64,000 bases of DNA. Source: Anthoceros angustus (taxonomy: Eukaryota; Plantae; Anthocerotophyta). Made by a program: the position numbers and the translations under genes. The stretch lies in NCBI GenBank assembly GCA_010909165.1, contig MU008168.1:124001-188000 (forward strand), given 5' to 3'. The notes beneath the pieces are model-generated. The model searched no databases. It worked only from the letters and a program-made list of their open reading frames with translations, and was not told where the DNA came from. Position 1 is the stretch's first letter. Each line of letters begins with the position of its first letter. Positions 1-64,000 of the stretch are shown here, piece by piece.

Positions 1-1583
1 ACGCTGAGTTGCCTCTCGGGTATGTTCCCTTCTCCTGGAAGTGCATTATTCTCTCTTTGTGGGGAGGAGGGGGTTCCCTTCAAGCATTGTAGTATTCTGA
101 CTGAAGCTGGTCCTGACTGATTCCTGGTGCAGTGCGAATGAGAGGGTTAAAGCGATGGGTCAGGTTCTGTCCAAAGCACGAGATCGGCACAATGACTGCA
201 CTCCAATCGTTAAAAAATTAAGGGCTATGGTCCAGCTGGCAGAAGAGCAAGGGCGGAATCTGAAGAAGCAGAACACCTTCTTGAACCAATTAGCCGCAAA
301 GACCATTCCCAAGGGGCTGCATTGCCTCTCCATGCAGCTGACTGTTGACTATTATCAACTGCCTCCAAGGCGCCAAGAATTTCCACACAAGGATAGGCTG
401 GAGGATACATCTCTTTATCATTATGCTCTGTTTTCTGACAACATCCTGGCAGTGTCCGTGGTGGTTAACTCTACCGTCAGCAATGCGCTGGTATGTCATG
501 GTCAATTAAGTGTGCTGCTCGTATGATCAGGTGCCTTTCAATTGGCGAGTATTTCCCTTACCGCCGCTGTCTGGTTGTTGCAGGACCCCGAAAAGCATGT
601 GTTCCATCTGGTTACAGATAAGCTCAACTATGGGGCCATGAGAATGTGGTTTCTAGCAAATCCACCCGGCAAAGCAACTATTGCTGTTGAGAATGTTGAT
701 GATTTCAAATGGTTGAATTCTACTTATTGTCCAGTGCTGCGGCAACTGGAGTCGGCTGCTATGAAAGAGTACTATTTCAAGTCAGAACCTACTACTCTGG
801 CAGCAGGTTCTTCCAACTTGAAGTACCGTAATCCCAAGTACCTGTCCATGCTAAACCATTTGCGGTTCTATCTTCCAGAAGTGTATCCCAAACTGGACAA
901 GATAGTCTTCCTTGATGATGACATTGTAGTTCAACAAGATCTGACTGCTCTTTGGAGTGTGGATTTGAACGGCAACGTCAATGGTGCTGTTGAAACTTGC
1001 GGAGTTAGCTTCCACAGATTTGACAAGTACTTGAATTTCTCCAATCCCCTGATAGCAAGAAATTTCGATCCAAACGCTTGTGGTTGGGCGTATGGTATGA
1101 ACGTATTTGATTTGGAGGAGTGGAAAAAGAGGGACATCACCGGCATTTACCACAGATGGCAGAACCTGGTAAGCTTGCTGAACCTCTCTCCGTAGTCACC
1201 TCATGGGATTTCCGCACTCCTTTTCGCGTTTTCGTCCTGTCCTCTTCTCCCGACATTGGCTTAATAGTGCTCCAGTCCTGACTTGTCTGCTGTCTTGGCG
1301 TATGAAGAACGAGGATAGGCTACTGTGGAAGTTGGGAACACTACCTCCTGGTTTGATCACATTCTACAATCTCACGCACCCACTAGAGAAGTTTTGGCAT
1401 GTATTGGGGCTGGGTTACAACCCAAGCATCGACAAAGAAGAGGTTGAGGCAGCGGCTGTTGTGCATTACAATGGCAATTACAAACCTTGGTTAGAGATAG
1501 GCATGTCCAAGTACAAGTCTTATTGGACCAAGTACGTCCGATTTGACCACCCAGTTCTGCAACAGTGTAATATAAATGAATGA
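1..1583 (+). CDS. GAUT: Galacturonosyltransferase (GT8, GAUT1-like), 5'-truncated by the window edge; exons <1-19, 133-490, 584-1168, 1308-1583
   Basis: GAUT motifs AAKTIPKGLHCLSMQLT, HYALFSDNILAVSVVVNST, KYRNPKYLSMLNHLRFYLPEVYPKL, FLDDD (DxD), LWKLGTLPPGLITFY and HYNGNYKPW; GT-AG introns join the ORF-track pieces in frame; TGA at 1581-1583. Confidence 0.95.
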
Positions 1584-2439
1584 CCATTCGCCGGGATGTA
1601 ACACGGATATCGGTGGAGACTCCCACTCCCAGATTGTTTCGTGAAAACTTTCCAAGACACATGCTAAGACACCCTTCGGGTGCTGTGCAAATGACGTTAT
1701 GGGCTCCTGACATGTTGCTTCTGATGTTCACGCGTGCAATTTTCTACACAGGTTCTGGAACACGCTGATCGCACGCACGTCATATCCGCTCTCTACGAAC
1801 ACACGGCTTCCTGTTTCTATCACATGGTAAAAAGTACATAACACAGCCACTAGAGAACGTTCTTGCGTGTTGTGGGGATGGGGTAGTTTCCAACCTACAG
1901 GAAAAGCTTGAGAGAGGGAGAGATGGCTGGTCTCGTGAAACCATTTACGCCTGACACTCCCCAGGCCTTCTGTTGATTTCCTTTTTGCCGAAAGACAATC
2001 CCCATACCTAACCAATGCCGAACCAAACCTAGGTGTATACCAGGTACCTTATATATGGTCCTTACTTGGTACACAGGAGAGCCTGATGAGGCCTGAGGAA
2101 AATCTGCAACGAGGGCGGAAGAGCTTGCTAGGCTTGAAAGGGTCCTCAGGAGGCAGCAAGGGTCGTCCGCGCACTGCCAAAACTTTCGAAGTGAGTATCT
2201 CGCACAAAAAGGCTAAATAGTTTTGAATCGCTTTTCATCCTAAGTTCCACACTCCGTCAAAGCTGCCTGACTGTGTACCTTTGTTTTTCACGCAGTGTAC
2301 CTGAGTTCTGCCCGGAGAGCTCGAGAAAGCTTCTTACTGCATTGTGCACGAGTTCCAGTTCCATGTTGATCTTCGTGCTCAAGAGAGAGCTGAGTGTGAC
2401 AGGAAGGTCGGTGACCTGTCTAGTGGTGAATGACACGCT

Positions 2440-3724
2440 TTGGTACCCGATCCGAGGGCTGCTATCGAACTCCACTGGTCAGCTCCTGCTATCTACATCG
2501 GTCCACATCAGCCATGGACACATATCCCGATGCATGGTGGGGCTCCAGTCTAACAAGGCTTTCAAAACACTGAGTCGCCCTCTGTATATCTCCGTGACTT
2601 TTGCTGGCATTGAGCAAAGACCTCAATCCTGCAACATTACCTTGGTCCTCACGTGATAATAGGATGTTCTCTGCCTCATCTAAATGGCCTGCACGGCCAA
2701 GCAGATCAATTATGCAATTGTAATGCTCAACAGTAGGTTTCATGCCAGGCTGTTCTGCGATGGACCCGAAGGCTTACGACCCACATCCACCAGTCCCTCG
2801 TCACTGCATGCTACTAAAAGGCAGGTAAAAGTGGCATCATTAAGCTGAACACCAGCGACTAACATCTCCTCAAAACAAGCTGGTGCCTTCTGACCATAAC
2901 CAGATATCAGGGCGGTCCAAGTGACTACATCCTTTGCGGCCAAGCTGTCAAAAACCTGGAGTGCATCTCCCAGTTCACCACATTTGGCATACATGTCCAC
3001 CAGGCAGGAGCCCACCAATATGTCATACAGCAATCCTCTTTCAACAATCTGTGAGTGCAGCTGCCTGCCACTCGGTAAGGCACCAGCATCAGCACCAGCA
3101 TCAGCACCAGCACTTGCACTGGCCTTCAGAAGGCAAGCAAAAGTAATGCCCGAGCCCTTGCTCACAACCACATCCTTCTTAGCTGTACACAGTTTTAGCA
3201 CGGCGTAAAACACAGGCTGAGAAATAGAAAAGTCTGTCTGCGCCAGAGATTCCAGGGCTCCAACGGCCTCAGAAAGCTTCCCCTGCTGACATAACATGCT
3301 CACGCCTGCCAGGTTGAATGCTCACGCATGCTCTTGCAGGCCTGCCAGGTTCAGGCCTATCCGGAGAGCTCCACTTGGAAGGAGAGGCACCACGACCCAT
3401 CAGCATATCCCACGAAACGAGCTGGTCATCAACCCAAGCTGGCTTGAACATTGTTGCCACAAGTGCTCCTGCTCCTGGAGACGACCATCGCTGGAACGAA
3501 TTCTCGGGAGTGGCGGTGCTTGGCTCCTTACACTGCTGAACCTGGAGGCTTGGTTGTTGGCCAGGGGTCGATTCCCTGAGGTGAGGTGAGCGGGACCTCC
3601 TGGCAGAATCCCTGAAGACACACCAATTTGTTGGGTCCACAACAGGTCCGGTTGCCGCACTGTGGCCGTCGTTCAGGGACCGCTGTCCACACCACTTTGA
3701 AGGATGGTGCAGACGGTATTCCAT
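2440..3724 (-). pseudogene. Decayed PLS/E-class pentatricopeptide-repeat (organellar RNA-editing-factor type) gene
   Basis: PPR motifs LCQQGKLSEA, LVGSCLVDMYAKCGELGDALQVFD, DVVTWTALISGY, TFTCLLVACS, PTVEHYNCIIDLLGRAGHLDEA and E-motif LEPHHASGYVSM lie in three frames; motifs are internally deleted; stops at 2740 and 2489; putative ATG 3724. Confidence 0.8.
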
Positions 3725-4153
3725 TGGGGACCGGGGAGGGAAGCACAAAGTTCTTTAAGCCTCGGGACCTAGTTTAACATGTTTATAGATAGAAACCGGA
3801 ATCTCTCTCTTTGCCACTCTCCAGCACGCCACAAGAAGAGCAACAGTACAGGTAGCATTGGTAGCTGAGAAAGGCTGAACGCGTGGCTATGCAGGGCGTG
3901 TCAAGCAGCAGGGGCAACGAGCAGGTGCCGATCCTCGGCTTCAGCCTGGGAGCGGGACTGGTACTGGGACTGGGACTCCCCGCAATTCACATCCTGCCCT
4001 GCCATTAGCGCTGGAGAGCGTTGTGGGCGGGAGGGGAAGGAGCAGGAGCAGGAGCAGGGGCAGGGCTCAAAGGCACGCTGTCCCCCTGGAGATGATCTAG
4101 CTGGGCCAGATTCTCGGTCTTGGGGGGCCGCCATCCCGCGCTGCGCCGGCGGG

Positions 4154-6383
4154 ATGACGACCGCCACCGCCATGAAGGTCACCAACGTCCTGCACGATCA
4201 CCTCCTGGTGCACGACCGCAACAAGTACAAGAGTATGCGCACGCGCGTGCTTTCGTCGGTCTGGATGATTGGCGGCTTCATTCTCATCGTCTACATGGGC
4301 CACCTCTACATTTGGGCCATGATCGTCGTCATCCAGCTCTTCATGGCTCAGGAGCTCTTTACTCTGGCCAGGGCAGCGCAGAGCGAAAAGCAATTGCCTG
4401 GATTCCGCCTTCTCAACTGGTGAGTCTCTCATTTGCCCCTTGCTAAGATCCATCGCTTCTTCGCTGGCTCTGGCTCTGGCTTCTTGCTTCGATCATAACA
4501 AGGTGGCTTCGTCTCAGGCATTTTTTTTTGACAGCTATGGTGTATGTATACGGACGGTTTTTGAAAAAACAACTGGTGAAAACAATCTCGTCAGATCTTG
4601 TCCTCTCGGATCTGTTTAGCGGATTCATCAAGTACCACATGATTACCTGTTACTTCATGTACATTGCAGGTATTTGGCCTCAACCAACTTCAGCTCCCAC
4701 TTTGGCTGAAGCTTTCATCAAACCTAGTACTTCAAACTTTAGCATACCAGAAGTGGCTGCGGGCAATGCCGCGTGACTGATCTTTACTGTCGGGATAATA
4801 CAGGCTTTGTCTGGTTCATCTTGACGCTGAAGAAGGGGATGTATAAGTATCAGTTCTCACAGTTCGCTTGGACACACATGATTCTCTTTGTTGTGTTCGC
4901 ACAGTCGTCTTTCACCGTGGCCAACATATTTGAAGGGATCATTTGGTAAGTTTGCTTCGTGCTCTTACACGAGTGCTGCTAAACCTCCGCAGAGACGGAA
5001 GCTGATATGGTGCCTTGGTGCAGGTTTCTTCTGCCAGCTTCTCTTATAGTTATCAATGACATAGCAGCCTACTTTTGTGGTTTCTTCTTTGGTCGAACTC
5101 CTCTGATCCAGCTCTCACCAAAGAAAACCTGGGAAGGATTCATCGGGGCATCATTCATAACTGTAGTTTCAGCTTTTGTGGTAGGGTTCTCTTCTCTAAC
5201 TGCCATTTTTCTCAGAAGTTGAAAACCTTCTGGTAGCAAAGTATATCCAGAATTTTTGGAGGCCTACTGGTGTTGGTGAGGGGGCTAACTTTTAGTTATT
5301 GTTTTTGCAGCTGGCATACTATCTTGGTCAATTTTCTTGGCTTACATGCCCTCGCAAGGTCTGCTAGTTTTTTTTTTTTTTGGGATGTTCCGTCTAAGTT
5401 GAAGCCTTCCAATACGGTAATGGACTCTGAAAACTGTGCAGGATTTATCGACAGGATGGTTGAATTGTGATCCTGGACCCCTTTTTCGACCTGTGGCATA
5501 TAGTCTTCCACAATGGTTGTCAGTTTGGGTAAGCTCCCAACAGAGCTTTGAATGCTTTCGTGGTCATGACTGTTCCTATGTGCGTTTACCTGGTGAGCGT
5601 ACAGATTATGGTCTAGTGAAAGACGTCTGGTGCCCTGTGCGTTGATTCCTTTCTGGTTCAATATGGTACCAATATTTTCTGCCTGCCAGTTTCCGTGGAA
5701 GGAAGTATACATAATGCCGGTGCAGCAGCACGCAATGGCATTTGGATTATTTGCTTCCAATATTGCTCCATTTGGAGGGTTTTTTGCCAGCGGTTTCAAG
5801 AGGGCCTTCAAAATCAAGGTTGCTCTTTCTGGCTCGTAACCCCTGCTTTTCCTCAAAGATTTTCAAGTCTTAATACCACAATTCATAAGTAGCTAGCTCG
5901 CTGACGATGGTTACTGTAACAGGACTTTGGCGACAGCATCCCTGGCCACGGTGGGATCACTGACCGCATGGACTGTCAGGTCTGTTTGGTTTCTGTTCTG
6001 CGTTTAGGTTGCTTGGTTCTTGACAGTCACAAGTGTTCATTCTTCTGAACTGTGCTATGTTGCGGCGTTCCTGAGTACAGATGGTCATGGCTGTATTTTC
6101 CTACACATACTACCAGTCTTTCATTGCTCCCCAACGTTACAGCGTGGAGGTCTTTCTGGATCAGGTTGGAGGCACTCCTTGGTTCCTACTCTTCGGCTCG
6201 CTGTTCAGTTGTGCACTCCTTGCAGTAATGCAGGTGATGGTTCTTTTTTCTGATGGAGGCATATTTGTGAAACACGTGGCCTCAGATTCTAGGCACCCTA
6301 AAGATCGAAGAGCAAATCAGCCTGTATAAACAACTGGGAGAGGCTTTGCAAGATCGAGGCTTCTGAGCTTCTTTGCACTGTGA
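4154..6383 (+). CDS. CDS: Phosphatidate cytidylyltransferase (CDP-diacylglycerol synthase), about 10 exons; start codon uncertain (ATG 4154 or 4172)
   Basis: [71 protein letters not shown] (CTP_transf_1 signature); canonical GT-AG introns; TGA at 6381-6383. Confidence 0.95.
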
Positions 6384-7059
6384 GCACAAGTCCTGAAAAC
6401 CGTCCCTGTCGGTTCCTTCGTATTGTAAGAATCTTCTGTTGAACGTTGTATACTAGTAGGTAACAGGCCTGTTGTGAATAGCATGAAATGAGTAGTGACC
6501 AGCAAGGCATAGTAAAACTCTTGTGATCGTCTCGAGGCGAGCTGTCCCACGACGCTACTTGACCCTCCCTGGAGATGCTTCCCCCTTTCTTCGTCTCTCA
6601 AGTTTTGGCTGAGGACGGGTAAAACTTTGAACTGATTCCAGTACAGAGAGCTGGGTGTGGTGTATTTTTATGGCTGCACCTTTCGTTGGATATGCAGAAT
6701 TTGGTGAGAAGAGTCATGGAAGTCAGGATTGTGTGAAACCCCTACGGCACAACACCGATGTGCAGCCCAGTTTAGCTGCCATTGTGTTCAATCATACCAA
6801 CGCCGTACGTAGGAACGAAAAAGGGGTGCATATATTGTCACCTCGTGAGCGACGGACCACGGCGGCGCGGCACCAACCTCCTGTGCCGTGCCTGCCGCCT
6901 GCCGCCTGCCGCCTGCGGTCGGCAACATTTCGTGGAGAGAGCGTCGGGAATGCGGCCCAGCGGGACTATAGTCTCCGCAGATCGCTTCTGGAACGAGTCG
7001 ATCCGGCCAAGAGCAGGATCTGGATCTGCAGAGCTCAGCAAGCTGGACGCCATCGCTCG

Positions 7060-9883
7060 ATGGCTTCCATGGCCCACTGGAGCTGGCATGCGGTAACATG
7101 CTACCTGGCGCTGTGCTTCCCGTGGGCCTCGGCATCGGCAGATGCTGACCACTGGAGCCCTACTCCGTGGCCCCAGCCCAAGAATCTGAGCTGGGCCGGC
7201 GATGGTGTGGAGCTGTCCCCGTCCTTTGCCTTCGTCTCGGATCTGGAATCTGCAGTGCTCCGAACCGCCTTCGCGCGGTACCTCGAGCTCATTTTCGCGG
7301 ATCACGTCCAGGTCCCCGGGCCGAGCGGAGGGCTCCCCCGGCTGGAGAAGCTCCGAGTGAAAGTCGCCAGCGCTGACGAGATCGTAAGCCTGCCAGGAGG
7401 GGGAATTTGGAAACTTTGCGATCTGTGAGCTCGGTGTGGGATTCAATTTTCACGTTGCTACTTGGTGGATGCCTGGATGATGCTGTGGTTGCAATTTGTG
7501 TCGTGACTGCAATGCAGTTGAACCTCGGGACGAACGAGTCCTACGCGTTGTCTGTGCCGGACCCCGCCGATGGCACAGCTGCTCTCATCACGGTTGGCCT
7601 CTCTCTCGCTCGGAGACGATTCTCGCTGCAGCAATGGTTGTTGTCGATTTGTGAGAGGAACGGGTCACCGTAATGACTGGATAGCAGAATTGTTGCAGGC
7701 GGAAACGGTTTACGGTGCTCTGCACGGGATTGAGGTACGATCATCCAGTTCTCGCCTTGACTATGGGCGGCCCTGGTGGTGGCAGTAGCAGTGCAGTTCT
7801 GTATGCGGACTCAAGGCATGCATGGTGACGTTGCGTTCATATCCAGACCTTCAGTCAGCTCGTGTCCTTCGATTTCGGAAGCAGGAGGTTTGGAATTGGA
7901 AGAGCCCCCTTGACGGTGGAGGATGAGCCTCGCTTCCCGTTTCGGGGGCTGCTGATCGGTGGGTGCCTTCGTACATGTAGCTAGGGCAGGTCAAGAATTT
8001 TCCCAAGAGATGTGAAATCTTGTAATCCCTCCGTCATTTGGATTGGGCAGACACAGCGCGGCATTACCAGCCTTTGAGCAGCATCAGAAAGGTTATCGAC
8101 TCCATGACGCATGCCAAACTGGTAGCCATCCATACCCCCATCCTACTCAAGAAATTCTTACATCCCTGGGAGGTGTTTTTCGGTTAGATGAAGTGAAAGG
8201 ATGTGGACGCAGAATGTGCTGCACTGGCACATCGTGGACGGGGAATCGTTTCCGATTGAGACACCGTCATTCCCTCGGCTGTGGGAAGGGGCCTTCTCCG
8301 CACAGGAGCGCTTCACAGTGGAGGATGTGAAGGACATTGTCGAGTAATCGCCTTGTGCTTCAAATTGCTCTCAGGGAGAGGCAATGTTCTTCAGGTTGTT
8401 GCGCTGACGGGGTGCGGCTTGCCATCCTCGCACAGGTACGCTCGACTTCGCGGGATCCATGTGATGCCGGAGCTGGATAGCCCGGGCCATGCTCGATCCT
8501 GGTATGCTCCGCCTCTCAGAATGAAGTTGATTGGAATTGGATTTGGACTAGGGTCCTGGTCGGCCGGCCTACTGATTTCCAAGGACTGGCATGGTGGCAT
8601 GAGTGAAGGGGCAAAAGCTACCCGCAGCTCTTGCCTTCCGAAAGCTGCGACGAGCCATTGGACGTGAGCAGTAATTTCACCTTTCAGCTCATCGATGGAG
8701 TGCTGTCTGGTAAGCTTGCCCGATCATGCGTTAACGTCGCCATAGCATGTGTCGCTCTGTTCCAACTTCCTGACATGTTTCTTGTTTGTTTCACGGTTTC
8801 AATCAATCTCGCCTGCAGATTTTTCCCAGTTGTTTCCCTTTGAGCTGGCGCATCTAGGCGGCGATGAGGTGAACACAAGTAAGACTAGTGAGAGTGAACG
8901 AAATACGTGACATATCCTGCGTGTCCACTCTCACACATTTAGCATGGTTCCGTCCTTCTTAGGACACTTCCATCGCTGAGCTGATATTTGGTGATCCTGT
9001 TCTGCAGCCTGCTGGAATACCACACCGCATGTGAGAAGCTGGTACAGCACAAGACACCGAATGCAGAACCCTATCTAGTCAGATCATCTTTTATGAATCC
9101 GCACTCGTGCTCAAGTTTGTGAACTGGCTACGCAGGCTCCAAGAGCACAACTTGACAGAGTTCGATGCGTACGCGGAATTCGTGATTCGGGTGCAACAGA
9201 TTGCCCTCTCCCACGGCAAAACCCCTGTCAACTGGTAAGTCATCCATCCTCACCTGGCCCGGCTGCTCGTAAATTCCTGTTCAAGTAACCTTAACAGCAC
9301 CACCACATGCCTCTGTGCAGGGAGGAGACATTCGACAGCTTCGGATCCAGACTGAACAACAAGACGGTGGTGCATAACTGGTGAGTATGAAACGCATGAG
9401 ACGAGTCGAAGCCTAGCCCGTCCATATCTGTTCAATTGCTCCCGGTTGCATGAGCACATCTGCAGGCTGGGACCAGGCGTGGCACCCAAGATCGTGGCAG
9501 CAGGCTTCCGAACCATCGTGAGCGACCAAGACGTGTGGTACCTGGACCACCTGGACGTGAACTGGCAGGAGTTCTACACGAACGAGCCTCTGCAGAACAT
9601 CACCGACCCGCAACAGCAGAGGCTGGTGCTGGGGGGTGAGGTGTGCATGTGGGGCGAGACGGTGGACGCCTCCGACCTTCTTCAAACAATCTGGCCTCGA
9701 GCTGCCGCCGCAGCAGAGCGACTGTGGAGCCCGCTAGAGGTGACGTCGCGAGGCCCGGAAGCTGCACACCAGCGATTTCTCGACTTCCGATGCCTCCTCA
9801 ACAGAAGGGGCGTGCCGGCGGGACCTGCAGTTGGTCAAGGGCGGGCTGCTCCCGACCACTTCGGCTCCTGCTACCAGCAGTAG
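7060..9883 (+). CDS. HEXO: Beta-hexosaminidase (GH20, HEXO-like) with N-terminal signal peptide, about 13 exons
   Basis: WPQPKN, NESYALSV, TVYGALHGIETFSQL, DEPRFPFRGLLIDTARHY, NVLHWHIVD, MPELDSPGHARSW, catalytic HLGGDE (~8829-8848), GGEVCMWGE, IWPRAAAAAERLWS; TAG at 9881-9883. Confidence 0.95.
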
Positions 9884-10403
9884 GAGATCGACCCTCTGGT
9901 AGTCTGGCAATGCTAAGGCCAGACTACCAGAGGGTTTTTGTTTTCTGTTTTGTTTTGTTTTTTGTTTTCTTTAACTGAGCTTTATAAAACACGATCGTGC
10001 TCAATGCTTTGGCCATGCGTGCTGATGCACATATAGTATGTCTCTCGCATGCGGGCTGATGCTTGGTCAGCATCATGAGAGAGGAGAGGACCGGAGTACT
10101 CTACCGAACATGTAGTGATATAAAATACTGTACTTTGAAGGTTCGAGCAAAAGGTACATAGCATCTATTAAAAATAATTATATTATATTATCAGATTATA
10201 TGTATGATAATATTATGCAAAGATAACCTTAATTTAGATCAAAATATGTAGATTTCCATTCCTTGATTCCGGGGCTATCCGAATAAAGCTTTATCCTCGT
10301 TCTTGCAGTGTGTAGAGCTGCCCCAACGTTAGTGCCATACGCGGTTACTTCTGAATGAAATTTTTATGCGGATCTTCCACGTACAATTTGCTATATCTTG
10401 GAA

Positions 10404-10521
10404 CTCTCCATATTTGTTGTAAAATAAATATATATGTAAAATAAATTTAGCAAGTCCTTAAAGTCTCCATACTTGTTATAAAATAAATATATATGTAGAA
10501 TTAATTTAGCAAGTCCTTAAA
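10404..10521. repeat. Two-copy AT-rich tandem repeat, unit about 59 bp
   Basis: tctccata(t/c)ttgtt(g/a)taaaataaatatatatgta(a/g)a(a/t)taatttagcaagtccttaaa occurs twice back to back. Confidence 0.8.
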
Positions 10522-10974
10522 CACAAGAAAATCCATACTGAATATATATAATCTATATGTCTACAAAGCTTTGGTTGATATAAACAGATTCAACAAAGTC
10601 ATGAAAAATATTAAGAAGATCCGGAAAAGGAAGTATCCCTCATCATGCCTTTAGGTGTCAACCTTGCATTGCCACATCTATTGACTTCCGTTCTTGTTGT
10701 AGAAATTCGTTGTTATAGTGGGAATGTAGGGTAAGAGCTGAAGATATTTCACTTCAAGCTGGAGATATTGAATCGATTTGAATTGAACCTATTCATGTGC
10801 CCATCACTTTGTACACCACTTTCTGGGACGAGCTGTAATATTTCATGTCTATACCGTGAACGTGTAATTTGTACGAGCACTTTTCTAGCCGTGGTTCTAA
10901 ATATTTTTCCTTATACATAGGGGAACGTGTGTATATATATCCATTACCAATTGCTCCTCATAATTCTACAGGAA

Positions 10975-11043
10975 ACATTGGTGGTCTATAGGTAAAATAA
11001 TATCCCCACGGTATGGACTTGGGTTTAATTTCTGGGTCGTAAA
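10975..11043 (+). pseudogene. Degenerate tRNA-Gly(GCC) relic
   Basis: acattggtggtctataggtaaaataatatccccacggtatggacttgggtttaatttctggg aligns by eye to plant tRNA-Gly(GCC) (..GTGGTCTAGTGGTAGAATAGTACCCTGCCACGGTACAGACCCGGGTTCGATTCCCGG..); differences are mainly C>T/G>A, with a small deletion in the anticodon loop. Confidence 0.55.
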
Positions 11044-11146
11044 TACATTGATTGCTCACTCTTCGTAGATATATTCCTCTCACCAATCTTTGTGTTCACT
11101 TTTTCTAGTTTTAAGACTTAGGTTCGATTCCTTCGGGAAAAGAAGA

Positions 11147-11460
11147 CTTTATTATATAAAAGAGATGGGAAAAACCCATCCACCCCAAAAACAAATGGGA
11201 AAAAACCCAACCAAAGGCACCATGCCCGGGGAACTAGCCCCCACGATTACGCATTTCAAAACTACCAACTGCCCGAAGAACTTCGTGGTCAGGGATGTGA
11301 AAAAGCCTACATACCAGGTGAAGCCGTGATCTCCCACGCCTACTGTGCTCAGAGACTGCTTGGCCAACGCCCTCTATAGAGCGATGGAAACCCTCTGCCG
11401 GGAGGCTAACCCCATTCTTGCAGCTATGATAAACCTTGGCGCAGGCGTTGACCAACGTAA
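11147..11460 (-). mobile_element. 3'-terminal fragment of a CRE-like non-LTR retrotransposon
   Basis: Minus strand encodes RQRVSIAL*RALA (CRE C-terminal QRxSIALQRxxA motif). It shares atccctga(c/t)cacga and the 3' UTR ggggt(g/a)gatggg(t/a)tttcccat..taataa with the element at 38297-40378. Confidence 0.7.
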
Positions 11461-11555
11461 AGAAATCCTCCGATTCCTTGGCAAGTACATTCTTCGCAGA
11501 TATATCCTAGTAACTAATATTTGTATTCACTTTTTCTGGTTATTCTGGGTTTATC

Positions 11556-12117
11556 TCTGTATTATTATTTGATCATTAATTTTATCTTCTAATTTATCAT
11601 CCTCTGTTAGAGAATTTATTAAAATAAATATAATATTATCAAGAAGATTAACATCGCCCTTGTAAGAAATGTCTAGTACCTACTCACTCTTTTTGATTTT
11701 CTTGGTTTTGCCTCTCCATGATTATTTGGTTAGTTATTTTAGCTTCCAATTAATCATCCTCCTTTATAGCATTTATTAGAATAAAAATGATATTGAGAAG
11801 ATTAGCACAGCCTTGTAACGAATAGTACACACAAATCAATGCTCTTGGGATATTTTTAATATTTAAAATCACTCATATATATGGTTTAGCCTCTCTATAA
11901 TTATTTGGTAATTTATTTACCTTTTAATTAATCATTTTCCTCTAGAGGATATATTGAAATAAAAATGATATTGAGAAGATTAACATAGCCCTTATAAGGA
12001 ACAATACGCAAGATTTGTTGTGCTTTAATATATTTAAAATAATTCATAAATAAGTAATTTAAATGATGATGAAAATTGAAACCATGGTAAGAAGATTAGC
12101 ATGGTCTTTTATAAAGC
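11556..12117. repeat. Diverged AT-rich repeat: three copies of a core of about 110 bp (11556, 11711, 11891) plus a partial fourth
   Basis: Recurring ctct..attattt..taatcat..tattxxaataaaaatgatattgagaagatta(a/g)ca..gccctt(g/a)taa. Confidence 0.7.
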
Positions 12118-12911
12118 TATGTTTGTACAATAAAAACACAAATCGTTTGTGACATTAAATTAAATTGTGAGTGTAGTCCTAACACACACATTGTCATCTA
12201 TGAGGAACAAATTATATTCAACATTGAATTGATACTGATAAGATTACCTTGCCCCTTCTTCAAGCACTGAACTCAATTCAGCTTAAAAAGGGTATGTTGT
12301 GTAGTCTTCATATACTCTAATAATTTACATAAATAACTTAATCATCTTTTTCATATTTATGAATTATTATAGATAAATAATTATTTAATTAAATTAGATT
12401 AAGAACAAATATTTATCCTGCTTATCAAGTACCTAGATATGTAGAGAAGCAACATTTGAATCTCATGAGAGTGTACAACCCCATTGATTAATATAGTATC
12501 CCGATAAAGAGTTCTTTGTGTCTTTGTTGGATGTCTCTTCCTGTAACTCAACCTGGAGACTTTATTATAGAAAAGAGATAGAAAAACCCATGTAGCCCAA
12601 TAGAAGGGACTCGTCCTGTAACGCGTTGTGAGACCCTTGCCATTGGGCAGGGGCGAACTATAATAGGAACCCAGCACATATGCGGTTCCATTGTAAAGAG
12701 CGCTGCCCAGACTTTTGACGCGTGGCTTGTAACGTCCCAAACTGGAGCTTCCCTTTAAGACCCCGGAATCGGATCCGCAAAAAGTGTAGCCAACCAATAG
12801 TAGGAGGCCGGAACAGCGAGGCACAGGCAGATCCAGGGTCGAGGTGCGTTGAGACGACGAGCATGCGGTCGAATCGAGGGACGAGGCGATGAATTTGCAG
12901 CAGGCGGGAGG

Positions 12912-14532
12912 ATGGTGGTGCCGGTGCTGCTGCTGCTGCCCTATCTGTGCTGGAGCAATGCCGAGGTGGTGGCCGCGGGCTGCTGGGCCTGCGGGTGCGG
13001 CCGATGGCTGTGGCGCCGCCTGCGCCGGCACGGCTCCGTGGACTCTGAGACCTGGCCCATAGCGCCGCACCGGGACGCGCAGGAGATCCGGCACTACTGC
13101 GCCGTGGTGCGGGGAAGCTACTGCAAGGAGGTGCAGGACATCCCGGAGTACACGCAGTACGTGAAGCCGGAGATGGTGGTGAAGCTGGTGAGCGAGACCC
13201 GCGGCACCTGCCCCCCGCACTACATCCTCGTGGACGAGGCCCGCCGGGAGGTGGTGCTGTGCATCCGGGGGCTCAATCTGGCGGACCGCGTCAACTACAA
13301 GACCCTGGCGGATACCTCCAAGGGCAGCCAGCCGTTTGACGGGGGGTACGTGCACCGGGGCCTGCTCACGGCGGCCAAGTGGCTGCTGGAGAACGAGACG
13401 GATGAGCTCCGGAAGGCGGTGCAGGAGCATCCGGATTTTGTGCTCACGGTGGTAGGACACTCTCTGGGAGCGGGGGTGGCTTCTCTCTTTGTGCTCCTGC
13501 TGGTGAACCACCTGGACATGGTTGGCGGCCTGCGGAGAGAGCAGGTGCGGTGTTACAGCATCGCCCCGGCCAGATCCATGTCCCTCAACCTGGCTATCCG
13601 GTACGCGGATGTCATCAACAGCGTTGTTTTGCAGGTGATCTCCGCCGTCTCAAGTAAGTCTTAACTGGTGTCGGCAACCCTGGTGCTCTTCCGCTGCTCA
13701 TGCTGCTGCTCAGGGATTGTGCGTCTCATTTTTGGATCTCTCCTCTTCGCTTCATGCAGGATGATTTTCTTCCGCGCACATCCACTCCGATTGTAAAGAT
13801 CTTTCTGCTCTCCTCGCTCGTCTTGTAAGTCTGTCTGTGCTCAATTAGTCGTGGCCGAGGATGACGTCGTCGCTTTTCTCACTGTCCTTGCTTGCCTTGT
13901 GTGGCAGCACGTCTGCTGTTTTCTGCTGGAGGTGTGTGGTGGACACTTGTGTCTCGGAGGAGTCCATGCTTGAGGATCCTAGACGTCTGTATCCTCCAGG
14001 ACGCCTCTTCCACATCACCTACAAGGATCCTTGCTGCTGGTAACCCTGGCACTCTTTTCTCCATCTCCACAGTGCTGAAGCGTGAACGCATGTTGCCAGG
14101 GCTTCTTATTTCCAATCCCTTCTCACCCCCGGTGCCATGGTCAATGTCTCAGCTGCTGCAGCTTTCGAAGGCCTGCCCGCGTGCAGACTGCTATTCCTGT
14201 GGAAGGGCGGTTTGAAAGGCTTGTTGTCTCCCGCACTGTCACCAGCGACCACCACATTTTCAAGTATTCTGAATACGCTGAGAGAACTGTCCAGGTATGG
14301 TCCTTGGGGTCCAATTTTTCCAACTTATGTTCCTGCGTGCTCTTGCTTGTGCGTCATGATATGGTTCTTGACAGCCTCAGTCTCGCAGGAGATGACGGCA
14401 GCCACAATGGGAGCTCCTAAAGTGCAAGTTATGCTTAAAAGTCAATCCGTAGATCTTACATCAAGTTTGGAGAGGGAGGACCCCAACAAAAACTATTCCA
14501 CCGTGATTCTGAAAAGTGCTCCTGGGCAATAA
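12912..14532 (+). CDS. Class-3 lipase / alpha-beta hydrolase (Lipase3_N + Lipase_3; calmodulin-binding heat-shock-protein-like family), 5 exons
   Basis: DSETWP, VVLCIRGLNL, FDGGYVHRGLL, nucleophile GHSLG, IAPARSMSLNLAIRYADVINSVVLQ|DDFLPRT, RRLYPPGRL, PVEGRFERLV, SDH; TAA at 14530-14532. Confidence 0.9.
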
Positions 14533-15176
14533 CATCCTTCAATTCTTTGTAGGTATTGCAGTTCATCTACTGTGTCGTAGAGGTACATAGTTGTCATGAA
14601 CCGAATTTGTGGAGACTGTTTGTTATGCATACGTCTTCCCCACCTTCCCAACCTTCCCCACCTTCCCCAACCCCTTTGTGTTTTTGTTTGCTCGTCCCAT
14701 TAAAGAAATAAAATAGTGTAGTGACATGCTGAGTGCCTTGTAGGCAGAACGCTATAGACTCCAAGAAGACCCTCATGCCTTTGAACCGAGGGGAGATGCT
14801 TATTAGTCTAGGTGTGGTTTGCAACGGCCGTGTCGTCGGAAAGTGTATCGGACTCTCAACCTGGTCCCCGGAAATCACCCGGTCGTTTCCAGTCACCACA
14901 TCCGGAGAAACATGCTTGTTTTTTCGTTTTCGGTCTTGAAAACACGATGCATCGAAAAATCACCGAGCAAACATCGATGGGAAGAGGACGAGCAGGCGAT
15001 AATTATCTTGAAGGCTGAAGAAAGGGATGATCTGCAGATGAGGACTGACAAGTTCATAGATTTATCGAAACAGACACATCTGAAACATGGCCCGACCACT
15101 TAGCGGTTAATATTCGTCCCGCACCTCAGTTCCGAGCAAATTTGATTTCTACAAGGGCGTGAGCTACTCGAGGAGA

Positions 15177-16369
15177 TCATCCACCGGGATGAATACGTTT
15201 GTTAGCAATGAAGTAGATCTCTCGGGAAGTTGGTCTTGTTGCTTTAGGTCTGTACCACGACAGCGTCCGAAAATGGCCCTTGCAAATCTGAGGGAATCCT
15301 GCAAGATGCAAGAGTCAAGAACTCGACGACTTGAAACTTCCGGCAAAACAACAAATAGCTTCGCCCGAAGCACCTTACTTTGGCTTTCTTCACCTTCAAG
15401 CAGTTTGATTACCACGCTTCCCCCTACTCTCAAAAGTCCCTTGCTCTCCTTGTCTGATGAGTTTGAGCAATTTAGAACCGGCTCCGGCTCTGGCTGCGGC
15501 ACCGGCTCCGACTCCGTCTCCGACTCCGCAATGTAATGCCTTGAAGAAGAAAAGCTGGATCCCAGGGCAAGCTCAAGAGCCCGCATGCCAAGCTCCCCGG
15601 AAAGTGCACCGTCCCTGCTGCCGATGCCTGAAACTGCCGGGCACATATCGGACAAAATCACAGAGAAACCATCTTCCTGCATCAGGATTCCACAGCATCC
15701 GGTCAAGCTTAAACCATAAACCCTTGGTTTGCGCACCGCCTGCAGAATTTTGCAATTTGCATCTCCAACTGACCGATGGAGACAAATCTGCTAGCAGTTG
15801 TGGGGAAACGGTCATAACATCTGCACATAAACTGCGGACTCGGTAATCGCAGTACTCCAAAGGTAGCTTCACCTTCTGCTCTGCAAACAACACATGTTGC
15901 GCCATGAATGCACAACAGTAAAATTCCGTGGATCAAGACAACCGAGACGCAGAAATGTAGGAACGTCACCTTCAAATCCACTCCGATTACAGCTCCACCG
16001 CATTTGCTGGCGCCCAGACTTTGGCAGGCTACCTGGTAGCAACAAAAGTTACCATATTGTATCTGTCTCATAGGGTGGTACGATACGCTTTCCTCCAACC
16101 CAGCTGCTGTTGAGGTGGGCAGACTTGCTACCTGCAGCCAGGCGCCCGGAGCGCAGCCAAGGTCGAGCACCGATGCGCCCGGCCGAATTAGAGCATGCTT
16201 CTTCTGGATTTCGAGGAGCTGCCACATCCACACGCACTTAGAGCGCATACTAATCTCGGGAGCCAGCAGACAAGCCGGGAGAAGAAGCGAAGGGGATGCC
16301 CACCTTGAAGGCAGATCGTGCAACATACTTGAGCCGCTGCGCCTCCTTGTAAAAGAAATCAGCGCTCAT
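15177..16369 (-). CDS. FtsJ/RlmE-family rRNA 2'-O-ribose methyltransferase, multi-exon
   Basis: [22 protein letters not shown]|[57 protein letters not shown] (K-D-K-E tetrad); ATG at 16369; TGA at 15179-15177. Confidence 0.92.
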
Positions 16370-16836
16370 GGTTTACGACACAGCCACAGTAGTAAAACAG
16401 TACTCTCGCTGTTTCACGCACAAGATGGCAGGAGCTGGGCTATAAGAGCTGTAGCGCTGTGATCCGGCTGCCCTCAAGGTTGGCAATCTCGAAGTTCCTG
16501 CTAGGACACGGACACGGGCAGAGATACCCAGACACGGAAATATAGTGCCTGCTCGCCGCAGGGTGCGGCCCAGCTGTGCGGGTTGGGTTCCTGCTTGCGC
16601 ACCGTTCAGTAGCTTGGGACATCAGCGTGTGCTGCCTCGGAAGTGCCAGACACAATGCGCAAATGCGCATGGAGGGCAAAGAGGAGGAAGCAGGCTTCAC
16701 TTCAGCTACCACTGCATGAACCCCTCTATAGTGGGACGCCCTCGCATCTTTCCCGCATTCCCACACTAATTTGAGCAGCTTTTGCAAGCAGGACTCGGCA
16801 CTAGGGGGGCCTTCCTTTGTCAGCAATCGACTCAGT

Positions 16837-19800
16837 ATGGGCATGGAGCAACCTGGGTGGCAGGCCCAGCTGGCGAATGCCAGTGACAGAGAGCGCTATG
16901 TGGGAACCATGCAGGCAGTTGAACAAGCTTGCGCAGCGCTTCTGGTATATCTCTCTTCCCAGCTCTTGCTCATGGTTGGGTCGCTGCTCCACTCAGCTGC
17001 TGATTGAGACGATGGGTTTCATCTGTGTATGTAGGTTCCCAGCACCCGAGCGGCTGCAGAAGCAACGCTTCTGGCTTTTCGGAGATCGTCACAACCGATC
17101 CAAGCCTGCCAGTACGTACTCGGTAAGTTGTGGTGCAGATTGTCTGATTCACGACACGATTTTCTTTTCAGAGTTGCTGGGATTCATTTTCAGTCTTGAG
17201 TCCTTGTCTTCGGGGCATGTTCCATTTGGTGGTAGACCATACTAAGCACCCATTCTGTGCTGCTTTGCTTGTGCCCAGAACATTCTCAAATGGCTACAGC
17301 GAGGTTCCAAGCTGCAGCAACAATGCAAGAAGCAGCGGTTCGGGAATGGAGTCTTCTGTCAGCAACCGAGAGAGAGAGTTTGCGCACGTATGACTTGGAC
17401 TTTGTCGTGGGTGATGCATTTTGTTTTTGAGAGAGATATTGTGCTATATCCCCCACTGGTGGAACTCTGATTTTCTTACATTTGAACTTAGCCTGTGCAT
17501 TCCAATTTTGCTGCTGTCCGATGTCTGTGTCGTTGTGGGAATGGTGATTAAGATATTTGGCCATTTTGCACATGCATTAGGTATTGTCTACATTATGTAA
17601 TGGCGCGAGCAGAAGCATCGGAAGGTTATGTACAGGCAAAGGTTCTGGCCGTGGCTGCAGTCTTACTCAAGCGAAGCTGGTCAGTATGAGAGAAGCAGGT
17701 CTTCGTGGCATTGAAGTGTACCTGCCGTTGTGCTTGATGTGCGGTTTCTGTTCCCTGCAGGTTGGATTCAAGTCCTTCAGAAATGGATGCCTTCTTCACT
17801 GAGGTTTGGTTAAAAACGTTTGTTCGTATGTTATACGTTACAATCCAACGGTTTGCTGTACATCTTCCATAGGGAGAATGCTCACATGAACGGTTTGCAG
17901 GTTAGACAGGCTGTCCTTGGCGCCCATGGTGCTCCCGCGCAGCGGTCAGGAATTGCACTCCTCGAGTCTTTGGTATGTCTGGTCACTTTTCTGCTGCATG
18001 GTTCCGATAGGGTAATGCTATGGGTGTCCTAATTCTTGCTTGTCTTCTGTATGTTCTGGAGAAATGCTCTCATGGCACTGACTCGATCCACATCAGGTCT
18101 CAGAGTTCTCACCTACTACTGCCAGTGCGATGGGGCTTCCAGCTGAATTTCATGAGCATTGTCGAGCATCCTTGGAGCTTGACTATCTTCAGGTGTTGAG
18201 TCTGGATGTTTGGTTCACTTGTCAGCATTAAAGTAATGCTCAGCGCAGAGTTTGTGTCTATCTAGTTGTTGCTCCTGCTGACACTTTGAACTTGTTGCTG
18301 CCAGCAATTCTACACCTGGGCGCAGGATGCTGCTGTGACTGCAGCAGACAAAACAATTCAGGGCTCTGGAAGTGCAATGGATGTCACTGTCTGTGCAGCA
18401 GCTCTTCATCTCATGTCCCAAATTTTGAACTGGGAGTTTCAGGGAACTCTCGTTCGAGGGGCTGGGGGTGTCATTGTTGTAGGAAAGAATAGAGCAAGTG
18501 CCTTTACATCATCAATTGGTCGGGATAGTCCTGGAAGACGGCTTGGGGATCATGGTTTTTCAGTCCAGGTAGGCCTTGTCTGTTGTACCTACTTTTGGAT
18601 CAAAACTATCTGCTTGTATGGTCCACATTTTACAAGATCCTTGGCCTGTGAACATAGGCGTATTTCATTTCTTGAAGGCTTGATACATTTCGGAGGGCAT
18701 CTCTTCATTTGTATGATTCTTGATTGAAACATTCTTGTTGTTCCTGAGGCATCCAGTTCTGACCATTGTGGGTATTTGTCTGTGGAATTGGTTTTTTTTG
18801 TCTCAGCCAGGACTAAGTTGGCAGGATATTTTGCTTTCACCAAATAGAGTTCGTTGGATTTTGGAGCTGTATGCACGAATAAGACAAGGTCAATGGGGGG
18901 AAACGTCTTGGATAGATTCCCCCCTTGCTGTTTCTGCTCGACAAGTGATTGTGCAGTTGTGTGCATTGAGTGGCAGTATATTTGGATCTGGTGCGTATCT
19001 TGTGCATTGTGGTAGCCCTTCTGCGTTTTTACTCTTACATGCTGGAAGATAGAAGAAGATATTTACTCTCATGGACTGACTTATGGGTACCTGTTTCGGC
19101 TGTCATTTCAGAAGGAGGTGTAACTCAGGAGTTACATTTGCAGCGAATGCTTGTTGGGATAACTTCCTGGTTTGATCCCCCAGATTCTGTAATCAAGGCT
19201 CTGAAAAGTGGCATTAGTGAGAGGTAAGATTCTAAAAGCTGTCTGGTGGAAAATGTTTCATTCCTGCTAATGAGGACTTCTACTCCCTTCACGCCTGACT
19301 CATCAAGGGATTACCTGCAGTGAACTTTTAGATGGATGCCGGGCTCTTCTGGCTGTAGCAAGTTTGAATTCTCCCTCAGCATTTGATCAGCACTTGAAGC
19401 CAGTTGCAAGGTGCGTATTTAGCAGATGTTGTTCTGTTCTGCATTAGTTCCTAGTTAGTTCTGACTGACACCACACACAGGCCTGTAGGAACACTGAGCT
19501 TCCTAGCTTCATTAACATGCGAAGTGATCAAAGCGACTGGCGAGAGAGATAAAGAGGAAACTTGGTCTAAAGAAGCCCTTGATATTTTGTTGGATACTTG
19601 GACAGTCCTGTTGCAAGTAGGTGAAACGTTGCTGACTAAGGTCGTAGTCTTCCTGTGAGAAATTTTCTAAGCTCAACAAGCCTATCCATAGCATGTCTGT
19701 GTTTTATTGGGCATGTTTCTTTCAGCCTGTAGATCTGAGTAGAAGAATCCCTTTCCCTGCTACTGGAATAGAAGCAGCAGCAGCAGTTTTTCGAACATAC

Positions 19801-22800
19801 GTGGAGACCGAATTGAGAGGTATGTCCCAATTGAGTTATCCAGGCTTTGGTGTAAGTCCATCGTTGTTTCCATGTTGTCTGGTCCGTTTGACAAGAGTGA
19901 TAACATTTGCTTATGTGCCACATGCAGTGGCCGTTGCCTCTGTGCACGAAGATGATGATGAGAACGAGCAGTTGCATGCTGTTATAGCTGGTGATGTTTG
20001 ACAGTACATTCGCACATTTATTTGTTATTGGTTTCACTATCACAACTAGCTAGCCTGCGCTATTTTGCCAACCACCATGTGTGCTGAGACAGTTTTATGG
20101 GGTCTGTATGCAGCACGAGATGAAAGACTAAGCACTATTGCTCTTGTTGCCCGAGCTGCTCCTGCTGCAACAGTACCCCTGCTGGCTATGCTTATCTCCG
20201 AGCGATGCTCCTGGTTGCTTCAGGTACTCATTTTTGTCGGGCTGGAATGTATCTGTACGAATCTAGGAGATTTGATTTTGATAATGGGTGATTTCCTCAG
20301 TGCATTGGAGGAATGGCGGATCCTGTATCTATACTGGAGGAGCTCCATTGGCTATTACTGATGTCTGGTCATGTGCTAGCGGACGCTGGCGATGGAGAGA
20401 CACCTTTTGTGAGTAGAGGGATTCTAAAGCCTGAACTCTGATGGAATGTTATTCTTGGGGCCAATGCCAGGCCTGATTGTGGAAAATCTTGCAGGTTCCC
20501 GAATCAATCTCGGCTCTTTACGCAAGTGGAGATGATCCAACGAATCACCCTGCCATACTTCTTTCCCAGTAAGTGACAAGGTCTCTTGCTGGCTCTCTTC
20601 TACCATTAGCATAATCTAATCTGCTGTCCAATTCGTGGTTCTCAGCTCTGTGATTGAACTAGCTCGTCAGAGCCTGGATGCAAATATACGAGCTCAAGTT
20701 TTCAGTCCTCGTTTAATGGAGGCAAGAACCACTCGACCATTCCCCCACAGATTTGACTTCTGTCTCCTAGACAATATGGATATGAGCAGGGGAAACATAA
20801 ATCGGAGTAGTAGGAATTGGATTCTCACAAATTGATTTTCTGCATTTTGTGCAGGCCCTCATATGGTTCTTTGGGAGATGGGTTGACACATACCTCATGC
20901 CAGCACATGCAGGCAGGGGCCCAAATTCCACGCCTTCTGGGCATGAGGGCGATCAGCACCTGATTGTTGCATCCAGTGCTCAATTTGATGGAAGGAATGC
21001 CCTTAATATTGCCTTTGGAGAGCAGGGTGGAGGGAAGGCTGTGCTTGAGGTGCTTGTTCGTGTCACTCTCACGGCCTTAACTGCATGGCCAGGCGAAAGA
21101 AATTTGCAGGTCAGATTTTTCTGTATTTTGTTGTTATTTTTCTGTTTCCAGGTGTTCGACTGTTGCAGATGTCATGTCATGTCATGTCATGAAGTCAGGG
21201 GCAGGTGACACTAGTAACATCTGAAGGTGTAGTTAATCACAACATCAAGCTGCTCTTCTTGAGTGCAGGAGATTGCTGCCTTTCAGTTACTGCCTCATTT
21301 GGCTCAGCGCCGCAATATATGTGTTCATCTGGTTACTATGGTAAGGGCTATGTAACGTACTGTTGGTGTGACTGGGCACATGTCCACGAGGTCTTCTCAG
21401 TTTAACTAGATACGGCGGGGTTCTCTAATAATGTTGTCTTTCTAGGATGCGTGGCAAGAGCTTGCACATGCATTTGCTTATCAGCAGCCTGTGCTTCCAG
21501 GCCTTGCAGCTGCAACCCAGGTTCATGAGTTACACTGCCGGTGGATGTTTGAAGTCGGTTAGTTTGGGCCCTCTTAGTGTTCCCATTGTAATTAGCTTTT
21601 GCCTGTTGAACCTGGACAGAGAGCGCTTTCAGAGGTTTTGTGCCGATCAGCAGCTGGCATGAGTACAGTGGATGCAACCAATCAGTGAGTACTTGGTCTT
21701 ACTAATAATGTCTGTTCTTGGGGGCTGGTCGTCGTCATTTTCACTCTCAAGCTGTTGAATATTCGGTGTTGATATGTCGGTATAGATATGTCAGAGATCT
21801 ACTGGGACCCATCACAGTAAGGATTGCAGATTTGTCCAAAAGAGAAGACTTGCAAAGCTTCTCTCAGCAACCAGATTCTATTCACCAGGTAATGGTTTGT
21901 CACTGAAGGCCTATAACCTGCCACCATCACCGATTTGTTCGACCACTTGACTCTGTCCACACACTGAACTTTACCCAACGACTGTTGTCCCATCTATCCT
22001 GCAGGTCAGTTGTTTAATGGAAAGGCTTCGAGGGGCTGCAAGGGCAACCCTTCCTCGTAGCCAAAAAGCCATTTTTGAGATGGGAGCTGCTGTTATGGAG
22101 CCTTTGCTTGTGTTGTTGCAAACGTACAAAAACCAGGTCAGGGTGGTGCTGATCAGAGTTTCCAAAAACCTTTTAGCTTTTTGTAATTGAAGCTTCTGTC
22201 ATGCTGACTCAAGATTTTTCTTGGCAGTCATCTGTAGTCTATTTGCTTCTAAAATATGTAGTGGATTGGGTTGATGGGCAAGTAGCCTTTTTGGAGCCCA
22301 AGGAAATGGCCATACTGTTCAGCTTTTGTGTTCGCCTTCTTGAGGTCTACTCTGTCCACAACATTGGGAAGGTATGTTGTTCAAACATTGCGGGGAAAAA
22401 AGGGTGGATGTAAAGGCATGCAAGTTCTAGCAGCTACTTCTGCTGATTTGTGACATTGCATTGCATTGTGACATTTGAGATGTGGTATTATCCCAACTGA
22501 GGTCACATTCTCTACCAGTGCTGGCACTGAACTCTTAAAATGCGGGTTGAAAACTGGTTTTCTACAGGTGTCAGTGTCCCCGTCTGTGAACTTGTTGAGC
22601 GAGAGCCAAAAAGAGAAGTACAAAGACCTGAGGGCTCTGCTGCAGCTTCTGACAAATTTGAGCTCAAAGGATTTGGTACGGCTACTGTTCCATATGCTGT
22701 AATCTGTTTCATGAGTCCTTGGCCAGTAGTCATGATGGGGTGGTGTTGGGTTTTGTGTCATGACAGGTCGATTTTGCTTCTGATAGTGGGGAGGATGAAA

Positions 22801-23902
22801 ATTCAGATGTTGCACAGGTACGTTTGTCTCTCACTGCTGTTTTGTGCTGGGAGAAAGTGATGAGATGCGCTCTTCAATGCTTGCGTATGAACAGAGGTTG
22901 AATCTAACCTTTTGGGGTCTGTCCTTCAGGTTGTCTACCTTGGTTTGCACATTGTTACTCCACTGTTATCCGTAGACTTGCTTAAGTACCCAAAACTTTG
23001 CCGCCAGGTTGGTGTACGTGATTTTCATGAATATCTGATGTAGTGTATGACCTTCATTAGGAATAGTGTTTGAGATCGTTTGTTTGCTGTCGTTGCAGTA
23101 TTTTACACTAATTGCACACATGCTGGAAGTATATCCACAAAAGGTAGCGAAGTTATCAATAGAAGGATTCTCTCGAATTGTTGCTACTTTGGAGTTTGGC
23201 CTAAGGCATCAGGTATTTCCCCGTTAGAAAGGTTGTATACTTGGTTCTTGCTACAGGGGTGAACGTTCTCATATTGCCCTCTTGTCGACAGGATGTCGAG
23301 GTTGTAAACATGTCATTAACAGCCCTCAATGCCGTAGCTTTCTACCACTATCAAGAGATCTGTGCTGGGAAAGAGGGCCTTGGTTTGCATGCTGTCAACA
23401 AGCAGGGAGCGGATGGAGCTCTAGAGGAGGGCGTTCTTGCCCATTTCCTTAGGGCAGTCCTGCAATACCTGCTCTTCGAGGACTACAGGTCAGTGTGTTA
23501 TTCTAGAAGCTTACTGAACCACCTCTGGATGGCACTGACGGATAAGTTGTTCTTGTGCCTGATAGTAACGAGCTGGTGGAGCCTGCCGCGGATGCGCTTC
23601 TTCCCTTGATTCTGTGCAATACTGCACTATACCAGGTGAGATTTTGAATGTCAAGATTATCCGCAGAAAGGCTTGTTTGTTCTCCACCAGTACTGATGCT
23701 TTGCAATGTGTAGAGATTTGCTCAAGAACTTCTGGAGGGGCAACAGAATGCAGTGCTTCAAAGCCGGTTGGCCACGGCGTTCCACGTTCTGTTAAATTCC
23801 AACCAGGTGACGGCATCCCTGGATCGAGCTAATAGACGCAGGTTCCGGGAGAATTTGTACTTATTTTTGTCTGACGTGCGGGGATTCTTAAGAACCAGGT
23901 AG
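16837..23902 (+). CDS. XPO4: Exportin-4 (importin-beta family), many short exons
   Basis: QAVEQACAAL, YVQAKVLAVAAVLLKRSW, SAMGLPAEFHEHCR, LMSQILNWEF, FSPRLMEALIWFFGRW, LERLRGAARA, YKDLRALLQLLTNL, DLLKYPKLCRQYF, C-terminal FLSDVRGFLRTR*; TAG at 23900-23902. Confidence 0.92.
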
Positions 23903-26359
23903 CAGTTGTCGCTGCTGTGGAAGGAAATCTCCGTCTGTACATTACATTCTGTCAATAGGTTCTCCTAGCTAATTTTTTGTCCAAACGCAGCTACCAGTGT
24001 GCTACAATCAGGCTAACAATTTTCTGCAGCCGAATGCTGGCATGCAAAAGTCGGCTTACATTGAATATTTGGACATAATGGCTATTATAGCAATGTTATG
24101 CGAGCTAGATCAATTCATGGGGTAACGCATGTCCGTAGAACCTTTCCTGTTAGATTACCTTGTACATTTTTTGAGATGAAACCAGCTTCAAACTGGATGC
24201 ATGCTAATCGTACAACCCCCATTCGAGGAGTTCTCCGTTGGAGACTTCACGTTCATCTACTCGCATTCCTGAACCAACAAAATGTATATAGTCAGATTCT
24301 AAGGACTGGAAAGCGCTGTCTAACAACGAAAAAGTAGCTACGTTCAGACACCAACATCGACAATCCATGCGACTCGTCCAGGCCGAAACCCGCAGCACCT
24401 GAATCGCTTTAGTAGCTGCACTAGCATTCCAACATATCAGCGCTGCAACAAGCTTACTTTCACACGAGCAACCCCACTTGCTGACGGGCCATCTTGACAA
24501 TCGTGCAGGGCCATTTTGACAGTTCCGTAAAAAAGTCGCTGCAACACCTTCCCAATAGCAAAACTGAACTACTTTCCAGCCATGCATGAAAAATCAAGGA
24601 AGAATGTACATAAATACTTACCTGACTTCAAAAGGGTTGGACAGGTCAGGAACAATGGCCGTTGTGCGAGCGTCTGTGCGTCAAACGCTGAACGGCTAAA
24701 AGTCTGCCCACATTACAGGCGCACCTGGCAAGTTTCCTATCCATGAGATGATCCACCACAACTCTGTACACAGAAAAGAAGCTATATTAGACAGGGTTAA
24801 CGGCCTGAAGGAGCTCTGGAACAAACCTAAATAATAGCAATTGCAATTCAATTAATCAGTAGCGGTTTCAACGCAATTCATCACCAGGTGAACACCTTCA
24901 TCGCATGAACGAACTACAAAAAAATGAGGGGTACACCTCCACAATGCAAGACTCTTGGCACCCGAACCACAAGGGAAATCTGAAAATTCATTCAGGGGAA
25001 ACATGCTGACAGACCATTGCTCATCCAATTTGGCAGAGGATTGTATTGCAGACATATGCTCTTAAACCACCATGAGGTGAGTTCTATGAGCTGGTACCAA
25101 CCAAATTATCAAAAACCCACCTCTCATGAATAAAGGCAGCTAACCTCCCAAGCTTGGACGTGATATATGCTTACATCCTTAGAGCCCACATACACAATTC
25201 TCACATGTTTAATATCTAGTAGCAAATGTGGTACAAGAACCTTAAATTGAGACAGTCTAATGAAAAAACCATCGCTCTGAGGACGCACCTCACAATGAAT
25301 ATCTTCACAAACTGCGTCCAAGCTTAGGCAAACTAAAAAGCACTAATCAAACACAGTAATGTTGTATCATCCATGAGTTTGAAACCAGAATATAACTCCA
25401 ACAGGCTGCATTACATTCCAGCCTCAAATCAGGTACTGTCAAAACTACGGATGCTGAGACACAAAAAGGAATTAAGACATACGGCAGAGCTGCACGTACT
25501 AAGTCCGATAACTGAATTATGTGAGCCAACTTCTTTAAGTACTGCTGGAATAACAAAAGAAGTCCACAAAACGAAGGCACACCTAACTACTTTGAGGTGC
25601 AACTATACACCTGGTCTCAGGAATTCCTGTGACAACATAACCTAGAAAATATTTCGTCCTCCAACTGTATCCCAGCACTTTGAACCAAAATCTTCCCGCA
25701 GTTAGCACATTGAAAAATCTGATTGCCAGTAAGACATAGTTTTGCAAAAGCACCGTGGTGAAGGATAGCAACAAAGGAGCTGAAGGACTCACATGTGAAA
25801 AATCATCGAGAACATGTTTCAGACGAATCAGCCTACGTGCGGATCAAATTGGAGACTCACGAACAAGTTTAAACCCTGGGGTATCAGCAGCTCCCACAAT
25901 GCTACTCTGTGTAATATGTGCACTGATTTAACCACTAGATGCTTGGGTTTGCACCCTCTCAGAGGACTGTCAGCCAAAGACCAAAATCCCACGTAAGTAA
26001 AAGGACTGGCCACATACGAACAAAAGAAAAAAGTCCAAACTAATCCCTACTGCCCATACTGGAGGGAGGTGAGGGGGGAAGATAAGGTTCTAGTTGTGAG
26101 ACACACTCCTCATCCTATATGACTCTGCGATCTACCCTATTACTGTGATCACTAACATGAGGTGACTATGACTTCAAATTCATTGTCTACAGCAGACTAT
26201 ATGAGTTAGGGTGGGCACTAAGGTTCCAAACTTACAATCCTTTAAAACGAGCTGCAACTCCCTATATCAGGTACCTACACCGTAATCTGCATTGGGGTTC
26301 CAGGGTCTCGCTGACGAGGTAGGGATTTGAATATGGGGATACATGAGCCTTACAACAAT

Positions 26360-29300
26360 CTAGTAAGGCCGATACACTCTACTGTCACTGTGATGCCATC
26401 TAGTAGGGCCAACACCCCCTGAAAGATTCTGTTGTGAAGGCTGCTGCTGATGAGGCTGTTGATGAGACTGCTGTTGATGAGGCTCATGTTCTCCCCTCTT
26501 CAATTCCACCTTGATACGCTTGCCCAGAAGGAGCATACCATTGACTTGCTGGATGGCTGCCTCAGCAGCTTTAGAAGAATCCATTGATACAAAACCTGCT
26601 TAAGATCATCAAATGCAGTGACCAAACAGGCTAGGATTTTAAGTGCAAAAAGGACAATAGAGAACACCAATCCCCAAAGAAAAACTCAAACAGGTATTAC
26701 TGTTCACGCAAAGCACAGACTAGAGGTGGATAATCTGGACGGCCCCCATGATCTGACACCTTCCTGTGCCTGCTGAGATACAGCTAACAGCATATGCTAA
26801 ATGACGACATAGTTGTCAAGAGGAAGTAACCTCTAGCTGCCATGAAGTAGCATTCTGAGGTGCAAAACAAACTAAAAGATTATCTCACTGCACGCAACTG
26901 TAATAACTACGACGAACAAGTGGAACACACCACTGCAGACAACACTGCACAATTTCCACAGAACATCAATCACCCTCTTGTGTCGTACTTTAGCACTACT
27001 ACATCAGGTCCAGTTTGGGTACATTTCTAGCATCTGAGCCAATGCAGTAACAAAATGCCAAGACTCTGCACCTGAACCAAACACTGGTGAGCTTGTCAAT
27101 GGACTGAACTACATTGAGAACCAGCTGATTCCCAGTGTGAACGAGCTGTTCCCATGTGACACAATCCCTTGCTGCAAGGGTTTCAAGCCTGCTGCTACCC
27201 AAACAGACGATCCTAATGCAGACATGGAAAGTTTTGTCTAATAAAAAATAGCATTAGTGGACAACCCAGCAATGAGTGTGCAAGAAGTTGAAGTCCTATC
27301 AAGAATTTCAAAGCAGTGACGCCTAGCCACACGGGACTTCACCTACTGTCTGGTGTTTAAAGGTCGGGACGCAATACCAGCTTATCAGACAGATTAAGAC
27401 AACATCCACCATTCAGAAAAGAACATAACACAAACAATCAAGGAAGCTGGCACCGTTTTCACCTGCAACCTATCATTGTCCCAAGCACCAGCACCAACAA
27501 CTAAAAACCTCTCTCTGAGATAGAGAGCAAGGGAAGGAAAAACTGTGAGCAGGGAGAGTTATTTGGATCACTCATTGGCCCTACGGTTAGGACTTGAAAG
27601 TGTTTTCCTTCTAGAATATGTCCAGGCTGACCATGGATATGCACAACATTGAAGGACACAACAGTGAGTGACACTACCGAAATAAAAGCAAACATTGCTT
27701 ACCATAGCCTTTCCCTCGCCCTGTCTCTTTCTCAACTCCAACTTTGGCGTACAAAACAGTGCCATAAGGAGTGAACAAATCTGCGAGTTTCTGATCACCC
27801 ATATCTTCAGGAATACCAAAAACAAACAAATTTGCACCTGCAGAGCAAATCTTGGTCAGCACATTTTCTTACCAGTGCAGTACAAAACCACATGGCTACT
27901 TCGAGTGTACCTTGCGGGCCACTTGTAGGCGCAGAGGACGAGACAGGGGCCGGAGGCTTTGAAGGAGGGGGTGTGTGAACAGGAGGCCTTTGATGAATGA
28001 TAGGGGGTGCAGACACTGATGACATTAAAAGGAAGTGAGCTAAGCAACAACAACAAATAGACTGCCGGCAATGAAGAATTTCAGAACAGAAAAAATGTGC
28101 TGCCATATACCATGAGGTCCATGTGGTGGCTGTTGCAGTGTGTGGGGAGGAGCCGCCAACAAAGGTGCAGAACCTTGAGAAGCCATGTGTGGGGTTTGTG
28201 TCATAGGATGTGTTTGGACAGGAGGGCCCCCAACTGGGTTTGGCTGAAGAGGCCTGGGAATCAACTGAGGCTGCGACACTGGCTGAGGCAAAGGACCTCG
28301 GGAGGGATGCTGCATTGCATGCGGAATTGGGGCCAACCCGTGAAGTTGACCAGGACGAGGCAATGGAAGAGGCAAAGGGCGAGGCATTAGCGCACCTTGC
28401 ATGGTGTGTGGCAGGGGACACGGTGCAGATTGCTGCATTTGTGCCCCTGGCTGCTGCAATTGTCCCTGGAGAGGCTGCATCTGACCCTTCGCTGACTGTT
28501 GTGCTTGGCTCTGGGCAGGCTGTGTAAGATGAACCTGAGGAGATTGGTTTTCCTGTTTCAATTGGCCAGAAACAGCTTGCGGCAGCTGGCTTGTGCCATT
28601 TTGACCCTGCAACCCTTGACCTGGAATTGACTGCTGCATTTGAGTTGGCCCTGAGGACTGCAGATGCACCGGTCCAGACTGTGATTGTGGAGGGTGATGC
28701 ATCTGTGCCTGGTTGAAATGTTGTGCTGCTTCTGCAGCAATCAAAGCAGCGGGCTTTTCCCACTGAGTGACTCCTGTGGTTGGATTGTGATAGAAAGGCC
28801 TGCCACTGGGAGCCTCATGCACAGTCCACTCCTCAGCAGGTTTGCTTTCTGCTGCAGCCCTAAACTGATCTTGAGAAGCAGCAAGTGGGGCCTGATAGTG
28901 GTTCTCTTGCCCAGGGTACTTCGCAGTATCTGTCACACCCTTGTAGTCACTATCGCCTGAGCCTTGGCCATTTGCCATTGCAGGCGCTTCCTGCAAATGG
29001 ACAGAATAAAGAATACATTTCAGTTAGAAAAGAGACCTGCCAACACAGATATCCAAACATGCAAATCCGTACGCATCAAAATAGAAGTCAGATATCACAA
29101 CAGTGTGGAAAAATGGACAAGATCAGATGCCACAACGTTGTGGAACAATAGACAAGATTTAAAACTGAAGTCCTGGGACTCACACACTTCGGTCGTAGAT
29201 CAGTTCAAAGCAAGGACTCAATCCAAGCCGCAGTAACTGACCCGGCCATATACTAGGGCTAATGGCTGATTGGAATCTCCAATTTCAGAGACCAGACTAT

Positions 29301-32300
29301 ATACAAACAAGTTGACGGGCTACTTTGAAAGAGGGACCTCCATGTTGCTTCATGAAGCAACAGATGCATGTGGCAAATTAAAAAGCTCCATGAGCCAGAG
29401 GACGTGTCATAATGCAATGCACATGGTCCCTTTTACTGCGGAGCAGCAACAAGAAACATCTCATCGGATATCATACAGGGATCATGGTAACAAAAATGAA
29501 GTAGGGAACCTGTGAGCATCATACGAACCTTCCACTGCATCTACTGGGTCATACAAAGTTGGTCCCATGTTACCATTGACCTAAATGGGCTTATTTGGTC
29601 ATCCAAATAAAGTCTCGAAAGGAGACCTTTCCACTTATCTTTTTCAGATTAAATGCACCAAGAATTGTACTAATCATTTGCATGCAAGTAAGGCCACGAA
29701 ACAGAAAACAAGACGAAAAAAAGGTTTTCAATCATGAATTTTAAGCAATCCCACTGCCGTTTACTGTGGACAAACTTTATAAGCACTTTCAGCAAACAAA
29801 TTACAGTTCACACATCAGCAGATAGAATCGGTCAGTTGCTTTAGCAATATCTAGCAACACACCAATCCGCAAGACTTTGAACACCTATCACCTTAGACTT
29901 TGGTGCTTTAACTGGAATGAAACCTCACAGCTTTAAGCCTTCCCAGCAAGTAAACAAATAAAACTTACTGCGACCGCCAAGCTCCATGCATGGACCTGAG
30001 AGTTGACAAAAGATTACCTACTTTGTCAAAAACTCATACAAGATGCATGGAGCCTACACACACATCTTGTGAGATGTGAAACATCCCCTCATCTAAAACG
30101 CACAAAGACTGAAACAACAAGAAACAATCCCGGCAGACAATGTCTCTGTGCTATTTGGTGGTACACCCATCTAAACCTTACTGGAAGTCAAATGTTAAAA
30201 TCACAGTCCTCCACAACAGAGGAACGTTGTCCAATCTGGACAGGCACTCTGAACAACGGCATATACAACTATCACCACACGACAGAAGCATGACAGTATC
30301 CACTTCAAGCACTTCAGAGAAAAAATAACGGCCTACATTTCCACTGGGGGAAGGCTGATAGAAGAACTTAGCCACAAGAAAGATAAACGAGGGGTCACAT
30401 TGCAAGCCTGACAGATTTATAATTCTAACAGCATTAACAACAAGGAAGAAGATCTGGAGTACGGGCCTAGAGAGATCTAGGCAGAAAGGCAATCCAAACT
30501 AAAATAAGGAATTATGTAGCCATTTACACAATAAAAACTAGACTCAGTACACTGGTCACCTGGATGCAAACGTCAAGACAAGACATCAGACAACAATCAG
30601 TGACACATGCAAAACACCACAAACTGATGTTGACTAAAGTAATCCACCATTTCGCATTCATAAGACTTGACTTCAAAGAAAGTTATTTCAGAATTGGAGA
30701 TCACTATGTACCCAAGAAATATGCAAAACACACCACCAGCCGGGAGTGCACCACACAACTCGTCTTCCATGGCAAGTCTCTTTTTCTTGTAAGGGTGGAA
30801 CATTCCTGACCTGATCTTGTCCTTGAGCAGCTACCAAAGCAGTTTTTCTTCTTGTGCGAAATTATATCCAGTCTTGTGCTTACATTCAAGTCAGACCTTA
30901 GATTTCTAGGCTAATTTCACCAGGCATAATCCCAAACTAGTTGATGCATCTACACTAAGTTCATCACTATCACTCTGCTAGTTGGGATACAATGCTACAG
31001 CTACTGCGCTTAAAGTACAGCACACCAGGATTAAAGCACAAGCACTGATATTATAAGTGTCTGACCTAAAGAAGTACAGCTTATGAGTTTGCCTGCTGTG
31101 TCAGTGCCATGACAAACAGAAAACATAACACAAATACAAGTGCAAAGCGGTCTCTACAAGTGGTACAAATGGATTGTTTATTACAATTCCAAGTTCTCTG
31201 TACGGTTTTTGGCAAGTTCCTTGTTGCAGATACTCAACAGAAAGCATGACAGAACCAGACAGCATGGACTCTGGACAACTACAGCTATGTAAGCAAACAT
31301 TAGGTGAAGACACTACAGATGCATACATACTAGGAAACAAAATTCTGTATGCAGATAGATGTATCATATATGTATTTAAATATATACACTGCCATAGGGG
31401 TTTAATTTTCATCAAATATCCACTACACACAACCAAGACCTCATTTTGACTGAGGCTGGGTCTTGGGAGGTATTTTCACATGATTACAGCAAATAACAAG
31501 GGATACTCGATCTGCTGTACATTGCACATTGACGGATTGCTTCCACTCAAGTTTGTTGCTAGACTAAGCATGGACTGAAACCTATCTAGCATATGGATTG
31601 ACATCCGATACAGACTCATAATGTGTGGTGTTCAGTCAGCATGCAACACAAATGCTTTCCACTATTGAAAGTCACGAACCATTCATGAGAATTCTAGGAC
31701 ATAACACATGCTTCATTGTGACTCGAAATAAAGGAAAGTGACGATCCTAGCAGACCATGTTAATTTCTGACCACACAGGATAACCATGTTTGGGAGCAAG
31801 TCATGGGAGACAAGATAAGTGATTACAGACAAGTCATGGGAGCAAGAGTGCCATCAAGTTTCTTCTCAATCACCAGAAGCAATGCTCATAGTTGGGATAA
31901 CATTCTATATAGACCGACAACTGCAGGAGAAGGATGCCTGCTCACGACTATCATGCCTCGGCTCTCCCTCTCTAAGCAGGAGTCCTAAATGGGTCCTAAA
32001 GATGTCACAATACTCTCACTCTCACAGAAAAACAGAAGACATGCAAGCAGAGACTTAAAGCACCCAAGAGGTAAAACTTCAACTATGACAGATGCCCTCA
32101 ACAATGTCCGTTCTAAAGAAACCTGCTATTGCTCTAGACCACCTATGTCAAAATATACACAAACACAACTACTTTGTAAAGCTTGTCGGAAATGGGTGCT
32201 TGTACCACAGCTGCTCAATATCCTAACAAAAATGCCCTGGCTCATCTACGTACATGAGGAATGCCAGTGCGCTGTAACTCATAAGCTCCCCATGCAGTAT

Positions 32301-33918
32301 TTGGACCAGTGGAATACTGCACACCGTTTTCCACCGCTACTGGCATCTGAAAGAAAGAGGGGCAACAAAAACTATCAACATATCCAATCCCACACGGAAC
32401 CTACTACAACTGTGCAATCAGTTCATTTGAGCTTGTTGAACCATCCCTCTATTTCAATGGATGATTTGACATAGATGTTTGAGGTTCAAGTTGGCGAAAA
32501 TCTCATCCAAATCAGTTCACCAAGAACAGACAAATATATCACTCAGAGCACAGTTGATTTCAAAACAAGATTGACATATGCTTCATCAGCAGCAGCATGG
32601 AATTCTTAGCGACAATGGACATAAAAGAAACTTGTAAAGTCTCCACGTTCTAGGACCTGAAGTCAGAGCGTACTTGGCTAAGACTCTTTTCATGCTAAGA
32701 ATGACCACAAGAGGGAAAGGGCAATGCAAGGATAGCCTCTTTCACATGCACTAAGGAGACACTCCCTTATCAATCCGAATGGAGACCTGAAGCTACCAGC
32801 TCACAAACTCTAGAGCTACACTAGAGTTACTATAGTTGGTGGAAAAGTCAGACTAACCTGGTGTATGCCGTAGCCATCAGCATAAATTCCCTGAGGTACA
32901 GATCCATAGGACGGAATATCTGAAGCAGCATATCCCCCGTTGTAAGTCCCAACAGCTGTGAGAGAGACGAACTGTAAGACAGGCTAAGAACAATGCTCAA
33001 TTCTGCAGATAGAAGAACCAAACTTGCACTCGGGTCACCAGTAGTAGTGTTGACACGGGCTCTCTTCTCCGCATTTGTTAATTCTGCACGCAGCTTTTCA
33101 ACCTCTCTTGCCATTGAAACCAGATTTTTCTCCATTGCTTGTCTCTGTTCTAGCTGTTCACTGTTTGCTTTTTTCTCATAATCAAACGCCGTCCTAGGTG
33201 AACACAGGAGCAGTGTCATGAAAGTTCCATCCAAATTTCTGAGCTTCTGGATTAGTCCCATTCCAGGACAACTAAGAGGCTGCAAGGTGAAACCGAATCT
33301 CTGGGAAAAGGCAACAGGCATGAGCATATCTTAGTAGTACCTTGCTCTCTGCAGTTCTTGTCGTAACCCTTCAATCTCAGTCCTGAGAGCAGGTACTTGC
33401 TGACCATCAGAGCGTAGCCTTTGTAGTTCTGCTGTGACCTGCTGGACCTGCTGCACAAGATCTGATCTCAAAGCATGAAGCTTTTGGTTCTCGGCCCGCA
33501 GCTGCAAAACATCAGACTTGATTGCCTCAGAGGATCTGAGTTCCGCTTCCTGTTTGTTAGTCTTATCAACAAGCATGCTTATTTGTCGCTCCTTCTCAGA
33601 CTGAAGTCCTTGCAACATCTGTTGCAACCGCTGCAACTCTTGTTGTGCAGCTGCAAGCTCTTGCCTAAGGGCCACATGAGTAGCCGCTAGCCGCTGGTTT
33701 TCTGTCAAAAGCCTTTGAATCTCAGCATGCTGTGTGGCGATCTTCTGCTCTAGGATGATAGGAGGAGCACCACCCATTACTTGCTGAGGCGTAACTATCT
33801 GCGGCCGAACTTGATACGGACCGCCTGGTCCAGGACGCATAATGCCGGGGCCTGGAGGAGGGCCTCTGACACCAGGATTGATTATATGCGGAGGAGGCAT
33901 CCTGGACCTTCCAGCCAT
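26360..33918 (-). CDS. FLX-like coiled-coil protein fused to a WW domain, a Q/P-rich low-complexity region and a CELF/BRUNO-like RRM (728 aa); exons 33918-33341, 33193-33039, 32955-32858, 28990-28111, 28015-27911, 27837-27703, 26595-26360
   Basis: FLX motifs [33 protein letters not shown] and [28 protein letters not shown]; [28 protein letters not shown]; [18 protein letters not shown]|[20 protein letters not shown]; C-terminal YRPY. All six introns are GT-AG with matching phases; 2187 nt in total. The join across 32857-28991 is inferred; the two halves are individually more certain. Confidence 0.75.
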
Positions 33919-34274
33919 ACAAGACTTGGAGAGAGCCTCTCAGGTCAGCCTGTCGAGAAAAACACAGGAAAACATATTGTGAAAAAAGCTGAAGAGGCAA
34001 CCAAAAAGGCCTCCCTCCTAACTACCAAACATGAGTAACTCCCACCTACTGTGCAATCACGATGGCATTGCTCGACCAGATCATTATCTCCGCCGCTGTA
34101 CGTTACGTACCCTTGGATATACTGAGTCACGTCATGATCACCACGCTCAGGTAAAGACGATAGCACTAGCTCGGCCTACTGACAGGTACTAACAATGAAA
34201 GCCAACTCAATTGTGCTATAAACAAGCACGAACAGGGTTGTCATGCCAAGTTTCACAGTCACTAATTCTCTGGA

Positions 34275-34332
34275 CACACACACCCAGACTCTCACACACA
34301 AACACACACAAACACACAAACACACACACAAC
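34275..34332. repeat. Interrupted (CA)n/(TG)n microsatellite upstream of the FLX-like start codon
   Basis: cacacacacccagactctcacacacaaacacacacaaacacacaaacacacacaca. Confidence 0.8.
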
Positions 34333-34937
34333 ACCGATTCCTGGAACACGCACTGCATCGAATCAAGACGTCGCAATGGATACCTTGAAAGCATGCACGA
34401 AAACGATAACCAATCACGGAAACAAGAGCTTTCAGAGAAGCAAAGGGTGTGAGAAAGTACCAAGGCAGCAGAGGGGCCGATCCCGGTCAGGATGCCGCAA
34501 AAGCCGGAAAGGACAAGTGGAAAAATGCCAAATCGGAGAGCGATGTGATTGAGCCTCAGGGGCTGGACGCCACAACCGGTCCGGGAGAGAAGGGAGGCCT
34601 ACGCCTACGCCAACTGGGGGGAGCAACAACCAGGCCTGGCCCTGCCGCAGAGAGCATGCACCGAGCGTGGAGGTGGTTAGCGTTGTTGCCCTAACCGCAG
34701 TCCGCCCATTGCCCGTTTTTACACTGCCTTCCCCAAACGGAAAGATCTGTACATATGTGGGTGCCCCTGCCCTGCGCAGTCCACTGTGGCTGCCGCTCCC
34801 GCTGCCGGGTTGGTTGTTGTGGGTTGGTTCATACAGGGTGCGGTTGCAGCAATTCTACCGACTCTCGACTCACTGGCTGCGTTTACGGACCTAGACAAGC
34901 GAGTCTAGTCTCTGTAATCCAGTCCTTCGTGCGAGAA

Positions 34938-36938
34938 ATGGAAAAAATGGTGGCAACCGCTGTTCCTTGCACTTGGTCCCGGGCCTGGGCCTGGGGCTGG
35001 CCCCGGCCCGCGCTGCCCAAGCAGCGCCTGCGCCTAGGCGTGCACGTGACGAAATGGGGAGCAGGCAGACGAGGTGCCGTCTCGGCACACGCTGTGGGCG
35101 GCAGCATTGCCCGCAGGCCGTACACTGCTGTTCTGATTGTGCCCACAGGCACGGGAGCCAGCATCGGTGGGTACGCGGGGGACGCGCTCCCGGTTGCCCG
35201 AGCCATGGCCTCGGTCGCCGACTGCCTCATCACCCACCCCAACGTGGGATTCAACTCCCCAGCCTCCTGTCCTGCCTGTTTTTGTGGGCGTTACTGGATG
35301 CAAGGAGCTGCCGGCTCACGCGTGGATGGATGGCTGGTGTGCGCAGGTGCTGAACGGAGCGATGTTGTACTGGCCGCTGCCCAACGCGCTCTACGTGGAA
35401 GGTTACGCTCTGGACCAGTTTGCAGCAGGGGGATGGGGTCTTGTGCCTGTGCATCAGAACAGAGTGGGTAAAGGTAGTGGAGGGGAGTGTGGTGGTCATC
35501 CCCTGCTGCCGGACCTGCCCTGCGCTCCTTCTGACCAGCAGCTGCGTCTCCCTTGCGTGAATCGCAGGTTGGTCTGATTCTGGATGCCGGTATAGAGGAG
35601 GAGCTGCGGCTGCGGCACCTCCAGGTTGCCGATGCTGCGCGGGCCACGTTGGGTCTGCCTGTGCTGGAGTACGCTGTTACGGACAAGCCACTGCAGGTGC
35701 CTGCCTTGCTTTGTCCCTCTGTGTCCGTGTCTGTGTCCGTCTCCGTCTCCGTCTGTTTGGCACTTTGGTGCGTTTCGGCGCTGGTTGCCGATGAAGCGAA
35801 GACCTGATCGGTGTAGGTCGAGAAATGGGTCGACCGGAAGACGGGAGCGTCTACTGGCCGGCTGGGGCAACCTGATTCACTTCTGCGAGCCGTGGATGGC
35901 TTGATCAAGAGTAGCGGAGTTGATGCAGTTGCAGTGGTGGCGCGCTTCCCTGATGACTCTTTAGATGAACTGGAGGATTACAGGCAAGGCCAGGTTGGTG
36001 GTGCGGTGTCCTTGCACACTCTTGCTAACTCAGCAGCTCCACTATGCTTCATTTTCTGCCCGTGCACTGCACAGGGTGTCGATGTCTTGGCCGGAGTCGA
36101 GGCGATCATCAGTCACATGGTGGTGAAAGAGTTCGGGATACCTTGCGCCCATGCGCCTGCTTTGTCTCCCTTGCCGTTTGATGCTTCCATCTCACCTCGA
36201 TCTGCAGCAGAGGAGGTCTGTCTGTGTTTCAGTCCCGGTGAAGAGTTGTGGGGATCTAGCAAATGGGCCTGCTTCACATGTTATCTATTTTGGCTGCAGC
36301 TAGGGTACACGTTTCTTCCATGCGTCCTGGCTGGGTTGAGCAATGCCCCCCAGTTTTCAAGGAAGGAGGATTCCCTTCTCCCCGGAAGAACCAGTGGAAG
36401 GAGCATCTGGGCAGATGATGTGGACTGTGTGATCGTACCGGGAAACGCATGTGGAGGTGCTGGAACTCTAGCTTTTTGCAGCCAGAGAGTGCGGAAGGTA
36501 CAATTTTCCCACGGGCCTCACTTAACTCTTCTTCCTTGTTTCTCTCGCGTGCGACCAGACCCTCACACCCATATAAATGCTTCCCCTCTCTATTATGTGT
36601 AACAGCCTTTGCTGATAGCCGTGGACGAGAATGAAACGGTTCTTGACGATACTCCAGAGAAGTTGAATTTGGATGCGGTGAGAAATTCTTTGATGCAGCA
36701 AGTAAGAAAAAGTCCAGCTTGATTACATCTCCACTTTGCTCACACTGTAACTGAACAGGTCAAGGTCGACAACTACTTGGAAGCTATCGGTGTGATGGCT
36801 GCACACAAAGCTGGAGTTAAGTACGCTACCTTACGTCGGAAAGGGGTACAGCACTTGCAACGGTGTCGTTTGCCTGATGGGTTGGACAGGACAGGTTCAG
36901 CACAAACTGCGGCATCGCAGTATGTCCTGATCACGTGA
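34938..36938 (+). CDS. DUF3326 protein (homologue of cyanobacterial syc1174-like proteins), probable plastid transit peptide, 8 exons
   Basis: YTAVLIVPTGTGASIGGYAGDALP, LITHPNVLNGAMLYW, LYVEGYALDQFA, GLILDAGIE, YRQGQGVDVLAGVEAIISH, PCAHAPAL, PRSAAEELGYTFLPCVLAGL, NYLEAIGVMAAHKAG; TGA at 36936-36938. Confidence 0.9.
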
Positions 36939-37137
36939 GGCGTTCGTTGAAGACTTGTCCAGTTCTGCAGAGTACCTACGCAGTGTCTGTACTCGTATGG
37001 TTGGCGTTGAAGACTTCAAAATAGCATTGGACAGAACGTCATCCTGTCTGTATATCGTGGGGTGGGTTGTGGTGCAAATCACGCCTAAGAAGCACGAGAC
37101 GGCTACTGTCAGTCGAAAACGATTTTTCCATCCTTGA

Positions 37138-37208
37138 GCGCTTGTAGTCGAACGGTTAGGATATCTACGGTTACAGCAAGAGATGCAGGGTCGACTCCCC
37201 GCAGGCGC
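37138..37208 (+). pseudogene. tRNA-Gly(TCC)-derived tRNA-like element
   Basis: GCGCTTGTAGTCGAACGGTTAGGATA..AGCAAGAGATGCAGGGTCGACTCCCCGCAGGCGC is colinear (71 nt) with plant tRNA-Gly(TCC); the acceptor stem pairs, while the anticodon and T stems are disrupted. Confidence 0.75.
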
Positions 37209-37451
37209 CTACCCTGTCGAGTATCCGCCATTGTCATTAAGAGAGAGGTGAGTCATATTTAGTTATGAAACTTGAAAACTAAAAGTTAGGAACCCTTGTG
37301 TAAATGCGGCCTCCCGCGTAGGCCAGTGTCCAACATTCAGGTGAATCAGTATCTAACAGTACAGTTTCCGAGTTGAAAGAGCAACACGGGAGGAAGGTAG
37401 GCACCAAGGCAATGTGGTACATAGTTGTACATACATACTGTGTGATGGATG

Positions 37452-37868
37452 TCAATGAGGTGGATTGGGCGGGCGCCGGCGCCACCGGAATTGGATCGAC
37501 TTCAAGAGGACAGCCAACGGGACAAGCAGCACCGGGAGCGCGACACAGCCCAAGCTCACAAGCCCCACGATGAAGCCGACCGAATGACTGCCCTGCACCA
37601 CAAGAACAATACCAGGAACGCTGCTGATGCCCATCCAAAAGAACACGAACACTGATACTGCAGACAACCCATCGCCTTGGAAGAACTTGTTTTCTTCAAA
37701 AATCTCGCTGAAGATCCACGACAGCACCATGACCTCCCCGGCAACGGATGTGAGGGTCCAGAGAGCGATGCCGACGATAAAGCCAGCGTTGGGCGCACCG
37801 TGCCCATCGTACGAGGCCTCGAAGGGTCCGGTGCTCACTGTAATCCCCCCGCCGCCGCTATCGCCCAT
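37452..37868 (-). CDS. Hypothetical single-exon membrane protein (138 aa, 3-4 hydrophobic segments)
   Basis: ATG at 37868; hydrophobic stretches GFIVGIALWTLTSVAGEVMVLSWIF, AVSVFVFFWMGISSVPGIVLVV and VGFIVGLVSLGCVALPVLLVPLAVLL are followed by a basic RWRRRP tail; no family recognised. Confidence 0.5.
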   Translation of the reverse strand: MGDSGGGGITVSTGPFEASYDGHGAPNAGFIVGIALWTLTSVAGEVMVLSWIFSEIFEENKFFQGDGLSAVSVFVFFWMGISSVPGIVLVVQGSHSVGFIVGLVSLGCVALPVLLVPLAVLLKSIQFRWRRRPPNPPH

Positions 37869-38170
37869 AGATATTTCTCCCACCACAAGGCTCAAAATAT
37901 TACGCTCACTCTCTGGCTGGTTGGAAAATCGTTTTCAGTACGAGCTGCTGCTGCGGCGGCTGCTGCCTGCTCCCTGTCCTCCTAAGACTGCAACGCCAGT
38001 TGGCGTGCTCGCTGCCGCGCTCAGCGGATGCATATGCTTTGACGGGACCAGCAGTCTAGTATGTAAGCGCCCAAACAAGCGTCACCCCCGCGTAGCTTGA
38101 GCCGGAAGTTTGGTCACACGATTGAATCGATCAAAAGCCACACCTGGAGAACCACGGCTGACAAGCAGAC

Positions 38171-38294
38171 TTCTTAGGAAATAGTGTATTTTAGGCAAAC
38201 TTCTTAGGCAATGCTTCTCTCAATAGGGCCGTTTCTTAGGAAATAGTGTATTTTAGGCAAACTTCTTAGGCAAGGCTTCTCTCAATAGGGCCGT
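38171..38294. repeat. 62-bp direct tandem duplication abutting the 5'-truncated end of the CRE element
   Basis: ttcttaggaaatagtgtattttaggcaaacttcttaggcaa(t/g)gcttctctcaatagggccgt occurs twice. Confidence 0.9.
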
Positions 38295-38296
38295 CT

Positions 38297-40378
38297 CTAA
38301 GGGGTTGTGAGTATGCGGCCTTTGTATCCAGGTGGTCTTCGAATCACCCACATTGGGTTGTCCTACATGTAGATGTTGAGAATGCCTTCAATAGTGTGTC
38401 TAGGGTTGTCATTTTCTCGGAACTCAGGGATGCAAGTGGGCACCTAGCGGGCCTCATTCCATTTCTTCGCTCCTTCTATGGTTCTCCATCCAATCTCTAC
38501 TATCAACATGGTCCAACTATGGAAGGCGTTTTGGTTCTTCACTTGGCAACGGACACAAGGTAAGGGGATATATTGGGGGGCGCCCTCTTCGCCATGGCGC
38601 ATTTCAGGTGCTGTCCTCCACAGCCTCTGGAGTTCGGGAGTGCCTTTTCTCATCCATGGATGACGATACCCATATCCTTGGGCCAGGGGATAAGGTGAGG
38701 GTTGCCTTTGATCTCTTCTCCTTGGAGCTCTTCCATATGGGATTAAGGGTCAAGATCGATAAGTGCGGGGGGTGGTCCCCTTCTGGCAATACACTCCCTC
38801 TTCACTATCCAAAGGGGGATATTATTTCTCCGCAAGGGCTTCGGGTCCTCGGAATTCTAATGGGTCCCCCTGACTTTATTCAAGGGTTTGTGGACGTGGC
38901 TTACATTAGGGACCTTTCACAAATTGGGGACTCTCAGATTGCATTTGGTATCTTGTCTTCCGGCTTCGCGCATCGACCAGGTTATCTTACCAGGACAATT
39001 GCTCCATCCCCGGCCTTTTTTTCAAGCTTGAGACATTTTGATAGGCAAGTTATGCAGGCGCTTGGGGACATCATAGGCACTGGCACCTTCGAATGCGTCG
39101 ACGTTGACTTGGCACGGAAACCGGCATCATTGCCAGTAGCCTTTGGAGGCACTAGCTTGCTGGCCACTGAGGCCTTGGCTCCGGCTGCCTTCCTCGTGAG
39201 TTGGGCCCAGGCTCTTTGCCCCAATTTTGGCCTCTCGGTTCTTAATACAGGACTCCCTCCTTCTGGAAGCCTTCGTCTTGAGTGTTGAGGAGGGGACCTT
39301 CCCCTTGTAGGTCTCTCTGAGCCGGGCTAGGAACTCCCTTTCCTCAGAGGCTAGGGAAGCCATACCTCCTTTTTCCTCTTTTTCTAGGGAACGGATGCGT
39401 GACCTTCAAGCCTCTCTCTAAGAGAGCAATATTTATAGGCGCAAAGGACCCTCGATCTGGACTCCTCCATTCCCACTGGGAGTGGGAAGTTCTTCGTGGG
39501 CCCGCCTGCGTTCGTGTTCGGGAAGAGGCGGGCTCCGGCCGGCTCGGCCTTCGTGCTCAATCGTTAATCCCCATTTCGACCGCGATGAGGGTCCGCCTCG
39601 GTTTGGCTCATCCTCTTGCCTCTTAAGACTCTTTCCACGTGCGGTTGTGGGCGCCATCGGCGACGGGTCCCACTTGGCGCGTTGTCCGTGAGCAGCGTAT
39701 TGCTACATGGCGCGTTCGCGACGTCATGTTTTCGATAACTAAGGAGAGCAGATTTTTTCCGTATAGGGAGCGCCCATATACATTGCGTAATGGCGTGTCA
39801 CTCAGGGCGGACCTTTTTTATACCAGGAGGTAGCAAATTTACATAGCTGATGTGGTTGTCACGGATCCCACGAGGGACTCTATATGCGAGCATGTCATCA
39901 TCCACCCCCCGGGCTGGGCGGTGGAAGGGTGCGCAACCAGCACGATTCACAAGTACTCTCCCATGTAATACGGCCTTGTTTTCATCCCCCTCGCCCTCGA
40001 GACTCATGGGGCTATGGGAAAGGACTTCTCTAGGTTAATTAAGGAGTGCAAAAGCCTATCACAGCCACAGGAAATGGAGGGGCCTCCCCTTTCCTCTATG
40101 GTGGCTTTCTTTCGCCAGTGGGCTTCCATAGCTCTGTAGAAAGCGCTGGCTAATGCTGTTTATAGGATGGTTACGTACGCAGGATTAGCAGCTTCTTCAG
40201 CGCTTGTGGTAGGTAGGCCCTTCATCATCCCTGATCACGATATCATTGGTGCAGTAGGTAGTTACGGGAAAGGCATTGGAGTGGATTAGGACTTCCCCTT
40301 TTACCATTAGCCCTTTTTGGGTTGTTCCTGGTCGGACTTTAGGGGTAGATGGGATTTCCCATATCGTCTATTAATAAC
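38297..40378 (+). mobile_element. 5'-truncated, degenerate CRE-clade non-LTR retrotransposon (RT + CCHC + restriction-like endonuclease)
   Basis: VLHVDVENAFNSVSR (RT motif), MDDDTHILG, GLRVKIDKC, LRVLGILMG, LPVAFGG, zinc knuckle CGCG..GSHLARCP, RADL..ADVVVTDP (RLE), terminal RQWASIAL*KALAN; frameshifts and stops throughout. Confidence 0.8.
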
Positions 40379-41159
40379 GTCTATTATATTCATTCTATTT
40401 ATTTATGTCTTTTATATTTCATCGCAATTTTAATATCCCTTCGTAAGGGTCTCATAAGGTAATTTTTTATTATACATCATTACAGCAAAAAAACATGTTT
40501 ACCGTTGTAAATTATGTTAATTTTAACGGTTGACTATAAAACATGATTTGTTTCTTGTCCATGCGCGAGTTCCAACATGAGAGTAACATTCCGTAGGCTA
40601 GATCATATTGACACTTTACCTAAGGATAAGCTCATTGCGTTATTTTTTAATATTAAATATTATTCAAGTTTTTTAATATATAAGTTTTTAAAAAATACAT
40701 AATTCCAAAGTTGGCCTTTTCAACTTCTATCTAGCTATGAATGCACCATTAATAACCACTGATGGTGCTGCAGGTTAAGTGGCATAGCTCATACTTTAAT
40801 AGCTCATATACTCTTAGAACTTCTCAATCCCACTTTAGTAGCTCACATACTGAGCTTGCAGACTAAGTCTTGTACATGTTAACAAACTTCCGAGGTTGTA
40901 TGCACTTCAACTCATTGGAGTTGCTCATAGCTTATTTCTTAATAACTTACATTCTCTTAGATCTTCTCATAGCTCTTGGTTTAGTGGCTAGCTCACATAC
41001 TCAATTTGTAGACTAAGTCCTGCATCTACCAACAAACTTGAGAGAAGATTGTATGGGTAACAAATGCCTATGGTTTGAATAGAAATGCATTTATAAGGCT
41101 GTTATTGTTATCCCTCGAATTACCATAAGAGCATAAAATAGATTGAGACATTTGCTCTG

Positions 41160-41568
41160 GTTTTTCAAGAAGAAGAAGAAGAAGAATTTTATTTAGTTTT
41201 CCATAATGGGACTTGGTACTTAACAACTTGTACCATGGTGTGCCTAAGCTACTTGCACCAAAGGCATCCACTCCCTTTAGACACCCCATCCAAGTACCGA
41301 TCTAAGCGCAGGATGCTTAATCACGATGTTCTTATGAATGTGTGTTTTTCAAGGACTAAGGAAGAAGAAGAAGAAGAGTTTTATTTAAGTCCACTAAGGA
41401 CGGATTTCCGTCAGGGGACTTGGTACTTAACAACTTGTACCATGGTGTGCCTAAGCTACTTGCACCAAAGGCATCCACTCCCTTCAAGCACCCCATCTAA
41501 GTACCGATCTAAGCTCAGGATGCTTAATCACGACGTTCTTATGAATGTGTGTTTTTCAAGGACTAAGG
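41160..41568. repeat. Two tandem units of about 200 bp, each starting with a (GAA)n tract and tttattt; possible retroelement 3' ends on the minus strand
   Basis: gggacttggtacttaacaacttgtaccatggtgtgcctaagc...gtttttcaag occurs at ~41208 and ~41415; the minus strand reads AATAAA then (TTC)n. Confidence 0.7.
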
Positions 41569-41899
41569 GTTTTTTAAGATATTCTTTTTGGATAGTTTTG
41601 TTTTGTAGTATCTACTGGATAGTTTTGTTTTGCAGTCCCGTTGTGGAAGACCACATGTACACTAACCCCCCTCTGAAGTGTCGGGATGAACGATTTTTTT
41701 TGTTTTGGGAGTGTTTGTATAGCAAAGTGCTTTGAGAATCGCTGGTAAGGTCTTTTATACGAACGGTCCTTGGCCCTTGGGATAATAATTTTCTTTTTGG
41801 ACCTTAGGTTTTCAATTTAGGTAGGTCGGAAATGGAGTCCTTGGGTTTTGGTAATTGTAGAAATAAGAAAGTGTCTATATATGCTAGGGTGCCTACATC

Positions 41900-43560
41900 C
41901 GCCAGCCATGCACCAAGCGGAGGTGGCCCACCACGGTCAATAACGGGCGACAGCTGGGGAGTTTACAACCCTAGTGGCGAGCGGGCCGCAGCCGGAGCGC
42001 AATCGCGAGACGACACCCAGCACCGCGAGGTCGCGAATTTCCGGCTGACGCCGGAGCGGAGCCGCAGAACCGGGCGCTGCAATCGCTCGGGCCGAGACTG
42101 CTTCACTGCAGTAGGAGGCGCGCCGAACGGCGTGGCGGGCGGAGGAAGGAAACCAGTGCTGGGCGAAGTAGAGGAAGGAGGCGCTGAGGAAGAGCGCCGG
42201 CGAGGGGAAGAAGCGTGCAAGGGTGGTGTTCCTCTTCTCACCGCAGTGCAGGATTTTTTTGGGAAACAAGGAGAAAGGGAGATGGCGCCGCACAAATCCC
42301 ACTCATGCAAAGGCTCCAACATGGACCATCGGAAGATGCAGCCTGCAGGAGTTGGGGCTGGAATTTATGGAGAAGAAATGGTGTTACGATGTACCAAAGA
42401 TTGGTGCAAGAGTGCGCCAATTGAGAACCAGTGCGCAAGAAGGCGACACGAGAAAGAGGCCGAAACTGGATTTGGGGCTCTTTGTGCAAGGGCGAAGCAT
42501 CGTGAGGATGGAAGCTTGGTAATTGACCCCGAGAAAGAAGACCCCGAGAGCAGCGCGCCATGAAGCTGGAGAAGTGAGGGTGAACAATGGATGGGTGACT
42601 CGCCAACTCGTGTTCTGCAATGGTGGGATTGGCCAAGTGGATTTTGTGTTTCTGCTGCACGTGAAGTTGATCATATGGCGCACTACTCGGTCTTCCTTCA
42701 TGAGGTGGTTAAAGGTACACAAATTGATTGGGGCGGATGATCTTTGAGAGAGCCTGTGAGGAGAGGGCGAATCTGCTCTCCCCTTCCCCTCGGCCCTCCT
42801 TGATTTCACCTTTTCTAATTCATGTATTCGCGCATTCCGGGTGTCTAACGAGTTGAAGTCGTGGTTCCGCCTTCATAGCTGGAAACCGATCAGGGAACTC
42901 AAGGTAGAGGAAGAGGAGTGTAAGGAGGATTCCGGGGGAAATTCCAGCAGTTGGGAGTGCGCCTCCCTAGAAGATTCGGATGAAGGTGGGGAGGTTTCCA
43001 AGGGCAAGAAGTGAGGGCGCAGGCGTAATCTGAGAAGAAGGGAAGGACAGAAGAGGAACCCAGCCTACACCTAGGGTCACTGTGTCGAAATCAGCAGGAA
43101 CGCTGTGAAGGAGGAGAAAATAAAGGGAAACGACAAGTTGTGCCTCTCTGTGTGGGGAGGAGTCGCCGCTAGGGAGATTGGAGCGGATGAGGAAGTAGTG
43201 GCAAACCAACCCCTAGAAGAAGAGGGGTTAGTTTGCAGCCAAACCGCTGACGAGCTCGGAATATCTTTGGCGACATTTCACCGACCCGACGTCAAGTGGA
43301 AGCACGTGACACGCCCGCGCAAGAGAATTGTTGTGGAGGGAATGGGCACGGGCAGCCCAATTGGAATCTACAGCCTCGACTTTACCATGGCTCGGGCGTA
43401 GGCGGATCTCCTCGACTCAGCCATGGCTCTCACCGGAGTGCGAGTGCAAGGAAAAGTTGCTCAAGGAAAAGTTGAGAGCCCAGAAGGTAGAACAAGAACA
43501 AAGATAATATTTGAAGCGGCTTAATATACACCAAGCGGCCCGAGGGTATTTAAAACCGGA
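41900..43560 (+). mobile_element. Degenerate L1-type LINE ORF1 relic
   Basis: Frameshifted PTWTIGRCSLQELGLEF ... EVRVNNGWVTRQLVF ... CFCC/REVDHMAHY resembles the plant L1 ORF1 DUF4283 + CCHC knuckle layout; purine-rich sense strand. Confidence 0.4.
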
Positions 43561-44342
43561 AGGGTGTTTTGATGGTTGTCGAATACCTTTTGGGATGTCA
43601 CCGCCAAATTCGCATTGAAAACGGGTTTAACTCATAGTCATGGCATCTTCCTTTCCACCGGACCACTAGTAGAACGGTGGTACCGTGCAGCATGCAACTT
43701 ACGAGAATAATACCCATGTGGGCTCCCCATCCTTGCGGGTGCAAAATACTTGCCTCCGTGATTTTCGTGCCATTCATTCCAATCATTGTGAAACAAGAGC
43801 GATGATGTGTTTTGAAATCATATTCACGGAACTAAGGAGTGCCATCCGCCGGTCTTTGAAATAATGTTGTAACGCGTGAACGCCGTTGTGGCATGGGCGC
43901 GGCATGCCGCGCCCGTCGTCAACCGGAACCGCCACCTGGAGTTGGATCAAGTGTACATCAACATTGATACGTCATTAGTGGATCATGATTACGACATGCG
44001 GTGGATTGTGAAACATGGCGATCAATGCTCACCAACGCCTAAATCGTCGTCATATCTGATGGGGTTTTCACTAGTGAAAGGCAACCATACATGCCGGATG
44101 GTATGCGCTGCGGCGTATGCATGTCCACAATAGAAGGCGAGGTTTGGAAGGAACTCAATGCCGGCATGATGTCACACGCTTGTCTTAACAAAGCAGTTTC
44201 AAGCGAAAGTAATATATTGTCGCGGCATGTTATCATGAAACTATAATCCGATCGCATGTTATCATGAAACTAGGTGCGGAGTTGTTCCACACTTATTCCC
44301 AAATCCAAAACTAATGACATTACTCCTCGCGAATCGAGACCC

Positions 44343-46019
44343 TCACCCTCCTTCAATGACGTCATTACCATCATTGTCACTCTCCATCGCCTCATTGGAA
44401 GTGCATGGTGGAGGTGCATTCGGAGAGCACTCACTTTTCCTTTATAGCTTTTTATCCGCGTCTGGATGTTTCACGGAAGTTAGTTTAAAACCATAGTATA
44501 CTATAACGGTTTTCTGCAACTTTTGGATGTTTGGAGGTCTTTTGCTCTTTCCTGCTTTTCTTTTCAGTGGCTCTCATCCATTCACTCCTCGATACTCCCA
44601 ACATATTTGCCCTCGTAAGCATCGGTGTGGTCCGTTCGCCACCGGTGCACAAGTATATAGGGTTGGTGTTGCGAGATGGACATTAAGAACCTTCGCTACC
44701 AGGCATACATGTGTGTCGCCTTCACACGGCGTCACAATGAACATTCCTTTCTCTATCTCCAGGATATTTCCATTCATCCTCTCCATTTCCTCCTCCTGGC
44801 GTTCGATACTTTGATAGGCCCCTAGGTACATGGCCCTTTGTGGTATTTCGCAACAAAGCCTCATCCAATCGCTTCATCCATTATGCATTGGAGGGCGTGT
44901 GCCTCGGCCGCTGCACATGTACCATCTCCGGGGTTATGCAGGACAAGTCCAATGTTATGGTCTACTATATTTGCGATTTCAACTTGATCATTCCAATCCG
45001 CCCACCATTCTTCCTCCGCAGAGTCAAATAAGTTGGTAGCTTTATCAATCCTTTCTTCAAGTGATCCACGCCTTCACGTGCGTTAAGACCGCCCTCACTT
45101 CCCTTTTTGTCTTTTGCCCGTAGTGCCATCAAAGTCGGGCCAATGACGGCCGGAACATGAGACAAAACTCCAGCCCATCTTGATTCCCACAATGGCGGTA
45201 GAATCTTACTTGAATGGCATTTACCTTTCCGCGGCCGACTTTGTCTTCCGTGTGATTTTTTGGTGTTGAAATGATAGGTTGTTCAACTTCCGCACTGTAT
45301 GTATTTCCGTCAATCCCTGTTCCTATAGGCCACACGAATGACCGGAAGTCGGCAACCTCTGTCAACACAGTTACCTCTGGATTTGGCGTGAATGACTCCC
45401 TCAAAATTTCTTGCATTGTAGGCAAGGACCTGGCCTCTTTATGCTTTAAATGCTTGGAGAAACAAGAGAACATTTGATCTACCTGGTCGTGTGTATGCCC
45501 GACAAGAAGGAAACCAACCTTCACTTTCTCAAACGTCCCGAGTTCCACAAGCATGTTCAAATACGCAAATAAAAGCTGGTTCTTGTTCTCCCTACATGTG
45601 TTGTCCAACTGTAGATATAACACCTTGGGAAGTAATCCTGCATAGGTATGTATAACATCCTGGATAATGGTTATTGTCAGGTTTGCATCATTTGCTAAAT
45701 TTGCATAATGCAGATAGGCCCGCGCTTTGAATGTGTAGTTATGTATCATGCAGCCCACCACATGTACTGTGATTCGACTCTCCTCTTTCAAGTCCTTGGG
45801 CCACCTCAAAATATGTGGGAGTGAAGTTTTCTTCTGGTCCATACCGTCGATTGATAACAACATATATTTATGAGGCTCCTTGTAAGATTTTGAGCGATGC
45901 TTGGTCAACTTCTTCCTTTCCTCCATCAACCGTAACGATGCTTGTTCGATGCCTCTTGGTACAAGGTCGCTCGCATCGAACAATACGGTCGAGATATGGC
46001 CAACCATGAAATATACCAA
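44343..46019 (-). mobile_element. Sola-like DDE transposase (DUF7869-type), copy 1, frameshifted
   Basis: LSIDGMDQKKT, VLYLQLDNTCRENKNQLLFAYL and FLLVGHTHDQVDQMFS in ORF 45129-46019; the C-terminal part continues in shifted frames to a stop near 44343. Confidence 0.75.
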
Positions 46020-46187
46020 AAGAAGCTATCGATGATTGGACGTGTCGAATGTTATATGCCGTCATGTACAAAATCAAGCGCAAATGACATTGAATAGAGA
46101 TCAATACGGCGTCGGCATATATACTAAACATGGGCGGCAACAGGCGTTCATGCGTAAGCATGCCGGCACTTATGCGGCTTGCTTTTT

Positions 46188-47794
46188 TCCATTCCACTCC
46201 TCGTAAATACTCCCAACATATTTGCCCTCGTAAGCATCGGTGTGGTCCGTTCGCCACCGGTGCACAAGTATATAGGGTTGGTGCAGATGGACATTAAGAA
46301 CCTTCGCTACCGAGCATACATTATGTGTGTCGCCTTCACGGCGTCACAATGAACATTCCTTTCTCTATCTCCGGGATATTGCCATTCATCCTCTCCATTT
46401 CCTCCTCCATTCGATACTTTGATAGGCCCCGGTACATGGCCCTTTGTGGTATTTCGCAACAAAGCCTCATCCAATACTGCTTCATCCGATATCTGCATTG
46501 GAGGAACGTGTGCCTCAGCCGCTGCTGCATACCATCTCCAGGGGTTATGCAGGACAAGTCCAATGTTATGGTCTACTATATTTGCGATTTCAACTTGATC
46601 ATTCCAGAAATCCGTCCACCATTCTTCCTCCGCAGTAGTCAAATAAGTTGGTAGCTTTATCAATCCTTTCTTCAAGTGATCCACGCCTTCACGTGCGGTA
46701 AGACCGCCCTCACTTCCCTTTTTGTCTTTTGCCCGCAGTGCCATCAAGGGAGTCGGGCCGATGACGGCGTCTGGAACATGAGACAAAAACTCCAGCCCAT
46801 CTTCGGATTCCCACAATGGCGGTAGAGTCTTACTTGAATATGATTACCTTTCCGCCGACTTTGTCTTCCGTGTGATTTTGAACTGGTGTTGAAATGATAG
46901 GTTGTTCAACTTCCGCACTGTGTATTTCCGCGTCAATCCACATTCCTATAGGCCACACGAATGACCTAAGTCGGCAACCTCGCCAACACATTACCTCTGG
47001 ATTTGGCGTGAATGACTCCTCAAAATTTCTTGCATTGTAGGCGGGGACCGCCTCTTTATGCTTTAAATGCTTGGAGAAACAAGAGAACATTTGATCTACA
47101 GTCGTGTGTATGCCCGAGAAGGAAACCAACCTTCACTTTCTCAAACGTCCGAGTTCCACAAGCATGTTCAAATACGCAAATAAAAGCTGGTTCTTGTTCT
47201 CCCTACATGTGTTGTCCAACTGTAGATATAACACCTTGGGAAGTAATCCTGCATAGGTATGTATAACATCCCGGATAATGGTTATTGTATCGGGTTTGCA
47301 TCATTTGCTAAATTTGCATAATGCGATAGGCCCGCTTTGAATGTGTAGTTATGTATCATGCAGCCCACCACATGTCTTCGACTCTCCTCTTTCAAGTCCT
47401 TGGGCCACCTCAAAATATGTGGGAGTGAAGTTTTCTTGGTCCATACCGTCGATTGATAACAACATATATTTATGAGGCTCCTTGTAAGATTTTGATGCTT
47501 GGTCAACTTCTTCCTTTCCTCCATCAACCGTATCGATGCTTGTTCGATTGCCTCTTGGTACAAGGTACATTCGCATCACAACAATACGGTCGAGATATGG
47601 CCAACCATGAAATATACCAAAAGAAGCTATCGGCGATGATTGGACAATCGAATGTTATATGCATCTACTGCACAAAATCAAAGCGTAAATGACATTGAAT
47701 AGAGATCAATGGCGTCGGCATATATACTAAACATGGGCGGCGGCAACCCGGCGTTCATGCGTGGTCATGCCGCACTTATGCGGCTTGCTTTTCC
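46188..47794 (-). repeat. Second tandem copy (about 1.61 kb) of 44577-46188, containing the same transposase segment
   Basis: Near-identical to copy 1, with differences mostly 1-4 nt indels; junction microhomology ttcca. Confidence 0.9.
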
Positions 47795-48370
47795 ACCGCG
47801 GCACCATTCCACATGGGAGGCGGCGCCACGGAATGTGCCGGCGGGTGACGAATCACGGCGCATGGCGCATGGCGCATGGGCGCCGCATGCCCGATGGCAC
47901 GTGGGCGGCATATGCGCCCATGCCCTCTTCGATGCAGGCGCCGGCATGCGGCGCCGCTATCACCGGACATTGTGGGGCGGCGCATGCGACCCTCGCCTTA
48001 CTTTAGAGCACGGCGCTAAGAATGTGAGCGCGAGGCATGCCATCGCCCCTGCTCGGCGCATGGCGCATGCCGGCGCCCACGCAAGCATGCCGAGTTAGCG
48101 CCTCATCGCGCCTCTATGCCACGAAGATGGCGCATGGCGCCGGCATGCGCCCATATGCCCGACCAGTGCGGGGGGCCGGCATGGACGCCCATCGCCATCG
48201 AAGAGGGCGAGCCGCATGCCGCCCATGCGCCTTGAAGCATGGAGCACCTCGCAGCCATGCCGAAGCCCATGCGCCATACAGCCGGGAGCATCACGGTTCA
48301 TGTTGCCTGTGCCCATCCGGCCTGTTGCAGAGACCATCTCCGCCGGCATCTCGCCGCCATTGCGCCATGC
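47750..48370. repeat. GC-rich low-complexity tract dense in GCATG/CATGC/GCCGGC/GGCGCC short palindromes
   Basis: For example ggcgcatggcgcatggcgcatgggcgccgcatgccc. Confidence 0.6.
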
Positions 48371-49699
48371 AGGTCCATCCCACAAACTCCATCTTTTTCC
48401 GTACCCAGGCTGTTCAACAACTCAGAGAAAACCAATTACCTGGAGGAGGGGGCCTACCTTGGTCACTTACATGTGCCCGTATGTTGCACTTCAACCCGCG
48501 CATAATGAACAAGTTGAGAACTGGACTTTGGTATCTTAACACGCTTGAAATTCGAGCCCACAACCGCAAGAAGTATGCATATGAAACAAACCGTAGTCCT
48601 TTCGCTCCATTCCAATCTTGTCATGTCCACAACTCGAGTCGCGTGAAAGTGTCGGTAGGTTATATACCTCCACATTCGCAACCGCCTGCTAAGTGGAGGA
48701 AAGTGGAGTCCATCCGTGCAATTGCACCCAAAGCATGGGAGGATTGCACGAGGCTAGCCTTGTTCGCATCCCAAGGTGCATCTACAAGGACCCTATGCTT
48801 CAACTCTCGTACCTTGCCGATCCTATGTAGATACCAAGGCCTCGACAAAGACAGATTGGAACTGTCCCATGAGGTGGGTATAAGCATGGTTGGTGCTCAC
48901 TTTAGTTAGAAAGCAGTTGAAACGCCTTAATTTGTCCTCACGCAATGTTTACAATTATGAAAAATTCATTTCTTTTCCAATTTATCTGATTTTTTTACAT
49001 GTTATAGTCATGTCTATTTTTATCTAGGATTAAAATTTAATAAAGAATGGTATATTAAAATATGCTTTAAAAATTCAGGTGGTTTAAGGACAATGTCCCA
49101 CATAGTCGGCCTTTTGCCGCTTCATTTCACGAACTCGTGTGAACGGCCCGCCAACGCGCCTTCAAATGCTCCGAGTTTAATAATCAACATAGAATATCAT
49201 GTGGTGCAAAGGGATCGAGTACGTGCATACCGCCAGCCGGCAAATGACCTAGGTATTGTAGAGCTCATCTTGAACTCAGAGGCTAGGGCTGGTAATCGTG
49301 ACAAGCTCCGTGAGCTCAAACTTGAACTCTGGCTGCTGGTAATCGTGACAAGCTCCGTGGCTACATGTGGAGGACGTGGTGGAAGGAGCGGATCGTTCAC
49401 GGGCGCTACAAGTTGCAAGTAGGTCCGCGGGCCGGTTGGTGGATAGTGCGGGGCGGTGTCTTCAAATACGGTGGATAGTGCCGTGGCGTTGGAGGTGGTG
49501 CTGCAAACCCTTGGTCATTTTGGGATGCTATGGCTCGGTCACCTTCCCAACAACGGAGTCGATGGGCGAACCAAACGTCCGCGAACGGGCAGTGACTAAC
49601 AAATTAAGGCTTCACGTGAAGTCGGTGTCCGGTGTGGAAGAAGAAGGGTGGGATACATCACGGAGGTGGACAGGAGCATGTTAAACGAGAGTCCTCGCA

Positions 49700-52560
49700 G
49701 CCAAGGAGAGTAGGGAGGATGCTCCTTCCGGGAGAGTTGAAGGAGAGGGCGTCAAAACATCAACAGCCCTGCGTGTACAGAGAGCGGCAGGCTCTTGCAG
49801 CCACTCGTATTAGGGAATGCTCTGCGTGAACAAGAAGTGGCTCGTACACTAGCCAATCGCTTTTATGCCTTACCGATACACGGCGAAAGTCGAGAGACAT
49901 CTTGGAGGTGTTTAGTCACCTACCACTTCTCAAGTTGTATAGGCCAGGCTACAAAGGATGCAAAAGAGATCCAACTAGGAGCATTGTTGTTGAAGAATGT
50001 GCGAGGCTTGCACAAACTTGAAGGCGCCTTCAAGTTGGAGACCATTTGCGAGCAAGGAACACCTGCTCAACGTCATTTTATCTCAAGATCTCCAAGACAA
50101 TCACCTTGTTGCTACGCTTTCCCACCACATTGGAGTCGGGGAGGCGATCCATCGAGCCCTAAGCACAAGGCGGGAGGGCATGCCTCGTGAGATCTGGTTG
50201 GGTGATGGAAGGAGATCAAGATCGATATCCTTTCGCCACATGTTAAGGCCACCATCGTCCACTTTTGGGAATCGGCTTCCGTCCTTCATCCAACACAAAA
50301 GATACCAAGCGGTTATGAATAGCACAAAACGTTCATCAACATATCACGCACTTTCGGACATGTCATGTGTATGTGGAATTGTTCGACTTGCTAGGTTTGA
50401 GATTTGTGTCTAGGTTGCTGATCCGAAGGACGTGTCTTGGGTCCTTCTAACCGCTTGTGTTTCCTTCCTCATACAACCGTAGGGTGTCTTCCTATTGGGC
50501 AACTGACTCTATGCCGCCAAAACAGAGACAAATTGAACCGAGTGTGTTACATGTTTGTTGGTTACGCCACCGGGACCCAAGCTTGCATGTTTGACCCCAA
50601 TGTCCTATGCTCACATATGATCTGCGACTCCATGTGGCCTCCATTGTGGGTTTGGTGTTGCTTTTACCAGGTTTCTTAGGTGATTGGTGTGTTCTTCTCG
50701 ACATGTGCGAGAGTTCTACCTTCGCTCGCCAAGAACACCCGGAAATACAAGTTGGGCAACGGTCATTCGAGAAGTTGAAGCCGTTCTTTGTTAAGAGCTT
50801 GCAAGAGCGCAATCTCGCCGGTACCATGTGGAAATGGCGTTCCTTAAAGATGCCTTCAATAACCTCCGGCAGCCTGTGGTTCACCCGTGGCGATGTCATT
50901 GTTCTGTGTGTGCTCATCCTTTTGGCTCAAGAGCTTCATTGTAACGCCCACTTGTTTGGCTTCACAGACACTATGTGAGCGTGTTCTTTGTGCAAAGGGT
51001 GAGGATCCCGGCATTCCCCGCATGCTTGCTAGGAACATGTGTGGTGTCAACACACTTCCTTCCGCCTTCGAGACATGTTTGGATATTCGTGCAAATGCTT
51101 AAGTGGCTGTTTTCAATATCAGGTAGTCGGAAAGGATGCTGATGGCAACGACAAGAAAAGGATCAAACTAGTGTTTAGGGAAACACATCCTTCCGTGTTT
51201 GTGGAGTATATGAAGGTAAGGCTGAAGGAGTTTCTGTTTCATGATTATATCCAGCGGTGGCAGGGGATAGAGTTCAGACATTGTCTCGAATGGTTCCCAC
51301 AGGATGTTGTGGTTTCGTCTCGATTTTGCTTAACTATGCATTTGGGGTCCGAATGAGATTCAATCCATGCACCGCGTAACGACTGTGTTACTATTTTGGT
51401 GTTGGTTTTTACAGCAATGGCCTCTGATGCAGAGGACCCGCATCAATTGAGAAGTACTATCACTTTTATATTAGCGGCGACATGGTCCATGACACTCTAT
51501 TTGTGCAACACTTACAAAACAAAGGGCGTGGATGCGGATGCGGATTCCCTCAACCTCGAGAACACCGGTGCTGGCCGACAAGGCAGCCAATTCAAAGCGT
51601 GTCGACCTAGCTACTTCATTGCTCGGTATCCTAGCATCACGGTGGGTGCAACATGCTTTGGTCTTATTTTGGAAGTGGGCACGGAAGGGGAGCACGATGG
51701 TGCAGTGCCATCTTGAAGCGTGCTGCTGCAGTCGTCCCCTGCTGGCGGGGATGGAAAATGCTGCAGATGTGGTGGAGTACCGCAGAAAACATCTCACGCC
51801 AGCTCTTATGCAAGTGCTGATCATGCGCACCGTTTTTGGCTCATTGGAAAGACAGAGGTAAACCGTCAAACAAATTTGGTTGTGACCCCATACCGATCCA
51901 AGCAAATGCACACAGTATGGTTGTGACATGCATGACGCAATTGCGAATGCGGAGCCTTGCATGTTTCGTGCAGAGTGTATGGAGAGCAACCATTCGTGTG
52001 AAATGGTGCCTGCCGGCTTTTGAGGTCGCTAATCACACCTCATGGACAGTCACCGGCCCTGCATAAACACGACAAGCGGTTGACCAGCAAGTCCTGACCG
52101 ATGATTGCCGATCGTGCACTTCCAACAATTGAAGCGGTGAGGATGATGATGTTGATGATGTCTCGTAGATGGCGTATATCTTGGAAGTTGGAGATAACTT
52201 CCTTGTCTTGCGCACTCGCAGATGAAGGGCTGGATTTTTACCGTTGACTTGCACTAAGGCTGCACACGCATCGGAGTCTCGGTATTGCCCTTGGAGTAAA
52301 AGAGAATTCCAGTGGGAGGAGGTGGTTGTCGGACAATACTATATGTTGGAAAAGCATTTGCCCGAGTCCGTGTATAGCTTGCCTTGGGATCCGGAGGAAT
52401 GCATTTTGCCACTCAAATTGTTCGACATGCAAGTTCACAATGGCACCACATGGGCACGATGGAGAAGTCCATATATAGGCTAACCACCTGTGAACAAGTC
52501 ACGCCTATGTCTATGAAAGCAATCGAGGAAGGTGAGTACTCTTACCGTGGAAGTCGGCGT
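49700..52560 (+). mobile_element. Second, distinct Sola-like DDE transposase (HGKG-type), frameshifted
   Basis: EHPEIQVGQRSFEKLKPFFV, HDYIQRWQ..FPQDVVVS..DF, EIQSMH, SQFKACR, FGSGHG(R/K)G.HDGAV, and a Cys-rich segment near 51950, spread across frames. Confidence 0.6.
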
Positions 52561-52917
52561 GGTTCATGATCAACTGGTCTTGAGATGAGCACAACCCGAT
52601 TCGATCAACACTGCATCGCGCGAGAGAACGAATGGCCGTGCCGGCGATGTTATTTTCACATTGTTCGGACATGCAAGTTCACAATGGCACCACATGGGCA
52701 CGATGGAGAAGTCCAGCTATAGGCTAACCACCGCCCGGAACAAGTCACGCCTATATGAAAGCAAGCGAGGAAGGTGAGTACTCTTACCGAAGTAGTTCGT
52801 GGTTCATGATCAACTGTGGTCTTGAGATGAGCACAACCCGATTCGATCAACACTGTCGCGTGCGGGAGAACAATTAATGCAAGCGCCGTGCCCCGATGAT
52901 GTTATTTTCACATTGTT
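52418..52917. repeat. Tandem duplication of about 245 bp; further partial repeats continue to ~53310
   Basis: ttgttc(g)gacatgcaagttcacaatggcaccacatgggcacgatggagaagtcc...cttgagatgagcacaacccgattcgatcaacactg occurs twice. Confidence 0.85.
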
Positions 52918-53309
52918 TCGAGGGCTGCGTTTATCAGATCTGCTATGTTGTCACCCTGTTTCTGGGTGCCGAGTTTACTAGACTGTGTTGTCACACTGCA
53001 TGTTTTAAGTGCGGTAGTTTACAAAATGTTTTTGGCTCAAGACTTGTGACCCAAATTCGTGCTATAACGCCGCTTTTTCGATATATGTTTCTGCCCGATA
53101 GATCATGTTCATTCTGGTTTGAGATGAGCACAACCGATTGGATGAACACTGTCATGAGGAGGACAACGATGCAAGTATGTGAGGTTTCTATTTTCACATT
53201 GGGGGGTGATATGTTGTCATGTGGGTGCCGAGTTTACTAGACTATGTTGTCATGGTTTGCATGGGCTTTCACAAAATGTTTTTGGCTCAAGACTTGTGAC
53301 CCAAATGTG

Positions 53310-53690
53310 CTATGGGTATGCTTTGGGATATGTTGTGGTGATGTGGGAGGGGATGTGGGAGCTCAAGTTTGATGGGATGTGATGTATGTGGATGTGGGTA
53401 TGGGTATGTGGTATGTGGGTATGTGGATGTATGGGATGTGGATGTGGATGTGGGGATGGGATGTGGATGTGGATGTGGATGTGGGGATGGGATGGGGATG
53501 GGATGTGGGTATGTGGATGTGGATGTGGATGTGGATGTGGGATGGGATGTATGGATGGGATGTGGGATGCGGGATGTGGTATGTGGATGTATGTGGGTAT
53601 GTGGGTATGGGATGTGGATGTGTGGGGATGTGATGTGGGATGGGATGGGGATGGGATGGGATGTGGGATGGGATGGGATGTGGATGCTGC
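53310..53690. repeat. Degenerate (GATGTG/GGATG/GGTAT)n microsatellite
   Basis: Visible directly; it explains the His/Pro-rich and Met/Trp/Gly-rich spurious ORFs. Confidence 0.95.
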
Positions 53691-55149
53691 ATGGAAGCTT
53701 GGGCCTGTGAAGGACCGCACGTAAGGCTGTTGTGATTCCGCCTTATTGGAATGTCAAGCTTGTATCCTTTGGATCTTTCAGCACCATCCACTTGGGAGTT
53801 GGGGTATCTGGATCAGGAATGCTAATGAAGGCACGTTAGAATTTGCTGAAAGGCTCGGCCGGTGCCGCAGGATCGAGCATGCTTGAGGCCGAGTGGGTGT
53901 CGTCGCATAAGCCGCACCAAGCGCTATGTGCAAATTCAAGTTGGAGCATGACATTCAAGGTTACTAGCTTCGGAGCCTTCAAGGTGCAAAAGGAGTTCTG
54001 GACAAAATTCAAACATTGGTGCGTCGCATCCGCTAAACTGAGACAATGCTTTATGACTCGGGAGGCTGGTGACTTACGCAACCGACCAGCAAGAGGTTGA
54101 TTGTCCACATGTTGAAGGTTCTAACGGCACAATAACAAATAGGTTTGAAAACACGAAAGAGGACGCCAGCGGTGGTAAGCGACCACCCCGTGGTTTCAAG
54201 TTCATGTGTTGTCCTTGAAGACACCGCAACACCGCTTCGAGAAGTTGTAGTGGGCTATAGCAAGCATGAAGCCGGCGTTAAGAACTTTGTGGATGTGTTT
54301 CAGACATTGCTTCCTGCGGCTTACTGTTCAGTCGGCTTGACTGTTGTGAAATTCTTTATCTCTGGGTAAATGGCCCTAGTTTTCCCATTTTCAATCATTG
54401 CAAACAAAGCAGACTCCATGCACTCTTCGCCGTGTCGGACTCTTGGTCACGTTGGCCTCAAATCTTTGGTCCCCTATGCCGGGTTCGACAAGCTGTTGAA
54501 AGGATCGAGGTCGAATTTTCAAAATCTATCGCCAGTGATTGGCCATCCAGGCCTTGCTTTCCTTACACTTGGGCATGTTACAGCAAAAGTAATCATGTCA
54601 CCCACCTTCGGCCTTATGCACACGAGTGGCCTCCGGCATTGGCAATTTAAAGCCGGCAAGCACTTCAGACCACGCAAGCTAGCCCGCCTTTGTCCTTTGT
54701 GGAGATCGGCGGACTTCGCTCTTGTATGCAATGGAAGGATTGCACTTGGGAGGAGTGGTTGGTGTGGGGGAGGGGACATGGAATCTTCAAGCCGGATTAG
54801 GCAAGCTGGCCCAGGGCACCCTCTTCGCGCCGGAGGTGAGTATCAGCCATTTGTCAATGACAGAAAGTCAGCTAGTCACCTTGGCCGCACACTACTTGCA
54901 TCGAATGGAACGGGCCAAGGCACGCCAGCGCTACTGGAAGAAGGTCCGAGATCAGTGTGTGGCCCCATATGCCAGGCCTTCCACTGCCGCCAGGCACGCT
55001 GCTGCACATCATGGAGGTGGTCGGGTTGACGGCGAAGGCACCGACCGCAGTTCCGTGGGGACTCAAGCGAGGAGGACAGCGGCGTGATAGATTGAGGGCG
55101 CCACCCGAGGTCGGGCAACAAGTTCCTTCCGTCTGGCTAGCTCTCGCAC

Positions 55150-55500
55150 ATCCACGACACTAGATAGGTTGTGTGACAATGGGTGGATGGCGGAGCGATC
55201 CCTTGATGCTTATTTTGTGGCATTGTACATTACATCGACTTTGGGCCACGAGGGTGGCAGAAATCGGTGGTGTGGCATATTTTGGATCTTTGGTTTCATG
55301 TTAAAGCTGGTTCTGCAGAGCCCGCCTTTTGTTGTGTGTTCTCCCACAAAATGTCTACATGGCCGTGTGTCAAAACTAATCTGTCATTGGAATTGCATAT
55401 GTGTCCGTGCCACGAGCTCGAAGCGGATCGCCCGAGGCATCGAGACCATCCGAGGCCCTCTTTTCTCGCGCAATCGGGTTTGCTCGTAATTGAGCAATTA
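55150..55500 (+). pseudogene. Possible Ulp1/C48 peptidase fragment (transposon cargo)
   Basis: NGWMAERSLDAYFVALY and ICHWNCICV resemble the Ulp1 WLxD..I..Y and HW motifs. Confidence 0.35.
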
Positions 55501-56299
55501 CAACCGGTAGCCTCCTCCCAACGCTAAGAACTACAAACGGAGAATTGCTTCACAGGACCCACAAAAACCAGGTGCATTCTCCCACAAGTAACATGATTGT
55601 CAAAAGTGCAAGGATTCACATCTATGCCAATTATGGATGCTTGCACATTACACTGTCCATCCACGATCCTACACACGTCCAAGCCTTGACAAAAAGTGAC
55701 CACTGTGGACTAAGAACAAAGCAAGCCCATGTATATTTTGCAGCAGACCCTCCCTTTACGCTATGTCGCCACAACTTGATCCAACCATGTTCTATATCCA
55801 GAGAGCCGTAAGCTGGAGTGTTCTTGTTCTTCTCATTGGCCCCGGAATAGCTACCATTGGAAACTTCGTGGTCGTGATCCCGCTTCAAGCATTATTGGGT
55901 CACCACGTGGCTCGAATCCAGAGTGGTAGGCACTTTTGTCGAGGGCACCGCTCATAGTAGTAACCTTTCACAACCTTTTCACCGCCGCAAAATCTCACCA
56001 CCCCATCACTGGATCTTCGCTTGCAGCCTAATGTGACCATGGGCTCAGGCAACGCAATACATACCACGTAACTTTCTCTTTATTACCGTGCCTCGAACGC
56101 ACCATGAAGTTATCTCGCACAGTGACGCCAGACCAAATTCCAAACCCGGTTGTTCCACCATGGCACTTTGTGAAGCTTTCTTGGGACGCCTGGTCTCCGG
56201 ACTTGGAGGCACCCTTCCGCTTTCAAAGTTCGAGTGCTCCGCTTGCCTTTTCTACGCAAAGACCGACGCCGCCCACCGGATACCTCCACCACTTCACGA

Positions 56300-57500
56300 T
56301 GCCGGAAGTGGCGATTTCTCCGCATCCTTATGAATGACAATAGCCACACCGGTGGTCGACATAGTGGCCGCTTCACCAGCAGTAGAATCGGCCATTGGAA
56401 CACCAGCACAAGTGGCCACATCCATACCAGTCTGCAAAGCCACTGCCATAGTGGTCACGTCCTCCCCATCCTTGCTGGGCACCTCCACCTCATCTTCTAG
56501 TTCTCGTATCTGTGGTCACTTCCACACAGACGGGCACAAGTTCTACAGGTTGCGTGTTCGTCTGCACAAGCTGTGTGTCATTCTTGACAGCCAGAGTTTC
56601 ATCATCATGCACAAGGTGGGTGTCCACCTGCACGACCTGAGTCTCGGTGTAGAAAACCTGGGTATCCTCCTGCACTGCCTGGGTATCCTCTTCCACTGCC
56701 TGGGTATCCTCTTCCACTGACGATCTTCAACACACGAGTTGTAGGTGGCCTTGTTGAGCCGACCACACATGGGTGCCCACCTTGTGGCCCACCACCAATC
56801 GACCCATGTCGTGAGTGGAATCAAAACTGGGGCCAAGAACAAAGAAGTCGCCACGTGAGAGGCATCTGCATCAACCAAAGGAGCCAACCCCAAACATGAC
56901 ATCGCTGGATCGCCACATGAGTGGGCCAAATACACACCACACTCGTAGTCGTGCCTCACCGGGACTCAATCCGGTTTGAGACCGGGACCACCAGATCTGG
57001 CGACTCCATGACATAGTTGTGCATTGGCCAACAGGCGAATCGAATCGGGCTTTGGGATAGGTGGCCTGCCCACGTGGTGGTGTGATCAACGCCAAGACCG
57101 CCAAGGGGACAGGCAGCCTACTATATGTGCCTAGGGACAAGCGAATTGCTATTAGCACAAAGGTCTCAGATATAGCTTTTCCATGCAAAGCAACAACCTT
57201 AGAGCACTACTAACCGTGAGACTCATGAACGCCTTCTTATGTGAGTCACCGGGGCACTATCCTGCAGCACCCCCAACAATTCTTCCAAACGGTGCTCCAT
57301 GATGTGGAATTCTTGCAGGCAGCCATGATAATGCTCCCACTCGCTTCCTCGGTCACGTTCCGGGCATCCGTTGGACTCCACTAGTGAATGGCCAACCCTT
57401 GGCCCGCAACCACTGGACTTGAAGAGAACAAGGGATTGGGGCAGTCACCGACCAAAGATGTGTTGGTAGAGGCATACATCGTGAAACAAAGGCCCACAAG
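56300..57500 (-). pseudogene. Possible Ulp1/C48 peptidase fragment followed by an acidic EEDTQAV repeat
   Basis: RFDS and RHDYECGVYL resemble the Ulp1 DS and D.YDCGV catalytic motifs; 21-bp tandem repeats at ~56655-56718. Confidence 0.4.
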
Positions 57501-57564
57501 GGAGGAAAACAAAGTCATAGCATCCGAATCCCCTACATAGCACCACAAAACCAGTTGCAGTTAG

Positions 57565-57641
57565 ATGCATGGGAATAGATCTCAGGACACAAAACAAGGC
57601 ATGCATGGGAATAGATCTCAGGACACAAAACAAGGCATGCA
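57565..57641. repeat. 36-bp perfect tandem duplication
   Basis: atgcatgggaatagatctcaggacacaaaacaaggc occurs twice. Confidence 0.9.
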
Positions 57642-58329
57642 TACGGCGGCAGAAGTACCTGGTGCACACGCAGCACTTCGTGATCTGGAGGGCTACATTC
57701 TGGCTAGTGTAAGAAGGGGCTGGAATCCATTGAGGAGTCCTTTCTTTCTTGAGCGTCAAGCTATGTATGCGCCAAAGGCATCATGTAAATCCGCCACACG
57801 TTGGAGGGCGCCACGCTTTTGTTGTTGGCTCTCGATTGTCCGCCTCCTCGTGACACGAGCAACATGTGCATCTTCTACCTGCAAAGGACAGTACATAATT
57901 AGGTCAGGCTCGTGTGAGTATGAAGTTGATGACTGCTCCACATAACCGCACCTCCTTGTTATAGCAGATTGCGCCAAGGGCGCGCTCTGTTGTGAGCTCC
58001 CCTAGAGCAATTTTTGCTGCTGCAAGGTTGCTTGTCTCCTCGCTTGCAATCACCGACAGCCTGGTCTCTTGCTTCGACAAGGAGATGAGGTCTTCCACCA
58101 GTTGCGTTTTGATCTTTGTGTGCAACTCTAGCGTATCCCCACACACGAAAACAAGTGTGCACAGGACAACTTGAGGAAATGCTAACATGTCCACCATGCC
58201 ACCCAAGAAGACAAGATGAGAAAGTGCCCACAGTCCAAAATGTGACAGAATGCCGATGAATAGCTGCATGTGTCCACAATGTCACATAATAACAATGGCA
58301 TCGGAATTGTAAAGATGTCCATGACAACA

Positions 58330-58670
58330 TGACGGCAGGAGAAATGCCCACAGTGCACAACGTGACATGATGAGATGAACAAATGCCCACAGTGCACAAC
58401 GTGACATGATGACAGATGAACAAATGCCCACAAGTGCACAAAGTGACATGATGACGATGAACAATTGCCCACGTGCACAACGTGAGATGATGACGATGAA
58501 CAGAGGCCTACAGTGCACAACGTGACATGATGATGATGAGATGCCTACAGTGCACAACGTGACACGATGACGATGACAGATGCCTACAGGTGCACAACGT
58601 GACACGATGACAGCATGAACAAATGCTTACAGGTGCACAACGTGACATGATGACAGCATGAACAAATGCT
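58330..58670. repeat. Minisatellite, unit about 33-41 bp, about 9 copies
   Basis: atgaacaaatgc(c/t)(c/t)acagtgcacaacgtgacatgatgac reiterated. Confidence 0.9.
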
Positions 58671-59227
58671 GTCACTTCCACCGCGTGAATACACGACGAC
58701 CGAAGAAACTGCCCACACTCCAGGACGTCACCGTATCACCACCCGGCCATGCATGACGGATCTGACAACGGACGACGACATGACAAGCATACACTACATG
58801 CGATGACGAACATGACAAGACACCACTAGGTGTTGATGTGCCCAAAGTGGCCCCCGCCAAACCGCACGATAGATGTCGGAATGCCCATGAGGCCCCTCTC
58901 CTCCCTCCCTCCCGTGAAGAATCCTCACAATTGAGCTACCGCAAGAGTCTATCTCAATCCACGAAAACACCAAGCTCACACAAAACAAAGATACGCTTAG
59001 CAAGCAAAGTGAACTTTACAAGATCGAGGCTAAGTCAAAACCAGCAAAGAACTTGTCAAGCTTGTTGCTCCCTCTGCAATCTATAAGAGCAAGCTCACAT
59101 AAATCAAGCTCAAACTCATAAACGTGATGGATGCGAAAACCAGGAACAAACCCTTCCAAATGAGCGATTGGGCTCAAGGCAGTCCTGCAGTCCTAAGCAA
59201 AGCACATGACCTAAGGGTAGCACTCAG

Positions 59228-61870
59228 TGAATCTTAAACCGCAGGAATCTAAAACTATAAGGAAAACCCACGACATTGCACTGCCTCCGGTTCTACATCC
59301 TCCGCCTCCGGAACGATGGTTTCCGTCCTCCTCAGCAGCTATGACATCAACCTCCTCTTGAATACATTCTTGCTCACGCTCCGTGCATGCAAGTCCTCAT
59401 TTGGGTCTTGCTCTCCACCGGCCACCTGCTAACCTCATCACGGTGTCCTCAGAGTCCGAGGACACTCGCCCCAACACTGCCTTCTTGCCCTTCCCTTGCT
59501 CTGTGACCTCGTCATAGGGCCATGTGATCCAGGGGTCTCCTTCTCCTTGTGAACTTTCTTATCCTTCTCCATGTCCTCACATTCTTGTGCTTGGAGGCCT
59601 TTACCTCATTAGTTTTCGTGCATAGGCCACCCAACGATGGACCAGGTAACTTTTTCTCAACAAGGATGCCAATGGCCATCAACCTAGGGATCTTCCGCCC
59701 CAAGACTAACTCGCTTGCCGTATATCTTGAAAACCAAGTCGTCGATGTTTCTCCACTCCTTGTCTGACAGCTTATCTGATCCCTTCCACCCATAAGCATC
59801 ATTGCCTGTTCCTGTTACCCCAAACCAGAGGGTAAGCACGTCCTGGCCGCCCACTGCCTCCCTCAAACCTTGCTGCAACTTGCTTTGGCGAACATCCACT
59901 CCTTCCACCCGCAAGTTGTAGTCTCCTTCATGCCAAGACCAGGCGGAACGCTTCCACTTTGGCACTGCCTCCAAGGCTCGACTCACACACTGTGAGCGGC
60001 TCAACATGTTTTTGAGGGCATGCTTTTGATTCCTCGAGATGCCTAATGTCTCCTCCTCATCGAGGAAGCCATGTCACTCCAACACCGAGCACCTCGACCA
60101 CCCAGACACGCACATGTGCACACATTTGCATTAAGCCGCTCAAGTTCTTGACAAGACACACAGGAGCATCGAGAAGCCGCACCTCGGCACCCACTCCAAG
60201 GCCAACCCTCACACGCCCAAAGACCACATTTAACTGCACATGTGCACACAAGACCGCAGCGTGCTCAAGTTCTTCACTCCAGCACCGCACAAGGAGAAGC
60301 TGCACATCGGCACCCACTCCAACAAAATCACAATGCCACCACCTCACAAGCCTAGCACCTGCACATGTGCACACAAGAGCATTATTCAGGCTCAAGTCCT
60401 TCACTGTAACATTGCACACAAGGAATGATCAAAGGAGCTGCACCTCGGCACCCACTAGAGCACCCTCACGCCCAAAGACCACCCCCTTGAGCGCACATGT
60501 CCACACAAGACCGCAGCGGCTCAAGTTCTTCGTGGACACCATAGACAAGGAGAAGCCGCGCCCACCCACTCCAGCACTCACATGAATCTTAAACCGCAGG
60601 AATCTAAAACTATAAGGAAAACCCACGACATTGCACTCTCGGTTCTACATCCTCCGCTCCGAACGGCATGGTTTCCGTCCTCCTCACCCTATGATGACAT
60701 CAACCTCCTCTTGGAATACATTCTTGCTCACGCCTGCATGCAAGTCCTCATTTGGGTCTTGCTCTCCACCGGCCACCTAACCTCATCACTGTCCTCGAGT
60801 CCGAGGACACCGCCCTGACCTTCTTGCCCTTCCCTTGCTCTGTGACCTCGTCATAGGGCCATGTGATCCAGGTCTCCTTCTCCTTGTGCACTTTCTTATC
60901 CTTCTCCATGTCCTCACATTCTTGTGCTTGGAGGCCTTTACCTCATTAGTTTTCGTGCATAGGCCCAAACTGACACTTTTTCTCAACAAGGATGCCAATG
61001 GCCATCAACCTAGGGATCTTCTGCCCCCTAGGACTAACTCGCTTGCCGTATATCTTGAAAACCAAGTCGTCGATGTTTCTCCACTCCTTGTCGACATCGA
61101 TCCCTTCCACCCATAAGCATCATTGCATTCTGTTACCCCAAACCGGAGGGTAAGCACGTCTGGCCGCCGCCTCCCTCAAACCTTGCTGCAACTTGCTTTG
61201 GCGAACATCCACTCCTTCCACCCAGTTGTAGTCTCCTTCATGCCAAGACCAGCGGAACGCTTCCACTTTGGCCGCCTCCAAGGCTCGACTCACACGGTGA
61301 GCTCAACATGTTTTTGAGGGCACGCTTTTGATTCCTTGAGATGCCTAATGTCTCCTCCTCATCGAGGAAGCCATGTCACTCCAACACTGAGCACCTCGAC
61401 CACCCAGACACGCACATGTGCACACATTTGCATTAAGCCGCTCAAGTTCTTGACAAGACACACAGGAGCATCGAGAAGCCGCACCTCGGCACCCACTCCA
61501 AGGCCAACCCTCACACGCCCAAAGACCACATTTAACTGCACATGTGCACACAAGACCGCAGCGTGCTCAAGTTCTTCACTCCACACCGCACAAGGAGAAG
61601 CACATCGGCACCCACTCCAACAAAATCACAATGCCACCACCTCACAAGCCTAGCACTGCACATGTGCACACAAGAGCATTATTCAGGCTCAAGTCCTTCA
61701 CCGTAACATTGCACACAAGGAATGATCGAGCCGCACTCGCACCCACTAGAGCACCCTCACGCCCAAAGACCTCACGCCCCTAGAGCATGCACATGTCCAC
61801 ACAAGACCGCAGCGGCTCAAGTTCTTCGTGGACACCATAGACAAGGAGAAGCCGCGCCCACCCACTCCAG
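59228..61870. repeat. Tandem duplication of about 1.3 kb (59228-60582 and 60583-~61870)
   Basis: Both copies start tgaatcttaaaccgcaggaatctaaaactataaggaaaacccacgacattgcac; differences are mostly small deletions. Confidence 0.9.
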
Positions 61871-63160
61871 ATACGCACATGTGCACACATTTGCATTAAG
61901 CCGCTCAAGTTCTTCATGACACACACAGAGCGGTCGGAGAAGCCGCACCTCGGCACCCACTCAAGGCCACCTCACACGCCCGGACCTCACGGCCCAAACA
62001 CGCACATGTGCACACAAGACCGCAAAGCAGGCTCAAGTTCTTCACTCCAGCACCGCACACAAGGAGAAGCTGCACATCGGCACCCACTCCAACAAAATCA
62101 CAATGCCACCACCTCACAAGCCTAGCACCTGCACATGTGCACACAAGAGCATTATTCGAGGCTCAAGTCCTTCAACTGACATTGAACACAAGGAATGATC
62201 AAAGGGCTGCACTCGGCACCCTAGAGCACCCTCACACGCCCAAAGACCTCACGCACATGTCCACAGCAGTTAAGCCGGCTCAAGTTCTTGGACACCATAG
62301 ACAAGGGAAGCCGCGTCGGCACCCACTCAAGGCCAGCACCCTCACGCGCACAACATCTCACGCCCCGATCCGCACATGTGCACACAAGAGCATTACTCTC
62401 AAGTCCTTCACCGTGACATTGAACACGGAATGATCAAAGGAGCCGCACCTCACACTGAGCACCCTCACACGCCCAAAGACCACTCACCCTAGAGCATGCA
62501 CATGTCCACACAAGACCGTTAAGCCGTGTTCTTCTGACACCAGACAATGAGAAGCCGCACGTCGGCACCCACTCCAAGGCCAGCACCCTCACGCCAAGAC
62601 AAAGATCTCATGACCGCACATGTGCACACAAGAGCATTATTCGCTCAAGTCCTTCACGTGACATTGAACACACGGAATGATCAAAGGAGCCGCACCTCGA
62701 TGCTGGAGCACCCTCACACGCCCAAAGACCTCACGCCCTAGAGCATGCACATGTCCACACAAGACCGCAGCGGCTCAAGTTCTTCAAAGACACCACAGAC
62801 AATGAGAAGCCGCACGCCACCCACTCCAAGGCCAAGACCTCACGCCACAAAGATCTCCCCGCACTGCATGTGCACACAAGAGCGTAAAGCAAGGCTCAAG
62901 TCCTTCACGTGACATTGAACACAAGGAATGATCAAAGGAGCCGCACTCGGCACCCATCGGAGCACCCTCACACGCCCAAAGACCTCACGCCCTAGAGCAT
63001 GCACATGTCCACACAAGACCGTTAAGCCGGCTCAAGTTCTTCAAAGGACACCACGCATAATGAGAAGCCGCACGCCGGCACCCACTCCAAGGCCAAGACC
63101 TCACGCCACAAAGATCTCGGCCCTGCACTCGCACATGTGCACACAAGAGCGTAGCAAGCC
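60100..63160. repeat. Complex satellite built from related 110-150 bp units
   Basis: Recurrent gcacatgtgcacacaaga..gctcaagt(t/c)ctt..gagccgcacctcggcacccactc..ctcacacgcccaaagacc. Confidence 0.85.
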
Positions 63161-64000
63161 TCGAAGCCGCAAAACACCGATTGCCACACACAAGGCACAT
63201 TACCTTCAAAATCGCACAAACAAAACTGCTGATTCCAGCCGCGCCTCGATCTTGCATGTGGGGAGCCCGCTCGCAGAAGGAAGGAGGGCTAAGAAGCCCC
63301 ACATAGCTCACAATGCGGCACAAAGGGTTGATTACAACAACCAGCTCGAGCACGCGAACTTTTGAGCCCGCGGAGTGTGCGATCGCCGCCGGATGTGGGC
63401 GAGCAAGTGCGAGATTGCATCCAGTCGCCCGCGGGCGAAGGATCAACTCAAGATCGAGCTCGCGATGGCAATAGCGAGAGTGCGCCCACGCGTAAGGCCG
63501 AAATTGGGGTAAGCGGCGGGTTGACTTACCACCGGATAAAAACAGATCTCAAGTAAAAGTAAAGTAAGTTAAAGTAAATAATAGCAAACGTAAAAGTATA
63601 TAAAAGTGAAACTAACATATATTGAAATATTATTTTAATGAAAACTTAAAGTCACCCTCTCACATCTCTCTATCCTTTTCAAAGTAACCAAGTGTACCAA
63701 GCCATATGGTACTAAAGTGTACCACCAAACCATGCTACCACCTGAGTATATAAACCTTGTCTCTTGTTTTGGCTCGGAAATTAGGACGACAAGAGACCGC
63801 AGAAGGTATGATCTCTGCTCGGCCGCCCCATCCTCAAGAACTGCACTGCTGTTTTGAAAGCTTTTTCAGAACTTGGGGATGCATAGTTTGTTGCAACAAG
63901 GTTTGCGGAAATCTTCACAGATCTCCTCGCTCTTCTTAAGCGAACGCCCGCCGCTCACCGCTTCGAACACAAAACCGCATCGCTAGGTTGTAGTGTCTCG

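What the first reader, a model, noticed from the sequence alone, without database searches (positions are those of the whole stretch)
26360..33918. Rosetta-stone fusion: FLX coiled coil + WW + Q/P-rich region + CELF-like RRM in one spliced gene
Seen: the third FLX-like exon ends ..YGIHQ at a phase-0 GT donor (32857) with no stop codon before it. A phase-0 AG acceptor at 28991 opens EAPAMANGQ.., which leads to a WW domain, a ~230-aa Gln/Pro-rich tract, an RRM and a terminal YRPY (PY-NLS-like). The seven exons total 2187 nt (728 aa). Established: Arabidopsis FLX-family proteins are stand-alone coiled coils, and FLL2 promotes condensation of FCA (RRMs + prion-like region + WW) with 3'-end-processing factors. 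Inference: this single protein may combine the condensate scaffold, a polyproline-binding WW (FCA's WW binds FY) and an RNA reader. It would then be an ancestral or lineage-specific one-protein version of that system in a non-flowering plant. The domain order and the CELF-RRM3-like RRM differ from FCA. I cannot check here whether this architecture has already been reported.
Basis: partly seen in the sequence, partly recalled or inferred. Interest (0 to 1): 0.85.

Follow-up and report, generated by a model that had tools for sequence, protein, structure and literature searches.

The report
Ancient FLX–WW–RRM fusion gene, hornwort
This hornwort gene really is spliced into one 728-residue protein that joins an FLX-type coiled coil to a WW domain, a Gln/Pro-rich tract and an RNA-binding domain; the same fusion exists from stonewort algae to ferns but was not found in seed plants and has not been described in any paper I could search.

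Summary
Observation confirmed. Every junction inside the laid stretch, including the 3,867-nt FLX|WW intron, is present in spliced transcript contigs of four related species.

The fusion is not lineage-specific. Collinear FLX + WW + Q/P + RRM + PY proteins occur in Chara, Spirogloea, Nothoceros, Physcomitrium, Ceratodon, Selaginella, Psilotum and Pteridium, under uninformative names. None was found in seed plants, and no searchable paper mentions it.

The canonical FLX C-terminal exon (32346-32242, ending HVRR-stop) survives inside the big intron. It is the best-conserved piece of the locus against a second hornwort (89.5% nt, versus 73-76% for exons 2 and 3). It also has an internal phase-0 donor that fern/lycophyte-clade transcripts use as a cassette. 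It is probably an alternative exon, but no spliced read shows its use here.

The WW-RRM half is a CELF/FCA-type module (WW + RRM3 + PY), not an FCA orthologue. The condensate/Rosetta-stone function remains inference.

The parts
33341..33918 (-). Exon 1: ATG at 33918, Pro/Gly-rich N-terminus, then the first about 145 residues of the FLX-type coiled coil
   Evidence: 141 hits. The named ones are stand-alone FLX-like proteins of 270-330 aa, at 50-56% identity in non-seed plants and gymnosperms; joint to exon 2 in contigs of all four runs.
33039..33193 (-). Exon 2: end of the FLX coiled coil (..[19 protein letters not shown]..)
   Evidence: joints 33192|33340 and 32955|33039; collinear with FLX-like and fused homologues.
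32858..32955 (-). Exon 3: Tyr/Gly-rich FLX linker ending ..YADGYGIHQ at a phase-0 donor
   Evidence: The donor CACCAG|GT is conserved in L001. The joint to the WW exon is present in four runs.
32242..32346 (-). E4alt: the canonical FLX-like C-terminal exon (34 codons + TGA) inside the big intron. It is skipped in the observed mRNA and is probably an alternative exon.
   Evidence: it aligns to the last 30-36 residues of stand-alone FLX-likes, up to their final residue (motif W-GAY[ED]-xQR..H[VA]RR-stop); 94/105 nt identical to L001, against 72/98 for exon 3 and 117/155 for exon 2; 6 synonymous and 4 non-synonymous codon changes; stop kept in place (TGA to TAA).
32254..32346 (-). E4': the 93-nt cassette version of E4alt, ending at an internal phase-0 donor CAT|GTACGT (GT at 32253-32252), 9 nt before the stop
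   Evidence: Sequence; the donor is conserved in L001. P0124, P0126 and P0166 carry the homologous segment in frame and continue into the WW exon exactly here (..SH|EPVSRINGQ). No read shows its use in this species.
32347..32387 (-). Conserved intronic block upstream of the E4alt acceptor: a branch-site-like TTGAT plus a polypyrimidine tract, U/G-rich
   Evidence: 35/41 identical to L001, while the rest of the intron does not align.
28991..32857 (-). 3,867-nt intron between the FLX half and the WW-RRM half
   Evidence: skipped in contigs of four runs, with only low-depth unspliced patches inside; no Rfam family and no repeats.
28111..28990 (-). Exon 4: opens EAPAMANGQ; holds the WW domain (28834-28751) and most of the Gln/Pro-rich tract
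   Evidence: WW 2.1e-10; nearest solved WW domains are PRP40A, TCERG1 and FBP11. One search gives the composition.
27911..28015 (-). Exon 5: Pro-rich segment with the conserved motif [13 protein letters not shown]
   Evidence: joints on both sides; the motif is conserved in moss and hornwort proteins and recognisable in the vascular-plant transcripts P0124 and P0126.
27703..27837 (-). Exon 6: first half of the RRM (RNP2 LFVFGI, RNP1 KGYG..)
   Evidence: RRM_1 1e-7; 63-87% identical to fused homologues.
26360..26595 (-). Exon 7: second half of the RRM, a His/Gln-rich tail, GPTRW, terminal YRPY (26374-26363) and TAG (26362-26360)
   Evidence: loose ends at 27701/27703 in X1-X3 read into this exon; the C-terminal PY is conserved in fused homologues from Chara to ferns.
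24696..24763 (-). Alternative downstream exon joined to the exon-6 donor. It would replace the second RRM half by 22 residues and a stop (TAG 24698-24696).
   Evidence: second loose end at 27703 in all four runs; the loose sequence matches 24763-24739 exactly; acceptor tgtacag|AG.

Best explanation
SHOWN. The locus is one seven-exon gene of an Anthoceros-type hornwort. Its main mRNA encodes a 728-aa protein with these parts, in order:
- a Pro/Gly-rich N-terminus;
- an FLX-type coiled coil;
- a Tyr/Gly linker;
- a PRP40/TCERG1-like WW domain;
- a 242-aa Gln/Pro-rich, nearly uncharged tract;
- a CELF-RRM3-like RRM;
- a C-terminal R-x3-PY.

It belongs to an old, unnamed streptophyte family with the same collinear architecture and the same junction position. 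Members occur from Chara to ferns. None was found in seed plants.

INFERRED (mechanism).
- The protein is imported into the nucleus through the PY motif.
- It self-associates through the coiled coil and the prion-like Q/P tract.
- It binds U/G-rich RNA through the RRM.
- It docks on proline-rich partners, such as splicing or 3'-end factors, or its own PLPLPLP/PPPxP stretches, through the WW domain.
- In short, it would be a multivalent nuclear RNA-processing scaffold.

INFERRED (isoform switch). The locus is also a switch. The canonical FLX last exon, kept under strong constraint inside the 3.9-kb intron, can probably be used in two ways. As a terminal exon it would give a stand-alone FLX-like protein. 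As a 31-codon cassette, through its internal donor, it would lengthen the fusion. A second alternative event after exon 6 removes half of the RRM.
For: Gene structure:
- Spliced contigs in four runs carry the fusion joint and the other internal joints.
- All splice sites are canonical and the frame is intact.
- The same layout, with an open frame across the junction, is present in a second hornwort contig, L001.

Family:
- Full-length fused proteins exist in Physcomitrium patens (XP_024370313, 804 aa). The index lists its exact ORF in 103 collection blocks whose longest contig is 2-5 kb; one such transcript-sized contig (L005, 2,936 nt) carries the whole ORF uninterrupted.
- Others are Ceratodon KC19_4G227100, Selaginella XP_002974282, Psilotum, Pteridium, Chara GBG78372 and Spirogloea.
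- An FLX-type N-terminus was confirmed in all of them by phmmer with exon 1. WW plus one RRM was confirmed by Pfam.
- The WW+RRM tree puts the fused proteins on one side of a branch (support 90/79). Land plants score 99/94 and vascular plants 95/86.

Domains.

E4alt:
- It is homologous to canonical FLX C-termini.
- It is 89.5% identical in nucleotides to L001, against 73-76% for exons 2 and 3 (the other exon blocks align at 68-80% by blastn), and the rest of the intron does not align.
- It has fewer synonymous changes than exon 3 (6 in 34 codons against 15 in 32).
- The acceptor, branch region and stop position are conserved.
- The cassette use of the homologous donor is visible in P0124, P0126 and P0166.

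RRM-truncating isoform. It parallels P. patens isoform X2, which ends right after the same exon.
Against: - No spliced read or contig shows E3-E4alt or E4'-WW in this species. The E4alt region is covered only unspliced and at low depth (9.4 against 116, and 2.6 against 90.6), like other intron patches.
- The runs are labelled 'RNA?' by guess, although the removed introns show the contigs are cDNA-derived.
- Contigs cannot rank isoforms and they drop rare variants.
- The moss gene has lost E4 altogether: the intron is about 673 nt with no E4-like ORF. A switch is therefore not essential to the family.
- Every functional statement (nuclear location, oligomerisation, RNA and ligand specificity, condensates) is untested. 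The coiled-coil homodimer prediction gave no verdict.
- Absence from seed plants rests on searches whose top lists are crowded by multi-RRM proteins.
Confidence: 0.75

Rival explanations
1. There are two separate genes: a four-exon stand-alone FLX-like gene ending at 32242 and a WW-RRM gene starting at the MANGQ Met. On this view the fusion is a read-through or an assembly chimera.
For: E4alt is an intact canonical FLX end with a strong acceptor. This was my own first hypothesis. A Nothoceros Trinity ORF (P0122, 462 aa) is labelled 'complete' and holds only WW + RRM.
Against: The exact E3|WW joint is in the dominant contig of four runs from four organisms. There is zero depth just upstream of the WW exon and no E3-E4alt joint. 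The junction frame is conserved in L001. Fused mRNAs or models exist in at least eight other genera. The Met is not conserved in mosses (EAGPASNG..). P0122 starts at an internal Met and retains the RRM intron.
Confidence: 0.03
2. E4alt is only a relic. The locus makes just the fusion, and the exon's conservation reflects something other than coding use, for example an intronic splicing or transcription element.
For: No spliced use is seen. Mosses do without it. Its synonymous sites are unusually conserved, which points to nucleotide-level constraint as well as protein-level constraint.
Against: The reading frame, the stop position (TGA to TAA), the acceptor and the branch region are all kept between hornworts that differ at about 25% of exon positions. 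The encoded peptide still matches the family-wide C-terminal motif. The homologous segment is coding in fern/lycophyte-clade transcripts.
Confidence: 0.2
3. The protein is the ancestral single-chain form of the FCA + FLL2 pair, which later split into the two seed-plant genes (a strict Rosetta-stone fission).
For: In Arabidopsis, FLL2 (an FLX-like coiled coil) drives FCA (RRMs + WW + prion-like region) into nuclear bodies (PMC10811348, PMC8037041). The fusion was not found in seed plants. In the WW+RRM tree the nearest full-length outgroup is a plant three-RRM protein with a WW between RRM2 and RRM3 (Sphagnum KAH8959343).
Against: That sister relation is weak (74/64). The fusion has no counterpart of FCA's RRM1 and RRM2, and FCA lacks its RRM3-PY. 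FCA-like genes are reported in mosses alongside the fusion (PMC1939987). RRM-RRM-WW-RRM and WW-RRM proteins exist in a glaucophyte and an oomycete, so the WW-RRM3 module predates plants. Stand-alone FLX-likes already coexist with the fusion in Chara.
Confidence: 0.1

Closest known systems
FLX-like family (FLC EXPRESSOR, FLL1-4; Arabidopsis FLL2)
   Same: Exons 1-3 are 50-56% identical to named stand-alone FLX-like 1/3 proteins of ferns, lycophytes and gymnosperms. They share the [27 protein letters not shown] core. The locus still carries the family's canonical last exon.
   Different: The observed mRNA skips that last exon and continues into WW, Q/P tract and RRM: 728 aa against about 285-325 aa. 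No role in FLC or FRI-type regulation can be assumed in a hornwort.
FCA (Arabidopsis flowering-time RNA-binding protein)
   Same: Both combine a WW domain, a long Gln/Pro-rich low-charge region and RRM-type RNA binding. FCA functionally depends on an FLX-like coiled-coil protein (PMC10811348).
   Different: FCA has two N-terminal RRMs followed by the WW (PMC1939987). Here there is no RRM1/2, the WW precedes a single RRM3-type domain, and a coiled coil is attached covalently. It is not an orthologue.
CELF/Bruno-like proteins, including forms with a WW between RRM2 and RRM3
   Same: The RRM is closest to CELF1/2 RRM3 among solved single RRMs. The C-terminal PY is like that of a CELF-like three-RRM protein of a ciliate (P0298, ends ..HAPY). 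The WW-linker-RRM3 order is shared with Sphagnum KAH8959343 and with glaucophyte and oomycete proteins. RefSeq even names the Selaginella member 'CUGBP Elav-like family member 1'.
   Different: RRM1 and RRM2 are replaced by an FLX coiled coil.
Unnamed database members of the same fusion family: Physcomitrium patens XP_024370313 / A0A7I4DI24, Selaginella XP_002974282, Chara braunii GBG78372, Ceratodon KC19_4G227100
   Same: Collinear FLX + WW + Q/P + RRM + PY. The same exon-3|WW junction residue pattern (..YG.H.Q|EA..) is seen in the moss, hornwort and Psilotum members. The RRM is split by an intron at the same place.
   Different: The hornwort gene keeps the canonical FLX last exon in a 3.9-kb intron, whereas the moss intron is about 673 nt without it. 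The Q/P tract is shorter than in mosses. The database names ('WW domain-containing', 'tyrosine-protein phosphatase non-receptor type 23-like') hide the architecture.

Membership tests
FLX-like (FLC EXPRESSOR) family | Conserved N-terminal coiled-coil region with the [14 protein letters not shown] core | tested here: met
   E down to 6e-49 against named FLX-like proteins at 50-56% identity; collinear tblastn over exons 1-3.
FLX-like (FLC EXPRESSOR) family | Small stand-alone protein (about 250-330 aa) ending in the W-GAY[DE]-xQR..H[VA]RR motif | tested here: not met
   The observed mRNA skips the exon that encodes this end (32346-32242) and gives 728 aa. The exon itself is intact, so a stand-alone isoform is possible but not shown.
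FCA | Two N-terminal RRMs followed by a WW domain | tested here: not met
   the only RRM is C-terminal to the WW, and exons 1-3 are coiled coil. The definition is taken from PMC1939987.
FCA | WW domain binds the PPLPP motifs of FY | not testable with these tools
   The WW is intact (both Trp residues, aromatic core, terminal Pro), but the nearest solved relatives are PRP40A and TCERG1. No binding test was possible.
CELF/Bruno-like | Three RRMs, with RRM3 at the C-terminus | tested here: not met
   Only the RRM3-like domain and the terminal PY are present.
Streptophyte FLX-WW-RRM fusion family (unnamed) | Collinear FLX coiled coil, one WW, a Q/P-rich tract, one RRM and a C-terminal PY | tested here: met
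Streptophyte FLX-WW-RRM fusion family (unnamed) | WW+RRM module monophyletic with the other fused proteins | tested here: inconclusive
   the fused proteins are one group at 90/79, below the tool's strong mark. The hornwort was represented by Nothoceros P0122, because the window's split RRM was not joined.
PY-NLS cargo | C-terminal R/H/K-x(2-5)-PY preceded by a basic or hydrophobic patch in a disordered tail | tested here: met
   The sequence ends ..[13 protein letters not shown] and the PY is conserved from Chara to ferns. Import itself was not tested.

The most novel reading that the evidence does not exclude
The ancestral streptophyte FLX gene was a two-output locus. An alternative last exon or cassette (E4) would choose between a free FLX coiled-coil scaffold and the same scaffold covalently tied to a WW/prion-like/RRM RNA reader. 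Stand-alone FLX-like genes would then have been spun off repeatedly from this locus. This fits the finding that the fused and free FLX parts of Chara, and of mosses, are each other's closest relatives. Seed plants would have kept only the free form, so that the Arabidopsis FLL2-FCA partnership is the non-covalent remnant of an ancient covalent one. The hornwort gene would be a living intermediate that still encodes both outputs.
Probability: 0.25. Interest if true: 0.8.

Novelty: new variant of a known kind. Interest (0 to 1): 0.6.

Why it matters
FLX-like proteins are known only as small coiled coils of flowering-time control. One of them, FLL2, is needed for the RNA-binding protein FCA to form nuclear condensates.

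This work shows that most non-seed streptophytes carry an FLX coiled coil welded to a WW domain, a prion-like tract and a CELF-type RRM. That gives an evolutionary argument that FLX-type scaffolds and WW/RRM RNA-processing proteins are old functional partners.

It also offers tractable systems (Physcomitrium, Anthoceros) in which to test scaffold-plus-client condensate logic within one polypeptide.

The conserved canonical exon inside the fusion intron is a concrete candidate for an isoform switch between the scaffold alone and the scaffold plus reader.

Finally, the work corrects misleading database names: 'tyrosine-protein phosphatase non-receptor type 23-like' and 'CUGBP Elav-like family member 1'.

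Tried and rejected
1. My first reading was that the FLX gene ends at E4alt and that WW-RRM is a separate gene. The spliced contigs rejected this.
2. P0122 (Nothoceros, 'complete' 462-aa WW+RRM ORF) was considered as evidence for a stand-alone WW-RRM gene. I rejected it because it starts at an internal Met and reads into the retained RRM intron.
4. The coiled-coil homodimer prediction (residues 48-192 of exon 1, two copies) gave no verdict. The score was 0.40 and one control scored 0.43. It is evidence neither way.
5. The bacterial promoter/terminator scan downstream of E4alt is irrelevant for a plant.
6. An Rfam scan of 24000-34500 found nothing, and a repeat scan of the intron found nothing.
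7. A search for an E4-like ORF in the P. patens E3-WW intron found nothing.
8. A careful FLX-part tree did not return, so a quick LG+G4 tree was used instead. It does not resolve which seed-plant FLX subfamily is closest.
9. Fang et al. 2019 (PMC6625965) is not held, so reviews were cited instead.
10. Literature searches for FLX-like together with WW domain or RRM found no description of the fusion.


Full report
**What is in the sequence**

On the minus strand between 33918 and 26360 there are seven open exon segments with canonical GT-AG borders: 33918-33341, 33193-33039, 32955-32858, 28990-28111, 28015-27911, 27837-27703 and 26595-26360. They add up to 2187 nt, that is 728 codons plus TAG.

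- Exon 3 ends ..YADGYGIHQ at a phase-0 donor (GT at 32857-32856).
- The next used acceptor is AG at 28992-28991, which opens EAPAMANGQ in phase 0.
- Pfam finds a WW domain (2.1e-10) in the 880-nt exon.
- Pfam finds the two halves of one RRM_1 in the last two exons (1e-7 and 2e-3).
- Between WW and RRM lie 242 residues that are 40% Gln+Pro and 4% charged.
- The protein ends ..SRVYRPY.

**Is it one transcript?**

My first suspicion was that it is not. At 32346-32242, inside the 3,867-nt 'intron', there is a further exon with an excellent acceptor. It encodes 34 residues ([22 protein letters not shown]) and a stop.

Stand-alone FLX-like proteins of mosses, lycophytes, ferns and gymnosperms align to it with their last 30-36 residues, up to their final residue. 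That looked like a normal four-exon FLX-like gene followed by a separate WW-RRM gene.

The read evidence overruled this. Logan contigs of four runs from four related organisms were laid on 27650-33450.
- The run from the window's own species gave a 1,982-nt contig with no mismatch.
- All four runs contain the joint 28989|32857, which skips 3,867 nt with GT..AG on the minus strand.
- The other internal joints are each seen in three or all four runs: 33192|33340, 32955|33039, 28015|28111 and 27835|27909.
- The last junction, 27703|26595, appears as a loose end.

Removed introns mean these contigs derive from RNA, whatever the run label says. Depth is zero for about 780 nt upstream of the WW exon, so there is no sign of an internal start. 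The extra exon is covered only by low-depth unspliced patches (9.4 against 116, and 2.6 against 90.6), like several other patches in the intron.

The fused mRNA is therefore real and is the dominant assembled form. All searches were made exon by exon, by reference, or with database proteins.

**Which organism?**

The closest named relative of the WW-RRM half is a transcript of the hornwort Nothoceros aenigmaticus. Other agents' notes on this genome call it Anthoceros, probably A. angustus.

A 22.9-kb contig of a second hornwort-like species (L001) has the same layout and the same neighbours on both sides. It is 85% identical in amino acids in exon 1 and 63% in the WW exon.

**The fusion is old and widespread**

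I searched with the Nothoceros protein and then with a profile of the WW-to-C-terminus half against 1.8 billion representatives. Names were looked up for the relevant hits. The searches recovered collinear proteins in:
- Physcomitrium patens (XP_024370313 / A0A7I4DI24, 804 aa);
- Ceratodon purpureus (KC19_4G227100);
- Selaginella moellendorffii (XP_002974282, named 'CUGBP Elav-like family member 1');
- Psilotum nudum;
- Pteridium aquilinum;
- Chara braunii (GBG78372);
- Spirogloea muscicola.

Several unnamed transcript-derived proteins were also found (P0124, P0125, P0126, P0144, P0166).

All have an FLX-type N-terminus, as shown by phmmer with exon 1 (E from 1e-13 to 1e-52). All those tested have one WW and one RRM. 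They map exon for exon onto the window.

In the moss, hornwort and Psilotum members the junction residues are of the same type, for example ..YGDSYGMHPQ|EAGPASNG in Physcomitrium.

The index lists the exact P. patens 804-aa ORF in 103 collection blocks whose longest contig is 2-5 kb, and one transcript-sized contig (L005, 2,936 nt) carries the whole ORF uninterrupted.

A maximum-likelihood tree of WW plus RRM (127 columns) gave these results:
- The fused proteins fall on one side of a branch (support 90/79).
- The two algae lie outside a land-plant group (99/94).
- A vascular-plant group (95/86) contains Selaginella, the two ferns and the three unnamed proteins.

That pattern indicates vertical descent from a fusion older than land plants.

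No seed-plant member appeared in either search. This suggests loss, but the profile's top list is crowded by multi-RRM proteins, so absence is not proven.

No searchable paper combines FLX-like with a WW domain or describes the fusion.

**What the halves are related to**

The FLX half is an ordinary FLX-like coiled coil, 50-56% identical to named FLX-like 1/3 proteins.

The RRM's nearest solved single domains include CELF1 and CELF2 RRM3 (E 2e-15 to 7e-15). The WW's nearest solved relatives are PRP40A, TCERG1 and FBP11.

The profile search also brought up proteins with RRM-RRM-WW-RRM architecture. They include Sphagnum fallax KAH8959343, the glaucophyte Gloeochaete and unnamed transcriptome proteins. 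Short WW-RRM proteins such as that of the oomycete Peronospora appeared too. So WW-linker-RRM3-PY is a module older than plants.

In the tree the nearest full-length outgroup of the fusion family is the Sphagnum three-RRM protein, but only weakly (74/64).

FCA is defined by two N-terminal RRMs followed by a WW, and FCA-like sequences are reported down to mosses (PMC1939987). The fusion is therefore a relative of the CELF/FCA world, not an FCA orthologue, and it coexists with FCA-like genes.

Against L001 the extra exon (E4alt) is the best-conserved piece of the whole locus.
- It is 94/105 nt identical, against 72/98 for exon 3 and 117/155 for exon 2. The remainder of the intron does not align at all.
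- Ten codons differ, 6 synonymously and 4 not, compared with 15 and 7 in the similarly sized exon 3.
- The stop is kept in place (TGA against TAA).
- The 41 nt upstream of the acceptor are 35/41 identical. They include a branch-site-like TTGAT and the pyrimidine tract.

Low synonymous change together with conserved flanks is the usual signature of a regulated alternative exon.

There is more. Nine nucleotides before the stop lies CAT|GTACGT, a good phase-0 donor conserved in L001. Splicing there would give a 93-nt cassette (32346-32254) that stays in frame with the WW exon.

Three vascular-plant transcripts (P0124, P0126, P0166) contain exactly this. They have an E4-like segment (..SWGGAYDSQQIITSH) followed directly by the WW-exon start (EPVSRINGQ..). 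The Chara protein also seems to keep an E4-like stretch.

The moss gene, in contrast, has only a 673-nt intron with no E4-like ORF.

My reading is that E4 belonged to the ancestral fusion gene. In this hornwort it is still functional, either as an alternative last exon (free FLX-like protein), as a cassette, or both. Its use is not shown here, so I give it about 0.7 for 'functional exon'.

**A second alternative event**

All four runs show a second loose end at the exon-6 donor. Its sequence matches 24763-24739, downstream of the normal stop and behind an acceptor tgtacag|AG.

This junction would replace the second half of the RRM by 22 residues and a stop.

Related events occur in other species:
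- P. patens RefSeq isoform X2 ends right after the same exon.
- Intron-retaining forms at this intron occur in Nothoceros and in a metatranscriptome protein.
- The truncated Ceratodon model reads into the same intron.

Interrupting the RRM at this intron is thus recurrent and may be regulatory.

**How it probably works (inferred)**

- The R-x3-PY end suggests transportin-type nuclear import.
- The coiled coil and the uncharged Q/P tract give self-association and multivalency.
- The RRM has intact RNP1 and RNP2 and is of the U/G-binding CELF-RRM3 type.
- The WW is of the PRP40/TCERG1 type, which docks on proline-rich splicing and transcription factors. The protein also carries its own proline stretches.

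Together this looks like a nuclear RNA-processing scaffold.

The Arabidopsis finding that the FLX-like protein FLL2 drives FCA into nuclear bodies (PMC10811348, PMC8037041) makes the Rosetta-stone idea attractive, but nothing here tests it. A homodimer prediction for the coiled coil gave no verdict.

**An extra evolutionary hint**

In a quick tree of the FLX part, fused and free FLX sequences group by lineage.
- Chara fused groups with Chara free (SH-aLRT 100).
- Moss fused groups with the free Ceratodon protein (99).
- The fern-clade fused proteins form their own group (99).

This fits repeated spawning of free FLX-like genes from the fusion locus, or gene conversion. It does not fit one ancient split. 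The tree is shallow evidence: LG+G4, no bootstrap, and one long-branch warning.

**Verdict**

It is wrong if read as an FCA ancestor, and it is untested as to function.

The gene is a member of an undescribed but database-present streptophyte family, and here it retains a probable isoform switch.

Noticed in passing
window 27703 -> 24763 (minus strand); exon 24763 to about 24622, in-frame stop 24698-24696: An alternative junction from the exon-6 donor to a downstream exon is seen as a loose end in all four runs. It cuts the RRM in half and adds 22 residues. P. patens isoform X2 (P0155) ends after the same exon. Intron-retaining forms occur in Nothoceros and in a metatranscriptome protein, and the truncated Ceratodon model reads into the same intron. 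This may be a conserved, perhaps autoregulatory, RRM-disrupting event.
   Followed up: partly
FLX-part tree: P0191/P0120 (Chara); P0127, P0151, P0125 / P0002 (mosses): The fused and stand-alone FLX coiled coils of one lineage are each other's nearest relatives (SH-aLRT 100 and 99). This suggests repeated fission or duplication from the fusion locus, or gene conversion.
   Followed up: partly
window 32347-32387 (minus strand): A U/G-rich 41-nt block upstream of the E4alt acceptor is 35/41 conserved with L001. It contains UGUU repeats of the kind CELF-type RRMs bind, so the protein might regulate its own exon choice. This is pure speculation.
   Followed up: no
window about 35116-36862 (plus-strand gene) and 22001-23902: Both neighbours are syntenic with L001 (65-78% nt identity). 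The upstream divergent neighbour matches ORFs that carry Pfam DUF3326 in L001. The downstream one appears to be a convergent plus-strand gene.
   Followed up: partly
window about 34230-34330: An imperfect (TG/CA)n-type microsatellite (gtgtgtgtctgtgtg..) lies about 300-400 nt upstream of the gene's ATG.
   Followed up: no
Database records XP_024370313 (P. patens) and XP_002974282 (S. moellendorffii): The RefSeq names 'tyrosine-protein phosphatase non-receptor type 23-like' and 'CUGBP Elav-like family member 1' are misleading for these FLX-WW-RRM proteins. The Ceratodon model KC19_4G227100 is truncated inside the RRM intron.
   Followed up: partly
window 29828-32462, patches inside the intron: Low-depth unspliced contig patches recur at similar places in different species: about 30500-30900, 31000-31270, 31530-31900 and 32120-32460. 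The 3' ends at 32120/32121 coincide in two runs, about 120 nt after the E4alt stop, which could be a poly(A) site or chance.
   Followed up: no
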